Origin: Escherichia coli
Lineage (GTDB): Bacteria; Pseudomonadota; Gammaproteobacteria; Enterobacterales; Enterobacteriaceae
Direction: 5' to 3' (one strand)
DNA length: 64,000 bases
Assembly: GCF_030013595.1 (NCBI RefSeq)
Contig: NZ_CP122768.1
Part shown: positions 1 through 64,000 of the stretch, in pieces
Layout of the letters: every line of letters starts with the position of its first letter
How positions within the stretch are numbered: the first letter of the stretch is position 1
Made by a program: the position numbers and the translations under genes
The notes under the pieces: model-generated
Told to the model about the DNA's origin: nothing
The model's input: only the letters and a program-made list of their open reading frames with translations
Database searches by the model: none

Positions 1-25
1 GTATACAAACTGTTTTAATCCGTAA
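1..25 (+). CDS. tdcC: C-terminal fragment of threonine/serine transporter TdcC (last 7 codons plus stop)
   Basis: Frame ends YTNCFNP* with the stop at 23-25, immediately upstream of tdcD as in the tdc operon. The identification relies on operon context and is weak. Confidence 0.35.
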
Positions 26-43
26 CTCAGGATGAGAAAAGAG

Positions 44-1252
44 ATGAATGAATTTCCGGTTGTTTTGGTTATTAACTGTGGTTCGTCTTCGATTAAGTTT
101 TCCGTACTCGATGCCAGCGACTGTGAAGTATTAATGTCAGGTATTGCCGACGGTATTAACTCGGAAAATGCATTCTTATCCGTAAATGGGGGAGAGCCAG
201 CACCGCTGGCTCACCACAGCTACGAAGGTGCATTGAAGGCAATTGCATTTGAACTGGAAAAACGGAATTTAAATGACAGTGTGGCCTTAATTGGCCACCG
301 CATCGCTCACGGCGGCAGTATTTTTACCGAGTCCGCCATTATTACCGATGAAGTCATTGATAATATCCGTCGCGTTTCTCCACTGGCACCCCTGCATAAT
401 TACGCCAATTTAAGTGGTATTGAATCGGCGCAGCAATTATTTCCGGGCGTAACTCAGGTAGCGGTATTTGATACCAGTTTCCACCAGACGATGGCTCCGG
501 AAGCTTATTTATACGGCCTGCCGTGGAAATATTATGAAGAGTTAGGTGTACGCCGTTATGGTTTCCACGGCACGTCGCACCGCTATGTTTCCCAGCGCGC
601 GCATTCTTTGCTGAATCTGGCGGAAGATGACTCCGGCCTGGTTGTGGCGCATCTTGGCAATGGCGCGTCAATCTGCGCAGTTCGCAACGGTCAGAGTGTT
701 GATACCTCAATGGGAATGACGCCGCTGGAAGGCTTGATGATGGGTACCCGCAGTGGTGATGTCGACTTCGGGGCGATGTCCTGGGTCGCCAGCCAAACCA
801 ACCAGAGCCTGGGTGACCTGGAACGCGTAGTGAATAAAGAGTCGGGATTATTAGGTATTTCCGGTCTTTCTTCGGATTTACGTGTTCTGGAAAAAGCCTG
901 GCATGAAGGTCACGAACGCGCGCAACTGGCAATTAAAACCTTTGTTCACCGAATTGCCCGTCATATTGCCGGACACGCAGCCTCATTACGTCGCCTGGAT
1001 GGAATTATATTCACCGGCGGAATAGGAGAGAATTCAAGTTTAATTCGTCGTCTGGTCATGGAACATTTGGCTGTATTAGGCGTAGAGATTGATACAGAAA
1101 TGAATAATCGCTCTAACTCCTGTGGAGAGCGAATTGTTTCCAGTGAAAATGCGCGTGTCATTTGCGCCGTTATCCCAACCAACGAAGAAAAAATGATTGC
1201 TTTGGATGCCATTCATTTAGGCAAAGTGAACGCGCCCGCAGAATTTGCATAA
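44..1252 (+). CDS. tdcD: Propionate/acetate kinase TdcD
   Basis: The ORF has the acetate-kinase family N-terminus [21 protein letters not shown]. It sits in the tdcD-E-F-G order. The ATG at 44 gives the canonical N-terminus, and the track ORF starts 12 nt earlier. Confidence 0.9.
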
Positions 1253-1285
1253 TTTAGTTGAAGTATTGTAGAGAGATTATTTTTC

Positions 1286-3580
1286 ATGAAGGTAGATATT
1301 GATACCAGCGATAAGCTGTACGCCGACGCATGGCTTGGCTTTAAAGGTACGGACTGGAAAAACGAAATTAATGTCCGCGATTTTATTCAACATAACTATA
1401 CACCGTATGAAGGCGATGAATCTTTCCTCGCTGAAGCGACGCCAGCCACCACGGAATTGTGGGAAAAGGTGATGGAAGGCATTCGTATTGAAAACGCAAC
1501 CCACGCGCCGGTTGATTTCGATACCAATATTGCTACCACCATTACCGCTCATGATGCGGGATATATTAACCAGCCGCTGGAAAAAATTGTTGGCCTGCAA
1601 ACGGATGCGCCATTAAAGCGTGCGCTGCATCCGTTCGGTGGCATTAATATGATTAAAAGTTCATTCCACGCCTATGGCCGTGAAATGGACAGTGAATTTG
1701 AATATCTGTTTACCGATCTGCGTAAAACCCATAATCAGGGCGTATTTGATGTTTACTCACCGGATATGCTGCGCTGCCGTAAATCTGGCGTACTGACCGG
1801 TTTGCCAGATGGTTATGGCCGTGGGCGCATTATTGGTGACTACCGCCGCGTGGCGCTGTATGGCATTCGTTATCTGGTGCGTGAACGCGAACTGCAATTT
1901 GCCGATCTCCAGTCCCGTCTGGAAAAAGGCGAGGATCTGGAAGCCACTATCCGTCTGCGTGAGGAGCTGGCAGAGCATCGTCATGCGCTGTTGCAGATTC
2001 AGGAAATGGCGGCGAAATATGGCTTTGATATCTCTCGCCCGGCGCAGAATGCGCAGGAAGCGGTGCAGTGGCTCTACTTCGCTTACCTGGCGGCAGTGAA
2101 ATCACAGAACGGCGGCGCGATGTCGCTGGGTCGCACGGCATCGTTCCTCGATATCTACATTGAGCGCGACTTTAAAGCTGGCGTCCTCAATGAGCAGCAG
2201 GCACAGGAACTGATCGATCACTTCATCATGAAGATCCGTATGGTACGCTTCCTGCGTACACCGGAATTTGATTCGCTGTTCTCCGGCGACCCAATCTGGG
2301 CGACGGAAGTGATCGGCGGGATGGGGCTGGACGGTCGTACGCTGGTGACCAAAAACTCCTTCCGCTATTTGCACACCCTGCACACTATGGGGCCGGCACC
2401 GGAACCTAACCTGACCATTCTTTGGTCGGAAGAATTACCGATTGCCTTCAAAAAATATGCCGCGCAGGTGTCGATCGTCACCTCTTCCTTGCAGTATGAA
2501 AACGACGATCTGATGCGTACTGACTTCAACAGCGACGATTACGCGATTGCCTGCTGCGTCAGCCCAATGGTGATTGGTAAGCAGATGCAGTTCTTTGGTG
2601 CGCGCGCTAACCTGGCGAAAACACTGCTGTACGCAATTAACGGCGGGGTGGATGAGAAGCTGAAGATTCAGGTCGGGCCGAAAACAGCACCATTGATGGA
2701 CGACGTGCTGGACTACGACAAAGTGATGGACAGCCTCGATCATTTCATGGACTGGCTGGCAGTGCAGTACATCAGCGCGCTGAATATCATCCACTACATG
2801 CACGACAAGTACAGCTATGAAGCCTCGCTGATGGCGCTGCACGATCGTGATGTTTATCGCACGATGGCGTGCGGCATCGCGGGCCTGTCGGTGGCAACAG
2901 ACTCCCTGTCCGCTATCAAATATGCCCGCGTGAAACCAATCCGTGACGAAAACGGCCTGGCGGTGGATTTCGAAATCGACGGTGAATATCCGCAGTACGG
3001 CAACAACGACGAGCGCGTAGACAGCATTGCCTGCGATCTGGTTGAACGCTTTATGAAGAAAATTAAAGCGCTGCCAACCTATCGCAACGCCGTCCCTACC
3101 CAGTCGATTCTGACTATCACTTCTAACGTGGTGTACGGCCAGAAAACCGGTAACACGCCAGACGGTCGTCGTGCGGGTACACCGTTCGCACCGGGCGCTA
3201 ACCCGATGCACGGTCGTGACCGCAAAGGTGCGGTAGCCTCGCTGACGTCGGTGGCGAAACTGCCGTTCACCTACGCCAAAGACGGGATCTCGTACACCTT
3301 CTCGATCGTGCCTGCGGCGCTGGGCAAAGAAGATCCAGTACGTAAAACCAACCTTGTCGGCCTGCTGGATGGGTATTTCCACCACGAAGCGGATGTCGAA
3401 GGCGGTCAACACCTCAACGTCAACGTAATGAATAGGGAAATGCTGCTGGATGCCATCGAGCACCCGGAAAAATATCCTAACCTGACAATCCGTGTCTCTG
3501 GCTACGCCGTGCGCTTCAACGCACTGACCCGTGAACAGCAACAGGATGTTATTTCACGTACTTTTACCCAGGCGCTCTGA
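1286..3580 (+). CDS. tdcE: 2-ketobutyrate/pyruvate formate-lyase TdcE (glycyl radical enzyme)
   Basis: 764-aa ORF with PFL-family sequence and the C-terminal glycyl-radical motif RVSGYAVRF. Confidence 0.95.
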
Positions 3581-3593
3581 CGCCGGAGGATGT

Positions 3594-3983
3594 ATGAAAA
3601 AGATTATCGAAACGCAACGTGCCCCAGGCGCAATCGGCCCTTATGTTCAGGGCGTTGATTTAGGCAGCATGGTCTTCACCTCCGGGCAAATTCCGGTTTG
3701 CCCACAGACCGGTGAGATCCCGGCTGATGTGCAAGATCAGGCGCGTTTAAGTCTCGAAAACGTCAAAGCGATCGTGGTTGCTGCCGGGCTGAGCGTGGGC
3801 GATATCATCAAGATGACCGTGTTCATCACCGATCTGAATGATTTTGCCACCATCAACGAAGTCTATAAGCAGTTCTTCGATGAGCATCAGGCGACCTACC
3901 CGACCCGGAGCTGTGTACAGGTCGCGCGTTTGCCGAAAGATGTGAAGCTGGAAATTGAAGCCATCGCAGTACGTAGTGCGTAA
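3594..3983 (+). CDS. tdcF: RidA-family enamine/imine deaminase TdcF
   Basis: 129-aa YjgF/RidA-like sequence MKKIIETQRAPGAIGPYVQG. The ATG at 3594 is preceded by GGAGG. Confidence 0.9.
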   Translation: MKKIIETQRAPGAIGPYVQGVDLGSMVFTSGQIPVCPQTGEIPADVQDQARLSLENVKAIVVAAGLSVGDIIKMTVFITDLNDFATINEVYKQFFDEHQATYPTRSCVQVARLPKDVKLEIEAIAVRSA

Positions 3984-4054
3984 AGCCTCGTGAGCGGGAC
4001 GGTCGCAAGGTCGTTCCGCTCCACTTCACTGAACGGCAATCCGAGGGTATGGAT

Positions 4055-5419
4055 ATGATTAGTGCATTCGATATTTTCAAAATTGGGATTGGTCCCTCCA
4101 GTTCGCATACCGTGGGGCCAATGAATGCCGGAAAAAGTTTTATTGATCGGCTGGAAAGTAGCGGCTTATTAACCGCGACGAGCCATATTGTGGTCGATCT
4201 GTACGGGTCGTTGTCACTGACGGGCAAAGGCCATGCCACGGATGTCGCCATTATCATGGGACTGGCAGGAAACAGTCCGCAGGATGTTGTCATTGATGAG
4301 ATCCCTGCATTTATAGAGTTAGTAACGCGCAGCGGGCGGCTGCCAGTGGCATCTGGTGCGCATATTGTTGATTTTCCTGTAGCAAAGAACATTATCTTCC
4401 ATCCCGAAATGTTGCCTCGCCATGAGAACGGAATGCGGATCACTGCCTGGAAGGGACAGGAAGCGCTATTAAGTAAAACCTATTACTCTGTCGGCGGCGG
4501 GTTTATTGTCGAAGAAGAACACTTCGGCCTGTCGCACGATGTCGAAACGTCCGTACCTTACGATTTCCACTCAGCAGGTGAACTGCTGAAAATGTGTGAT
4601 TACAACGGCCTGTCTATATCTGGTCTGATGATGCACAACGAGCTGGCGCTGCGCAGCAAAGCGGAAATTGACGCCGGTTTTGCCCGTATCTGGCAAGTGA
4701 TGCATGACGGTATTGAACGCGGGATGAACACTGAAGGCGTGCTGCCTGGTCCGCTCAATGTGCCGCGTCGTGCCGTAGCGCTGCGTCGTCAGCTGGTTTC
4801 CAGCGATAACATCTCTAACGATCCGATGAATGTCATCGACTGGATCAATATGTACGCGCTGGCGGTTAGTGAAGAAAACGCAGCTGGCGGGCGCGTGGTG
4901 ACGGCACCGACTAACGGTGCGTGCGGCATTATTCCGGCAGTGCTGGCTTATTACGATAAGTTCCGTCGTCCGGTAAACGAGCGGTCAATTGCCCGCTATT
5001 TTCTGGCAGCGGGGGCTATTGGCGCGCTGTATAAAATGAACGCCTCCATCTCTGGCGCGGAAGTCGGCTGTCAGGGGGAGATTGGCGTGGCCTGTTCAAT
5101 GGCGGCGGCAGGGTTAACTGAACTCCTGGGCGGCAGTCCGGCGCAGGTGTGCAATGCGGCGGAAATCGCGATGGAGCATAACCTTGGGCTGACCTGCGAT
5201 CCGGTTGCCGGACAGGTACAAATCCCGTGCATTGAACGTAATGCCATTAATGCCGTGAAAGCAGTAAATGCCGCACGGATGGCGATGCGCCGCACCTCGG
5301 CACCGCGTGTTTCACTCGATAAAGTGATCGAGACGATGTATGAAACCGGCAAAGATATGAACGATAAATACCGCGAAACATCACGCGGAGGACTGGCCAT
5401 TAAAGTGGTCTGCGGCTGA
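4055..5419 (+). CDS. tdcG: L-serine dehydratase TdcG (Fe-S type)
   Basis: 454 aa starting [23 protein letters not shown], the serine dehydratase alpha/beta fusion family. Confidence 0.9.
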
Positions 5420-5442
5420 CATTACTGTCAGCTTTCATCCTT

Positions 5443-5469
5443 GGGTGCACAAATGTGCACCTTTTTTTT
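5443..5469 (+). terminator. Rho-independent terminator after tdcG
   Basis: GC hairpin GGGTGCACAAATGTGCACC followed by a T8 run. Confidence 0.6.
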
Positions 5470-5693
5470 GTGATCTGCCGCAAATAGAGAATGAATATTC
5501 TCTTGCAGTTAATTTAGTAGAAAATTCTTATCCATCTCCGTTATTTCAAAGTCTTGATTGTGAAGATTTTCTCTGACCTCGCGCGTATCATTTCTTTATT
5601 CTAATAACTCGCCTGCAAAAACGTAGACTGCATATCGCCTTGATGCGGCTCGGAAAAAAATAATAAGCCCTACAAAATATTGAGCGAGAAATT

Positions 5694-7025
5694 ATGGAAA
5701 TTGCATCGAATAAAGGCGTCATTGCAGACGCTTCGACCCCGGCGGGTCGTGCTGGAATGAGTGAGAGCGAGTGGCGAGAAGCGATCAAATTCGACAGTAC
5801 TGACACCGGCTGGGTGATTATGAGTATCGGGATGGCGATTGGCGCGGGGATTGTTTTTCTCCCGGTGCAGGTCGGTTTGATGGGATTGTGGGTATTTTTG
5901 CTCTCATCGGTGATTGGTTACCCGGCAATGTATCTGTTTCAGCGGTTGTTTATTAATACGCTGGCAGAATCACCAGAATGTAAAGATTACCCGAGCGTCA
6001 TTAGCGGTTATTTAGGTAAAAACTGGGGCATCCTGTTAGGTGCGCTCTATTTCGTAATGCTGGTGATTTGGATGTTCGTCTATTCCACCGCCATCACCAA
6101 CGATAGTGCTTCCTATCTGCATACCTTCGGCGTGACGGAAGGGTTGCTGTCAGACAGTCCCTTTTATGGTCTGGTACTGATTTGCATTCTGGTGGCGATC
6201 TCTTCACGCGGCGAGAAATTGTTATTCAAAATTTCGACCGGCATGGTGCTGACCAAGCTGCTGGTGGTCGCTGCGCTGGGCGTGTCGATGGTGGGAATGT
6301 GGCATCTGTATAACGTCGGTTCGCTACCGCCGCTGGGGCTGCTGGTGAAAAACGCCATTATTACGCTGCCGTTTACCCTGACGTCGATTCTGTTTATCCA
6401 GACGTTAAGCCCGATGGTGATCTCTTATCGCTCGCGGGAAAAATCAATTGAAGTGGCGCGGCATAAAGCATTGCGGGCAATGAATATCGCGTTTGGCATT
6501 TTGTTTGTCACCGTCTTTTTCTACGCCGTGTCGTTCACGCTGGCGATGGGACATGACGAAGCGGTAAAAGCCTACGAGCAGAATATTTCCGCGTTGGCGA
6601 TTGCCGCACAGTTTATTAGCGGTGACGGCGCAGCGTGGGTGAAAGTGGTCAGCGTCATTCTCAATATCTTTGCTGTAATGACTGCATTCTTTGGCGTCTA
6701 TTTAGGCTTTCGCGAAGCAACGCAAGGGATCGTAATGAACATCCTGCGTCGCAAGATACCTGCCGAGAAGATTAACGAAAATCTCGTTCAGCGCGGCATC
6801 ATGATTTTCGCCATTTTGCTGGCCTGGAGCGCCATCGTACTGAACGCCCCGGTGTTGAGCTTCACCTCTATCTGTAGCCCGATTTTCGGCATGGTAGGGT
6901 GCCTGATCCCGGCGTGGCTGGTTTACAAAGTACCGGCATTGCACAAATACAAAGGGATGTCTCTGTACCTGATTATCGTCACTGGTTTGTTGCTTTGTGT
7001 TTCTCCGTTCCTGGCATTTTCTTGA
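5694..7025 (+). CDS. cyuP: Cysteine-inducible transporter CyuP (YhaO), HAAAP/serine-transporter-like family
   Basis: 443-aa polytopic membrane ORF in the conserved position downstream of tdcG and upstream of yhaM. Confidence 0.85.
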   Translation: MEIASNKGVIADASTPAGRAGMSESEWREAIKFDSTDTGWVIMSIGMAIGAGIVFLPVQVGLMGLWVFLLSSVIGYPAMYLFQRLFINTLAESPECKDYPSVISGYLGKNWGILLGALYFVMLVIWMFVYSTAITNDSASYLHTFGVTEGLLSDSPFYGLVLICILVAISSRGEKLLFKISTGMVLTKLLVVAALGVSMVGMWHLYNVGSLPPLGLLVKNAIITLPFTLTSILFIQTLSPMVISYRSREKSIEVARHKALRAMNIAFGILFVTVFFYAVSFTLAMGHDEAVKAYEQNISALAIAAQFISGDGAAWVKVVSVILNIFAVMTAFFGVYLGFREATQGIVMNILRRKIPAEKINENLVQRGIMIFAILLAWSAIVLNAPVLSFTSICSPIFGMVGCLIPAWLVYKVPALHKYKGMSLYLIIVTGLLLCVSPFLAFS

Positions 7026-7052
7026 TTTACCTGAAATTTTAAGGTTTTTAAT

Positions 7053-8363
7053 ATGTTTGATTCGACTTTAAATCCGTTATGGCAGCGTTACATCCTCGCC
7101 GTTCAGGAGGAGGTAAAACCGGCGCTGGGGTGTACTGAACCGATTTCACTGGCGCTGGCAGCGGCGGTTGCTGCGGCTGAACTGGAAGGTCCGGTTGAAC
7201 GTGTAGAAGCCTGGGTTTCGCCAAATCTGATGAAGAACGGTCTGGGCGTCACCGTTCCCGGCACGGGAATGGTGGGGCTGCCGATTGCGGCGGCGCTGGG
7301 AGCGTTAGGTGGAAATGCTAACGCCGGGCTGGAAGTGCTGAAAGATGCAACTGCGCAGGCAATTGCCGATGCCAAAGCACTGCTGGCGGCGGGGAAAGTC
7401 TCAGTTAAGATCCAGGAACCTTGCGATGAAATCCTCTTCTCACGCGCCAAAGTCTGGAACGGTGAGAAGTGGGCGTGTGTCACCATTGTCGGCGGGCATA
7501 CCAACATTGTGCATATTGAGACGCACAATGGTGTGGTGTTTACCCAGCAGGCGTGTGTGACAGAGGGCGAGCAAGAGTCGCCGCTGACGGTGCTTTCCAG
7601 GACGACGCTGGCTGAGATCCTGAAGTTCGTCAATGAAGTCCCGTTTGCGGCGATCCGCTTTATTCTCGATTCTGCGAAGTTAAATTGTGCGTTATCGCAG
7701 GAAGGTTTGAGCGGTAACTGGGGGCTGCATATTGGTGCGACGCTGGAAAAACAGTGCGCGCGCGGTTTGCTGGCGAAAGATCTCTCTTCATCCATTGTGA
7801 TTCGTACCAGCGCGGCATCCGATGCGCGTATGGGCGGCGCTACGCTTCCGGCAATGAGTAACTCCGGCTCGGGTAACCAGGGGATCACTGCAACAATGCC
7901 TGTGGTGGTGGTAGCAGAACACTTCGGGGCCGATGATGAACGGCTGGCGCGAGCGCTGATGCTTTCGCATTTGAGCGCGATTTACATCCATAACCAGTTA
8001 CCGCGTTTGTCTGCGCTTTGTGCCGCAACGACCGCAGCAATGGGGGCCGCCGCCGGGATGGCATGGCTGGTGGATGGGCGTTATGAAACCATCTCGATGG
8101 CGATCAGCAGTATGATCGGCGATGTCAGCGGCATGATTTGCGATGGTGCGTCGAACAGCTGCGCGATGAAGGTTTCGACCAGTGCTTCGGCTGCGTGGAA
8201 AGCGGTGTTAATGGCGCTGGATGATACCGCAGTGACCGGCAATGAAGGGATTGTGGCGCATGATGTTGAGCAGTCGATTGCCAACCTGTGTGCGTTAGCA
8301 AGCCATTCGATGCAGCAAACGGATCGGCAGATTATCGAGATTATGGCGAGCAAGGCCAGATAA
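7053..8363 (+). CDS. cyuA: Cysteine desulfidase CyuA (YhaM, UPF0597)
   Basis: 436-aa ORF located immediately downstream of cyuP, as in the cyuPA operon. Confidence 0.85.
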
Positions 8364-8444
8364 ACGCCAGGTTTTGGGTAACGTGCCGGATGCGATGCTG
8401 GCTGAACTGCACCCCAAATGTTGGACATAATCTGACATCTGAAG

Positions 8445-8975
8445 GTGCAGTTTATGAAACATTCATTTGAAGTAAAACTTGCCGCTGTAAATCATTACCT
8501 GGCTGGTCATGCAGGCATCATTTCTACGGCAAAACTCTTTCAACTTTCTCACACCAGCCTCTCACACTGGATTAATCTTTTTCTTCTTCACGGTCCTCGT
8601 GCACTGGATTGCAGACACAAGCGTAGCTATTCTCCTGAAGATAAACTTTGCGTGGTTCTTTATGCTCTCGGGCATTCTGAGTCTCTACCCCGGGTAGCTG
8701 CCCGGTTTAACATTCCCAGCCACAACACGGTTAAAAACTGGATAAAAGGCTACCGCAAATCTGGTAATGAGGCCTTTATCAGGCGCAGGAAGGAGAAAAG
8801 CATGACCCGTTCTGATGATACCCATGAAAACGAGGCAAACATGACGCCGGAAGAGATGAAGAATGAGCTGCGTTATCTTCGCGCAGAAAATGCATATCTG
8901 AAAGCCATGCAGGAGCATCTCCTGGAAAAAAAGCGCCAGGAGCTGGAGAAAAAACGAAAGTCATCCGGAGCCTGA
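8445..8975 (+). CDS. IS3-family transposase OrfA (HTH plus leucine zipper)
   Basis: 176-aa ORF with an HTH and a coiled-coil C-terminus. The A-AAA-AAG frameshift motif lies near its 3' end. The likely ATG start is at 8454. Confidence 0.8.
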   Translation: MQFMKHSFEVKLAAVNHYLAGHAGIISTAKLFQLSHTSLSHWINLFLLHGPRALDCRHKRSYSPEDKLCVVLYALGHSESLPRVAARFNIPSHNTVKNWIKGYRKSGNEAFIRRRKEKSMTRSDDTHENEANMTPEEMKNELRYLRAENAYLKAMQEHLLEKKRQELEKKRKSSGA

Positions 8976-9079
8976 GGTGCGGACACTGCCAGTCTGACCT
9001 GTTAAAGGCTGCAGGGCTGGCCAGAAGCACGCTGTACTACCAGCTGTCACTGCAGAAGGCTAAGGACAAGTATGCTGAT

Positions 9080-9835
<756 letters not shown>

Positions 9836-9892
9836 GGCGCGTCTTATCTGGCCTACGAATTGCACAATTTGTTGATGTTGTTGGGTTTTGTA

Positions 9893-9923
<31 letters not shown>

Positions 9924-9931
9924 ACCTGTCT

Positions 9932-10096
9932 TTACGCGGTAGCTTCATCCTCGGCTAAACGCGTTTCAGCATCCGCGACGATGGCTTCCAGCTCGCTCAA
10001 CATCTCTTCATAGCCAAAATTATTGGCGGTGCGAGCAGGTTCTTTCGCCACCACGGGCTTCACTGGCTGACGCTTTTTGGCCGATTTTTTACTCAT
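9932..10096 (-). CDS. yhaL: Small protein YhaL (54 aa)
   Basis: Hand-translated minus-strand ORF MSKKSAKKRQPVKPVVAKEPARTANNFGYEEMLSELEAIVADAETRLAEDEATA with an upstream GGAG. It is too short for the ORF track. Confidence 0.6.
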   Translation of the reverse strand: MSKKSAKKRQPVKPVVAKEPARTANNFGYEEMLSELEAIVADAETRLAEDEATA

Positions 10097-10118
10097 CATC
10101 ATCTCCCTGTAAAAACAA

Positions 10119-10820
10119 CTAGACAGGCAAATCTATCAGCAAAGCGCGCAGTGGGGAATCGGCAACCAGCGTAATGTTAGCCTCGTCACGAATAAACGCC
10201 CCATCACCGCAGGTCAGCGCCGCTTTCTCTTCATGATGCGTAAGCGCATGAAATTTCCCGTGAATCGATTGCAAATACGCGCGTGGTCCATGCAACTGGA
10301 AATTCGCACTTTCGCCTTTGTCGAGCACGATATGGTGCAGCCACACTTGCTGGCGCAGTTGCAGGCTACCCACTGTGCCCTCTGGCGAGGCGATTAATTG
10401 CTGCTTGCCCATATTAAGCGCCAGTTTTTGAATCAGCGGATTCTCTCGCTGCGGGCAGGCATCCAGCCAAAGCTGCATTCGCGTTAACGGTTTGTCTTTG
10501 CTGAGATTGTGTTCACTATAGCTGACACCCGGCTGGGTAGAGAGCAGCAACGCCTCTCCGGCTCTGGCCTGAACATGATTGCCTTCGCTGTCGCGATACT
10601 CTGCTTCTCCATCCAGAATCACATTTAAAATATCGACTTTGGGATAGGTTCGCGGCTGAAAGGCGGCACCTGGGGCCAGCACTTCCTGGTTAAGCACGCG
10701 CAGGGAGGCATAGCCTAACAATTTCGGGTCGAAGTAGTGTCCAAAGGAAAAAGTATACCGGGCCTGCAACCATCCGTAGTCTGCTTGTCCACACTGCCTG
10801 GCAGTTCGGGTAGTAATCAT
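10119..10820 (-). CDS. yhaK: Pirin-like bicupin protein YhaK
   Basis: 233-aa ORF with pirin/cupin-like sequence, located divergent from a LysR-family gene. Confidence 0.85.
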   Translation of the reverse strand: MITTRTARQCGQADYGWLQARYTFSFGHYFDPKLLGYASLRVLNQEVLAPGAAFQPRTYPKVDILNVILDGEAEYRDSEGNHVQARAGEALLLSTQPGVSYSEHNLSKDKPLTRMQLWLDACPQRENPLIQKLALNMGKQQLIASPEGTVGSLQLRQQVWLHHIVLDKGESANFQLHGPRAYLQSIHGKFHALTHHEEKAALTCGDGAFIRDEANITLVADSPLRALLIDLPV

Positions 10821-10924
10821 AATTCTTGACCTCTCTTTACTTCCTTTTATGGTAAGGGGCTGGACGCTACATTGTTAGCCAGATATTCTGCCCGGTATGT
10901 TCAAATTTCCTGAATGAGAACGAA

Positions 10925-11821
10925 ATGGCCAAAGAAAGGGCATTAACGCTGGAAGCACTACGGGTTATGGATGCGATCGATCGCCGGGGCAGTTTTGCGG
11001 CGGCGGCGGATGAGCTGGGACGCGTGCCTTCCGCACTTAGCTACACCATGCAAAAACTGGAAGAAGAGCTGGATGTGGTGCTGTTTGACCGCTCGGGCCA
11101 TCGCACCAAATTCACCAATGTCGGGAGGATGTTGCTGGAGCGAGGGCGCGTTTTGCTGGAAGCCGCAGATAAACTGACTACTGATGCGGAAGCTCTCGCG
11201 CGCGGTTGGGAAACGCATCTCACCATTGTGACCGAAGCGCTGGTACCGACACCTGCCTTTTTCCCGTTAATCGATAAACTGGCGGCAAAAGCCAATACCC
11301 AACTGGCAATTATCACCGAAGTGCTGGCGGGGGCGTGGGAACGGCTGGAGCAGGGGCGGGCGGATATCGTTATCGCGCCGGATATGCATTTTCGTTCCTC
11401 GTCGGAGATCAACTCGCGCAAGCTCTATACGTTAATGAACGTCTACGTTGCCGCGCCTGATCACCCGATTCATCAGGAGCCGGAACCGTTATCTGAAGTG
11501 ACGCGCGTGAAATATCGTGGAATTGCGGTGGCGGATACCGCTCGTGAGCGCCCGGTATTGACCGTACAGCTACTGGACAAACAGCCGCGTTTAACGGTGA
11601 GCACGATTGAAGATAAACGTCAGGCATTACTGGCGGGGCTTGGCGTGGCGACGATGCCGTATCCGATGGTCGAAAAAGATATTGCGGAAGGGCGGTTGCG
11701 TGTCGTCAGCCCGGAATCGACCAGCGAGATCGATATTATTATGGCCTGGCGTCGTGACAGTATGGGGGAAGCGAAATCCTGGTGTCTGCGGGAAATTCCC
11801 AAACTTTTTAGCGGAAAATAA
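10925..11821 (+). CDS. yhaJ: LysR-family transcriptional regulator YhaJ
   Basis: 298-aa ORF with an N-terminal LysR HTH (LEALRVMDAIDRRGSFAAAADELGRVPSALS). Confidence 0.85.
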   Translation: MAKERALTLEALRVMDAIDRRGSFAAAADELGRVPSALSYTMQKLEEELDVVLFDRSGHRTKFTNVGRMLLERGRVLLEAADKLTTDAEALARGWETHLTIVTEALVPTPAFFPLIDKLAAKANTQLAIITEVLAGAWERLEQGRADIVIAPDMHFRSSSEINSRKLYTLMNVYVAAPDHPIHQEPEPLSEVTRVKYRGIAVADTARERPVLTVQLLDKQPRLTVSTIEDKRQALLAGLGVATMPYPMVEKDIAEGRLRVVSPESTSEIDIIMAWRRDSMGEAKSWCLREIPKLFSGK

Positions 11822-11871
11822 TGTTTGTTATTTTTAATAACAAGGGGCGAAATATCGCCCCAATTCTAAGA

Positions 11872-12228
11872 TTAATTTGAACCAAACTTCGGATCGTTTC
11901 CGTAACGATTGCTGCCAGAATTGCCTTCTAAACAGGCAAATACAAACAGAACTAACCAGCCAATGACCGGTACCAGATAGAGAAGCGCCCACGCACCTGA
12001 ACGGTCAGTATCGTGCAGACGACGAACGCACAGAGCAATGACCGGAATGATTGTTGCTGCCAGGTAAATGAGAGAAAGGAATGGAAACTCTAAACCTAAA
12101 ATCAATTGAATGACATTGATAATAGCGCCGACGATGGCGTTAATCAGAGTAAACATCCAGTACTCTTTACGACGTGCGCGACCAGAGAAACCAACATAAT
12201 TTTTTAATACGGCTAAATACCACTGCAT
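11872..12228 (-). CDS. yhaI: DUF805 inner-membrane protein YhaI
   Basis: 118-aa ORF with the DUF805 signature RRLHDTDRSGAWALL. Confidence 0.8.
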   Translation of the reverse strand: MQWYLAVLKNYVGFSGRARRKEYWMFTLINAIVGAIINVIQLILGLEFPFLSLIYLAATIIPVIALCVRRLHDTDRSGAWALLYLVPVIGWLVLFVFACLEGNSGSNRYGNDPKFGSN

Positions 12229-12434
12229 AAAAACATCCCTTTAATTAAAAGTTGCGAAAGTCTATTCCGGGGATGGAGTAAATGCTATTCGTATCTTTCT
12301 TTTTCGGATGTTATAAAGCTTTTGATATTTAAGATAAATATATGGTTATTTTTTATAGGTAATTTATATAACGACATTGAAATATTTTAAATAAACATTA
12401 GTAAATTATTCATTCATCAACATGATGATAAAAG

Positions 12435-12458
12435 CCGGATGAGTCAGACATCCGGCGA
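12435..12458 (-). terminator. Hairpin terminator downstream of yhaH
   Basis: Stem GCCGGATG(N)CATCCGGC followed by a U-rich tract on the minus-strand transcript. Confidence 0.4.
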
Positions 12459-12469
12459 GCAGATTTGTT

Positions 12470-12763
12470 TTAAGGTTCCAGTTTTGGATCTGGTCCAAAG
12501 CGGTTTTCGCCTGGCGTACCCGCCTGGCAGTTAAAGACGATGATAATAAGCCAGCCGATAAACGGGATTAAGAACAGCAGTGCCCACCACGCCGAGCGGT
12601 CGGTGTCGTGCAGGCGGCGGAACTGAACCGCCCACCACGGTAAAAACACCAGAATACCGTAGATTGTTGTCAGGATGCCTTCGCCACCAGCGCGTTGCCA
12701 GCCTAACATTTTATCCAGCAGCCCCAGCACGAACGTAAAGATGATGTTGACCAGAATAAACAT
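12470..12763 (-). CDS. yhaH: DUF805 inner-membrane protein YhaH (N-terminus apparently frameshifted)
   Basis: 97-aa ORF with the signature RRLHDTDRSAWWALL. The expected N-terminal MDWYLKVLKNYVGF is encoded upstream (about 12764-12835) in a different frame. Confidence 0.65.
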   Translation of the reverse strand: MFILVNIIFTFVLGLLDKMLGWQRAGGEGILTTIYGILVFLPWWAVQFRRLHDTDRSAWWALLFLIPFIGWLIIIVFNCQAGTPGENRFGPDPKLEP

Positions 12764-13125
12764 CCAGTACTCTTTGCGCCGCGCACGACCCGGAAACCGA
12801 CATAATTTTTTAGTACTTTCAGATACCAGTCCATTTTTGCCTCAATTTTGCTCAATCACTTGTTTTTAAAGCAGCAAATTAAGAATAGACGTGAATGAAA
12901 TGGCAGTAAATATTCGTTCAAGGAATTAATAAAGTGCCGTGAAGGCGCGCTAAGACTGATGACAAGCGCAAAATCGCCAGATGCGCTACGCTTATCTGGC
13001 CTACGCGGCATTGTAACATATTGAATATAAACGTTTTGTAGGTTGGAGAAAACGTTTACGCCGCATCCGACATAAATAACACGCACTTAGCTAATAATCA
13101 GAGGCACCTCGTAAGGTGCCTTTTT

Positions 13126-14112
13126 TTAACCGAAGCGAACATCTCGTCCATGCGGTTCATCGAGATCCTGCCACGGACCAATTGAAATAATCCCCGTAGG
13201 GTTGATGGTCTTATGGCTGCGGAAGTAGTGATTACGGATGTGTTCGAAATTGACAGTTTCGGCAATCCCCGGCATCTGGTAGATATCGCGCAGGAAACCA
13301 TACAGGTTCAGGTAATCGCTGATGCGGTGCTTATCACACTTGAAGTGGGTGACATACACCGGATCAAAACGCACCAGCGTGGTCCACAGGCGAATATCGG
13401 CTTCGGTTAGCTGGTTGCCGGTCAGGTAACGATGCTGGCCTAAAATCTGCTCCAGTCGCGCCAGCGATTCAAACACTTTCACTACCGCCTCGTCGTAGGC
13501 TTGCTGGCTGGTGGCAAAACCGGCTTTATACACGCCATTGTTAACGGTGTCATAAATCCAGGCGTTAAGTTCGTCAATTTTCGGTTGCAGGGCTGGTGGG
13601 TAGTAATCACCAGCTTTCGCGCCCAGCGCATCAAACGCGGTATTGAACATGCGGATGATTTCTGCTGATTCGTTGCTGACGATGGTGTGGTTCTTTTTGT
13701 CCCACAGCACGGGAACAGTAACTCGTCCGCTGTAGTGTGGATCGGCGTGGAGATAAAGCTGATACAGAAATTCATGTTGATAGAGCGTATCTCCGGTTGC
13801 TCCCGGAAAACTGTCATCAAAGGTCCAGCCGTTTTCCAGCATCAGCGGGTTCACTACGGAAACGGAAATAAATGGTTCCAGTCCTTTGAGTTTACGCATG
13901 ATCAGCGTACGGTGCGCCCACGGGCAGGCGAGTGAAACATAGAGATGATAACGATCTTTCTCTGCGGTAAAACCGCCTATGCCAGTGGGGCCAGGAGTGC
14001 CATCGGCAGTGAGCCAGTTACGAAATGCGGAAGCTGAACGTTGAAATTTACCGCCGGTGGATTTGGTATCGTACCAGGTGTCATGCCAGACGCCGTCAAT
14101 CAGTTGACCCAT
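13126..14112 (-). CDS. yqjG: Glutathionyl-hydroquinone reductase YqjG (Xi-class GST)
   Basis: 328 aa starting MGQLIDGVWHDTWYDTKSTGGKFQRS, with an upstream GGAGGAG RBS. Confidence 0.9.
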   Translation of the reverse strand: MGQLIDGVWHDTWYDTKSTGGKFQRSASAFRNWLTADGTPGPTGIGGFTAEKDRYHLYVSLACPWAHRTLIMRKLKGLEPFISVSVVNPLMLENGWTFDDSFPGATGDTLYQHEFLYQLYLHADPHYSGRVTVPVLWDKKNHTIVSNESAEIIRMFNTAFDALGAKAGDYYPPALQPKIDELNAWIYDTVNNGVYKAGFATSQQAYDEAVVKVFESLARLEQILGQHRYLTGNQLTEADIRLWTTLVRFDPVYVTHFKCDKHRISDYLNLYGFLRDIYQMPGIAETVNFEHIRNHYFRSHKTINPTGIISIGPWQDLDEPHGRDVRFG

Positions 14113-14181
14113 ATTTCTCTCCTCCAATAGCAAAAACGAGGAGTTTCCTCCTCGTTTTTTATCGTTAAGTATAGCGCGTGC

Positions 14182-14574
14182 TTACCACTTTTTATTCAGC
14201 AGGCGGTCGATGCTATACGCGCCCGGACCGGTAATTGCCAGCAGCAGGAATCCGCCAGAAATTGTCAGGTTTTTCATGAACATCAGCGAGTTGACGCCTT
14301 CAGCAAAGTTGCTGTGAAATAAAAATGCCGTCAGCAGCGTAAAGCCCGCAGTAAACAGGGCTGTGGTGCGAGTCAGGAAACCAAACAGGATTGCCAGACC
14401 ACCACCAAACTCAAGCAGAATCACCAGCGGCAGCATAAAGCCTGGGACACCCATCGCTTCCATATATTGTTGGGTACCCGCGTAGCCAGTAATTTTTCCC
14501 CAGCCTGCGGTAATAAACAGAATCGGCATTAAAATGCGCGCTACCAGTACACCAACATCTTCTAATTTTTTCAT
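14182..14574 (-). CDS. yqjF: DoxX-family inner-membrane protein YqjF
   Basis: About 130 aa from MKKLEDVGVLVARIL. The start is uncertain between adjacent Met codons. Confidence 0.8.
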   Translation of the reverse strand: MKKLEDVGVLVARILMPILFITAGWGKITGYAGTQQYMEAMGVPGFMLPLVILLEFGGGLAILFGFLTRTTALFTAGFTLLTAFLFHSNFAEGVNSLMFMKNLTISGGFLLLAITGPGAYSIDRLLNKKW

Positions 14575-14731
14575 CATACTCTCCACTGCGCCACTCAGGC
14601 TGCTGATTGTTTTTTTGTGCAAGGGCGCGGTATTAGCGTCGTTGCTGTCGATGGAGAGAATCATAAACGTGGTGAATGATGATTGTTAGCAAGGAAAACT
14701 GTCAAAAATCTTCAAAAAATTTGAGGGATAA

Positions 14732-14750
14732 GGCCGGAATGGCTCCGGCC
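14732..14750 (-). terminator. Putative terminator after yqjK
   Basis: Hairpin GGCCGGAATGGCTCCGGCC followed by a U-rich tract on the minus strand. Confidence 0.45.
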
Positions 14751-14760
14751 AGAGAGGTTA

Positions 14761-15060
14761 TTAACCGCGAAGCTGTTGCTGCTTGAGGGTCGTTTTAACC
14801 AGACGCCAGGCGCTCCATAAGCCAAAACCGCGTCTGGCCCAGCGGACCAGCATATTAGGATGGCGAATCGTCCAGATCGCCATCACGCTACTGCCAACCA
14901 GCGCCCAGGAGCGCAGACTTAGCAGCATATTCCAGCGACGATCGTAAGCGCCTGTTGCCTCCAGCCATTCACGACGACTGGCAGAAAGATCCAGCCGTTG
15001 TTGCTGGATCTGGCTAAGCAGTTGCGCCTTACGTCGTTCACGTTCGACTTTACTGCTCAC
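14761..15060 (-). CDS. yqjK: Small protein YqjK (99 aa, GTG start)
   Basis: ORF MSSKVERERRKAQLLSQIQQQRLD with a GTG start and a GGAG RBS. It overlaps the yqjE stop. Confidence 0.75.
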   Translation of the reverse strand: MSSKVERERRKAQLLSQIQQQRLDLSASRREWLEATGAYDRRWNMLLSLRSWALVGSSVMAIWTIRHPNMLVRWARRGFGLWSAWRLVKTTLKQQQLRG

Positions 15061-15454
15061 GGGACTCCTCCTCGAGCAGCTGCCGATCGTTTGCCAGCTC
15101 ATGGCGTGTATGGCGCAGCAAGGTGGATTTACGCGATTTACGTAACGTCCAGATACCGCCAATCAGTGCCAGTAGCAGCAACACCACGGTGGTGGCAATC
15201 ATCGCATTCAGGCGATATTGCGGATCAACCGCCCAAATAATCAGCACCATCAGGCTCATAAGACCAAATGCAGCGAAAAGCATCGTCAGGCCCAGCATCA
15301 GTAAAAGTTGAAAGAGATTCGCTTTTTCCTCTTCCAGCTCCACCACCGCCAGCCGCAGACGTGTTTCCACCATTTCAACCATGATGGAAACAATTCGCTG
15401 CCCGATGCCCAGAACGCTTTTACCGGGCCCTTGCGCGTGATGAGTGTCCGCCAT
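15050..15454 (-). CDS. yqjE: Inner-membrane protein YqjE (DUF1469)
   Basis: 134 aa from MADTHHAQGPGKSVLGIGQRIV. Confidence 0.8.
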   Translation of the reverse strand: MADTHHAQGPGKSVLGIGQRIVSIMVEMVETRLRLAVVELEEEKANLFQLLLMLGLTMLFAAFGLMSLMVLIIWAVDPQYRLNAMIATTVVLLLLALIGGIWTLRKSRKSTLLRHTRHELANDRQLLEEESREQ

Positions 15455-15456
15455 AA

Positions 15457-15762
15457 TTAACGACGCGACAGCAGAACGCCGAGCACTACACCGATTGCAG
15501 CGCCAATGCCCACGCCCGTCCATGGATTTTCACGCACATACTCATCGGCACGCGCTGCCGCAACACGGGTTTGTTTGGCGATGGCATCACCGGTTTCACC
15601 CAGGCGATAACGGCTCTGTTTCAGTGCCTGCTCCGCTTTGCTACGAATCTTACTCAACTCTTCTTTCGACTTCTCGCCAGATGAGCTAAGCACCTCTTCC
15701 AGCGTATCGGAAAGGGATTTCAACTCAGCACGCAGATGTTCCGTAGTGTGTTCTTTCGACAT
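15457..15762 (-). CDS. yqjD: Ribosome-associated membrane protein YqjD (ElaB/YgaM/YqjD family)
   Basis: 101-aa ORF with a C-terminal transmembrane anchor. Confidence 0.85.
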   Translation of the reverse strand: MSKEHTTEHLRAELKSLSDTLEEVLSSSGEKSKEELSKIRSKAEQALKQSRYRLGETGDAIAKQTRVAAARADEYVRENPWTGVGIGAAIGVVLGVLLSRR

Positions 15763-15799
15763 AGTTTTCTCCAGGTGAGTAAGTAGTGACTATTGTGAG

Positions 15800-16168
15800 T
15801 TAGTAGTCGCGCGCTTCCAGCTTTTTCAGCTCTTCCTGCGCTTCTGCCAGTTTCCGTTCGCGTTTGGCAATCTTATCGGCATCGCCTTTTTGCTTCGCCT
15901 CGGTTAAATCTTGCTGGCGTTCCGCCACCTCATCTTTCTGCTTTGCGATTTTCTTCTGATGATCGGCACGTAGCTGGCTATCTGAACAGTTGGCCCGGAC
16001 TTCACTCAGGGCTTTATTCAGACCGTCAATACGATTCTGGTTTTGGTGTTTTTCGGCATAGCTGATCTCCTTAAGGATATTTTGCTCCTTTTCCTGACAC
16101 AGGGTAGTGGCATAACTACCGGCACTAAGAGCAAAAAGAGAAACAGCTAAAGCGATGCGGTATTTCAT
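15800..16168 (-). CDS. yqjC: Periplasmic DUF1090 protein YqjC
   Basis: 122 aa from MKYRIALAVSLFALSAGSYA with a signal peptide and a Lys/Glu-rich coiled coil. Confidence 0.8.
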   Translation of the reverse strand: MKYRIALAVSLFALSAGSYATTLCQEKEQNILKEISYAEKHQNQNRIDGLNKALSEVRANCSDSQLRADHQKKIAKQKDEVAERQQDLTEAKQKGDADKIAKRERKLAEAQEELKKLEARDY

Positions 16169-16314
16169 TCTTGAACCTTCCATTGTGATTCGGACCTATT
16201 ACAAAGGAACGATTGTCCAGACAACGAAGCGGTAGTGTTAACCACCGCCTCATTAATCATAGACAGTTACGGTGAAATCACCAAAGTCAGTGATATGTTT
16301 CGGATAACAGGAAG

Positions 16315-16698
16315 TTATCCGAAGCGATGAGAGTTATCCCGCAACCGGGTCAGCCACTGCATAGCCTGACTATTATTGTCCTGCTGCGCGATGATGTAGC
16401 CATGGGGCAATGTTCTGTCGAGGACCGCTTTTGCGGCGGCACTCTGGTCGCTGGAGTCAAAGGTAATTAACAGAGTGTCATTTTTGGGGGTGATACTTTT
16501 GAAAGGAATGCCGTGAGCGTCAAGGTGATGCCAGATTGAAAAACCGTCTGGCATCGTTGTCCCTTGATGAACGGCACGAATCGCCAGCGTAGACTCTTGC
16601 TGGCGAACCGCGGACCAGGCCAGCAACAGTGTGCCGACCAGAAGTAAAACAGCGCCGGACCAGGCTAGCTGGCGAAGCGACATGCGAGGTATTTGCAT
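16315..16698 (-). CDS. mzrA: Modulator of EnvZ/OmpR, MzrA (YqjB)
   Basis: 127-aa ORF with an N-terminal transmembrane segment, in the conserved position. Confidence 0.8.
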
Positions 16699-16701
16699 CC
16701 C

Positions 16702-17364
16702 TTACCCCCGATTTCCATATTTCTTTTTCCATAACACGACCAGAGAACCTGCCAGGCCAAACACCAGCAGCACCACCGGGAGCAGCATCAGGCATGACAT
16801 CAGCTGGTCCTCGTACTTTAAAAATACCGGCGTTTTGCCGAGCATGTAACCCAGAGTTGTCAGGATCAATACCCACAGCAGACCGCTCATCCAGTTGAAG
16901 AACTGAAAGCGCGCGTTATTCAGCCCTGATAATCCGGCAATCGTCGGCAGCAGTGTTCTGACAAATGCAATAAAGCGACCAATTAACAGCGCCGATAAAC
17001 CGTGTTTATGAAAAAGATGGTGTGCGCGTTGATGATAATGCGCGGGTAAATGAGATAGCCAGTTTTGTACGGTGCGGGTATTGCCCAACCATCGCCCCTG
17101 AATATAGCTGACCCAGCAACCGAGGCTGGCGGCAACGGTCAGCAGCAGAATCGTTTGCGGATAGCCCATCGCGCCTTTCGCAATCAATACGCCGACCAAC
17201 ACCAGTAAACTGTCGCCCGGTAAAAAGGCCGCCGGAAGCAAGCCGTTTTCAAGGAACAAAATTACAAACAAGACAAAATACAACATGCCAATCATCGACG
17301 GATTGGCCAGGGTTTCAAAATCCTGCGCCCACAGGGCTTGCAGCAATTGGGTCAAAAGTTCCAT
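16702..17364 (-). CDS. yqjA: DedA-family inner-membrane protein YqjA
   Basis: 220-aa polytopic ORF of the DedA family. Confidence 0.85.
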
Positions 17365-17708
17365 TCATTATTCCTGGTGAATCGGTTAACGCCACGCTGG
17401 TTTTAAAAGATGCACTACCGCAATGTTATTGCTGTTTTGGTATGTTTTGCGGGTTTGATACATCAACACAGCCTGAACTATTCCCTGTTAAATCGTGAGA
17501 TAAGAAAGCATTCAAAAGCATAAATTCAAATTGAATCTAATTGTAACAAAGGTCAACGTTGTTCGTTATCAAAATTACATGTCCGTGGAGTCTGATTTTG
17601 CTGATTGCAGGGGAGGGTGGCGAGAGGATTTACACAGGCTGACACTTTATACTTTTCGCTTACCGACGAAGCAAACAGGCGCATTGCAGCGCCTGTCGGA
17701 TGGAAATT

Positions 17709-18485
17709 TCATTTGCTGCCGCTGGTGGCCGTATCGAGATGCACAACCGGGTTTTCTGCGAACAGATAGCGGTCGGCATTGAACTCGAAATCGTCGCTGG
17801 TTTCGTTAAATAACATGATTTTGGTGTTTTCCAGATGCTGCCACATTGCCAGCTTAGCAGCATGAGGATCTTTGCGAATTAACGCCTTGAGGATCTGATC
17901 GTGGTCATCGCACCAGTTATCGACAGTACGGGCATCAATGTGTTCGTGTAGTTTTTTCCAGTACGGGTTATGGCTACGTTGGGTCCACATTTTTTCAACG
18001 ATAGCCGCCAGGGCGGAGTTCTGCGTCGCCAGGGCTACCTGAATGTGGAACTGCAAATCCCACTCGGAATCACGGAAGCATTGTTCGCCGCGCGCCTGCT
18101 CCTGGATGGCCATCAATTTCATGATGTCCTGTTTCGTTACCTGAGTTGCCGCGAACTCGGCAATATTACTTTCGATGAGCTGGCGAGCCTGGAGCAACTC
18201 AAACGGACCGTAATTGGCGAATTCCATATTATTGTCCGCCGCCTGCTGATGACGCGGCTGGTTGGAAACCACGTGAATACCTGAACCTTTACGCACCTCC
18301 ACATAGCCTTCAACTTCCAGCATGATGATGGCTTCACGAACTACCGTACGGCTGACGTTCTTTTCATCGGCAATAAAGCGCTCAGCAGGCAGTTTATCAC
18401 CCACCAGATAGACGCCCTGTTCGATGCGCTCTTTCAGATCAGCGGCAAGTTGTTGATACAAACGGCGTGGTTCAGTGATTTCCAT
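17709..18485 (-). CDS. exuR: Hexuronate regulon repressor ExuR (GntR/FadR family)
   Basis: 258 aa from [24 protein letters not shown] with a GntR HTH. Confidence 0.9.
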
Positions 18486-18559
18486 ATGCGCTCCAGGCAT
18501 GATACGGCAGACTATATTTGTTATACCACTTTTGCGAGTTTAGCTCTACTCACAGTGAT

Positions 18560-18590
18560 GAAAAAGCCGCCTGAGAAGGCGGCTTTGAAG
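18560..18590 (-). terminator. Rho-independent terminator after exuT
   Basis: Stem GCCGCCTTCTCAGGCGGC followed by a UUUUUCAUC tract on the minus strand. Confidence 0.6.
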
Positions 18591-18614
18591 GGAAACTAAA
18601 ACTTACACGAAGCC

Positions 18615-19913
18615 TTAATGTTGCGGTGCAGGATCGTTATGTGTTTCCTGCGCCACCTCAATCGCCGGTTTGTTCTGCAACACGGTCCAGATAACCAGTG
18701 CACCCAGCAGGTCGAATACTGCCAGAACTGCGAACAGCGGGCTGAAGCCGATGGTGTCAGCCAGTGCACCGACAACCAGCGCAAACAGCGTACTTGCCAG
18801 CCATGCGGACATCCCGGTTAAACCGTTCGCCGTCGCCACTTCGTTACGACCGAACACGTCAGAAGAGAGCGTAATCAGCGCGCCAGACAGTGCCTGGTGA
18901 GCAAAACCACCGATACACAGCAGCATAATTGCGACATACGGGTTGGTGAACAAACCGATCATACCCGGGCCAATCATCAGCACTGCACCCAGCGTTACGA
19001 CCATCTTACGGGAAACGATCAGGTTCACACCAAACCAACGCTGGAACAGCGGCGGCAGGTAACCACCGAGGATACAACCGAGGTCAGCAAACAGCATCGG
19101 CATCCAGGCGAACATCGCAATCTCTTTCAGGTTAAAGCCGTAAACTTTAAACATGAACAGCGGGATCCACGCGTTAAAAGTACCCCAGGCCGGTTCTGCC
19201 AGGAAACGCGGCAGCGCGATACCCCAGAACTGACGGTTACGCAGGATCTGACCAACGGACATTTTCTTCGCCGTGCTCACCTGGTGCTGGGCTTCCTGAC
19301 CATTAATAATATAGTCGCGTTCTTCATCGGTCAGATGCTTCTGGTCGCGCGGATGTTTATAGAAAATCAGCCATGCCATCGCCCAGATAAAGCTCAATGC
19401 ACCGGAGATGATAAATGCCATCTGCCAGCTGTGCATTACGATTGCCCATACCACCAGCGGCGGTGCAATCATCGCACCAATCGAAGAACCTACGTTAAAG
19501 TAACCTACCGCGATGGAACGCTCTTTCGCCGGGAACCATTCGGAGCTGGCTTTCAGACCCGCCGGGATCATCGCTGCTTCCGCGGCACCGACCGCACCAC
19601 GAGCAACAGCCAGGCCGCCCCAGCTACCTGCCAGCGCGGTTGCACCACAGAACACGGCCCACAGCACAGCAAACATTGCATAACCGATTTTCGTACCCAG
19701 CACATCCAGTACATAACCTGCTACCGGTTGCATGACCGTATAAGCAGCAGAATAGGCTGCGATGATATAGGAATACTGTTGGGTGGAGATGTTTAACTCT
19801 TCCATCAGAGTTGGCGCAGCTGCCGCCACAGTGTTACGCGTCAGGTAACCAAGCACGGTGCCGAGCGTCACCAGTGCGATCATATACCAACGTAACCCTT
19901 TAATTTTACGCAT
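18615..19913 (-). CDS. exuT: Hexuronate:H+ symporter ExuT (MFS)
   Basis: 432 aa from MRKIKGLRWYMIALVTLG with a GAGG RBS. The track ORF extends 40 codons further upstream. Confidence 0.9.
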   Translation of the reverse strand: MRKIKGLRWYMIALVTLGTVLGYLTRNTVAAAAPTLMEELNISTQQYSYIIAAYSAAYTVMQPVAGYVLDVLGTKIGYAMFAVLWAVFCGATALAGSWGGLAVARGAVGAAEAAMIPAGLKASSEWFPAKERSIAVGYFNVGSSIGAMIAPPLVVWAIVMHSWQMAFIISGALSFIWAMAWLIFYKHPRDQKHLTDEERDYIINGQEAQHQVSTAKKMSVGQILRNRQFWGIALPRFLAEPAWGTFNAWIPLFMFKVYGFNLKEIAMFAWMPMLFADLGCILGGYLPPLFQRWFGVNLIVSRKMVVTLGAVLMIGPGMIGLFTNPYVAIMLLCIGGFAHQALSGALITLSSDVFGRNEVATANGLTGMSAWLASTLFALVVGALADTIGFSPLFAVLAVFDLLGALVIWTVLQNKPAIEVAQETHNDPAPQH

Positions 19914-20033
19914 GTAAAACCTCATCGTTTTGTTATATCCGCAGGAAGCGCGGCCATCATCCCGCCAGAGGCTGAAGATGTTAGTTACGACCGGGTAACC
20001 GAAAAAAAACCGGCACGCCCCGAACGTTGCCAT

Positions 20034-21808
<1,775 letters not shown>

Positions 21809-21822
21809 GGTCTGGGGTTGAT

Positions 21823-23310
21823 ATGCAATACATCAAGATCCATGCGCTGGATAACGTCGCGGTCGCTTTAGCAGATTTGGCTGAAGGCACAGAAGTCAGT
21901 GTCGATAACCAGGCTGTTACGCTGCGCCAGGATGTTGCTCGTGGACATAAATTTGCGTTAACGGATATCGCAAAAGGGGCCAACGTCATCAAATATGGCC
22001 TGCCGATTGGTTATGCATTGGCGGATATTGCGGCGGGGGAACACGTTCACGCCCACAATACGCGCACGAATCTGAGCGATCTGGATCAGTATCGCTATCA
22101 ACCTGATTTTCAGGATCTGCCTGCGCAAGCGGCAGATCGTGAAGTGCAGATCTATCGTCGCGCTAACGGCGATGTCGGGGTGCGCAATGAGCTGTGGATC
22201 CTGCCAACCGTGGGCTGTGTCAACGGCATCGCGCGGCAGATCCAAAATCGTTTCCTGAAAGAGACCAACAACGCTGAAGGTACCGACGGCGTGTTCCTCT
22301 TCAGCCACACCTACGGCTGCTCACAGCTGGGCGACGATCACATTAATACCCGCACCATGCTGCAAAATATGGTGCGCCACCCGAACGCGGGCGCAGTGCT
22401 GGTGATTGGCCTGGGTTGTGAAAACAACCAGGTTGCCGCATTCCGTGAAACGCTGGGCGATATCGATCCTGAACGCGTTCATTTCATGATCTGCCAACAG
22501 CAGGATGATGAGATCGAAGCCGGGATCGAGCATTTGCATCAGCTGTATAGCGTGATGCGCAACGATAAACGCGAACCGGGCAAACTCAGCGAACTGAAGT
22601 TTGGTCTGGAGTGCGGTGGTTCTGACGGTCTTTCTGGTATTACTGCTAACCCGATGCTGGGGCGTTTCTCTGACTACGTGATTGCTAACGGTGGTACTAC
22701 CGTACTGACCGAAGTGCCGGAGATGTTTGGCGCAGAGCAGTTGCTGATGGACCATTGCCGCGACGAAGCAACGTTTGAAAAACTGGTCACCATGGTCAAC
22801 GACTTCAAACAGTACTTTATTGCCCATGACCAGCCGATCTACGAAAACCCATCACCGGGGAACAAAGCGGGCGGTATCACCACGCTGGAAGACAAATCAC
22901 TTGGCTGTACCCAGAAAGCGGGTTCCAGTGTCGTGGTTGACGTGCTGCGTTACGGCGAGCGTCTGAAAACGCCGGGGCTGAACTTGTTAAGTGCGCCGGG
23001 TAACGATGCCGTAGCGACCAGCGCCCTGGCGGGTGCGGGCTGTCATATGGTGCTGTTCAGTACTGGTCGTGGCACGCCGTATGGTGGATTTGTGCCGACG
23101 GTGAAAATCGCCACCAACAGTGAACTGGCGGCGAAGAAAAAACACTGGATCGACTTTGACGCGGGTCAGCTGATCCACGGTAAAGCGATGCCGCAGTTGC
23201 TGGAAGAATTCATCGATACCATCGTTGAGTTTGCCAACGGTAAGCAAACCTGTAACGAGCGTAACGACTTCCGCGAACTGGCGATCTTCAAAAGCGGCGT
23301 AACGCTATAA
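21823..23310 (+). CDS. uxaA: Altronate dehydratase UxaA
   Basis: 495-aa ORF of the SAF/altronate hydrolase family, immediately downstream of uxaC. Confidence 0.95.
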   Translation: MQYIKIHALDNVAVALADLAEGTEVSVDNQAVTLRQDVARGHKFALTDIAKGANVIKYGLPIGYALADIAAGEHVHAHNTRTNLSDLDQYRYQPDFQDLPAQAADREVQIYRRANGDVGVRNELWILPTVGCVNGIARQIQNRFLKETNNAEGTDGVFLFSHTYGCSQLGDDHINTRTMLQNMVRHPNAGAVLVIGLGCENNQVAAFRETLGDIDPERVHFMICQQQDDEIEAGIEHLHQLYSVMRNDKREPGKLSELKFGLECGGSDGLSGITANPMLGRFSDYVIANGGTTVLTEVPEMFGAEQLLMDHCRDEATFEKLVTMVNDFKQYFIAHDQPIYENPSPGNKAGGITTLEDKSLGCTQKAGSSVVVDVLRYGERLKTPGLNLLSAPGNDAVATSALAGAGCHMVLFSTGRGTPYGGFVPTVKIATNSELAAKKKHWIDFDAGQLIHGKAMPQLLEEFIDTIVEFANGKQTCNERNDFRELAIFKSGVTL

Positions 23311-23331
23311 AGTCGAAATGAGTTGTTAATA

Positions 23332-23370
23332 AAAAACGGCGTTTCATAATGTGAAGCGCCGTTTGCTTTT
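23332..23370 (+). terminator. Rho-independent terminator after uxaA
   Basis: Stem AAACGGCGTTTCATAATGTGAAGCGCCGTTT followed by GCTTTT. Confidence 0.6.
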
Positions 23371-23392
23371 CCAGACCTGCTAAGGATTTATC

Positions 23393-23944
23393 ATGACCGC
23401 GTATTGGCTGGCCCAGGGCGTGGGTGTCATCGCCTTTCTGATTGGTATCACAACATTTTTCAATCGTGACGAACGTCGCTTCAAAAAGCAGCTTTCGGTC
23501 TATAGCGCCGTTATTGGCGTACATTTTTTTCTTCTGGGCACCTATCCCGCCGGTGCCAGTGCCATCCTTAATGCCATTCGTACATTGATTACCTTACGCA
23601 CGCGCAGCTTATGGGTAATGGCGATTTTTATTGTGCTGACTGGCGGAATTGGCCTCGCGAAGTTCCATCATCCTGTCGAACTATTGCCGGTTATCGGCAC
23701 GATTGTCAGTACCTGGGCGCTATTCCGCTGTAAAGGGCTGACCATGCGCTGCGTAATGTGGTTTTCAACGTGTTGCTGGGTGATTCACAACTTCTGGGCG
23801 GGGTCGATAGGCGGCACGATGATTGAGGGTAGTTTTCTGCTGATGAATGGTCTGAATATCATTCGTTTCTGGCGGATGCAGAAAAGGGGAATTGATCCGT
23901 TTAAAGTAGAGAAAACCCCTTCCGCCGTAGACGAAAGGGGTTAA
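23393..23944 (+). CDS. ygjV: Inner-membrane protein YgjV
   Basis: 183-aa polytopic membrane ORF in the conserved position. Confidence 0.8.
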   Translation: MTAYWLAQGVGVIAFLIGITTFFNRDERRFKKQLSVYSAVIGVHFFLLGTYPAGASAILNAIRTLITLRTRSLWVMAIFIVLTGGIGLAKFHHPVELLPVIGTIVSTWALFRCKGLTMRCVMWFSTCCWVIHNFWAGSIGGTMIEGSFLLMNGLNIIRFWRMQKRGIDPFKVEKTPSAVDERG

Positions 23945-23948
23945 ACAA

Positions 23949-25193
23949 TTAATTACGCAGGGCGCTATTTGCCAGACGATCGTCTTCTGCCTGGCAAGCT
24001 GCCGCAGTGAATAGCACGTCAGTTGAAGAGTTCAGCGCGGTTTCGCAAGAGTCCTGCAATACGCCGATGATAAAGCCGACGGCAACCACCTGCATGGCGA
24101 TATCGTTCGAAATACCGAACATATTACAGGCCAGTGGGATCAGCAGCAGAGACCCCCCCGCCACGCCGGATGCGCCACAGGCACACAGAGAAGCCACTAC
24201 GCTCAACAGCAGCGCTGTGGGCAGATCGACCGGAATACCCAGCGTATTAACCGCAGCCAGCGTCAACACGGTAATGGTGATTGCTGCGCCCGCCATATTG
24301 ATGGTGGCTCCCAGCGGAATAGAAACGGAATAGGTATCGCGATCCAGATTCAGCTTTTCACACAGCGCCATATTCACCGGAATGTTCGCTGCAGAGCTGC
24401 GGGTGAAGAAGGCATACACACCGCTTTCACGCAGGCACAGCAGCACCAGCGGGAACGGGTTACGACGAATTTTCCACCACACCAGCAATGGGTTAACCAC
24501 CAGCGCCACCAGTAACATACAGCCAACCAGCACGACCAGCAGTTGCGCGTAGCCCCACAGTGTGGAGAAACCGGTGGTTGCCAGGGTAGAAGAAACCAGA
24601 CCAAAAATACCGATCGGTGCGAAGCGAATGACCAGTTTCACCATAAAGGTGACGGCATTCGACATATCGTTGATCAGGTTTTTGGTGGTCTCGTTACCGT
24701 GACGCAGTGCGAAACCGAGGCCAATTGCCCACACCAGGATCCCGATGTAGTTACCTTTCAGCAGCGCGTCGATGGGGTTGGAAACCATGCTCATTACCAG
24801 CCCGCGCATCACTTCTACAATGCCTGACGGCGGCGAAATATCACCCGCGCTACTGGATAAGTGCAGGGTAGAAGGGAAGGCAAAGCTGAAGACTACTGCG
24901 GCCAGAGCAGCAGAGAAGGTGCCCAGCAGATAGAGGAACAAAATAGGGCGGATATTGGTTTTCTGCCCGTGCTGGTGGTTAGCAATAGATGCCATTACCA
25001 GCATCAACACCAGGATGGGGGCAACGGCTTTCAGTGCGCCGACGAACAAAGTACCTAACAGACCAACAGCTTCCGCCGCGGGTTTTGAGATCCATGCCAG
25101 AAGAATCCCCAGAACAAGGCCGACCAGGATTTGTTTTACCAGGCTGCCATGAGCCAGACGCCGGAATAGCCCCGGTGAACGTTGCGTAGTCAT
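23949..25193 (-). CDS. sstT: Serine/threonine:Na+ symporter SstT (DAACS family)
   Basis: 414-aa [29 protein letters not shown]. Confidence 0.9.
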
Positions 25194-25808
25194 TTTTCGA
25201 TCCTTTCATTGTGTTGTCGCACATCCCTGGTGCGTTCTGTCGACGCATCTTTCAGGATGTAACAAAGTGTTTGCAAGGTCGAGTATAAGGAAAGTTACAG
25301 CTTCGGGAAGCGAAAAATGCTGGATTTTAAAGAGAGGTCATATTTTGCAACTTAATGGTTACATTTATTTGACATAAACAGAGGGAAGGACTGGCTACTA
25401 AGGCTGATTAGATAACATATGGGCAAAACTATTTGGAATATGAGAACGGTTGCGCTCTTTTAATGTGCTATGCCATATAAAGTCACTGGCGCAGGGAGCG
25501 CGCAGGGGGCGGCCAATCGCCGCCGCCCCCTGCACCCCCAGGCTCTGGCGAACAAAATCGCCGCTGCGCGGTTCCCTCAGCTTATCCCTTGCGGCTACCG
25601 GGTCGGGCGCAAGGGAACGTCCCTGTAAGATGCCCCCTCGCCGCGCATCCATGCGCGTCGCCCCGGCCTCCAGGGAACGCTTCGGCGATTTTGACGCCAC
25701 CAACACCCGTGCGGTCTTTTTGTAAAGAGCTATAAGCCGATTACATAATTAATAGCTCACCTTTGTCTGGAATGAGTTATCTCTAGTAATGGCTTAATAT
25801 ACAGCGAA

Positions 25809-26774
25809 TCATTCTCCCCGCTGCTTATCATGCCGATAATTCACCCAAGCGTTGATAATAAACGTCATCACCAGAATGCCAAACACCACGCCCAGCGAAA
25901 CGGCGATCGGAATATGGTAGAAGTCAACAATCAGCATCTTGATACCGATAAACACCAGAATCACCGCCAGACCATATTTGAGCATCGAGAAACGTTCTGC
26001 TACGCCCGCCAGCAGGAAATACATCGCACGCAGGCCGAGGATCGCAAACAGGTTTGAGGTCAGCACAATGAACGGGTCAGTGGTAACAGCGAAGATAGCT
26101 GGAATGCTATCCACGGCGAAAATCACGTCGCTCAATTCCACCAGAATCAGCACCAGCATCAGCGGTGTGGCATACAGCAAGCCATTCTTGCGCACAAAGA
26201 AATGCTCGTTGTCGATGGTGTCGGTCATACGCAAATGACCGCGCAACCAGCGCACCAGCGGCTTGTCGCCAATGCCTGATTCATCTTCATGGGCCAGCGC
26301 CATCTTCACGCCGGTAAACAGCAGGAAGGCACCGAAGATATACAGGATCCAGTCGAACTGCGAAATCAGCCAGCTGCCAGTGAAGATCATGATGGTACGC
26401 AGAACAATCGCCCCGAGCACGCCATACACCAGCACGCGGCGTTGTAATGCCGCCGGAACAGAGAAATAGCTGAACAACATCAGCCAGACAAAGACGTTAT
26501 CGACCGCCAGCGATTTCTCAATCAGATAACCCGTGAGAAAGGCCAGTGCCTGTGGATCGGCAACGGCGCGACCTTCGGTTTGCACCAGATACCACCAGAA
26601 AGCGGCGTTAAACAGTAACGACAGCGTCACCCAGACCAGCGACCAGGCCGCAGCCTGTTTCATGGTCATGGCATGTGCCCCACGACGCCCCTGCAACAAC
26701 AGGTCGATAGCCAGCATAATGGCGACAACAACAGCGAATCCGCCCCATAGCAACGGCGTGCCGACAGTATTCAT
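25809..26774 (-). CDS. alx: TerC-family putative Mn2+/redox membrane protein Alx
   Basis: 321-aa ORF of the TerC family, preceded by a long structured leader. Confidence 0.9.
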
Positions 26775-26779
26775 AGAAG

Positions 26780-27035
26780 TTCCTTACACATAAAAAAAAC
26801 GGCCAACGTCGGAAGACGTCAGCCGCTGCTTTTTATGCATAGACCTCGCCTTCCGGCAAGGTCTCACTTACAACAAAAAAGGAATACGTCTGCGTATTCC
26901 TTTCGGGTTGCCCGGTGACCGGATGTGGTTTTGCACACATCGTAATGACGATCGACCGGCAATGAAGTTACTCCCCTTTGCAGGTAACAAAGTATGACAG
27001 ACCATTCAGTCAGTCAATGGTCTGTTACATGCCTT
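26780..27035 (-). ncRNA. alx 5' leader containing the yybP-ykoY (Mn2+) riboswitch / pH-responsive element
   Basis: The minus-strand transcript contains AAAGGGGAGUAAC and GUCUGUCAUACUUUGUUACCUGC elements typical of yybP-ykoY. It also contains a hairpin plus U-run (AGGAAUACGCAGACGUAUUCCUUUUUU) in the expression platform. Confidence 0.6.
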
Positions 27036-27057
27036 TTACACTGTTTTACTTTGGCAA

Positions 27058-28044
27058 TTATAGTTTTACTCTATCTGCCGGAAAAATCACCCCAGTCTGG
27101 CGGCGGATCTCGGTCAGCAGTTTGGCGGTGATGCGACTGACCGTCAGCCATGGATGATCCACCAGATGCTCATCCACCAGTTCAGCAAACAGCTCTGCTT
27201 CGTAGAGCATGGTATTAATATGCTGCGGTTGGGTGAGATCCTGCATCTGGCTGCCACGCGGAACAAAGCAAACTTTCTGGCATTCAGACAGTTTTTCAAT
27301 CACCAGCGATCCCGCTTCGCCCTGAATCTCGCTTGCCAGGACAGAATCGCTCACTTTTGAGTGCTGCAACGTAACGCTGAAATCACCGTAATCCATCACC
27401 ACCACGCCGTGGGCATCCACACCGCTTGCCAGCAAACTGGCGGTTGCCTGCACGCTTTTCGGTTCACCGAATAATGCCACCGCCGACGCCAGGCAGTAAA
27501 AGCCGATATCCATAATTGAACCGTTAGAGAATGCCGGATTAAAGGTGTTGGGATTCTCACCATCCAGGTAACGTTGATACCGCGAGGAATACTGGCAATA
27601 GTTGAAAAAGACTTTACGCAGTTTGCCGACTTTCGGCAGCGCCTGGCGTAACAGATGAAAGTTCGGCAGGCTGGCGGTTTTAAATGCCTCAAACAGCACC
27701 ACCTGATTTTCCCGCGCACAGGCAATGGCGGCATCCACTTCCGCCAGATTCGATGCCAGCGGCTTCTCGCAAATCACATGAATTTTGTGGCTAAGGAAAA
27801 GTTGTGTCTGGGAAAAGTGCAGGGCATTCGGGCTGGCAATATACACCGCGTCAATGGCATCGCTTTCTGCCATCGCTTCCAGCGACGTAAACAGATGCTC
27901 GACAGAAAAATCATTGGCAAAGTGCTGGGCCTGTTCAAGGCTGCGGGAATATACGGCGGTTAACTTGTATTTACCGCTCTCATGGGCGGCCTCGACGAAC
28001 TGGCGAGTGATCCAGTTCGTACCAATCACAGCGAAACGTATCAT
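27058..28044 (-). CDS. ygjR: Gfo/Idh/MocA-family NAD(P)-dependent oxidoreductase YgjR
   Basis: 328 aa from MIRFAVIGTNWITRQF with a Rossmann N-terminus. Confidence 0.85.
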   Translation of the reverse strand: MIRFAVIGTNWITRQFVEAAHESGKYKLTAVYSRSLEQAQHFANDFSVEHLFTSLEAMAESDAIDAVYIASPNALHFSQTQLFLSHKIHVICEKPLASNLAEVDAAIACARENQVVLFEAFKTASLPNFHLLRQALPKVGKLRKVFFNYCQYSSRYQRYLDGENPNTFNPAFSNGSIMDIGFYCLASAVALFGEPKSVQATASLLASGVDAHGVVVMDYGDFSVTLQHSKVSDSVLASEIQGEAGSLVIEKLSECQKVCFVPRGSQMQDLTQPQHINTMLYEAELFAELVDEHLVDHPWLTVSRITAKLLTEIRRQTGVIFPADRVKL

Positions 28045-28122
28045 AACGCGTGGATACTCCATAAAGGGATTCTGCCGTCAATGTAGCACGCCTTTTTCAT
28101 CTTCGACGTGCGCAGATACGCA

Positions 28123-28815
28123 TTATTTCTGCGCCGGACAGCCATGCTCACTAAACGGCCCAATCATGACCGATGGCCCGAGATATTTCGGCTGGCGATG
28201 GAGGATTTTTGCGTCAATCACCGCGCTGACTCTGGCGAGTTTCTCCCGTAACTGAGTATAAAAACCGTGCTTCATATTGAGGTCTGGCGCGTTAAAGCCG
28301 ATAGCGTCGATGCCGTACTGTTTTGCCAGCCAGATGGCGCGTTGGTTATGAAATTCTTGCGAAATAATGGTGATATGGTTTTCCCCAAACACCTTTTTGG
28401 CACGCACCACCGAATCAAGCGTTGAGAATCCGGCATAGTCGCAGAAGATCACTTTCGCCGGTACGCCTTTAGCGATCAAAGCCTGCTGCATACCTGAGGC
28501 TTCATCGTAATTTTTACGTCCGTTATCGCCACTTACCAGTAGCCATTTCACTTTTCCGGCGTGGTACAACGCTGCTGCAGTATCAATACGTCGGGTAAAG
28601 TAGCGATTACCCGGCCTCGCCCCCAGCAATAAACCCACGTTCCGCGCCGGAACGGCGTTGACATCGCTCCAGGTCAGTTGTTGGCTGGCGTTGACCATAA
28701 CGCGATCGGCAATAAAAATGGTTGCTCCTGCTATAAGCAGCAATAAACAGCCAATCTTAAGAGTCCGGCGAGAAAAACAAATACGGAGAAGAAGGCGGGC
28801 AAAGGCGCGCAGCAT
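28123..28815 (-). CDS. ygjQ: DUF218 (YdcF-like) membrane-anchored protein YgjQ
   Basis: 230-aa ORF in the conserved position. Confidence 0.8.
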
Positions 28816-28891
28816 GGTCGTTATCCTTAACGAAAAGGGGGAGGTCGATTTTAGGCGCTAAAGGAAGAAAAGATAACGCCTGACATCATTT

Positions 28892-29395
28892 TCAGATTTT
28901 GTCCTGCCCAAGCGACAACTGCGTTAGCCACAGCCGGGTGTCGAACTCAAGCTGGTGGTACTGCGGCTCCATATGGCAGCACAATTGATAGAACGCTTTG
29001 TTATGCTCTTTCTCCTTCAGGTGCGCCAACTCGTGCACCACGATCATGCGCAAAAACGGTTCCGGCGCGTTGCGAAACACGGTAGCGACGCGGATCTCTG
29101 CTTTTGCTTTCAGCTTGCCGCCCTGCACACGCGAAACAGCGGTATGTAACCCGAGCGCGTTTTTTAGCACGTGGATCTTATTGTCATACATCACTTTATT
29201 GATCGGCGGGGCATTGCGCAGAAACTGATTTTTAAGATCTTGGGTATATTGCCAGAGGGCTTTATCGGTGGCGTAGTCGTGTGTTCCCGGATAACGTTTT
29301 GCCAGCACATCGCCCAGACGCTGTTCGTTAATCAGCGTTCGCACCTGGGAAAGTAGCTGGTCGGGATAACCCTGAAGATAAGTAAGATTGCTCAT
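28892..29395 (-). CDS. ygjP: Metal-dependent hydrolase YgjP (DUF45/WLM-like, HExxH)
   Basis: 167 aa from [15 protein letters not shown], containing the [11 protein letters not shown] motif. Confidence 0.8.
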
Positions 29396-29479
29396 AACCG
29401 CCCACGAAAAAGAGAAAAAGGGTATACTCACGCACCCTTTTCAGGGGCAACGTCGAAATTTTATCATTCAGGAGGGCCG

Positions 29480-30616
29480 ATGAGCCACTTAGACAACGGT
29501 TTCCGTTCACTGACACTACAACGTTTTCCGGCGACGGATGACGTTAACCCGCTACAGGCGTGGGAAGCGGCGGATGAGTATCTGCTGCAACAGTTGGACG
29601 ACACAGAGATCCGCGGCCCGGTGTTAATCCTGAATGATGCTTTTGGTGCGTTAAGCTGTGCGCTGGCGGAACATAAGCCCTACAGCATTGGTGACTCATA
29701 CATCAGTGAACTGGCCACGCGCGAGAATTTACGCCTCAACGGGATTGATGAGTCGAGCGTGAAGTTTCTCGACAGCACCGCCGACTACCCGCAACAGCCG
29801 GGTGTGGTGCTGATCAAAGTACCCAAAACACTGGCGTTGCTGGAACAACAACTGCGTGCGCTGCGCAAAGTCGTCACGCCGGATACACGTATTATTGCCG
29901 GTGCCAAAGCCCGTGACATCCACACTTCCACGCTGGAACTGTTCGAAAAAATGCTCGGCCCGACCACCACCACGCTGGCATGGAAGAAGGCACGCTTAAT
30001 TAACTGTACTTTCAACGAGCCGCCGCTGGCCGATGCGCCGCAGACCGTTAGCTGGAAACTGGAAGGTACTGACTGGACTATCCACAACCATGCGAATGTC
30101 TTCTCCCGCACCGGGCTGGATATTGGCGCGCGCTTCTTTATGCAGCATCTGCCAGAGAATCTCGAAGGTGAGATTGTCGATCTCGGTTGTGGTAATGGCG
30201 TTATTGGTCTGACGCTGCTTGATAAAAACCCGCAGGCGAAAGTGGTGTTTGTCGATGAATCGCCGATGGCGGTTGCTTCCAGCCGTTTGAACGTTGAAAC
30301 CAACATGCCAGAGGCGTTGGATCGCTGCGAGTTTATGATCAACAACGCGCTCTCCGGCGTGGAGCCTTTCCGCTTTAATGCTGTGCTCTGCAACCCGCCG
30401 TTTCATCAGCAACATGCGCTGACCGATAACGTCGCCTGGGAGATGTTCCACCACGCCCGCCGCTGTCTGAAAATCAACGGCGAGCTGTATATCGTTGCCA
30501 ACCGTCACCTGGATTACTTCCATAAACTGAAGAAGATTTTCGGCAACTGCACCACCATCGCCACGAATAATAAATTTGTGGTGCTGAAAGCAGTGAAGCT
30601 GGGGCGTCGTCGGTAA
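29480..30616 (+). CDS. rlmG: 23S rRNA m2G1835 methyltransferase RlmG
   Basis: 378-aa ORF with a tandem methyltransferase fold and GCGNG SAM motif. Confidence 0.9.
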
Positions 30617-30639
30617 GATTGGCAGCTACCTGCCAGATA

Positions 30640-30725
30640 AGGCGTAAACGCCTTATCTGGCATACGTTCAGCACATTACCCCCAGGTCGGATAAGACGCG
30701 GCAAGCGTCGCATCCGGCACTTCAA
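30640..30725. repeat. REP/BIME palindromic units between convergent rlmG and fadH
   Basis: Contains CTTATCTGGCATACG and GCGTCGCATCCGGCAC REP-type inverted motifs. Confidence 0.6.
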
Positions 30726-30733
30726 TGCACGAT

Positions 30734-32779
<2,046 letters not shown>

Positions 32780-32896
32780 TTATGTGGTCGGATGAGTTCT
32801 AATTTAGCCGTCGCCGGAGAAAAGGGAAAAGGGGAGTGCGGGGTTTGTGATGGAATTCAAAAAGAATACGCCCATTGGAAATGCCGGATACGACGC

Positions 32897-32943
<47 letters not shown>

Positions 32944-32944
32944 G

Positions 32945-33044
<100 letters not shown>

Positions 33045-33059
33045 ACTTCGACCATTTCA

Positions 33060-34625
<1,566 letters not shown>

Positions 34626-34651
34626 AGATAGTGCCGTGTTTGCTCACTGGC

Positions 34652-34728
<77 letters not shown>

Positions 34729-34745
34729 AACCATTAAACGTCAGC

Positions 34746-34839
<94 letters not shown>

Positions 34840-34840
34840 A

Positions 34841-34875
<35 letters not shown>

Positions 34876-34888
34876 TAGCCATTGCAAA

Positions 34889-46769
<11,881 letters not shown>

Positions 46770-46975
46770 TTAACATCTGTTGTTATTTTGCACGGTTTTT
46801 GTCGGGTATGGATTTGGCGATTGCTTCACAAATGCACACTTTCAGGGCAACAACTGCCTGATTTTTGGGCAAGATAATTAACGTTTTCGTATAGTAACAG
46901 AGTGAAAGTATTTTAAATCAAGGGATTAGATTTATGCTTTAATCGCAAATTGCGATCTAAATCAAATTAATCAGT

Positions 46976-46993
46976 TAAAGATAACCGCAGCGG
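46976..46993 (+). promoter_or_regulatory. Candidate sigma-28 (FliA) promoter for aer
   Basis: TAAAGATA-N11-GCCGACAT matches TAAAGTTT-N11-GCCGATAA. It lies about 60 bp upstream of the aer ATG. Confidence 0.45.
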
Positions 46994-47051
46994 GGCCGAC
47001 ATAAACTCTGACAAGAAGTTAACAACCATATAACCTGCACAGGACGCGAAC

Positions 47052-48572
47052 ATGTCTTCTCATCCGTATGTCACCCAGCAAAATACCCCGCTGGCGGACG
47101 ATACCACTCTGATGTCCACTACCGATCTGCAAAGCTATATCACTCATGCTAATGACACTTTTGTGCAGGTGAGCGGCTATACCTTGCAAGAGTTACAAGG
47201 TCAACCGCACAACATGGTGCGTCACCCGGATATGCCAAAAGCGGCGTTTGCGGATATGTGGTTCACCCTGAAAAAAGGGGAGCCCTGGAGCGGCATCGTG
47301 AAAAATCGCCGCAAAAATGGCGACCATTATTGGGTGCGGGCCAATGCGGTACCGATGGTGCGCGAGGGAAAAATCAGTGGCTATATGTCGATTCGCACCC
47401 GGGCGACGGATGAAGAGATCGCGGCGGTGGAGCCGCTGTACAAAGCGTTGAACGCCGGACGTACCAGTAAGCGTATTCATAAAGGCCTGGTGGTGCGTAA
47501 AGGCTGGCTGGGTAAACTGCCTTCATTACCGCTTCGCTGGCGGGCGCGTGGCGTGATGACCCTGATGTTTATCTTGCTGGCGGTCATGCTTTGGTTTGTT
47601 GCTGCCCCGGTGGTGACGTATATCCTCTGTGCGTTAGTGGTATTGTTGGCAAGCGCCTGTTTTGAATGGCAGATTGTCCGCCCGATAGAAAATGTCGCCC
47701 GTCAGGCACTGAAGGTGGCGACCGGAGAGCGTAATAGTGTTGAGCATCTGAATCGCAGCGATGAGCTGGGGCTGACATTACGCGCGGTAGGGCAGCTTGG
47801 CCTGATGTGCCGTTGGCTAATTAACGATGTCTCAAGCCAGGTGTCCAGTGTCAGAAACGGCAGTGAGACGCTGGCGAAAGGCACCGATGAACTGAACGAA
47901 CATACCCAGCAGACAGTTGATAACGTTCAGCAAACGGTGGCGACCATGAACCAAATGGCGGCGTCGGTGAAACAGAACTCTGCCACGGCGTCGGCTGCCG
48001 ATAAACTTTCTATCACTGCCAGTAATGCGGCAGTGCAGGGCGGGGAGGCGATGACCACGGTGATCAAGACAATGGACGATATCGCCGACAGTACCCAGCG
48101 CATTGGCACCATTACTTCGCTGATTAACGATATTGCGTTTCAGACCAATATTCTGGCCCTGAATGCGGCGGTGGAAGCGGCACGAGCCGGCGAACAAGGC
48201 AAAGGTTTTGCAGTGGTGGCAGGGGAAGTGCGTCATTTAGCCAGCCGCAGCGCCAATGCTGCCAACGATATTCGCAAGCTGATTGATGCCAGTGCTGATA
48301 AGGTGCAATCCGGTTCGCAGCAGGTACACGCAGCCGGACGGACGATGGAAGATATTGTGGCACAGGTGAAAAACGTCACCCAGTTGATCGCCCAGATTAG
48401 CCATTCAACGCTGGAACAGGCCGATGGGCTTTCCAGCCTGACCCGTGCAGTGGATGAGCTTAACCTCATCACCCAGAAAAATGCCGAGCTGGTGGAAGAG
48501 AGTGCGCAGGTGTCGGCGATGGTGAAACACCGCGCCAGCCGACTGGAAGACGCGGTGACGGTGCTGCATTAA
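47052..48572 (+). CDS. aer: Aerotaxis receptor Aer (PAS-FAD plus HAMP plus MCP signalling domain)
   Basis: 506-aa ORF with an N-terminal PAS domain, two transmembrane segments and a methyl-accepting signalling domain. Confidence 0.9.
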
Positions 48573-48677
48573 TCGATATGCCGGATCCGGTGTTTGATAC
48601 ACGATGGCTGATGCGATGCTGGCGCATCTTATCAGGCCTACGGGGGGGTAGGGCACGCCACATCCGGCAATCGGTGA

Positions 48678-49301
48678 TTAATCCAGTTGCGTAATATCAA
48701 AAGCGGCGCGGTCGATCACCGCAATGATCTTTTTTATTTGTGCATCAGTGATATCGCTCTGGTTGACGCGTAAATCCAGCACCGCTTTAAAATTATCCAG
48801 CGCCCGCTTCATTTGCGGGTTCTGGCGGAGTGCAGCACCAACGCAACGCGCTTTGATGCGTTCTTCGATCATCTCCACCTGTTCGCGGTTTTCTTCCAGC
48901 CACTGCGCGCCCTGTTCGGTCAACGCAATCTGCTTCTTACCACCTTCCTCTTCGCGGATGGTAATCAGCGACTGCTCCTGCAGAAAATCCAGCGTCGGGT
49001 AGATGACACCCGGGCTTGGGGTGTAATTCCCCTGGGTTAGATTCTCAATCGCTTTAATCAATTCGTAACCGTGGCTGTCATCGCGCGAGAGAATATCCAG
49101 AATCACCAGACGCAATTCACCGTGACCAAAGAAACGCTGCCGACGACCGCCGCCGCGACCGTGGCGACCACCGCAGCATTGACCGTGTTCATGCTGGTGA
49201 CCGTGTCCGCAGTGCTCATGTTCTGACTTCTCACCTTTGCAGCAGCCTTCATGGCGTGGCTGGCCTTCATGTTTACAACACCCTTCGTGATGATGGCTCA
49301 T
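48678..49301 (-). CDS. yqjI: PadR-family Ni-responsive regulator YqjI (NfeR) with His/Cys-rich N-terminus
   Basis: 207-aa ORF with an N-terminal HHEGCCKHEG-type metal-binding tract and a PadR winged helix. Confidence 0.85.
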   Translation of the reverse strand: MSHHHEGCCKHEGQPRHEGCCKGEKSEHEHCGHGHQHEHGQCCGGRHGRGGGRRQRFFGHGELRLVILDILSRDDSHGYELIKAIENLTQGNYTPSPGVIYPTLDFLQEQSLITIREEEGGKKQIALTEQGAQWLEENREQVEMIEERIKARCVGAALRQNPQMKRALDNFKAVLDLRVNQSDITDAQIKKIIAVIDRAAFDITQLD

Positions 49302-49577
49302 ATCAGCCTCCTTTTGCTTAATTAGATATATCTAATTTATGTCTAATATGAGCGCTTTTGCAAGTATAAAAATGATTTTTAAACGTGAATACACCTCACA
49401 TCCAGGCCGGATAATTCGTTCACGCCGTATCCAACAGCCTTGCTACGACGCTGAATGTCTTCTCATACTTCAGATATATCAGTTCTACAAATCGCTTGCA
49501 TTTATCATGATTAACAATCATTATCATTTGCGAAATTTATTTAGATATATCTGATTACTATCACGAAGGCGATAACA
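49302..49577. promoter_or_regulatory. yqjI/yqjH divergent control region with Fur box and paired TTAGATATATCTAA palindromes
   Basis: Palindromes at 49321-49336 and 49540-49554. Fur-box-like TCATGATTAACAATCATTATCATTT at about 49503-49530. Confidence 0.55.
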
Positions 49578-50342
49578 ATGAATAACTCCCCCCGCTACCC
49601 GCAGCGCGTTCGCAATGATCTGCGCTTCCGTGAATTGACTGTGCTACGCGCTGAGCGTATTAGCGCCGGTTTTCAGCGCATTGTCCTTGGCGGCGAGGCG
49701 CTGGACGGTTTTACATCGCGCGGCTTTGACGATCACAGCAAACTCTTCTTTCCTCAATCTGATGCTCACTTTGTGCCGCCAACGGTAACGGAAGAGGGCA
49801 TCGTCTGGCCGGAAGGACCACGCCCACCGTCGCGTGACTATACGCCGCTGTATGACGAACTACGCCATGAACTGGCGATTGATTTCTTTATTCACGACGG
49901 TGGCGTCGCCAGCGGCTGGGCGATGCAGGCGCAACCGGGCGATAAACTCACGGTGGCAGGTCCGCGCGGTTCGCTGGTGGTGCCAGAGGATTACGCGTAT
50001 CAGCTGTATGTCTGCGATGAATCCGGAATGCCCGCACTGCGCCGCCGCCTGGAAACGTTGAGCAAACTTGCCGTTAAACCGCAAGTTAGCGCGCTGGTTA
50101 GCGTGCGGGATAACGCCTGTCAGGATTATCTCGCGCACCTTGATGGTTTTAATATCGAATGGCTGGCACATGATGAGCAGGCAGTAGATGCGCGTCTGGC
50201 GCAGATGCAAATCCCTGCCGATGATTACTTCATCTGGATAACCGGCGAAGGCAAAGTCGTTAAGAATTTAAGCCGCCGCTTTGAAGCGGAACAGTATGAT
50301 CCACAGCGGGTACGTGCAGCGGCTTACTGGCACGCAAAGTAA
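49578..50342 (+). CDS. yqjH: NADPH-dependent ferric-siderophore reductase YqjH (NfeF)
   Basis: 254-aa ORF of the siderophore-interacting FAD-binding family. Confidence 0.85.
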   Translation: MNNSPRYPQRVRNDLRFRELTVLRAERISAGFQRIVLGGEALDGFTSRGFDDHSKLFFPQSDAHFVPPTVTEEGIVWPEGPRPPSRDYTPLYDELRHELAIDFFIHDGGVASGWAMQAQPGDKLTVAGPRGSLVVPEDYAYQLYVCDESGMPALRRRLETLSKLAVKPQVSALVSVRDNACQDYLAHLDGFNIEWLAHDEQAVDARLAQMQIPADDYFIWITGEGKVVKNLSRRFEAEQYDPQRVRAAAYWHAK

Positions 50343-50916
50343 CTGATATATAAAAAGAAAAAGGCTGACGATTTCTCGTCAGCCTTTGCTATGTCTGGCC
50401 CTGCTGTCTCTTAATTGGTTGTGTAATTAATTGAAATTAAACAGGTAAATGCAATTTATTTTTTATCGATATGCCTTTTTGTATGCCTATTGGGAAAAAC
50501 ACGCTTTCTTCAACAGGGAATAAAAGCCGCTTTTATGGTGTTTTGAAACGGGTTTTAAAATGGCGCTCGTGGTGCTCTCGGGCACTCAATGGCGCTCTGT
50601 GATGTGGCTGGTGGTATGTGGCCGCCATGCATAATGGGGCTGATTTTGTTCATGGCCCGGCAGCGGGTGAGCATTTTTTACCATATTCAGGGTAAAAATG
50701 GGCGAAAAAGTTCATTTCTGGCATGGCCTGAAATGCCACGCAGCCCGCGCCGCGTGTGCTCTTGCCGGGGAAAACGGCGCGGAATAATGACCGCCACCCC
50801 ACCTTATGGCGGGCAGTCCCACGAAATCCCGGTTATTTCCGTTTATTCCCGGATTAATCCCGCCTTCTCCCGCATTCTCCCGGCTGTTCCCGGAATTAAT
50901 CGCCGTGGGGTGGTGG

Positions 50917-51207
50917 TTATCTGGTGTGGTCGTAGTTCTGCCGTAGTCGTTCACCCTCAGCGCAATGACGCGGTTTTTTAACGCCGCTGGTAACGCAACG
51001 CGGGCAGGTCATGACGTGGCTGATATACGCATCACGGGCAGCCAGCCACGTCGCTGACGGGGCGCACATATCCGCCAGCGCCTGGCCGTTGCTGGTGGTG
51101 TTGTCTTCCGGCCATGTTTCGGGCTGGTGCGCTTCCGGTAAATCCGGTGCAGGTAATGCCCGGATAAACTCACACAATGCATCCGGCAGGCTGAATAACT
51201 TATGCAT
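50917..51207 (-). CDS. Hypothetical 96-aa island protein with C-terminal Cys/His motif (CPRC...HC)
   Basis: ORF at the int-distal end of the island. A possible zinc-ribbon motif is present. The identification is weak. Confidence 0.4.
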   Translation of the reverse strand: MHKLFSLPDALCEFIRALPAPDLPEAHQPETWPEDNTTSNGQALADMCAPSATWLAARDAYISHVMTCPRCVTSGVKKPRHCAEGERLRQNYDHTR

Positions 51208-51630
51208 AAATCTGATGTTCTGAATCGCTGAAAACGTGCGTTTTATGGCGTTTTTTCGTGATTTCTGCGTGTTCTGATGTGCTCATTTCGCTGTATCCCT
51301 TGTGTGGCGCGGGCTGCGCGTGTGTTTCGGTGTTCTTTTTTACCGCCAGAAAACGGTAATCAGGCATATAAACACGGCTGTAAGCCGCGCCGCGTCTGGC
51401 TTCGCGTGATTTTGTGCGTCAAAAAGTGCATTTTTGCCCTTAAAAAGCGTTATTCGTAATTCACTGGTAAATGCTCCGCAGGCCGCGCCATTGCTGGCCT
51501 TTTCGCTATTCTGTGTGGTTTTGCTGTTTAACCCGTTTTGCACACTAAAATTGCCTTGCATCCCGCGCCACGTAAGGGATTGCCGGGTTTTTATGTTGCG
51601 TTTTTTGCCGTGCGTAATATTGTGCAAGTT

Positions 51631-51880
51631 GGTGGGACTGGTGGGAACTGTGGGAACCGCCTAGAACCACGCGGCTTTCAGTGGTTCCCACCAGTTCCCA
51701 CGTTGGCTTTTTGTGGGAACCGTGGCGGTTATTTTTTGTTCTTTGCGGTTCCCACCAGTTCCCGCAGAGTTCCCACTCAAAAACGAACAATAATCATACT
51801 GATGGTTTTATTATTTACTGATTTATATATGTTTTATTTTTACGGTTCCCACAGTTCCCACCAGTCCCACCACTTTTTCA
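51631..51880. repeat. Iteron array (GTTCCCAC/GTGGGAAC octamers, at least 12 copies in both orientations) flanking an AT-rich segment
   Basis: Repeats such as GGTGGGAACTGTGGGAACC, GTGGTTCCCACCAGTTCCCAC and ACGGTTCCCACAGTTCCCACCAGTCCCACC. An approximately 85% AT block lies at 51781-51842. The array is immediately downstream of the helicase gene. Confidence 0.6.
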
Positions 51881-51906
51881 GTTTTTAAAAACGCAATTTT
51901 TGTGAA

Positions 51907-53745
51907 TTATTCATCAATTGCGAATAACAATGCATTCTGGCCGATGGCGTAAACGCGGTGTTTCTCCCCGTTAACGGAAACGCGTTTTGTGTATCGGCGT
52001 TTCCCGTCCGTGTCGCGGTCAACAATCGCGCCAGCATCGTCAAGACTGGCCGCTATGCGTTTCAGGTCGTAGCCGCTGGCCGCCTCACATAGTGCTTCCG
52101 GTAAAAACCAGTAAACCCGCTCGCCGTTGCTCCCCGGTCGCCACCATCCGGCGCGGGTGCTTACTGGTTCGCTGTATGTGCTGCCCCCTTCAAAGCGTGA
52201 AGCATGGCGGGCGATAAACCCCGCGACGGCCCGGAGTATTTTCACGTCCTCCGATTGCCCCCGCCCACGATAGTCCGCCCACGCATCAAACATCGCTTTC
52301 ACTGCCTCCAGTGCTTCGCCCTGTTTCCACGGCAGAATCCCGGCAGTTATCGCCATTTCCCCGGCCAGTGCGCACAGTGTGAAACGCGCGGCGGCGCGTG
52401 CCTCCTGTCCGGTGCTTACGGGGAATTGTTCGCGCAGTATGGCGTACATATCCGCCAGCGTCTGGCCGTTGCTGTCGGTGCTGGTGGTGTCACTTTCATT
52501 GCGGGAAATCAGCCAGCGCACAAACTCCGGCCCGGCGTGGCCGTAATGGGTAGCCGCATTACCGCGCAGTGTTTCGGCAAATTTCCGGCCTGCTCCCCGG
52601 CGTTCTGTGTCGTTGTCGGGGTTGTGGGGTAGTGCCATTCCGTGAAGACAGTCAAATGCCCCGTAAAGCCGCTGTGCCGGAATATCCAGTAACCGCATTT
52701 CCTGCCCGGCCTTGATGCGCTGGCCGCCGCTTTCCATGTGTTTACCCACGGTCATTTCCCCGGTGGAAATAATCATGGTGCGCCATGTGTTGACCGGGCG
52801 GGCCATGCCGGACACCTTGCCACGCTGACGGCCTGTTCCGTTGCCAAGCTGATAAATCAGCCCGCCAATATCTCTGGCCGGGGCTTCGCCAATTTCATCC
52901 AGTATCAGCGCGGTATCGTTCCGCATGGTTGCCAGCCCTTCAAGCCCGGTGCTGGTGGCGTTCCAGTTGCGTTTAAAGTTGCGGGGTTCTCCCCATACGC
53001 TACAGGCCACCAGCGCCCCCACGCTTTTCCCGCTGGAACTGTCGCCCATGAAATGAAATCCGCCGCTGTCCACATCAAGCAACCACAGCAACGGCCCGGC
53101 GAGCGATGCACACACGGCCAGCATGGTTACCGGGTTTCCCCGGCATAATGCGGCCACGTTGTCGCGCCAGCCCTCCGGCGTTCCTGCGGTGGCGTACTCC
53201 TGTGAGCCTGCTTCTGTTGACTGAAACACCACATCACCATCACCGATAACCCCGCCCGGCATGACAAACAGGGCCGGGGAGTGCCACCCGGTGGCCGTGG
53301 CCGCGAGCGCCCGGCGTTTTGGTGCTGACTCCATGATGTATTCAGTCAGTGCCTGCCGTTGTTTGTAGGGAATGGTAACGCCCATGCGTAGCAGTTCCTG
53401 CCGGAGTTCTCCGCCGTCTCCGGCGAGCATTTCCATCGGTGCGGCCCATTCCCGCCACTGGCCTGACGGCGTGAGAAAACGGAGTAATCGCCCGTAGTTT
53501 TCGTCTTTGCTGTCGCTGGTCATGGCGATGACCTCCAGCGGGGAACATATAAACGTGTCTGTGTTGGTTGAGTCGCGCACGCCGTGCCAGTAAAGGCCGG
53601 GTTTCAGTATCTGGCCGCCGTCCACCTGTACATGCTGCGAATAAGTGGCGTAGCCCGGACGCGCCGGGCTGACTTTGGGGTGTTTCTTGCGTGGTGGTTT
53701 TCTCTTCCCGGATGTGACCGGGGTTTTAGTGGTTGTCCGGGTCAT
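51907..53745 (-). CDS. Replicative helicase-like protein (DUF927/P4-alpha C-terminal-like, Walker A GDSSSGKS)
   Basis: 612-aa ORF with P-loop GDSSSGKS and an ILDEIGE Walker B-like motif. It resembles phage/plasmid primase-helicase C-terminal regions. Confidence 0.75.
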   Translation of the reverse strand: MTRTTTKTPVTSGKRKPPRKKHPKVSPARPGYATYSQHVQVDGGQILKPGLYWHGVRDSTNTDTFICSPLEVIAMTSDSKDENYGRLLRFLTPSGQWREWAAPMEMLAGDGGELRQELLRMGVTIPYKQRQALTEYIMESAPKRRALAATATGWHSPALFVMPGGVIGDGDVVFQSTEAGSQEYATAGTPEGWRDNVAALCRGNPVTMLAVCASLAGPLLWLLDVDSGGFHFMGDSSSGKSVGALVACSVWGEPRNFKRNWNATSTGLEGLATMRNDTALILDEIGEAPARDIGGLIYQLGNGTGRQRGKVSGMARPVNTWRTMIISTGEMTVGKHMESGGQRIKAGQEMRLLDIPAQRLYGAFDCLHGMALPHNPDNDTERRGAGRKFAETLRGNAATHYGHAGPEFVRWLISRNESDTTSTDSNGQTLADMYAILREQFPVSTGQEARAAARFTLCALAGEMAITAGILPWKQGEALEAVKAMFDAWADYRGRGQSEDVKILRAVAGFIARHASRFEGGSTYSEPVSTRAGWWRPGSNGERVYWFLPEALCEAASGYDLKRIAASLDDAGAIVDRDTDGKRRYTKRVSVNGEKHRVYAIGQNALLFAIDE

Positions 53746-54769
53746 GCTCCATTTCCCATAGCATCAAATCGTTAAAGTCGGAAAGGTCTGGTGATGCACC
53801 GGGCGGCCATTCCGGGAATGTGACGTAACACCCGGCCAGCAATGCGGCTTCGTTGGCTGCTCTGGAACCGGGGTTATCTTTTGATGCCCGGTCATCATCC
53901 CCGGCGATAACGAGAGATATGCGCGAGCCGTATCGCTCACGCAGCGCCATAGCCACATGTTTAAGGTTTCCCGCATTCATGGCACACACCACGGCCATGA
54001 CGTTCCAGTACTGGAGAAGGGCGGCCCCGGTGGCCCACCCCTCACACACGTAAACGTCATGTTCCGGCGCTTCCGGGGCCATCAGGTCAAAGCTCCCCAT
54101 AACATGGAAAGCCCCCTGCACCTGACCATCACGGAGAAACATTTTTCGACCGTCCGGGCTGATAATCTGCACGTTCACCACTTCGCCGCATACGTTGTAC
54201 AGCGGGACAAGCAAATCATTACCTGACTGATACAGATTGCCGGGCTGTAGCCGTTTTTTCATGAGATAGGGATGAGAAGGGTTTGCCACCTCCGCCCGGC
54301 CAAGCAACTCAAAGGCCCGGCAGGCGGTCAGTTTCTGGCGCTGGTGGCGCTGTTGCTGTTCCCGCTGGCGGAGTCTGGCCGCCTCCTGTTCTGCGGCCTG
54401 TACCCGCACCCGTTGCGCCTCCCGTTGTTCGCGGGTCATTACATCAGGTTTGCCCAGCGCGGGCAGGCACAGCCCCAGCCTGTCCGCCACAATACGGGCG
54501 GCATCAGTCTGCCGCACATTCCATAAATAAGCCCCCAGCGCCACAAGGTCGCCGCCGCTGTCCCCGGTGGCGAAGTCGTGCCAGCATCCGTCCACCAGCG
54601 AGACGGAAAAACTGCCCGCGTGACGGTCTGCACGCGTGGGGTTACGACACACCCATTCAGTGGCCTGCCGTTTACCTTCGGGCAGCCATTCGGGAACAAG
54701 GATTTCTGCATGTTGTGCCGCCACTGCGGCAACGCTACGGATTGCGTTAATCGTGGCTATGTCACGCAT
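53726..54769 (-). CDS. Toprim-domain DNA primase (P4-alpha N-terminal-like), separate ORF
   Basis: Cys/His cluster CRNPTRADRHAGSFSVSLVDGCWHDF and toprim DVYVCEGWATGAAL...VIAGDDD. The likely start MRDIATINAI is at 54769 (track ORF starts at 54919). It overlaps the helicase ORF by 20 nt. Confidence 0.7.
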   Translation of the reverse strand: MRDIATINAIRSVAAVAAQHAEILVPEWLPEGKRQATEWVCRNPTRADRHAGSFSVSLVDGCWHDFATGDSGGDLVALGAYLWNVRQTDAARIVADRLGLCLPALGKPDVMTREQREAQRVRVQAAEQEAARLRQREQQQRHQRQKLTACRAFELLGRAEVANPSHPYLMKKRLQPGNLYQSGNDLLVPLYNVCGEVVNVQIISPDGRKMFLRDGQVQGAFHVMGSFDLMAPEAPEHDVYVCEGWATGAALLQYWNVMAVVCAMNAGNLKHVAMALRERYGSRISLVIAGDDDRASKDNPGSRAANEAALLAGCYVTFPEWPPGASPDLSDFNDLMLWEMEHDPDNH

Positions 54770-55076
54770 GTTGCCCGTCCTCCCTGATTTCCCCGGTGCG
54801 GCAGCGCCAGTTATACGCCTCCACAACCTCACTGAATCCGGCCACAAGTTCAGCCGTAACAGCGATGGAATCGCCCAGGCTGCGTAGTTCATTTGGACCA
54901 AGAGCATTATTGTCGCCAATTACCGAAAGTAGCCGCCCTGTGCCAGCCAGCGCATCAAGCAGTTTGCGGGCGCAGTAATCCGCATCATCAAACATTGCGC
55001 GGGCTTCCTGTGCGTCTGCGTTTTTGATGGCCGCAACCAGTAGTTCAGGTATCCGGGTGTTATACATATCACGCAT
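54762..55076 (-). CDS. Hypothetical 104-aa island protein
   Basis: ORF co-oriented and tightly packed between the Icd-like/hypothetical genes and the primase. No recognisable motif. Confidence 0.5.
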   Translation of the reverse strand: MRDMYNTRIPELLVAAIKNADAQEARAMFDDADYCARKLLDALAGTGRLLSVIGDNNALGPNELRSLGDSIAVTAELVAGFSEVVEAYNWRCRTGEIREDGQHA

Positions 55077-55365
55077 GGCTTACCTCCCCGGCCTGCTGGT
55101 CGTAACACTCCATCAGTTCGGCCATACAGCCAATGAGGGCAGGGGCTGTCTGTAGAAATCCGGCTAACTGGCAGATCTCGTCTCTGGAATAGGTGATGGG
55201 GTTTTCGCGTAACTGGCTTTCCTCCAGTGCCTTACCAACAAAGGCAATCCCCGCAAGTAAATTCACTCTGTGCCAGTCTGCATCAACGCGCAGACTCCAG
55301 CGGCTTTCTTCGTCCGGCATACTGCTCATGGCGGCTTTCATTGACTCACGCAGACAATCACGCAT
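55069..55365 (-). CDS. Hypothetical about 98-aa island protein
   Basis: ORF from MRDCLRESMKAAMSS. Upstream part of the track ORF is probably not translated. Confidence 0.45.
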   Translation of the reverse strand: MRDCLRESMKAAMSSMPDEESRWSLRVDADWHRVNLLAGIAFVGKALEESQLRENPITYSRDEICQLAGFLQTAPALIGCMAELMECYDQQAGEVSHA

Positions 55366-55558
55366 GACGCACCCCCTGAGCCGGAACGCGGCCAGCAAAC
55401 AGCAACACAAAATCACGCGCCAGCATACGGCGGGCGGTTGTTTCATCGGGTGCGTTGACGGATTCGCGGTGTGGGCGGTCGTTCAGGTCGGAACGGCGAA
55501 CAGCCAGAAAGTGAAAGGTAAATTCAGGGTGTAACGGGGTTGGGGTCGTAGCCATTCT
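55358..55558 (-). CDS. Icd-like small protein (P4 host cell-division inhibitor family)
   Basis: 66-aa ORF MATTPTPLHPEFTFHFLAVRRSDLNDRPHRESVNAPDETTARRMLARDFVLLFAGR preceded by AGGAGG. It is embedded in a longer, probably spurious 201-aa track ORF. Confidence 0.6.
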   Translation of the reverse strand, partial: RMATTPTPLHPEFTFHFLAVRRSDLNDRPHRESVNAPDETTARRMLARDFVLLFAGRVPAQGVRHA

Positions 55559-55741
55559 GGCAGCCTCCTTTTGCAAATTTAAGGAGTCACCGCCTGAGTT
55601 CCTACACTCATAAGGGGCGGTGACGCTGGCAGGGGTAGGAATACCGGCGCAAAAGGAAACCGGCCAGCCTTTCGGCTGCCCCACCAGCGCCACCATAGAT
55701 ACAGTGCGGGTCTTGCCGCTGTGCATGGGTGCGCGATGGCA

Positions 55742-55776
55742 CGACACAAAAAAAGACGCTGGGCGCGTCTGTGTCG
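55742..55776 (-). terminator. Rho-independent terminator downstream of alpA
   Basis: Stem GACGCGCCCAGCGTC followed by a U7 run on the minus strand. Confidence 0.5.
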
Positions 55777-55981
55777 CCTTTTGCTCATTAAACGGGTTCC
55801 TACGCCCGGCTGGTGGATTTACACCAGCGGGGGAAATATAACGCCCACCAGCGATGGCAGGCAAGCAATATTTGCGGTTGCCGCCCATCCCGTGGGGCGT
55901 GTGGTGGTTGTTTTGGGCGTGAGAACGCCCCGGCCCTGTTACGGGCCTTTCTGGCATTTTCATAATGATTATCGCGGTTGG

Positions 55982-56236
55982 TTAGTGGCTGGTGGGTTCT
56001 TTGTTTTTTTGCGCTCTGGCGATAATTTCTGCCATTACGTTATTGCGTTCCTCCACGCGGGCCGCAAGCCATGCATTAACTTCGGATTCAAACCATCCAA
56101 CGCGGCGCAGCCCGCGACGAAAGCCGGGGATAAATTCGCCAGCCCGAATCATGTCGTCAATGCTGGTAGTGGAACGAAGGCGCAGACGCGCAGCAACCTC
56201 GCGTTTGGTGAGGATTTTATCTTGTGTGGTGTCCAT
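55982..56236 (-). CDS. alpA: AlpA-family phage transcriptional regulator / excisionase-like
   Basis: 84 aa MDTTQDKILTKREVAARLRLRSTTSIDDMIRAGEFIPGFRRG...VGWFESEVNAWL. Confidence 0.75.
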   Translation of the reverse strand: MDTTQDKILTKREVAARLRLRSTTSIDDMIRAGEFIPGFRRGLRRVGWFESEVNAWLAARVEERNNVMAEIIARAQKNKEPTSH

Positions 56237-56369
56237 GATATTTCGCCTCTTAATTGTATTAATTGGCCCTAACTGGCCATAACAATATGGAAGCACAAGA
56301 AGGCGTGAAATTGCCGGACATGTCCATCAGATGGCTGACATGTCCGGCGTATACTCATTCGTGAATTGA

Positions 56370-57248
56370 CTAATCAACCTTAAACCAGCGTCGCATGGTT
56401 TTTTGTGAGGGCAGAGATAAACCAGCTTTGCAAAAATCGTTTTCTAATTCTGTTGGCTGGCCCTTGGTTTTGTCTTCTCTTACATGAAGCCATGGTTTGC
56501 CTCGCTTCGTTTCATCCTTGTAATACAGATAAAGCAAATCATCCACAAAAGCAGGCAGTGCGCTTCTTGGGTCTGGTTGTGTCGTCGGTGATGGTAGTTT
56601 TTTGGTTATGCACCCCATTAACATCCCGTTAGCGCAATCTCTCCCGCCATCCTTAAGGATTTCGATTTCTTCGGCGGTAATAAACAGGTCATCAATGCTT
56701 ACATCGAGTGGACTGGAATCAAAAGTAATCATCGGGCTGAGGGAATAATCGTCACCGTCAGTGTTCATTGTCCTTGGCTTTCCAAGAGAAAAACGAGCCG
56801 ATGACTTTCCATATTTTACAAAATCATAAAAAGGCATGGATTTGGTCAGGTTGCATATGGACATTAACCCTTCTATGGTCAAGTACCTGTATCCCATTAA
56901 AGGTATTTGGTTTTTCGGAATACCTCTGGGACGTTCTTCACTGATAAACAGAATTGCTGTTGTGACTTCAAAATCTCCCGCGCTATATGGTGTATAGACG
57001 GTAAATGGTAGCTGACACAGTGAATCGCCAAGCGGTTTAAATAAAACATACTTATCAGTTGATTTAGTTTCATAATGGTTAAACAGGTCAATTTCAGCCC
57101 GCCACCTTCCTGATATATGTGTACAAATCTCCAGCATTCCTATGTCAGCAAAATGAAGCAAATCATCAACACTGCACTTATTGGAGTTTGCAGTCAGATA
57201 ACTGGCCGCATCGCGTAGTGAGTAAAACAATCTTTTAGGTAATGCCAT
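56370..57248 (-). CDS. Hypothetical 292-aa orphan protein (AT-rich cargo gene between int and alpA)
   Basis: ORF with its likely ATG at 57248, immediately after the integrase stop. Coding DNA is visibly more AT-rich than the rest of the island. No recognisable domain. Confidence 0.6.
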   Translation of the reverse strand: MALPKRLFYSLRDAASYLTANSNKCSVDDLLHFADIGMLEICTHISGRWRAEIDLFNHYETKSTDKYVLFKPLGDSLCQLPFTVYTPYSAGDFEVTTAILFISEERPRGIPKNQIPLMGYRYLTIEGLMSICNLTKSMPFYDFVKYGKSSARFSLGKPRTMNTDGDDYSLSPMITFDSSPLDVSIDDLFITAEEIEILKDGGRDCANGMLMGCITKKLPSPTTQPDPRSALPAFVDDLLYLYYKDETKRGKPWLHVREDKTKGQPTELENDFCKAGLSLPSQKTMRRWFKVD

Positions 57249-57249
57249 A

Positions 57250-58524
57250 TTATTCACCAACCACTTTTAAGCCACGAAAACCGCCAGTTGCACTAAGGCT
57301 TCCGGTTGCTGCCTGTTCGATAAAATCACCCCACCACGCCATCAGTGGGCGGCGTTGCTCCAGATATGTGGAGCGATTGTAAGCCCGTCTCACCGTGTCC
57401 TTATCCAGATGGGAAAGCGCAGCCTCTATTACATCTGGCGGGAACCCCTGTTCATTAAGCGCCGTACTTGCTACAGAGCGTAAACCATGCGCCACCAGCT
57501 TTCCGGTATACCCCATGCGCCTGATAGCGGCGTTTGCGGTCTGTTGATGCATCCCACGCATGGGGTCGCTGTTATGTGGAAAAACAAACTTTCGATGCCC
57601 GCTGATTGGGCGCATGGCTTCAAGAATGGCCATTGCCTGATTATTCAGGGGGACAATGTGCTCCCTTCGTTGTTTTAGTCGCCCGGCTGATATACGCCAC
57701 ACTCTGGCATCTGCATCTATCTCGCTCCACTGTGCCCCGGCTGCCTCGCATGGGCGGCAAATAGTTAATAATTGCCATTCAATAACAAGACGCGTTTGAA
57801 GTTCTGCGCGAGCCGTTGCCAGTTTTTGCATAAATTCCGGCAACTCATCAGGCCTGATTGTTGGCATGTGTTTAACTACAGGTGGGTTGAATGCCTTGCT
57901 GATTTGAGCGGCGGGATTAGCTGGAATTAATCCAATATTCACTGCGTAATACATAACCTCATTGATTCTTTGTGCCAGCCGTCGCACCGTATCCGCTTTG
58001 CCCTGTGCTGATACAGGTTTCAGGGCTTCGATAAAATCCCGTGCAACCAGTTCTGTGATTGGGCGATGGCCTATGGGTGGCAGCACATGACGCTCAAGAG
58101 AACGCCATATATCACGGAGTGTATTTGCCGCCAGATTCTGGCCGCGCTTTACTTCAAACCATTCTTCGGCCACGCGCTGAAATGTGTTTAATCGCCGTAT
58201 TTCATCATCCCGGCGTTGTTTTTCCCTGTGTTCTTTGGGGTCAGTTCCATTTGCGACCAGTGAGCGATACTCGTCTTTAATCCTGCGAGCATCGGCAATG
58301 CTGATTTCGGGATATGCACCAAGGCTTAACATTGCCCGTTTTTTGGTGTGTGGCTTGTAGTACCGGAACCGCCATAAGGCTGATGCGCTACCCGCTTTCA
58401 CAACTAACTCCAGCCCATCGCCATCCGTGATAAATAAATCCTTCTCGGCGGTGAGCGATTTCTTCTGCAAACTTTTAATCGTCGCTGGTGTAAGTAATTT
58501 TGTGTTTTTGGCCACTGGTTGCAT
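57250..58524 (-). CDS. int: Tyrosine recombinase, P4-type integrase
   Basis: 424-aa ORF with an N-terminal arm-binding region and a catalytic region ending HGLRSVASTALNEQGFPPDVIEAALSHLDKDTVRRAYNRSTY. It lies adjacent to a tRNA gene. Confidence 0.9.
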   Translation of the reverse strand: MQPVAKNTKLLTPATIKSLQKKSLTAEKDLFITDGDGLELVVKAGSASALWRFRYYKPHTKKRAMLSLGAYPEISIADARRIKDEYRSLVANGTDPKEHREKQRRDDEIRRLNTFQRVAEEWFEVKRGQNLAANTLRDIWRSLERHVLPPIGHRPITELVARDFIEALKPVSAQGKADTVRRLAQRINEVMYYAVNIGLIPANPAAQISKAFNPPVVKHMPTIRPDELPEFMQKLATARAELQTRLVIEWQLLTICRPCEAAGAQWSEIDADARVWRISAGRLKQRREHIVPLNNQAMAILEAMRPISGHRKFVFPHNSDPMRGMHQQTANAAIRRMGYTGKLVAHGLRSVASTALNEQGFPPDVIEAALSHLDKDTVRRAYNRSTYLEQRRPLMAWWGDFIEQAATGSLSATGGFRGLKVVGE

Positions 58525-58632
58525 CCCGAAACAGGTTTAAGGCATACGAGATTGCTTCTGTTTGTGAGGATATGCCTTGATGTATGCCTAAAGAATCTGG
58601 CTTATACCTTAGCAAACTGGCCAAAACTGGAC

Positions 58633-58668
58633 AATAAAAAACCCGCAAGCCTTGTGTGGCGCGGGTTT
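58633..58668 (-). terminator. Rho-independent terminator downstream of ileX
   Basis: Stem ACCCGCGCCACACAAGGCTTGCGGGT followed by UUUUUUAUU on the minus strand. Confidence 0.5.
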
Positions 58669-58712
58669 CGTCTGATTAACTGGCCGTATCTGATACTAAC
58701 CGAATGTCAATT

Positions 58713-58788
58713 TGGTGGCCCCTGCTGGACTTGAACCAGCGACCAAGCGATTATGAGTCGCCTGCTCTAACCACTGAGCTAAGGGGCC
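58713..58788 (-). tRNA. ileX: tRNA-Ile2 (anticodon CAU, lysidine type; ileX-like)
   Basis: 76-nt cloverleaf GGCCCCTTAGCTCAGTGGTTAGAGCAGGCGACTCATAATCGCTTGGTCGCTGGTTCAAGTCCAGCAGGGGCCACCA with anticodon CAT and encoded CCA. Context is mug/rpoD. Confidence 0.9.
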
Positions 58789-58912
58789 ATGGTAGCGGAT
58801 TATAAAGTAACTCCGTGTCGCAATCCAGCCATTACCGCGCGCCTGCTGTTTTTATAAACAATGTATTTTCAATCCGTTATACTTTTCCTGGTGATGTTAG
58901 AAAGGAGTAAAT

Positions 58913-59419
58913 ATGGTTGAGGATATTTTGGCTCCAGGGTTACGGGTCGTGTTTTGCGGTATCAACCCTGGGCTTTCATCTGCCGGGACTGGTTTTCCCT
59001 TTGCTCATCCGGCAAATCGCTTCTGGAAGGTGATATATCAGGCCGGGTTTACCGACCGTCAGTTGAAGCCGCAGGAGTCACAGCATCTGCTGGATTATCG
59101 TTGTGGCGTCACCAAACTGGTAGACCGTCCAACGGTGCAAGCCAATGAAGTTTCAAAGCAAGAACTACACGCAGGCGGGCGTAAGCTGATTGAAAAAATT
59201 GAAGATTATCAGCCGCAGGCGTTGGCGATTCTGGGCAAACAAGCATATGAACAGGGATTCAGCCAGCGCGGTGCACAGTGGGGGAAACAAACGCTCACCA
59301 TTGGTTCGACGCAGATTTGGGTGCTGCCAAATCCCAGTGGTTTAAGTCGCGTTTCACTGGAGAAACTGGTTGAAGCGTATCGCGAGCTGGACCAGGCGCT
59401 GGTAGTGCGTGGGCGATAA
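58913..59419 (+). CDS. mug: G/U mismatch-specific DNA glycosylase Mug
   Basis: 168 aa [20 protein letters not shown]. Confidence 0.9.
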
Positions 59420-59448
59420 AAAACGCCACCGAAAAGGTGGCGTTTGTG
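59418..59448. terminator. Bidirectional terminator between convergent mug and rpoD
   Basis: A6-CGCCACCGAAAAGGTGGCG-TTT serves as hairpin plus U-run in both orientations. A REP-like unit follows at about 59455-59495. Confidence 0.6.
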
Positions 59449-59497
59449 CAGAGGGCCTAGTGCCGGGTGCGGCGTAACGCCTGATCCGGCCTACCGA

Positions 59498-61339
59498 TTA
59501 ATCGTCCAGGAAGCTACGCAGCACTTCAGAACGGCTCGGGTGACGCAGTTTGCGCAGCGCCTTCGCTTCGATCTGACGGATACGTTCGCGGGTAACGTCG
59601 AACTGTTTACCCACTTCTTCCAGCGTGTGGTCGGTGTTCATATCGATACCGAAGCGCATACGCAGAACTTTCGCTTCACGCGCGGTCAGGCCAGCCAGCA
59701 CGTCGTGCGTTGCCGCACGCAGGCTTTCGGTGGTCGCAGAATCCAGCGGCAGCTCGAGGGTGGTATCCTCGATGAAATCCCCCAGATGCGAATCTTCATC
59801 ATCACCGATCGGCGTTTCCATGGAGATTGGCTCTTTGGCGATCTTCAGCACTTTGCGGATCTTATCTTCCGGCATAAGCATACGTTCAGCCAGTTCTTCC
59901 GGCGTCGGCTCGCGGCCCATCTCTTGCAGCATCTGGCGAGAAATACGGTTGAGCTTGTTGATAGTCTCAATCATATGCACCGGAATTCGGATGGTGCGCG
60001 CCTGATCCGCGATAGAGCGGGTGATCGCCTGACGGATCCACCAGGTTGCGTAGGTGGAGAACTTGTAACCACGGCGGTATTCGAATTTATCAACCGCTTT
60101 CATCAGGCCGATGTTACCTTCCTGAATCAGGTCAAGGAACTGCAAGCCACGGTTGGTGTATTTCTTGGCGATAGAAATAACCAGACGTAAGTTCGCTTCA
60201 ACCATCTCTTTCTTCGCACGGCGGGCTTTCGCTTCACCGATGGACATACGACGGTTGATATCTTTAACCTGCTCGATGGTCAGGCCCGTTTCTTCTTCAA
60301 TCTGCTGCAGTTTCTGCAGGGCGCGATGCACTTCTTCAGAGACATCGTGCAGTTTTTCCGACCACGGCTTGTTCATCGCAATTGCCGCGTTGAACCAGGT
60401 ATCGCTGGTTTCGTTGCCGGTAAACAGGGTAATGAAGTTTTTCTTCGGCATTTTGCACTGCTCAACGCAGAGCTTCATGATCAGACGTTCTTGCGTACGA
60501 ACGCGGTCCATCATGACGCGCATGCTGTTGACCAGGTAGTCAAACTGCTTCGGCACCAGGCGGAACTGTTTGAATACTTCAGACAGTTTCAGGATCTCTT
60601 CCTGAGCGGCAGCGTGACTGCGACCTTTCGCTTTGATGGTGTCACGCGTTACAACGTACTGAGCGCGCAGTTCCGCAAATTTTTCACGAGCCAGTTCCGG
60701 GTCGATGCTGTTGTCATCATCGGCGCTGTCGTCATCGCCATCTTCTTCGTCTTCATCTTCGTCATCGTCCAGATCTTCCTGGGAAAGCTCAGAACCGACG
60801 TGAGTGGCGGTAGGTGCCAGATCTTCTTCTGCGTTCGGGTCAACAAAGCCGGTGATCAGATCGGACAGACGCGCTTCTTCTGCTTCAACACGATCGTACT
60901 GTTCCAGCAGATAGGTGATCGCTTCCGGATATTCAGCAACGGAGCATTGAACCTGGTTGATCCCGTCTTCAATACGCTTAGCGATGTCAATTTCGCCTTC
61001 GCGGGTCAACAGTTCAACGGTGCCCATTTCACGCATGTACATGCGTACCGGGTCAGTCGTGCGCCCGATTTCAGATTCCACGCTGGAAAGCACCTGCGCG
61101 GCGGCTTCGGCAGCATCTTCGTCCGCGGTGTTTTCAGCCAGCATCAGATCATCGGCATCCGGTGCTTCTTCCATCACCTGAATGCCCATGTCGTTGATCA
61201 TTTGGATGATGTCTTCGATCTGATCTGAATCGACGATATCTTCCGGCAGATGGTCATTGACCTCGGCATAGGTCAGATAGCCTTGCTCCTTACCACGGGT
61301 GACAAGAAGTTTCAGCTGTGACTGCGGGTTTTGCTCCAT
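59498..61339 (-). CDS. rpoD: RNA polymerase sigma-70 RpoD
   Basis: 613-aa ORF with the acidic region 1.1/NCR and conserved regions 2-4. Confidence 0.97.
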
Positions 61340-61533
61340 AAGACGGTATCCACACTTATTTCATGAGGTTGGTGTTGGGCGATTGACCCGATGTCCTTCA
61401 GCCGTTAACGCTGAAATCCAACGGTTGTTTACCGCCAACGATAATTACGAGGGCGTACTTATATATTTGCCGCTGCCTCTCAGTGCGGCTGTCGGGGGCT
61501 TCCCGATCGCTCTTCGGCACTTAAGCCGTTAAA

Positions 61534-63279
61534 TCACTTTTTCGCCAGCTCCTGGTTTAATGTCCAGAGCTCCAGGCGTTCTTCGTTGCTTAAACCATGC
61601 GTGCGCTCACGAGCGATTAACTCTTCCTGGCGCAGTTCAAGCAGCGAATCAAACATATGGTTGAGTGAGTCGGTGAAGGTTTGCTCAGCAATATTCTTAT
61701 CTGCTATATCGTCCCACATCGACAGTTTTTCAAGGGTGGCAGCATTATTTGTACCACGATAGTGCTCTAAAAGTTGCCCGGTGGTCAGACCTGGCTGGGA
61801 GAGACAAGTGTTGACCAGTTCTCTGAATAAGCCAAGTCCAGGGAGCTTATTTTCATCCAGATTCTCAAGCGGCGGGACCAACGTCGCTAATTCTGGATTT
61901 TGCACCAGCAACCCTATAAGTATACGCATGGTCGTGCGTTTTAGCTGCGGAACAGGGCGAGAAACGCCGCTCTCTGCCGCTTTTGGCATTAATCGTTCAA
62001 GCTGGCTGTCATCAAGTATGCCTAATTTGTTGCCTAATTCCTGACGAAGATATATTCGCAGCGTTTCGCCCGGCACTTGCGATATCAATGGCAGTGCCAG
62101 CGTACTCAAACGTGCGCGCCCGTCAGGGGTACTCAGATCAACTTGCGGCATCAGACTGTTAAACAGAAATGCGGAGAGTGGCATCGCCTGCTCCATCCGC
62201 GCTTCAAACGCTTCTTTACCTTCTTTTCGTACCAGCGTGTCAGGGTCTTCGCCATCCGGCAAAAACATAAAGCGTAGCTGACGACCGTCTGTCATGTAAG
62301 GCAGCGCCGTTTCCAGCGCTCGCCAGGCGGCATCGCGGCCTGCACGGTCGCCGTCATAACAGCAAATGACATTGTTGGTCGCGCGGAACAACAGTTGTAT
62401 GTGATCGGCGGTGGTTGACGTACCTAACGACGCAACGGCGTAATTAATGCCGTATTGCGCCAGCGCCACCACGTCCATATAGCCTTCGACCACAAGCAGA
62501 CGATTGGGTTCAGCGTTATCCTGCTGCGCTTCATAAAGACCGTAAAGCTGGCGGCCTTTATGGAAAATGTCCGTTTCCGGCGAGTTCAGGTATTTGGGGG
62601 TATCGTTGCCCAGCACACGCCCGCCAAAACCAATCACCCGACCGCGTTTATCACGAATGGGGAACATCACCCGCTCGCGGAAACGGTCGTAACTGCGCCC
62701 CTGATCGTTAGTGACCAACATCCCCGCATCAATCAATGACTGGCGATTTTCTGGATTGCCGCCAAACCGCTTCAGGACGTTGTCCCAGCCGGGGGGCGCA
62801 AAACCAATCGCAAAGCGGGCGATAACCTCGTGGCTTAATCCGCGTTTTTCCAGATACTGGCGCGCAGACGTGGCAACAGGTTGTTGTAAAGATTGTTGGT
62901 AAAACGTATTCAGACCGTCCATCAACTGATAAAGCGTTTGCCGCTGATGGCGCTCGATCTGGCTGGGGCCGCTGCCTGCTTCAAATGGCACTTCAAGATT
63001 GTGCATTGCTGCCAGCTCTTCGACCGTTTCGACGAACTCTAGCTTGTCGTAGTTCATCAGGAAGTCGATCGCGTTGCCGTGCGCGCCACATCCAAAGCAG
63101 TGGTAAAACTGTTTCTCACCGTTAACGGTGAATGACGGGGTTTTCTCGTTGTGGAATGGACAACACGCGTGGAAATTCTTGCCCTGCTTTTTCAGCTTTA
63201 CACGGGCATCGATCAGATCGACGATGTCAGTGCGTGCCAGCAGATCATTAATGAATACGCGTGGGATTCGTCCAGCCAT
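61534..63279 (-). CDS. dnaG: DNA primase DnaG
   Basis: 581-aa ORF with zinc ribbon CPFHNEKTPSF, a toprim domain and a DnaB-binding C-terminus. Confidence 0.97.
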   Translation of the reverse strand: MAGRIPRVFINDLLARTDIVDLIDARVKLKKQGKNFHACCPFHNEKTPSFTVNGEKQFYHCFGCGAHGNAIDFLMNYDKLEFVETVEELAAMHNLEVPFEAGSGPSQIERHQRQTLYQLMDGLNTFYQQSLQQPVATSARQYLEKRGLSHEVIARFAIGFAPPGWDNVLKRFGGNPENRQSLIDAGMLVTNDQGRSYDRFRERVMFPIRDKRGRVIGFGGRVLGNDTPKYLNSPETDIFHKGRQLYGLYEAQQDNAEPNRLLVVEGYMDVVALAQYGINYAVASLGTSTTADHIQLLFRATNNVICCYDGDRAGRDAAWRALETALPYMTDGRQLRFMFLPDGEDPDTLVRKEGKEAFEARMEQAMPLSAFLFNSLMPQVDLSTPDGRARLSTLALPLISQVPGETLRIYLRQELGNKLGILDDSQLERLMPKAAESGVSRPVPQLKRTTMRILIGLLVQNPELATLVPPLENLDENKLPGLGLFRELVNTCLSQPGLTTGQLLEHYRGTNNAATLEKLSMWDDIADKNIAEQTFTDSLNHMFDSLLELRQEELIARERTHGLSNEERLELWTLNQELAKK

Positions 63280-63389
63280 AGGCCCCGATTTTTAGCAATT
63301 CATAAACGAAAATAAGCCGCGCATTCCTTTCGGAAGCACGGCCTTACAACTACAACTCGGTCTGATCGGAGAGCAACGCTCTCGGGGAA

Positions 63390-63644
<255 letters not shown>

Positions 63645-63824
63645 TCAACGCCAGCTTATTTCAAAATGGTGCGGAATTTTACTGCAATTGCTGCTGCTTT
63701 GTAAAGCACCGCGGCCTTTTTTGAAAGGGACTTTTATAAGGGTGAGGAGTATACACGAGGCTTTCTCCAGGGGCGAACAAAGTTTTACATCAACCCGCAT
63801 TGGTCCTACACTGCGCGGTAATAA

Positions 63825-64000
<176 letters not shown>

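Follow-up and report, generated by a model that had tools for sequence, protein, structure and literature searches.

A TRIP1d copy of the TRIP1/RRS repeat family, with a conserved G-rich-strand fold, between alx and sstT in Escherichia coli

The genes alx (25809–26774) and sstT (23949–25193) both lie on the minus strand of the 64,000-nt stretch of Escherichia coli DNA analysed here, which we refer to as the window, and the 615-bp spacer downstream of alx and upstream of sstT holds a GC-rich block. GC content climbs from 34–40% in the flanks (0.396 over 25194–25448 and 0.344 over 25713–25808) to 65–71% within it. A sequence-only reading of the window had placed a GC-rich, hairpin-dense, non-coding block at 25470–25725 (GC 0.66), and composition, stems and folding statistics all agree with this description; alignment of copies sets the boundaries at 25449–25712 (264 bp, GC 0.659, with the right end extending to about 25715), compared with which the interval first drawn stops slightly short on the left and overshoots slightly on the right. 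All stems quoted in that reading were found in place: arms CAGGGGGCGGC at 25503 and GCCGCCGCCCCCTG at 25519, arms CCCTTGCG at 25586 and CGCAAGGG at 25608, and arms CGCGCAT at 25642 and ATGCGCG at 25651. The first of these is better written GCAGGGGGCGGC/GCCGCCCCCTGC, a perfect pairing of 12 nt with 8 nt between the arms. Open reading frames of 102 aa (minus strand) and 91 aa (plus strand) run across the block, neither with a Pfam match, and the 1-nt indels that separate TRIP1 copies break their frames; we therefore regard these Arg/Pro/Ala-rich frames as artefacts, as had been suspected, and reject a protein-coding block. PGAP (NCBI) calls one such frame a "hypothetical protein" in one genome.

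The folding of the block was compared with dinucleotide-preserving shuffles, 200 per test. Using RNA parameters we obtained z = −4.64 for the minus strand and −4.00 for the plus strand, and using DNA parameters −5.94 and −5.03, respectively, with none of the 200 shuffles as stable in any test. The G-rich strand, which is the minus strand and thus the strand of alx and sstT, is more stable than the C-rich strand, both as RNA (about −145 vs −128 kcal/mol) and as DNA (fold energies of −80 vs −73). For the G-strand RNA of the window copy, the minimum free energy was −143.1 kcal/mol and the ensemble energy −147.0 kcal/mol.

BLAST searches for copy number identified a dispersed family, found in 5,425 of 5,426 complete E. 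coli genomes at a median of 3–4 places per genome and at up to 10, confirming that the block is a repeat. This family is known as TRIP1; Rudd (1999, Res Microbiol 150:653) was the first to list it, and Li et al. (2024, Genes 15:236; PMC10888264) surveyed it in 6,725 genomes and described five locus-specific types. Their TRIP1d, 264 bp long, is separated by 96 bp from the alx stop and by 255 bp from the sstT start, and was found in 1,565 of the 6,725 genomes, always in one orientation; the published GC content of TRIP1 is 62–65% and the ensemble energy of TRIP1d about −145 kcal/mol (PMC10888264). The interval 25449–25712 reproduces this geometry exactly (96 bp, 255 bp and 264 bp), and its GC content of 65.9% and G-strand fold energy agree with the TRIP1 description. 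The window copy is 87.1–87.3% identical to the K-12 copies at lysO–aqpZ and yohP–dusC over 267–287 nt, and across these (TRIP1a and TRIP1c) and other copies identity is 87–91% over ~267 nt; the K-12 copies, which we located independently, fall at the published coordinates of TRIP1a, TRIP1c and TRIP1b. The block is thus a TRIP1d copy of the already published TRIP1 family, with sequence, locus, offsets, length, GC content and "double-Y" fold energy all the same and no material difference between the two. Earlier it had been proposed that the block might belong to an unclassified repeat family, and this does not hold, as BLAST and the literature both lead to the TRIP1/RRS family; nor is it a universally conserved single-copy sequence, being multi-copy and missing from this locus in K-12.

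A function for this family has been described by Pham, Wood, Dunbar, Cox and Goodman (2024, NAR 52:6392; PMC11194060), who identified their 222-bp "Replication Risk Sequences" (RRS) near lysO and dusC as Rudd's TRIP1, and the coordinates of their RRS deletions fall within TRIP1a and TRIP1c. One RRS strand carries the G-quadruplex-forming sequence GGGGGTGCAGGGGGCGGCGG, and at both K-12 loci it is this strand that templates lagging-strand synthesis (PMC11194060). In vitro, Pol I, II and IV are stopped by the G4 strand and rolling-circle synthesis by Pol III falls by half, and single-stranded gaps of ~2 kb bound by RecA and SSB arise on the lagging strand wherever the RRS is placed that way round; an inverted RRS gives no RecA/SSB peak and still rescues viability (PMC11194060). 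Cells tolerate the loss of both K-12 RRS only when a 200-kb amplification is present, supercoiling is affected genome-wide, and the two sequences flank the Ter macrodomain at a distance of about 650 kb from dif (PMC11194060). Using the K-12 RRS–lysO coordinates (168–389 bp upstream of lysO) and the TRIP1a/window alignment, we placed the approximate equivalent of the 222-bp core at 25484–25705 on the minus strand (69.8% GC), and Klebsiella homology covers the same ~220 bp. The RRS G4 sequence is present as an exact copy of the 20-mer at 25520–25539 on the minus strand, where it occurs once in the window.

We then considered whether the fold, and not the G4 sequence alone, is shared among copies. 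In an alignment of 21 distinct Escherichia and Klebsiella copies read on the G-rich strand, the consensus fold comprises 76 pairs in 12 helices, with 99.1% of cells paired. Changes on both sides were found at 14 of the 76 pairs; shuffled controls gave 8.4 ± 1.3 (0 of 500 reached 14) and slid controls 0–3. The G-rich-strand fold is therefore conserved across Escherichia and Klebsiella copies, which is a new result of the present analysis, and from these compensatory changes it follows that the whole hairpin architecture, and not the G-runs alone, is maintained by selection. Covariation reads the same for single-stranded DNA as for RNA. Among helices with a Watson–Crick pair as the commonest, wobble pairs fit the G strand in 12 columns vs 7 for the C strand, a weak excess.

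The individual parts of the fold can be followed along the window copy. The perfect 12-bp GC hairpin GCAGGGGGCGGC/GCCGCCCCCTGC (25502–25533, 8-nt loop, inverted repeat I3) overlaps the G-runs of the G4 motif and corresponds to helix 11, which has four compensatory pairs; two of its pairs switch from C-G to A-U in E. whittamii and strain THO-015, and a G-C to A-U change in K. aerogenes breaks a run of five Gs. A long outer helix between CAAAATCGCCGC and GCGGCGATTTTG (25553–25693; inverted repeat I1, 16 nt and 88% complementary), equivalent to helix 2 with 13 pairs and 99.6% pairing, encloses two smaller hairpins. Hairpin 1 (25639–25660, minus strand, GCGCAUGGAUGCGC, inverted repeat I6) presents the loop AUGGAU on the G-rich strand and is helix 7, with three compensatory pairs; its stem reads CCCACA/UGUGGG, CCCGCA/UGCGGG or CGCGCA/UGCGCG around a loop that is invariant except in one Shigella copy. 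Hairpin 2 occupies 25585–25638 (minus strand, inverted repeat I7) and has ACAGGGACGU at its apex on the G-rich strand; the CCCTTGCG/CGCAAGGG stem is part of this region, which corresponds to helices 8–9 and has an apical closing pair that changes from A-U to G-C in Klebsiella. The terminal hairpin (25452–25502, minus strand, helix 12) runs from GCGCUCCC to (A)GAGCGC; its 3′ arm reads AAAGGAGCGC in most E. coli copies, where GGAGCGC pairs with the upstream GCGCUCC. Helix 12 has one compensatory pair (UA to CG), and the same pair is a C-A mismatch in the window copy. The G-rich strand of most E. coli copies ends in AAAGGAGCGCAAC, followed 1–6 nt on by ATG, which resembles a ribosome-binding site and start codon, and the window copy reads AAAAGAGCGC at 25452–25468 (minus strand), without the ATG. 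A leader with a small ORF was considered and rejected, given ORFs of 3–27 aa that are not conserved and Klebsiella copies without the ATG.

A copy at least 95% identical to that of the window occurs in ~1,590–1,600 of ~5,434 complete E. coli records (~29%), and K-12 MG1655 has no TRIP1d at alx–sstT, so occupancy of the locus is not universal. The K-12 spacer is 398 bp long (2047–2444 of the extracted K-12 locus, K-12 coordinate ~3.24 Mb), and similarity between the two alleles is confined to sequence beyond ~25379–25787 of the window; the K-12 allele is a replacement of ~410 bp, neither a simple insertion nor a clean empty site. A different GC-rich palindromic insert of ~110 bp lies in the K-12 spacer (CCCTCTCCC...GGGAGAGGG and GGGTGAGGG...CCCTCACCC). 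Elsewhere in K-12, copies are found at lysO–aqpZ (TRIP1a, 87%), yohP–dusC (TRIP1c, 87%) and putP–efeU (TRIP1b, with an internal deletion); strain ST865 has a full-length TRIP1 at putP–efeU (2478–2743 of the extracted locus), which implies that the deletion in K-12 is secondary. TRIP1 lies in opposite orientations between strains at lysO–aqpZ (2480–2745 vs 1516–1782 of the extracted loci) and at yohP–dusC (2478–2744 vs 1123–1390), as also reported by Li et al. (PMC10888264), and the immediately adjacent flanks differ between oppositely oriented copies as well. Copies in Shigella flexneri, including that at alx–sstT, carry many indels and broken hairpins (3827–4081, 19–277 and 3686–3945 of the extracted contigs) and appear to be decaying.

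A contig scan with an 18-mer returned mostly chance matches in GC-rich genomes; homologues among the matches listed came from E. coli, S. flexneri, E. ruysiae, E. whittamii, E. albertii and Escherichia sp. E1V33. One assembly labelled "Bacillus sp." contained a 583-bp contig at 0.7x coverage that is 95% identical to E. coli TRIP1 and is almost certainly contamination. In the plasmid collection PLSDB, copies ~80% identical over ~220 bp were found in Klebsiella pneumoniae, K. aerogenes and K. variicola, and one Klebsiella chromosome (K. pneumoniae strain 176) has the family at 13 places, so that it has multiplied further in Klebsiella than in E. coli. Strain 176 also contains two copies 437 bp apart in a 97%-identical tandem unit (1337–2165 of the extracted locus), with REP-like sequences between them. 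The PLSDB "plasmids" concerned (CP125156.1, NZ_CP134663.1, LR134122.1 and others) are 0.1–5.4 Mb in length and carry chromosomal genes (pcaCD, selD, sitCD); these records are chromosomes or chromosome fragments. The phage search gave no match to the element, and with the "plasmid" matches being chromosomal pieces, the suggestion that the block is a remnant of a foreign insertion finds no backing and a phage or plasmid origin was rejected. The element showed neither terminal inverted repeats nor target duplications, and, given in addition the ~410-bp replacement in K-12, a mobile element of MITE type was rejected too.

One may postulate on this basis that TRIP1d is a selfish or decaying repeat that has no function here, having been dispersed by recombination or some other mobilisation and tolerated in a spacer, and that its sole effect is ectopic recombination. 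Its absence from K-12 and from ~70% of genomes, the varying orientation and flanks at a given locus, the internally deleted K-12 copy and the decayed Shigella copies, the 13 places and tandem duplication in one Klebsiella genome, and the 156 TRIP1-mediated rearrangements that have been published (PMC10888264) would all fit such a scenario. We nevertheless consider it improbable: compensatory changes uphold 12 helices across two genera, which neutral decay would not do, and the K-12 copies are conditionally essential (PMC11194060). Moreover, with no terminal inverted repeats or target duplications seen and no transposase named in published descriptions, the element has no known means of selfish spread.

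TRIP1d resembles REP/BIME sequences in being GC-rich, extragenic, palindromic, repeated and, as they often are, situated just past a stop codon. REP units are 35–40 nt long and present in hundreds of copies. The REP consensus (GCCKGATGCGRCG...) has no match inside 25449–25712, consistent with the sequence-only view that the block is not a REP/BIME or ERIC, and the only REP-like patterns in the window are two minus-strand matches, at 9911 and 30706. Sub-threshold matches to the REP-derived Rfam family naRNA4 were observed beside TRIP1 copies at K-12 and ST865 loci (4730–4767, 2862–2898 and 3616–3652 of the extracted loci).

Since read-through from alx would have the G-rich strand as its non-template strand, the element might instead work as RNA, such that a read-through 3′-UTR of alx would expose two GGA hairpin loops for binding of CsrA (in the manner of TwoAYGGAY or of the CsrA-sequestering RNAs of CsrB type) or would fold so as to shield the 3′ end of the mRNA. 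Terminator prediction gave none between alx and the repeat, the G-strand RNA is the more stable of the two, and the loops are conserved while their stems co-vary. A resemblance to the CsrA SELEX consensus RUACARGGAUGU is seen in both loops, AUGGAU and ACAGGGAU/CGU, and the K-12 loop form UACAGGGAUGU equals the core of that consensus. In each of the three copies tested, the Rfam family TwoAYGGAY matches the G-rich strand, at 29.9–30.9 bits (29.9 for the window copy and 30.9 and 30.6 for the K-12 copies; E = 0.048 in a 2.3-kb search), and all of these scores are below its gathering threshold of 43 bits. To our knowledge, TwoAYGGAY itself has no proven function. Like TRIP1d, TwoAYGGAY (RF01731, clan CL00106; Weinberg et al. 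2010) has two adjacent hairpins within a long outer helix, and its first AYGGAY loop aligns to the AUGGAU of hairpin 1; binding of CsrA has been proposed for it by Gardner and Eldai. The second loop of TRIP1d differs, reading AGGGAC or AGGGAU (AGGGAY) with a G where AYGGAY requires Y. Other Rfam families gave matches at chance level only.

Several further observations weigh against a role as RNA, which we regard as unlikely. No promoter was found for the element, the wobble excess on the G strand is weak, and the strand that would be read through varies by copy, being G-rich at alx and dusC and C-rich at aqpZ and putP. In the CsrA CLIP-seq data of Potts et al. (2017, Supplementary Data 1), which cover K-12 in one growth condition and would reveal binding only if TRIP1 is expressed there, none of the peaks includes any TRIP1 sequence, whichever strand is read, and both dusC and ybjE are marked "No"; we retain CsrA binding only as a low-probability alternative. 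Of the earlier proposal that the block is a small structured RNA, then, the conserved structure stands, but copies do not share a consistent transcription context, and the function described in the literature operates at the level of DNA.

Taken as a whole, the observations are best explained if TRIP1d, a member of the enterobacterial TRIP1/RRS family, is a DNA structural element and not a gene, a reading that we consider likely. Its starting points are the family identity, the exact G4 motif and the conserved single-strand fold. When the duplex is opened, the G-rich (minus) strand would snap into a very stable multi-hairpin fold with a segment capable of forming a G-quadruplex, a fold of the type that in K-12 copies blocks DNA polymerases and leaves lagging-strand gaps of up to 2 kb associated with SSB and RecA. 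The most likely mode of action is thus the published one, in which a single-strand fold would impede polymerases and affect topology.

How this would play out at alx–sstT depends on orientation. The GC skew of the window (+0.009) is too noisy to assign a replichore, and we relied on synteny with NZ_CP082355.1, which starts at dnaA on the plus strand, assuming the same gene order in the genome of the window. A 100%-identical block lies there at 657,584–657,884 on the plus strand, ~0.66 Mb from dnaA, and because the fork moves in the plus direction from dnaA, the minus (G4) strand should be the leading-strand template. TRIP1d shares with the K-12 RRS the 222-bp core family, an identical G4 20-mer, GC-richness and extreme secondary structure; it differs in placing the G4 strand, by synteny, on the leading- instead of the lagging-strand template, in lying ~0.66 Mb from dnaA instead of about 650 kb from dif, and in its presence in ~29% of genomes. 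We infer that its orientation is opposite to that of both K-12 RRS and corresponds to the one that left no gaps in the experiments of Pham et al. In this reverse orientation TRIP1d would be expected to cause transient pausing of forks or polymerases and local topological effects, not lagging-strand gaps. It may in addition serve as a patch of homology for TRIP1–TRIP1 recombination, as has been published for the family.

This interpretation must be tempered in several respects. As TRIP1d is absent from ~70% of E. coli genomes, it cannot be essential. The occurrence of TRIP1a and TRIP1c in either orientation in natural strains weakens the case for a strictly orientation-dependent role. Furthermore, the "G4" 20-mer has only two runs of at least three Gs and is overlapped by a co-varying 12-bp hairpin, and the blocking structure may therefore be a hairpin and not a quadruplex. 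A more far-reaching scenario, to which we give very little credence, would combine these elements: TRIP1d would be a natural reverse-oriented RRS under selection for the whole G-strand multi-hairpin fold, not for a G-quadruplex, and alx read-through would turn that strand into a TwoAYGGAY-like 3′-UTR RNA module whose two GGA loops bind CsrA or another RNA-binding protein. Were this the case, a replication or topology element would be coupled to post-transcriptional control.

Both full copies of K-12 are conditionally essential, and no genomic sequences had been reported before them to programme the formation of post-replication gaps; the Escherichia–Klebsiella covariation indicates that selection in this family reaches beyond the G-runs to the hairpins as a whole. 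The alx–sstT copy would represent a natural example of an RRS with its G-rich strand on the leading-strand template, in ~29% of E. coli, and could be used to test whether an RRS depends on its orientation and position. Pham et al. (PMC11194060) name the pilE G4 element of Neisseria gonorrhoeae as the sole bacterial parallel; it likewise forms a G4 and acts in replication or recombination, but is unrelated to TRIP1d in sequence and in context (antigenic variation). Within the 64-kb window, the only canonical G-quadruplex motif (four runs of at least three Gs) lies at 50859–50891 on the minus strand, GGGAACAGCCGGGAGAATGCGGGAGAAGGCGGG.

Follow-up and report, generated by a model that had tools for sequence, protein, structure and literature searches.

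The window, a 64,000-nt stretch of Escherichia coli DNA (contig NZ_CP122768.1), carries at the 3' end of ileX an insertion that alignment with an empty site (L001) places at positions 50407-58712 (8,306 bp; Table 1). This corresponds to the approximately 8.3 kb between yqjH and mug/rpoD that an earlier note had read as a P4/PICI-like integrative element, and the comparison with an insertion-free site which that note had suggested yielded the exact ends together with a direct repeat. All ORFs of the element lie on the minus strand. PGAP annotation of identical copies comprises nine CDS, the number of co-oriented genes originally counted, and an 'ash' pseudogene in the frame of the Icd-like ORF; all nine ORFs are intact.

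Table 1 Features of the ileX island and its flanks (window coordinates).
Feature	Position	Strand	Description
nfeF/yqjH	49578-50342	+	Flanking gene
attL core	50396-50406		TGGCCCTGCTG, degenerate ileX 3'-end copy; alignment with empty site and attR
Tandem arm-type integrase sites	50468-50489	+	Two, 12-nt spacing, GATATGCCTT / TGTATGCCTA; 62-83 nt from core
CGGGA-type repeat array	50822-50896	-	Helically phased, 10-11 nt spacing; inside conserved non-coding 50494-50916
96-aa Cys-containing ORF	50917-51207	-	Conserved downstream of helicase gene
Replication origin (predicted)	51630-51872		Inverted iteron blocks, internal iterons, AT-rich segment ~51777-51843
DUF927 replicative helicase/initiator	51907-53745	-	PF06048 8e-83
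Toprim-type primase	53726-54769	-	Toprim_3; phrog_2249 DNA primase 4e-50; start per PGAP on identical copies
Small ORF, 104 aa	54762-55076	-	68% identical homologue in Tenebrionibacter element L013
Small ORF, 98 aa	55069-55365	-	Dispensable; absent from UMNF18 and STEC308 copies
Icd-like leader ORF, 65 aa	55358-55555	-	NF033153 at 7e-20
'Ash/eta-like' 201-aa reading frame	55358-55963	-	Spans immunity RNAs and Icd-like ORF; translation of upstream part uncertain
Downstream targets complementary to C4 RNA	55566-55605	-	a2 GTAGGAA 55599-55605; b2 GCAAAAGGA 55566-55574
C4/CI-type antisense immunity RNA	55613-55700	-	Rfam RF01695 79.6 bits (gathering score 45), full length
Immunity leader with upstream targets	55749-55841	-	a1 55797-55803; b1 55777-55784; isrK-type terminator hairpin 55754-55770
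Sigma-70-like promoter	55835-55864	-	TTGCCT-18-TATATT, upstream of immunity leader; consensus match only
AlpA/Vis-type HTH protein, 84 aa	55982-56236	-	Putative excision and transcription factor; P4 Vis homology, phrog_66
Integrase-contiguous gene ('orphan'), 292 aa	56370-57248	-	Predicted MerR/Xis-type winged HTH, beta-rich domain, helical C-terminus
P4-type tyrosine integrase	57250-58524	-	NF007246 521 bits; Arm-DNA-bind_3, Phage_int_M and Phage_integrase domains
Integrase-side arm-type sites	58538-58590		One inverted (TATGCCT 58540-58546, minus), two tandem direct (58569-58590), 12-nt spacing
ileX (tRNA-Ile2, CAT anticodon; tRNA-Ile in RefSeq)	58713-58788	-	attR core = 3' end, 58713-58727
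mug	58913-59419	+	Flanking gene
rpoD	59498-61339	-	Flanking gene

The direct repeat pairs the attR core within the tRNA gene, TGGTGGCCCCTGCTG (58713-58727), with an attL core, TGGCCCTGCTG (50396-50406), that lacks 4 nt of the tRNA sequence; alignment thereby located the degenerate tRNA 3'-end copy that had been placed near 50390-50410. The length of the attL core differs among copies of the element, this one being 4 nt short of the fullest relatives, and near-identical island copies bear different 1-5-nt deletions in this far-end att copy. Motifs shared by the two ends, also pointed out earlier, are real (20 of 22 positions identical between 50468-50489 and 58569-58590), the left pair lying slightly away from the coordinates first given for it. 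The tandem direct sites beside int are 123-144 nt from the core, and 5 of the 11 matches to TATGCCT in 64 kb fall in the two short arm-site stretches. In L009, an element of another species with 78% identity, the left arm motif occupies the same place and related motifs occur on the integrase side, and in siblings with a different integrase homology ends just inside the left arm sites (50494-50512). The geometry equals that of P4 attP, which has a tRNA-3'-end core, two tandem 12-nt-spaced arm repeats per side and one inverted repeat near int; together with the direct repeat this supports the assignment as attL and attR with arm-type integrase sites. The attP junction of an excised circle was not detected in the viral or metagenome contigs searched.

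The integrase adjoining the tRNA is of P4 type, as previously recognized, with 35% identity to P4 Int over 393 aa (E = 1e-81) and aligned R, HxxR and Y motifs. In cq9, a copy otherwise identical, int is frameshifted. The naming of alpA also stood, its product being 41% identical to P4 ORF88/Vis (E = 2e-14) and matching phrog_66 at 2e-12, with Pfam AlpA and HTH_17 scores under the cut-off. The 292-aa protein encoded between them was called an orphan and is one by family, with no match in any library searched (including Pfam, PHROGs and NCBIfam) and none in PADLOC. Its GC content is ~0.40-0.44, whereas the replication genes have 0.60. The gene directly abuts int (TAA-T-ATG), and its homologues, near and distant alike (two share 29% identity), are without exception directly next to an integrase gene of this type in related elements. 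Given this conserved adjacency the gene behaves as an integrase-coupled core gene, like iolg of the PICMI satellites, and the earlier view of it as cargo is not sustained: judged by its genomic neighbourhoods, it is a conserved partner gene that lies directly against int.

The Icd-like gene had been identified correctly, yet its setting had gone unnoticed: on its RNA matches and target complementarity, it lies within a full antisense-RNA immunity unit of the P1/P4 type. The immunity leader scored 60.7 bits with Rfam isrK (RF01394, gathering score 50) and 38.6 bits, below the gathering score, with the c4-a1b1 model. The C4 RNA is kept in three related loci (L003, L009 and L043), and DNA identity to the P4 cI region is 70%. 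The target pattern a-N(10-30)-b occurs twice in the window and in none of 100 shuffles, and target b2 overlaps the Shine-Dalgarno sequence of the Icd-like ORF (GCAAAAGGAGGCTGCCAGAATG). The longer Ash/eta-like frame matched Phage_ASH (3.6e-26) and phrog_6928 (profile positions 41-202 of 202) and is 52% identical to the P4 'cI/ash' ORF; in PGAP annotations it appears as a single CDS in some cases and as a pseudogene together with the Icd-like gene in others. In some siblings an AntA/AntB gene follows the Icd-like ORF. If the unit works like those of P1 and P4, transcription would run from the promoter-like site through leader targets a1/b1, the C4/CI-type RNA and a2/b2 into the Icd-like ORF, and the processed C4 RNA would pair with its targets. 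With b2 covering the Shine-Dalgarno sequence, pairing would block translation of the Icd-like ORF and bring about early transcription termination, and the primase and helicase genes behind it would stay unexpressed, on the model of P1 immI and P4 cI.

The toprim primase and DUF927-like helicase were both confirmed by profile searches (Table 1). The primase is 34% identical to P4 alpha over 117 aa. The DUF927 protein matched NCBIfam SCCmec Cch1 (3e-21) and, in the PDB, 5dgk 'Active helicase' (1e-17) and 8tch 'Pathogenicity island protein' (1e-12), similarities that make it a relative of the helicases SaPI Rep and SCCmec Cch. An iteron/AT-rich origin, likewise anticipated, is well delineated: 9 of the 20 RGTTCCCAC matches in the window cluster within 51641-51861, on either side of the AT-rich stretch, and the 30-nt inverted iteron blocks (51630-51659 and 51843-51872) are 100% complementary and stay 100% identical in L009 amid DNA of ~77% identity. 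The two small ORFs of 98 and 104 aa and the 96-aa Cys-motif ORF, described as unknowns at the outset, are present and matched no family in four libraries. UMNF18 and STEC308 copies of the island lack the 98-aa ORF (55069-55365). Homologues of the 96-aa ORF in Enterobacteriaceae are named only 'hypothetical', and a 41-aa stretch of it is still present downstream of DUF927 genes in Pseudomonas. The ~420 nt of non-coding DNA between this ORF and attL matched no phage record and contain six CGGGA motifs in 90 nt (array 50822-50896), the densest cluster of the motif in the 64-kb window. Shorter phased CGGGA arrays occupy the equivalent place in L012, L013 and L009, and the array is a candidate second Rep-binding site, resembling P4 crr, or a candidate packaging site.

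Searches for late functions agreed with the absence of capsid, packaging and sid/psu/delta genes reported before. P4 sid, delta, psu and epsilon had no blastp or tblastn match anywhere in the element and no corresponding Pfam or PHROG family, and no ORF matched a capsid, morphogenesis or terminase family in Pfam or PHROGs. The sole match to terS (phrog_57) was weak (E = 0.003) and fell on the AlpA-like HTH; the small ORFs of unknown family had no terS-like family match. A pattern search for P2/P4-type cos returned nothing at ≤3 mismatches; its query was the 19-nt P2/P4 cohesive end, which SatelliteFinder does not count as a component. Matches resembling lambda cosN occurred only within genes and no more often than by chance, and neither a pac site nor a helper phage was recognised. 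Pfam, PHROGs and NCBIfam searches revealed no relaxase, coupling protein or recognisable oriT.

Among 5,426 complete E. coli genomes, >99% have an unoccupied ileX site and 14 contain the whole island. Between the window and ETEC1716 (L002) the element differs by 1 substitution in 8,306 nt and the left flank by 3 in 260 nt, and identical flanks can hold elements diverged by up to 2.8%. The 78%-identical element of another species also lies between ileX and mug, with a different tRNA T-arm. Sibling elements share 50494-55966 at 96-98% identity, have a different integrase module and occupy a site between dinD and yicC; some contain additional genes (Mor, PerC, an ssb fragment) at the att end distal from int. 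The strains hosting the island are mostly porcine ETEC, and one island copy has gained aph(3')-Ia. The absence of a direct repeat and identical content at this locus in all E. coli had been named as signs of an ancient fixed remnant. Neither applies: a direct repeat is present, and nearly all E. coli have an empty site; boundaries and patchy distribution thus mark the island as a discrete mobile element that appears to have been acquired horizontally.

Taken together with the P4 homologies, the att sites and the empty-site alignment, these data uphold the core of the first reading. We consider the island likely to be a horizontally gained, discrete element of the P4/PICI lineage, of an integrative and replicative kind, with modules for integration, immunity and replication and, as a fourth module, a small conserved tail comprising the 96-aa ORF and the phased repeat array. 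Boundaries, homologies, RNA-target complementarity, iterons and patchy distribution are read directly from the DNA, and from these we infer how regulation, excision, replication and dependence on a helper might proceed. The P4-type integrase would recombine a P4-like attP with the ileX 3' end, probably acting with the product of the abutting 292-aa gene and the AlpA/Vis-type excision factor. Once the silencing is lifted, replication would begin at the iterons immediately past the helicase gene, driven by the toprim primase and the SaPI-Rep/Cch-like DUF927 protein. As genes for capsid, terminase or helper manipulation are all missing, the island would have to rely on a helper for its transfer, the most plausible one being a phage that packages it in the manner of PICMI satellites. 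Given the 4-nt deficit of the attL core here and the frameshift of int in cq9, part of the copies may be immobile, this one possibly among them.

The same two defects would fit an immobile, cryptic relic of a once larger satellite (P4-like or PICI) stripped of its late/hijack module (sid-delta-psu-cos or capsid/terS), as would the lack of packaging or helper-manipulating genes, the ~420 non-coding nt next to attL and the Mor, PerC and ssb sequences found at that end in some siblings. We regard such decay as unlikely, since all nine ORFs are intact, the iteron blocks are strongly conserved, and near-identical copies reside in different chromosomal backgrounds while diverged copies reside in identical flanks. 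Moreover, the compact int...toprim-DUF927-small ORF layout without late genes recurs in ~25 loci spanning several bacterial orders (Enterobacteriaceae, Pseudomonas and Burkholderiales), none of which contains P4 late genes. As the layout recurs from Enterobacteriaceae to Pseudomonas, compactness reflects design and not decay, and the description of the element as 'reduced' in the earlier note is not supported.

Dependence on phage particles is itself open to challenge by a self-replicating integrative island spreading through conjugative mobilisation, transformation or generalised transduction, as SCCmec-type elements do. The relationship of the helicase to Cch, found in SCCmec-type Cch/DUF927 carriers, is compatible with such a lifestyle, as are the lack of terminase and cos and the confinement of phage matches to the immunity region. 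It is nonetheless improbable, given that relaxase, coupling protein and recognisable oriT are missing, that integrase, Vis/AlpA and the C4 unit are phage/satellite hallmarks common to P4 and P1, and that gene order matches PICI and PICMI (PMC10111431, PMC10803314). An element serving mainly as vehicle for an accessory or anti-phage gene, namely the low-GC 'orphan' at a P4-like defence-hotspot position by int, would account for the location of this gene between int and alpA, its deviant GC content and its lack of a known family, and P4 too has cargo genes (gop, beta and cII) beside int. PADLOC returned no match for it, and the gene keeps its contiguity with one integrase type down to homologues at 29% identity, behaving like PICMI iolg, a core gene needed for excision (PMC10803314); its predicted N-terminal fold, of MerR/excisionase type, also points away from cargo, making this explanation very unlikely.

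Returning to the P4/PICI-lineage element, a bolder and rather doubtful extension is that it represents an undescribed minimal-satellite family of Enterobacteriaceae, with Pseudomonas relatives, combining P4-type integration, antisense immunity and a SaPI-Rep-like helicase and devoid of packaging genes. Its concatemers might be packaged PICMI-like by a helper, with the int-contiguous gene as an essential excision cofactor, and the nested 1-5-nt TGGTGG attL deletions, seen even between near-identical copies, might be traces of aborted cleavage by the integrase, through which copies become ever more firmly fixed in the chromosome.

SatelliteFinder assigns P4-like satellites on at least 5 of 7 core components and PICI types A/B on at least 4 of 5 (PMC10085698), and the PICMI model comprises int, alpA, a DUF3987/DUF5906 primase and fis (PMC10803314). 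Of the P4-like components, the integrase and the AlpA/Vis regulator are present and sid, delta, psu and epsilon absent, while for alpha the match is confined to 117 aa of the toprim protein. We found three of the five PICI components (integrase, regulator and primase-replicase), without a capsid-morphogenesis gene or terS/packaging redirection, and, of the PICMI features, co-localised int and alpA and an int-contiguous gene, with no DUF3987/DUF5906 primase or fis site. The element thus lies outside P4-like satellites, PICI types A/B and PICMI, and with only three of five SatelliteFinder PICI components corresponds to 'Type C PICI' (PMC10085698), of which the largest satellite census left >6,000 elements (int, alpA and primase only) unresolved (PMC10085698). 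It is an ordinary though tidy member of this common, little-studied phage-satellite-like class, and a clean example, with exact ends, P4-like att sites, a full RNA immunity unit, an origin and naturally occurring siblings whose modules are swapped at another chromosomal site. These features make it a convenient E. coli model for asking whether phages can mobilise such minimal islands and what role iolg-type integrase-coupled genes play. For its host strains it is a small variable island that, alone, changes current understanding little.

Compared with known systems, the element resembles satellite phage P4 (and the P4-like cryptic prophages of enterobacteria) in its homologous Int (35%) with an arm-binding N-terminal domain, in Vis/AlpA (41%), in the cI/'ash' region with its CI/C4 RNA (52% at ORF level, 70% at DNA level) and in the order vis - immunity - small ORFs - primase - att. 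Unlike P4, it lacks sid, delta, psu, epsilon, orf151, orf106, cos and gop/beta/cII, has separate toprim and DUF927 genes instead of a single alpha primase-helicase (the DUF927 protein having no significant similarity to alpha), and bears different origin iterons, located downstream of the helicase gene. With P1/P7 immI (c4 - icd - ant) it shares the C4 RNA, the a/b pairs flanking the RNA gene and b2 placed over the ribosome-binding site of an operon-leading Icd-like ORF, but replication genes replace the antirepressor downstream of icd. In SaPIs, iterons flank an AT-rich segment directly after pri-rep. The element parallels SaPI pri-rep-ori and SCCmec Cch in that its primase gene precedes the DUF927 helicase gene and such an origin follows at once, whereas similarity to Rep and Cch is confined to the ATPase core and SaPI regulation is Stl-based, as opposed to the proteobacterial AlpA and C4 RNA here.

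Gram-negative PICIs are organized in four zones, which contain C4/isrK immunity RNAs and a primase family including DUF927 (Tommasini, Mageeney and Williams 2023, PMC10111431), and tRNA-Ile2 is a reported site for them (PMC10111431). The element differs from those of the EcCICFT073 type in lacking the late zone (capsid, terS, rpp and other captured late genes) and in having the 292-aa gene between int and alpA; it agrees with them in genes running in one direction, from integration (int, AlpA/HTH_17) through an immunity/'Bro' zone with C4/isrK RNAs to replication, as well as in the DUF927-including primase family, the downstream origin and tRNA integration (PMC10111431). PICMIs of the Vibrionaceae have a DUF3987/DUF5906 primase, a fis site and another host family, against Toprim_3 plus DUF927 at ileX here (PMC10803314), and no C4 antisense-RNA immunity unit, present in our element, is among the features noted from the PICMI report (PMC10803314). 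Their layout, int-iolg-alpA-prim without capsid genes (PMC10803314), is nevertheless matched in the int-overlapping or contiguous gene (iolg/icg, like the 292-aa gene by position), alpA, the small ORFs, the primase and a short tail before att (PMC10803314), and the two also share the absence of capsid-remodelling and packaging genes and a similar size class of 6-8 kb (PMC10803314).

A single tRNA was found in the window by ARAGORN (58713-58788, minus strand, anticodon CAT), which is ileX (tRNA-Ile2) and is annotated by RefSeq as tRNA-Ile in identical loci. Alignment with an empty site across both junctions defined an insertion of 8,306 bp (50407-58712) between the end of nfeF (yqjH) at 50342 and the start of mug at 58913, with the tRNA 3' end intact on the right (TGGTGGCCCCTGCTG, 58713-58727) and a shortened copy of that end on the left (TGGCCCTGCTG, 50396-50406). 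A megablast search with positions 49500-59500 matched 5,425 of 5,426 complete E. coli genomes, with at least 80% query coverage in only 14 of the 5,426; the remaining genomes, among the matches listed, had similarity in the flanks only, with nfeF, tRNA-Ile and mug adjoining. Variable presence and a degenerate direct repeat thus bear out the claim of the earlier note that a discrete integrative element occupies ileX, and the comparison with an empty site that it had asked for fixed both the ends and the repeat. Neither of the observations that the note would have taken for an ancient remnant, a lack of end repeats or identical content of the locus in all E. coli, was made.

The elements of the window and of strain ETEC1716 differ by one substitution in 8,306 nt and their left flanks by three in 260 nt, and identical flanks hold elements diverged by up to 2.8%. 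Near-identical elements in differing flanks, together with diverged elements in identical flanks, point to repeated acquisition rather than to a single ancient fixed insertion.

Some element copies are themselves interrupted, by aph(3')-Ia in ETEC4090 (H41) and by ISEc12 (IS21-like) in ETEC1732/1734 (H47/H48), so that the island is able to gain resistance genes and IS elements. An IS4 lies between mug and rpoD in ETEC1716 (L002) and UMNF18 (L008), and none is found there in the window. In E. coli HCP5S3_I2 (L041; NZ_CM149870.1, 760400-800000), mug-rpoD is replaced to the right of the element by an island of >39 kb, in which another tyrosine recombinase gene comes first and raffinose/sucrose utilisation genes, a group II intron, a type I-like methyltransferase/helicase cluster, Ag43 and yeeT are also present; this suggests that the locus was rearranged or that ileX has taken up a second island. 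Directly after the tRNA 3' end, within the element, a GC-rich hairpin followed by a T-run (AAACCCGCGCC…GGCTTGCGGGTTTTTTATTG; 58637-58670, minus strand) probably replaces the ileX terminator, moved 8.3 kb off to 50360-50387 by integration; a similar hairpin has the same position in L009, a 78%-identical element on a metagenome contig from another enterobacterial species. The automatic minus-strand scan did not report the window copy.

Features of the ileX element (window positions; genes assigned with Pfam, PHROGs, NCBIfam and PADLOC)
Feature	Position	Strand	Assignment or evidence
Left arm motifs, TATGCCT	50470 and 50482		12-nt spacing, 62-83 nt off core
CGGGA-type repeat array	50822-50896		six to eight repeats, 10-11-nt spacing
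96-aa Cys-containing ORF	50917-51207	-	no family
Perfect 30-nt inverted repeat of the iterons	51630-51659 and 51843-51872		
RGTTCCCAC iterons	51641-51861		9 of 20 window matches
AT-rich stretch	~51777-51843		
DUF927 protein	51907-53745	-	8e-83
Toprim primase	53726-54769	-	Toprim_3; phrog_2249 at 4e-50
Two small ORFs	55069-55365 and 54762-55076	-	no family
201-aa frame	55358-55963	-	Phage_ASH, residues 42-148; C-terminal 65 aa 'Icd-like' (NF033153)
Downstream C4 complement, GTAGGAA/GCAAAAGGA	55599-55605 and 55566-55574		
C4 antisense RNA, full length	55613-55700	-	Rfam, 79.6 bits (gathering score 45)
Hairpin and T-run	55770-55754		
isrK-type leader	55749-55828	-	Rfam, 60.7 bits (gathering score 50)
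Upstream C4 complement, GTAGGAA/GCAAAAGG	55797-55803 and 55777-55784		
Promoter-like site	55864-55835		
84-aa HTH protein	55982-56236	-	phrog_66 at 2e-12; Pfam AlpA/HTH_17 below cut-off
292-aa protein	56370-57248	-	no family in Pfam, PHROGs, NCBIfam or PADLOC
Tyrosine integrase with arm-binding domain	57250-58524	-	NF007246, 521 bits
Inverted arm motif, TATGCCT	58540		one copy
Right arm motifs, TATGCCT	58571 and 58583		12-nt spacing, 123-144 nt off core

Every ORF of the element is on the minus strand, and its GC content is a mosaic, ranging from ~0.40-0.44 in the 292-aa gene to ~0.60 in the replication genes. In a direct comparison with the P4 genome, the integrase aligned with that of P4 at 35% identity over 393 aa, including the catalytic R, HxxR and Y motifs (E = 1e-81). 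The HTH protein was 41% identical to ORF88/Vis, the Ash/Icd frame 52% identical in its C-terminal 113 aa to the P4 'cI/ash' ORF, and the toprim protein 34% identical to alpha over 117 aa. Protein and six-frame searches of the element for P4 sid, delta, psu, epsilon, orf151, orf106, gop, beta and cII gave no match, the P2/P4 cos site was absent (19-mer, up to 3 mismatches), and PADLOC matched no element ORF. The 96-aa ORF was considered as an Ogr/Delta-type zinc-finger activator, which its lack of a Pfam match did not support. A 43-nt segment of this ORF (51061-51103) is 88% identical to one in the DUF927 gene (52441-52483), with the peptides NTTSNGQALADMCAP and STDSNGQTLADMYAI; the pairing is present in sibling elements too, and the two segments may stem from a partial duplication or from gene conversion involving the small ORF and the helicase gene.

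The earlier note had regarded the element as reduced to its integration, regulation and replication modules. At 96-98% identity, 50494/50523-55966 is also present in about 17 E. coli genomes, in an element between dinD and yicC where the integrase (30% identical), the 317-aa gene and AlpA are different. A scan for DUF927 relatives with one genome per species gave 26 loci, in E. albertii, Tenebrionibacter, Pseudomonas/Ectopseudomonas, Burkholderiales, Methylobacillus and others. In most loci with enough flank, a toprim gene of the same orientation directly precedes the DUF927 gene and a P4-type integrase gene lies 3-5 kb upstream, several loci retain the conserved part of the 96-aa ORF downstream, and in a few of the most distant neither toprim nor integrase gene was seen. 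None of the 26 loci matched P4 sid, delta, psu or epsilon. Since the compact layout without late genes recurs across these loci, absence of the late module is a property of the family and does not signal decay of the window copy, and the description as reduced is not supported.

Among the Pseudomonas/Ectopseudomonas loci L014-L018, L021, L046 and L047, most (but not L017) have a second tyrosine recombinase gene, distantly related and co-oriented, after the compact element; where the 96-aa-ORF-like motif is present, the gene lies ~0.2-1.3 kb beyond it. This suggests tandem islands at the same tRNA cluster. A 10,183-bp record deposited as a phage genome ('Pseudomonas phage vB_Pae_U10', PP003922.1; L038) begins with int and excisionase-like genes, continues with a toprim primase and a DUF927-type 'primase', and then has a P2 GpN-type major capsid gene and an exonuclease gene. 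The record may represent an island that resembles satellites and belongs to the same replication family, with a capsid gene inside it or next to it.

An Icd-like ORF had been listed in the earlier note without an antisense-RNA immunity unit, which the Rfam matches to C4 and to an isrK-type leader, both within the Ash/Icd frame, show to have been overlooked; a c4-a1b1 match was below the Rfam threshold. The predicted C4 RNA has two unpaired segments, UUCCUAC and CCUUUUGC, with complements both upstream and downstream. The downstream b site extends into AAGGAGG-N7-ATG, the ribosome-binding site and start (55555) of the Icd-like ORF. The pattern GTAGGAA-N(10-30)-GCAAAAGG occurs exactly twice in the window and not once in 100 shuffles; the promoter-like site lies directly upstream of the target pattern, and the hairpin with T-run terminates the isrK-like leader. 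By analogy of layout, this C4/target/Icd-like unit follows the logic shared by P1 immI (c4-icd-ant) and P4 cI immunity. The P4 cI case has been described, and C4/isrK matches have been noted in gram-negative PICIs (PMC10111431). When 50407-56400 was compared with 50,697 phage records (blastn, word size 11), matches were confined to the immunity region, namely of P4 cI (70%), of the P1-like D6 and RCS47 and of the N15-like phiKO2. The unit is conserved in the relatives L003, L009 and L043. PGAP is inconsistent on the upstream 'Ash' part of the frame, translation of which is putative. In two siblings whose integrases are different, int is closely followed by the Rfam int-alpA RNA motif (RF02996; L003, 13816-13881, and L013 from Tenebrionibacter, 5450-5515; 63-64 bits), which is missing at that place in the window element because the 292-aa gene directly follows int.

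That 292-aa gene had been taken for orphan cargo. Among 5.8 billion proteins, a word-indexed search gave only three clusters at 81-100% identity, and in the two checked (L009, L010) the gene directly follows the same integrase. An exhaustive HMMER search with an alignment of the close homologues found ~35 remote representatives of 260-300 aa. The family has a conserved N-terminus (LPxRLYYxLxxAA…C.V.DLLHFA.IG), a central PR, a DLxITxxELELLKNGG motif and a helical C-terminal part, and Pfam assigned no family to any of the 35 members. The two remote members that could be placed, each 29% identical, abut a P4-type integrase gene and are followed by an ~82-aa HTH gene, Bro-N or Ash, toprim and DUF927, one of them at rpoD-mug-ileX. 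Profile comparison with the 317-aa gene that takes the corresponding place in the dinD-yicC sibling was not significant (E = 0.09), with a hint confined to the N-terminal HTH. Close and remote homologues abutting the integrase gene, and the lack of a PADLOC match, which also leaves a defence role without support, speak against cargo. In position, coupling to int and co-variation with the integrase, the gene parallels PICMI iolg/icg, of which iolg is required for excision (PMC10803314), and on these grounds we regard it as probably a DNA-binding cofactor or regulator that is associated with the integrase.

The DUF927 protein matched the NCBIfam model of the SCCmec Cch helicase (3e-21) and the solved structures 5dgk ('Active helicase', 1e-17) and 8tch ('Pathogenicity island protein', 1e-12). 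The iterons lie directly downstream of its stop codon, near the AT-rich stretch. Both iteron blocks are 100% identical in L009 as against ~77% for the surrounding DNA, which is strong evidence that they are under constraint. In SaPIs, primase, Rep-like helicase and iteron origin follow one another in the same order. This arrangement has also been reported for gram-negative PICIs (PMC10111431). Non-coding DNA at 50494-50916 is conserved among siblings and contains the helically phased CGGGA-type array, the densest cluster of this motif in the window, with shorter arrays at the same place in L012, L013 and L009 and a GGGA(A/C) core in common with the origin iterons. Its position parallels that of P4 crr, and the array could be a crr-like site or equally a packaging site. 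At the far end, some relatives have extra genes for Mor-family and PerC-family transcription activators and an ssb fragment (L005, 5486-6743; L009, 15949-16458), L005 also an annotated tRNA-Tyr, and the window copy non-coding DNA only.

The earlier note had placed arm-type integrase sites near both ends, and these are well supported by comparison, with the left coordinates corrected to 50468-50489. The P4 record has two adjoining 12-nt arm repeats on each side of the attP core and one inverted at the start of int; the geometry of the element is the same, whereas the motif is different. The element's sites make up five of the 11 TATGCCT occurrences in the 64-kb window. L009, at ileX-mug, keeps CGTATGCCTTTTTGTATGCCTA equally far from its far end although the DNA between motif and core is not alignable, and homology with siblings that have a different integrase breaks off just inside the arm motif (50494-50512), both of which support arm-site function.

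The left junction (50396-50406) and its equivalents in L002, L004, L006, L007, L008, L039 and L040 showed a nested series of at least four length variants, TGGTGG (SA31-1, cq9), TGGTG (STEC308), TGG (window, ETEC1716, P13-6) and TG (UMNF18, HCP5S3_I2), each followed by CCCTGCTG|TCTC. The length of attL varies even among ~100% identical copies, the cq9 element having a full-length allele with only two substitutions and one gap relative to the window in 8.3 kb, and attR is invariant among copies. All attL copies, including L009, have CCC against CCCC in the tRNA, which fits an attP core one base off attB and strand exchange within TGGTGG(C). The deletions would then affect the stretch where crossover is likely, and the window copy could be impaired in excision; they may have been caused by slippage in TGGTGG or by abortive cleavage by the integrase. 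The predicted attP junction, …GAATGTCAATT-TGGTGGCCC(C)TGCTG-TCTCTTAATTGG…, by which an excised circle or a tandem copy would be detected, had no exact match in IMG/VR and JGI metagenome contigs, a search of low power for so rare an element. An A/G difference 4 nt from attL was dropped as a junction-associated mutation, as it belongs to the flank haplotype of another strain too.

Neither cos patterns in the window nor the phage-record comparison revealed a helper, cos or pac; 50407-56400 shared no cos/pac site with the phages. Matches to the lambda cosN 12-mer in the window were inside genes and no commoner than chance. One of them, an 11/12 match to the cohesive end within the primase gene (CGGCGGCGACCT; 54546-54557, minus strand), is probably due to chance, the window count being no higher than in shuffles. 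Relatives are present on three IMG/VR contigs, in a form that gives no indication of packaging either way.

The main interpretation of a P4/PICI-like integrative element is supported, with a compact design, an integrase-coupled gene and an antisense-RNA unit as corrections, and the element is a well-resolved new example of a known and common kind of island. It has at most three of the seven P4-like components, of which SatelliteFinder's definition takes at least five (PMC10085698), and three of the five PICI components (integrase, regulator and primase-replicase), the capsid-morphogenesis gene and terS being missing. By these published definitions, it is a 'Type C PICI', a class of >6,000 elements set aside as unresolved by the authors (PMC10085698). 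Its layout and minimalism are like those of PICMI, whereas its primase family and integration site are different. Judged from its components, the element would thus work like a P4/PICI/PICMI-type island while belonging to no currently defined family.

Follow-up and report, generated by a model that had tools for sequence, protein, structure and literature searches.

The window analysed here, 64,000 nucleotides of an Escherichia coli chromosome that are 100% identical to several pig ETEC strains, contains an island of ~8.3 kb (~50400 to 58712) between nfeF (yqjH) and the tRNA gene ileX, which lie side by side in the empty site of K-12. The ARAGORN call for the gene at 58713-58788 is tRNA-Met (anticodon CAT); its position and the K-12 RefSeq annotation make it ileX, tRNA-Ile(CAU). 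A degenerate copy of the ileX 3' end at ~50395-50412 marks the other (left) island end. The motif CCTTGTGTGGCGCGGG (51298 and 58650) was considered as an att site and rejected, because comparison with the unoccupied K-12 site gives island ends of ~50400 and 58712; the motif belongs to a family of GC-rich hairpins. All island genes are on the minus strand (Table 1), and their order is: integrase, a 296-aa uncharacterised protein, a weakly AlpA-like HTH protein (E 0.003, under the Pfam cut-off), a C4/isrK region with an Ash/Icd-like ORF, two small uncharacterised genes, a Toprim primase, a 612-aa DUF927 helicase, a gene-free stretch of 700 bp, and a 96-aa ORF. The gene-free stretch, downstream of the helicase gene, opens with a dense array of short repeats (iterons).

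Table 1. Features of the island and of the iteron array (positions in the window)
Feature	Position	Strand	Basis
tRNA ileX, anticodon CAU, island integration site	58713..58788	-	position and K-12 RefSeq annotation
Tyrosine integrase of the island	57250..58524	-	domain profiles
Toprim (DnaG/P4-alpha-type) primase	53726..54769	-	RefSeq start; longest ORF reaches 54919
DUF927 helicase, 612 aa, proposed origin-binding self-loading replicative helicase	51907..53745	-	Pfam, PDB, Foldseek
Whole iteron array, proposed origin	51630..51872	.	12 sites, repeat anatomy
Helicase-proximal iteron triplet (GTTCCCAC, GTTCCCAC, GTCCCAC), 9-bp spacing	51843..51872	.	30-bp inverted-repeat arm
AT-rich block, 66 bp, 18% GC (82% AT), proposed DNA-unwinding element	51777..51842	.	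GC profile
Second iteron triplet (GTTCCCAC, GTTCCCGC, GTTCCCAC)	51748..51776	.	oriented as the proximal triplet
Single opposite-orientation iteron (GTGGGAAC on the + strand)	51713..51720	.	exact-copy search
Iteron pair (GTTCCCAC x2, 10-bp spacing)	51684..51701	.	exact-copy search
Short palindrome GAACCAC-N10-GTGGTTC inside the array	51664..51687	.	inverted-repeat search
Distal iteron triplet, inverted (GTGGGAC, GTGGGAAC, GTGGGAAC)	51630..51659	.	other 30-bp inverted-repeat arm

Two Rfam families exceed their gathering scores in the island, the C4 antisense RNA (55613-55700, 79.6 bits) and isrK (55749-55828, 60.7 bits), and the C4 target sites a1/b1 give a sub-threshold match. All these matches (55613-55841) overlap the Ash/Icd-like ORF, which precedes the replication genes, and they suggest an RNA immunity switch of the P4/P1 type that may control the replication operon. 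No late, packaging or capsid genes came up when the island ORFs were scanned with Pfam and PHROG, the scan of island genes found no partition genes and no sid, psu or delta, and PADLOC found no defence genes among the uncharacterised proteins. Searches for P2/P4 cos found none in or beside the array, and the sole match to lambda cos, with one mismatch and at chance level, lies inside the primase gene.

Of 5,426 complete E. coli genomes, 31 carry the helicase gene, always on the chromosome and in single copy, and a DNA-level search of the complete genomes found no more distant relatives. In E. coli JNEC-KY202 (locus L003, 8486-18647) the replication module and a copy of the candidate origin, 96-97% identical, are found in a different island, which has another integrase, lies between yicC and dinD, and also carries an ssb fragment, PerC and Mor genes and a tRNA-Tyr. 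Mobilisable islands that carry DUF927, the role of which was called unknown there, are reported to integrate at the 3' end of yicC (PMC7449626). Within the present island, a 43-nt stretch of the 96-aa ORF (51061-51103) is 88% identical to part of the helicase gene (52441-52483, residues ~422-435), while the remaining parts of the two proteins are unrelated. This repeat prompted the idea that 50400-51300 is the remnant of an older tandem island, with the 96-aa ORF as the end of its helicase gene. The idea was ruled out, since the protein similarity is limited to 14 residues and the segment moves with the island to another integration site; the repeat may be a recombination scar.

The array contains nine exact copies of GTTCCCAC/GTGGGAAC, on both strands, from 51641 to 51861; elsewhere in the 64-kb window an exact GTTCCCAC occurs once, at 11335. 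Three further sites are degenerate: GTTCCCGC at 51758-51765 has one mismatch, and GTGGGAC (51632-51638) and GTCCCAC (51863-51869) are each one base short. In the direction of the helicase gene, the consensus of the 12 sites is (T/C)GGTGGGAAC(C/T)G. Only ~0.008 exact copies of GTTCCCAC are expected per 250 bp, and the Poisson probability of at least nine is thus ~2e-25. The units are 8-10 bp long, face both ways, and are spaced by 9-11 bp inside the triplets. Together, the outer triplets at the two ends make a perfect 30-bp inverted repeat, whose arms are 183 bp apart.

The array starts 35 bp past the stop codon of the helicase gene (51907). The GC content around the AT-rich block is otherwise 45-60%, and the block itself is flanked on each side by an iteron triplet, both triplets in the same orientation; three iterons lie on its helicase side and nine on the opposite side, including the inverted triplet. 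Relatives with another iteron have AT-rich blocks that align with this one. The short palindrome of the array occupies a slot that in relatives holds an AGCC-GCGCCNCGTCT-GGCT hairpin motif. RefSeq annotates no CDS over the array, an Rfam scan gave no credible RNA family there, and a promoter and terminator scan covering 50350-52100 detected neither promoter-like sites nor a terminator past the helicase gene. A sequence-only reading of this DNA had described at least a dozen copies of an octamer, in both orientations within ~250 bp, around an AT-rich segment downstream of primase and helicase genes. Its orientations, its quoted strings, the AT-rich segment and the location, with the Toprim primase gene before the helicase gene, all agree with the present anatomy; the dozen is reached only by adding the three degenerate copies to the nine exact ones. 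The same reading set aside a CRISPR array, rightly so: the units are short, they occur in both orientations with irregular spacing, and there are no direct repeats longer than 20 bp with regular unique spacers.

It is extremely improbable that the repeats are functionless, whether as a miniature transposon, a decayed CRISPR array or a product of chance. The perfect 30-bp inverted repeat, with arms 183 bp apart, could resemble transposon ends, but the arms are themselves iteron triplets and the iteron recurs between them. Neither the 8-10-bp units, which lack regular spacers, nor the single copy of the array in each of the 31 E. coli genomes fits these origins, and a like layout built from other sequences is found at the same place in dozens of unrelated genomes.

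The helicase matches DUF927 in Pfam (8e-83), and in phmmer searches it matches Cch of SCCmec (5dgk, 1e-17) and the replication initiator of SaPIbov1 (8tch, 1e-12); NCBIfam gives a partial match to Cch1. In Foldseek comparisons, the AlphaFold model aligns with both 5dgk and 8tch (E ~1e-15 each) over ~600 columns, and the best match in both structure and sequence is Cch. The model has a mean pLDDT of 70, with a poorly predicted ATPase core, and residues 530-611 form a compact alpha/beta domain (pLDDT ~85). Among homologues, identity breaks off at residue ~520, and the segment that follows (~520-612) is a variable C-terminal domain that varies with the iteron. By these matches, the protein is a homologue of the SaPI Rep and Cch initiator helicases (DUF927, MCM-like AAA+). 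The SaPIbov1 Rep/Cch family is described as one of self-loading initiator helicases (PMC9371898; PMC7581432).

The array is probably the vegetative replication origin of the integrase island at tRNA ileX, judging from its anatomy and position, the homology of the helicase, and the conservation and covariation seen among relatives. After excision of the island, the DUF927 helicase would bind the 8-10-bp iterons via its C-terminal domain (~residues 520-612), and helicase oligomers would form on the oppositely oriented sets of iterons. The 66-bp AT block between the first two triplets would then melt, the helicase would load itself on the single-stranded DNA, the adjacent Toprim primase would lay primers, and the host polymerase would complete replication. 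In this scheme, we infer the binding through the C-terminal domain, the melting of the AT block and replication itself. The geometry does not fully match that described for SaPIs, as the triplets that flank the AT block are co-oriented and the opposite set lies ~180 bp away.

Helicase homologues (36-99% identity) were surveyed at 80 loci on contigs from one genome per species, of which 74 were usable. The best clustered 7-mer of the ~9.7-kb locus lies 0-400 bp past the helicase stop in 50 of the 74, compared with ~3 expected from position, and 50 loci beat all 200 shuffles of their own downstream region. At 29 loci there are at least eight sites that start with >> and end with <<, with a median span of 193 bp. 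The recurring plan begins with a triplet that faces away from the gene, continues with inner pairs and ends in an inverted triplet (→→→ … ←←←, ~190 bp), and several lineages have in common the exact string >>><>><<><<< at near-identical offsets. The iteron word differs from lineage to lineage: GTGGGAAC (GTGGGAA), CGGGAAC, GGGAACA, GAAGACA, GGGGACA, GGTGACA, GGGTTAC, GTGTAAC and GGTGAGA. The strongest repeat cluster lies elsewhere than directly downstream of the helicase gene in 24 of the 74 loci, and no array was found downstream of the related helicases in a Pseudomonas satellite-like record and a Nitrosoglobus plasmid. The array stays with the helicase gene even where the surroundings differ greatly, Ash, Bro-N and AlpA genes being present in some and absent from others. 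By this comparison of sequences, the position of the array and its plan of slots are conserved in distant relatives. The sequence-only reading had proposed looking for the octamer in related elements; it is the place and the slot plan that recur, and GTGGGAAC itself is kept only in some of them, the others having a different word.

Among the loci without their strongest cluster directly downstream, 11 distant ones (L025, L027, L028, L029, L034, L039, L045, L047, L060, L064 and L069) have a cluster of an iteron-type word immediately 5' of the helicase gene, ~1.75-1.85 kb ahead of its stop codon. For loci with both clusters listed (e.g. L027 and L028), the upstream word equals that of the downstream array, so that an array stands on either side of the helicase gene, which recalls P4 ori plus crr. 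A 6,989-bp putative plasmid of Salmonella (L085, OX345456.1) has a fused Toprim-DUF927 gene of 896 codons with a GGTAACA iteron array directly 3' of it, on the >>> … <<< plan. If this is a true small replicon or an excised circle, the Toprim-DUF927-array module may suffice for autonomous replication. The Nitrosoglobus plasmid was rejected as proof of autonomy, as it also carries RepM and is without the array. pIGMS31 proved to be unrelated.

Closer relatives show what changes together. Six extra loci (L087-L092), from Salmonella, Klebsiella, Plesiomonas and a metagenome, encode helicases that are 80-100% identical to that of the window over residues 40-520 and primases that are 72-93% identical; over residues 520-612 the helicase identity drops abruptly to 42-54%. 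Their downstream regions can be aligned with that of the window, including the AT block, but every iteron slot reads GGGGACA and not GTGGGAAC. In Brenneria (L005), the core is 80% identical and the C-terminal domain ~50%, and all slots contain CGGGAAC. GTGGGAAC is kept in E. albertii (L004), where the C-terminal domain is 96% identical, and in Tenebrionibacter (L006), where it is ~80% identical. Three iteron types (GTGGGAAC, GGGGACA and CGGGAAC) thus pair with three types of C-terminal domain. A cognate binding domain and its sites should change in just this way, all slots in concert with one protein module, and on this comparative evidence the helicase and the iterons appear to be cognate, as Rep proteins and their iterons are. 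The C-terminal domain adjoins the array on the DNA, and linkage, not function, may therefore explain part of their joint replacement; against linkage as the only cause, the spacers stay alignable while the slots change. Over all distant pairs, the correlation between C-terminal identity and iteron similarity is weak (Spearman 0.12) with a crude measure of similarity, and the covariation argument therefore relies on the close relatives.

The same observations bear on the idea that the array is bound by some other island or host protein, as an operator of the AlpA-like or Ash/Icd protein, a partition centromere or a packaging site, and has nothing to do with the helicase. Short-repeat arrays in two orientations are indeed also known at operators, centromeres and pac sites. 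However, the array tracks the helicase gene while its Ash, Bro-N and AlpA neighbours vary, and its sequence shifts with the C-terminal domain of the helicase while the primase and the helicase core stay similar. No partition genes were found in the island, and neither P2/P4 nor lambda cos was found in or beside the array. Binding by an unrelated protein is therefore very unlikely. The reading as an island origin, which the sequence-only account had already put forward, gains from three sides: the gene context, the homology of the helicase to origin-binding initiators, and the comparative evidence.

Among known systems, the nearest family is the pri-rep-ori module of SaPIs and PICIs, whose origin immediately follows the rep helicase gene (PMC9371898; PMC7581432; PMC6092414), and not P4 ori/crr. 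SaPI Reps bind 6-12 short iterons with an AT-rich centre immediately 3' of rep, via a C-terminal winged helix (PMC9371898; PMC7581432). Origins of E. coli PICIs comprise two sets of iterons about an AT-rich region, and a pri-rep-ori segment of EcCICFT073 drives plasmid replication (PMC6092414). Gram-negative PICIs are described as having int, alpA, a Bro/Ash zone with possible C4/isrK RNAs, a primase from a family to which DUF927 is assigned, and, downstream of it, the origin (PMC10111431).

The island shares with these elements a helicase homologous to SaPIbov1 Rep and Cch, a primase gene directly upstream of it, and the candidate origin site directly 3', where 50 of the 74 homologous loci also have theirs. 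It likewise has an AT-rich block among ~12 short iterons of either orientation, and an iteron specificity that appears to follow the helicase C-terminal domain. SaPI and PICI origins are expected to have 6-12 iterons, with at least two opposed ones per side of the AT region; the island has such a number on the two sides, with the AT-adjacent triplets co-oriented. The integrase, the AlpA-like gene (a weak match), the replication genes and the candidate origin are arranged one way at an att site, as in Gram-negative PICIs, whereas the packaging or capsid genes and the cos site of those elements were not found in the Pfam, PHROG and cos searches of the island. Other differences are the primase, which is of the Toprim (DnaG/P4-alpha) type in the island and of the AEP type in SaPIbov1 (PMC7581432), the iteron, an octamer of new sequence, and the arrangement of the triplets, those that flank the AT block pointing in the same direction and the inverted set being at the far end. 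The likeness to EcCICFT073 is drawn from its published description. Cch2 of SCCmec binds direct repeats just 3' of its own gene through its C-terminal domain (PMC7581432), and Cch is the best structural and sequence match to the island helicase; SCC elements differ in having an origin of ~three 5-nt repeats, serine recombinases and other partner proteins, and in being Gram-positive.

P4 offers a partial parallel. In its annotation, crr carries type 1 octamers of both orientations and follows the alpha gene by 46 bp, so that the positional analogy is real; ori is placed 4.5 kb from crr. The Toprim part of alpha is related to the island primase domain (33% identity, E 5e-15), and P4 also has a C4/CI-type antisense RNA region upstream of its replication genes, an integrase and a tRNA integration site. 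In contrast, the helicase part of alpha is D5_N/DUF5906/Pox_D5 and that of the island is DUF927, with no detectable similarity between the two in BLASTP (E 0.33), and primase and helicase are separate genes in the island but fused in alpha. The P4 octamer TGTTCACC has two copies in the 64 kb, a chance-level count, and none in the island. P4 has two octamer clusters 4.5 kb apart and the island one, its second array (50820-50900) being composed of related but different units; the island is also without sid, psu, delta and a P2-type cos, all of which were searched for. Membership of the P4 family was therefore rejected, only the primase domain being shared: the helicase shows no detectable similarity to alpha, TGTTCACC is absent from the island and there is a single cluster, and the site is thus not a P4-type origin by membership. 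The sequence-only reading had proposed the P4 ori/crr architecture with a different octamer. The positional likeness, the primase kinship and the difference in the octamer stand; the helicase family, the octamer itself and the two-site layout do not fit P4. By analogy, the island origin most likely works like those of the SaPI/PICI type, in the company of a P4-like primase and a P4-like RNA immunity region upstream.

The position of P4 crr, directly after alpha, also lends some weight to the idea that the array is an auxiliary cis site bound by the helicase (an enhancer like P4 crr, or a copy-control, handcuffing or autoregulatory site) and that initiation takes place elsewhere in the island. 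Support also comes from another, degenerate array of related units at 50820-50900, a distance of 0.8 kb, and from some distant relatives in which the same iteron is clustered again 5' of the helicase gene. However, the island has no other cluster of the exact octamer, the array holds its sole strongly AT-rich block, flanked by iterons, and in the homologous SaPI/PICI systems the corresponding site just past rep serves as the origin itself (PMC9371898; PMC6092414). An auxiliary role with initiation elsewhere is thus improbable, though less so than binding by an unrelated protein, and the preferred reading is that replication would start within the array itself.

Other repeats accompany the array. 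The second array begins ~20 bp past the stop codon of the 96-aa ORF and consists of ~eight direct repeats with a spacing of 10-11 bp, which read CCGGGAA, CCGGGAG, GCGGGAG, GCGGGAT, CCGGGAA, ACGGAAA, CCGGGAT and GTGGGAC in the helicase direction and are flanked by the short inverted repeats CCACCCCAC / GTGGGGTGG. These units differ by one or two changes from the origin iteron and equal the Brenneria iteron, and Tenebrionibacter (L006) has a similar array after a homologous small ORF. This array may be a second cis site. In the gene-free stretch, at 51290-51590, a GC-rich motif (GCAnSCCGCGCCR) with a short complementary run recurs every ~80-95 bp, with copies also at 50744 and at 58650-58670 (near int and the tRNA gene), one of the copies being inverted. 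The motif could fold into a 5-bp stem with an 11-nt loop; the iteron array contains a related palindrome. Its core SCCGCGCCR is found 16 times in the window against 6.2 expected, five of these in 50744-51570, and homologous copies of the hairpin motif are present in relatives. That they are priming hairpins is a guess.

The array provides a concrete candidate origin for a rare E. coli island, whose replication module joins a P4-like primase with an initiator helicase of the SaPI/SCCmec type. The design principle was already known, and in this respect the gain is incremental; the recognition sequence is new. On helicases that are otherwise ~85% identical there are at least three natural pairs of C-terminal domain and iteron, which are material for the study of how self-loading helicases read their origins. 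The findings also suggest that DUF927 genes of unassigned role in other genomic islands are parts of replication modules. A broader reading, possible but doubtful, is that DUF927 helicases of the Cch/SaPIbov1-Rep family across Proteobacteria use one origin blueprint of ~12 slots in ~190 bp, bounded by inverted triplets, whose specificity would be re-coded by swapping the last ~90 residues together with all slots; here the origin would perhaps be composite, with the 50820-50900 array and the 51290-51590 hairpins as crr-like or priming sites. If this were true, a protein-DNA recognition code could be read from the natural pairs, and DUF927 genes in mobilisable islands (the MGIVchHai6 and MGIVflInd1 families) would mark self-replicating elements.
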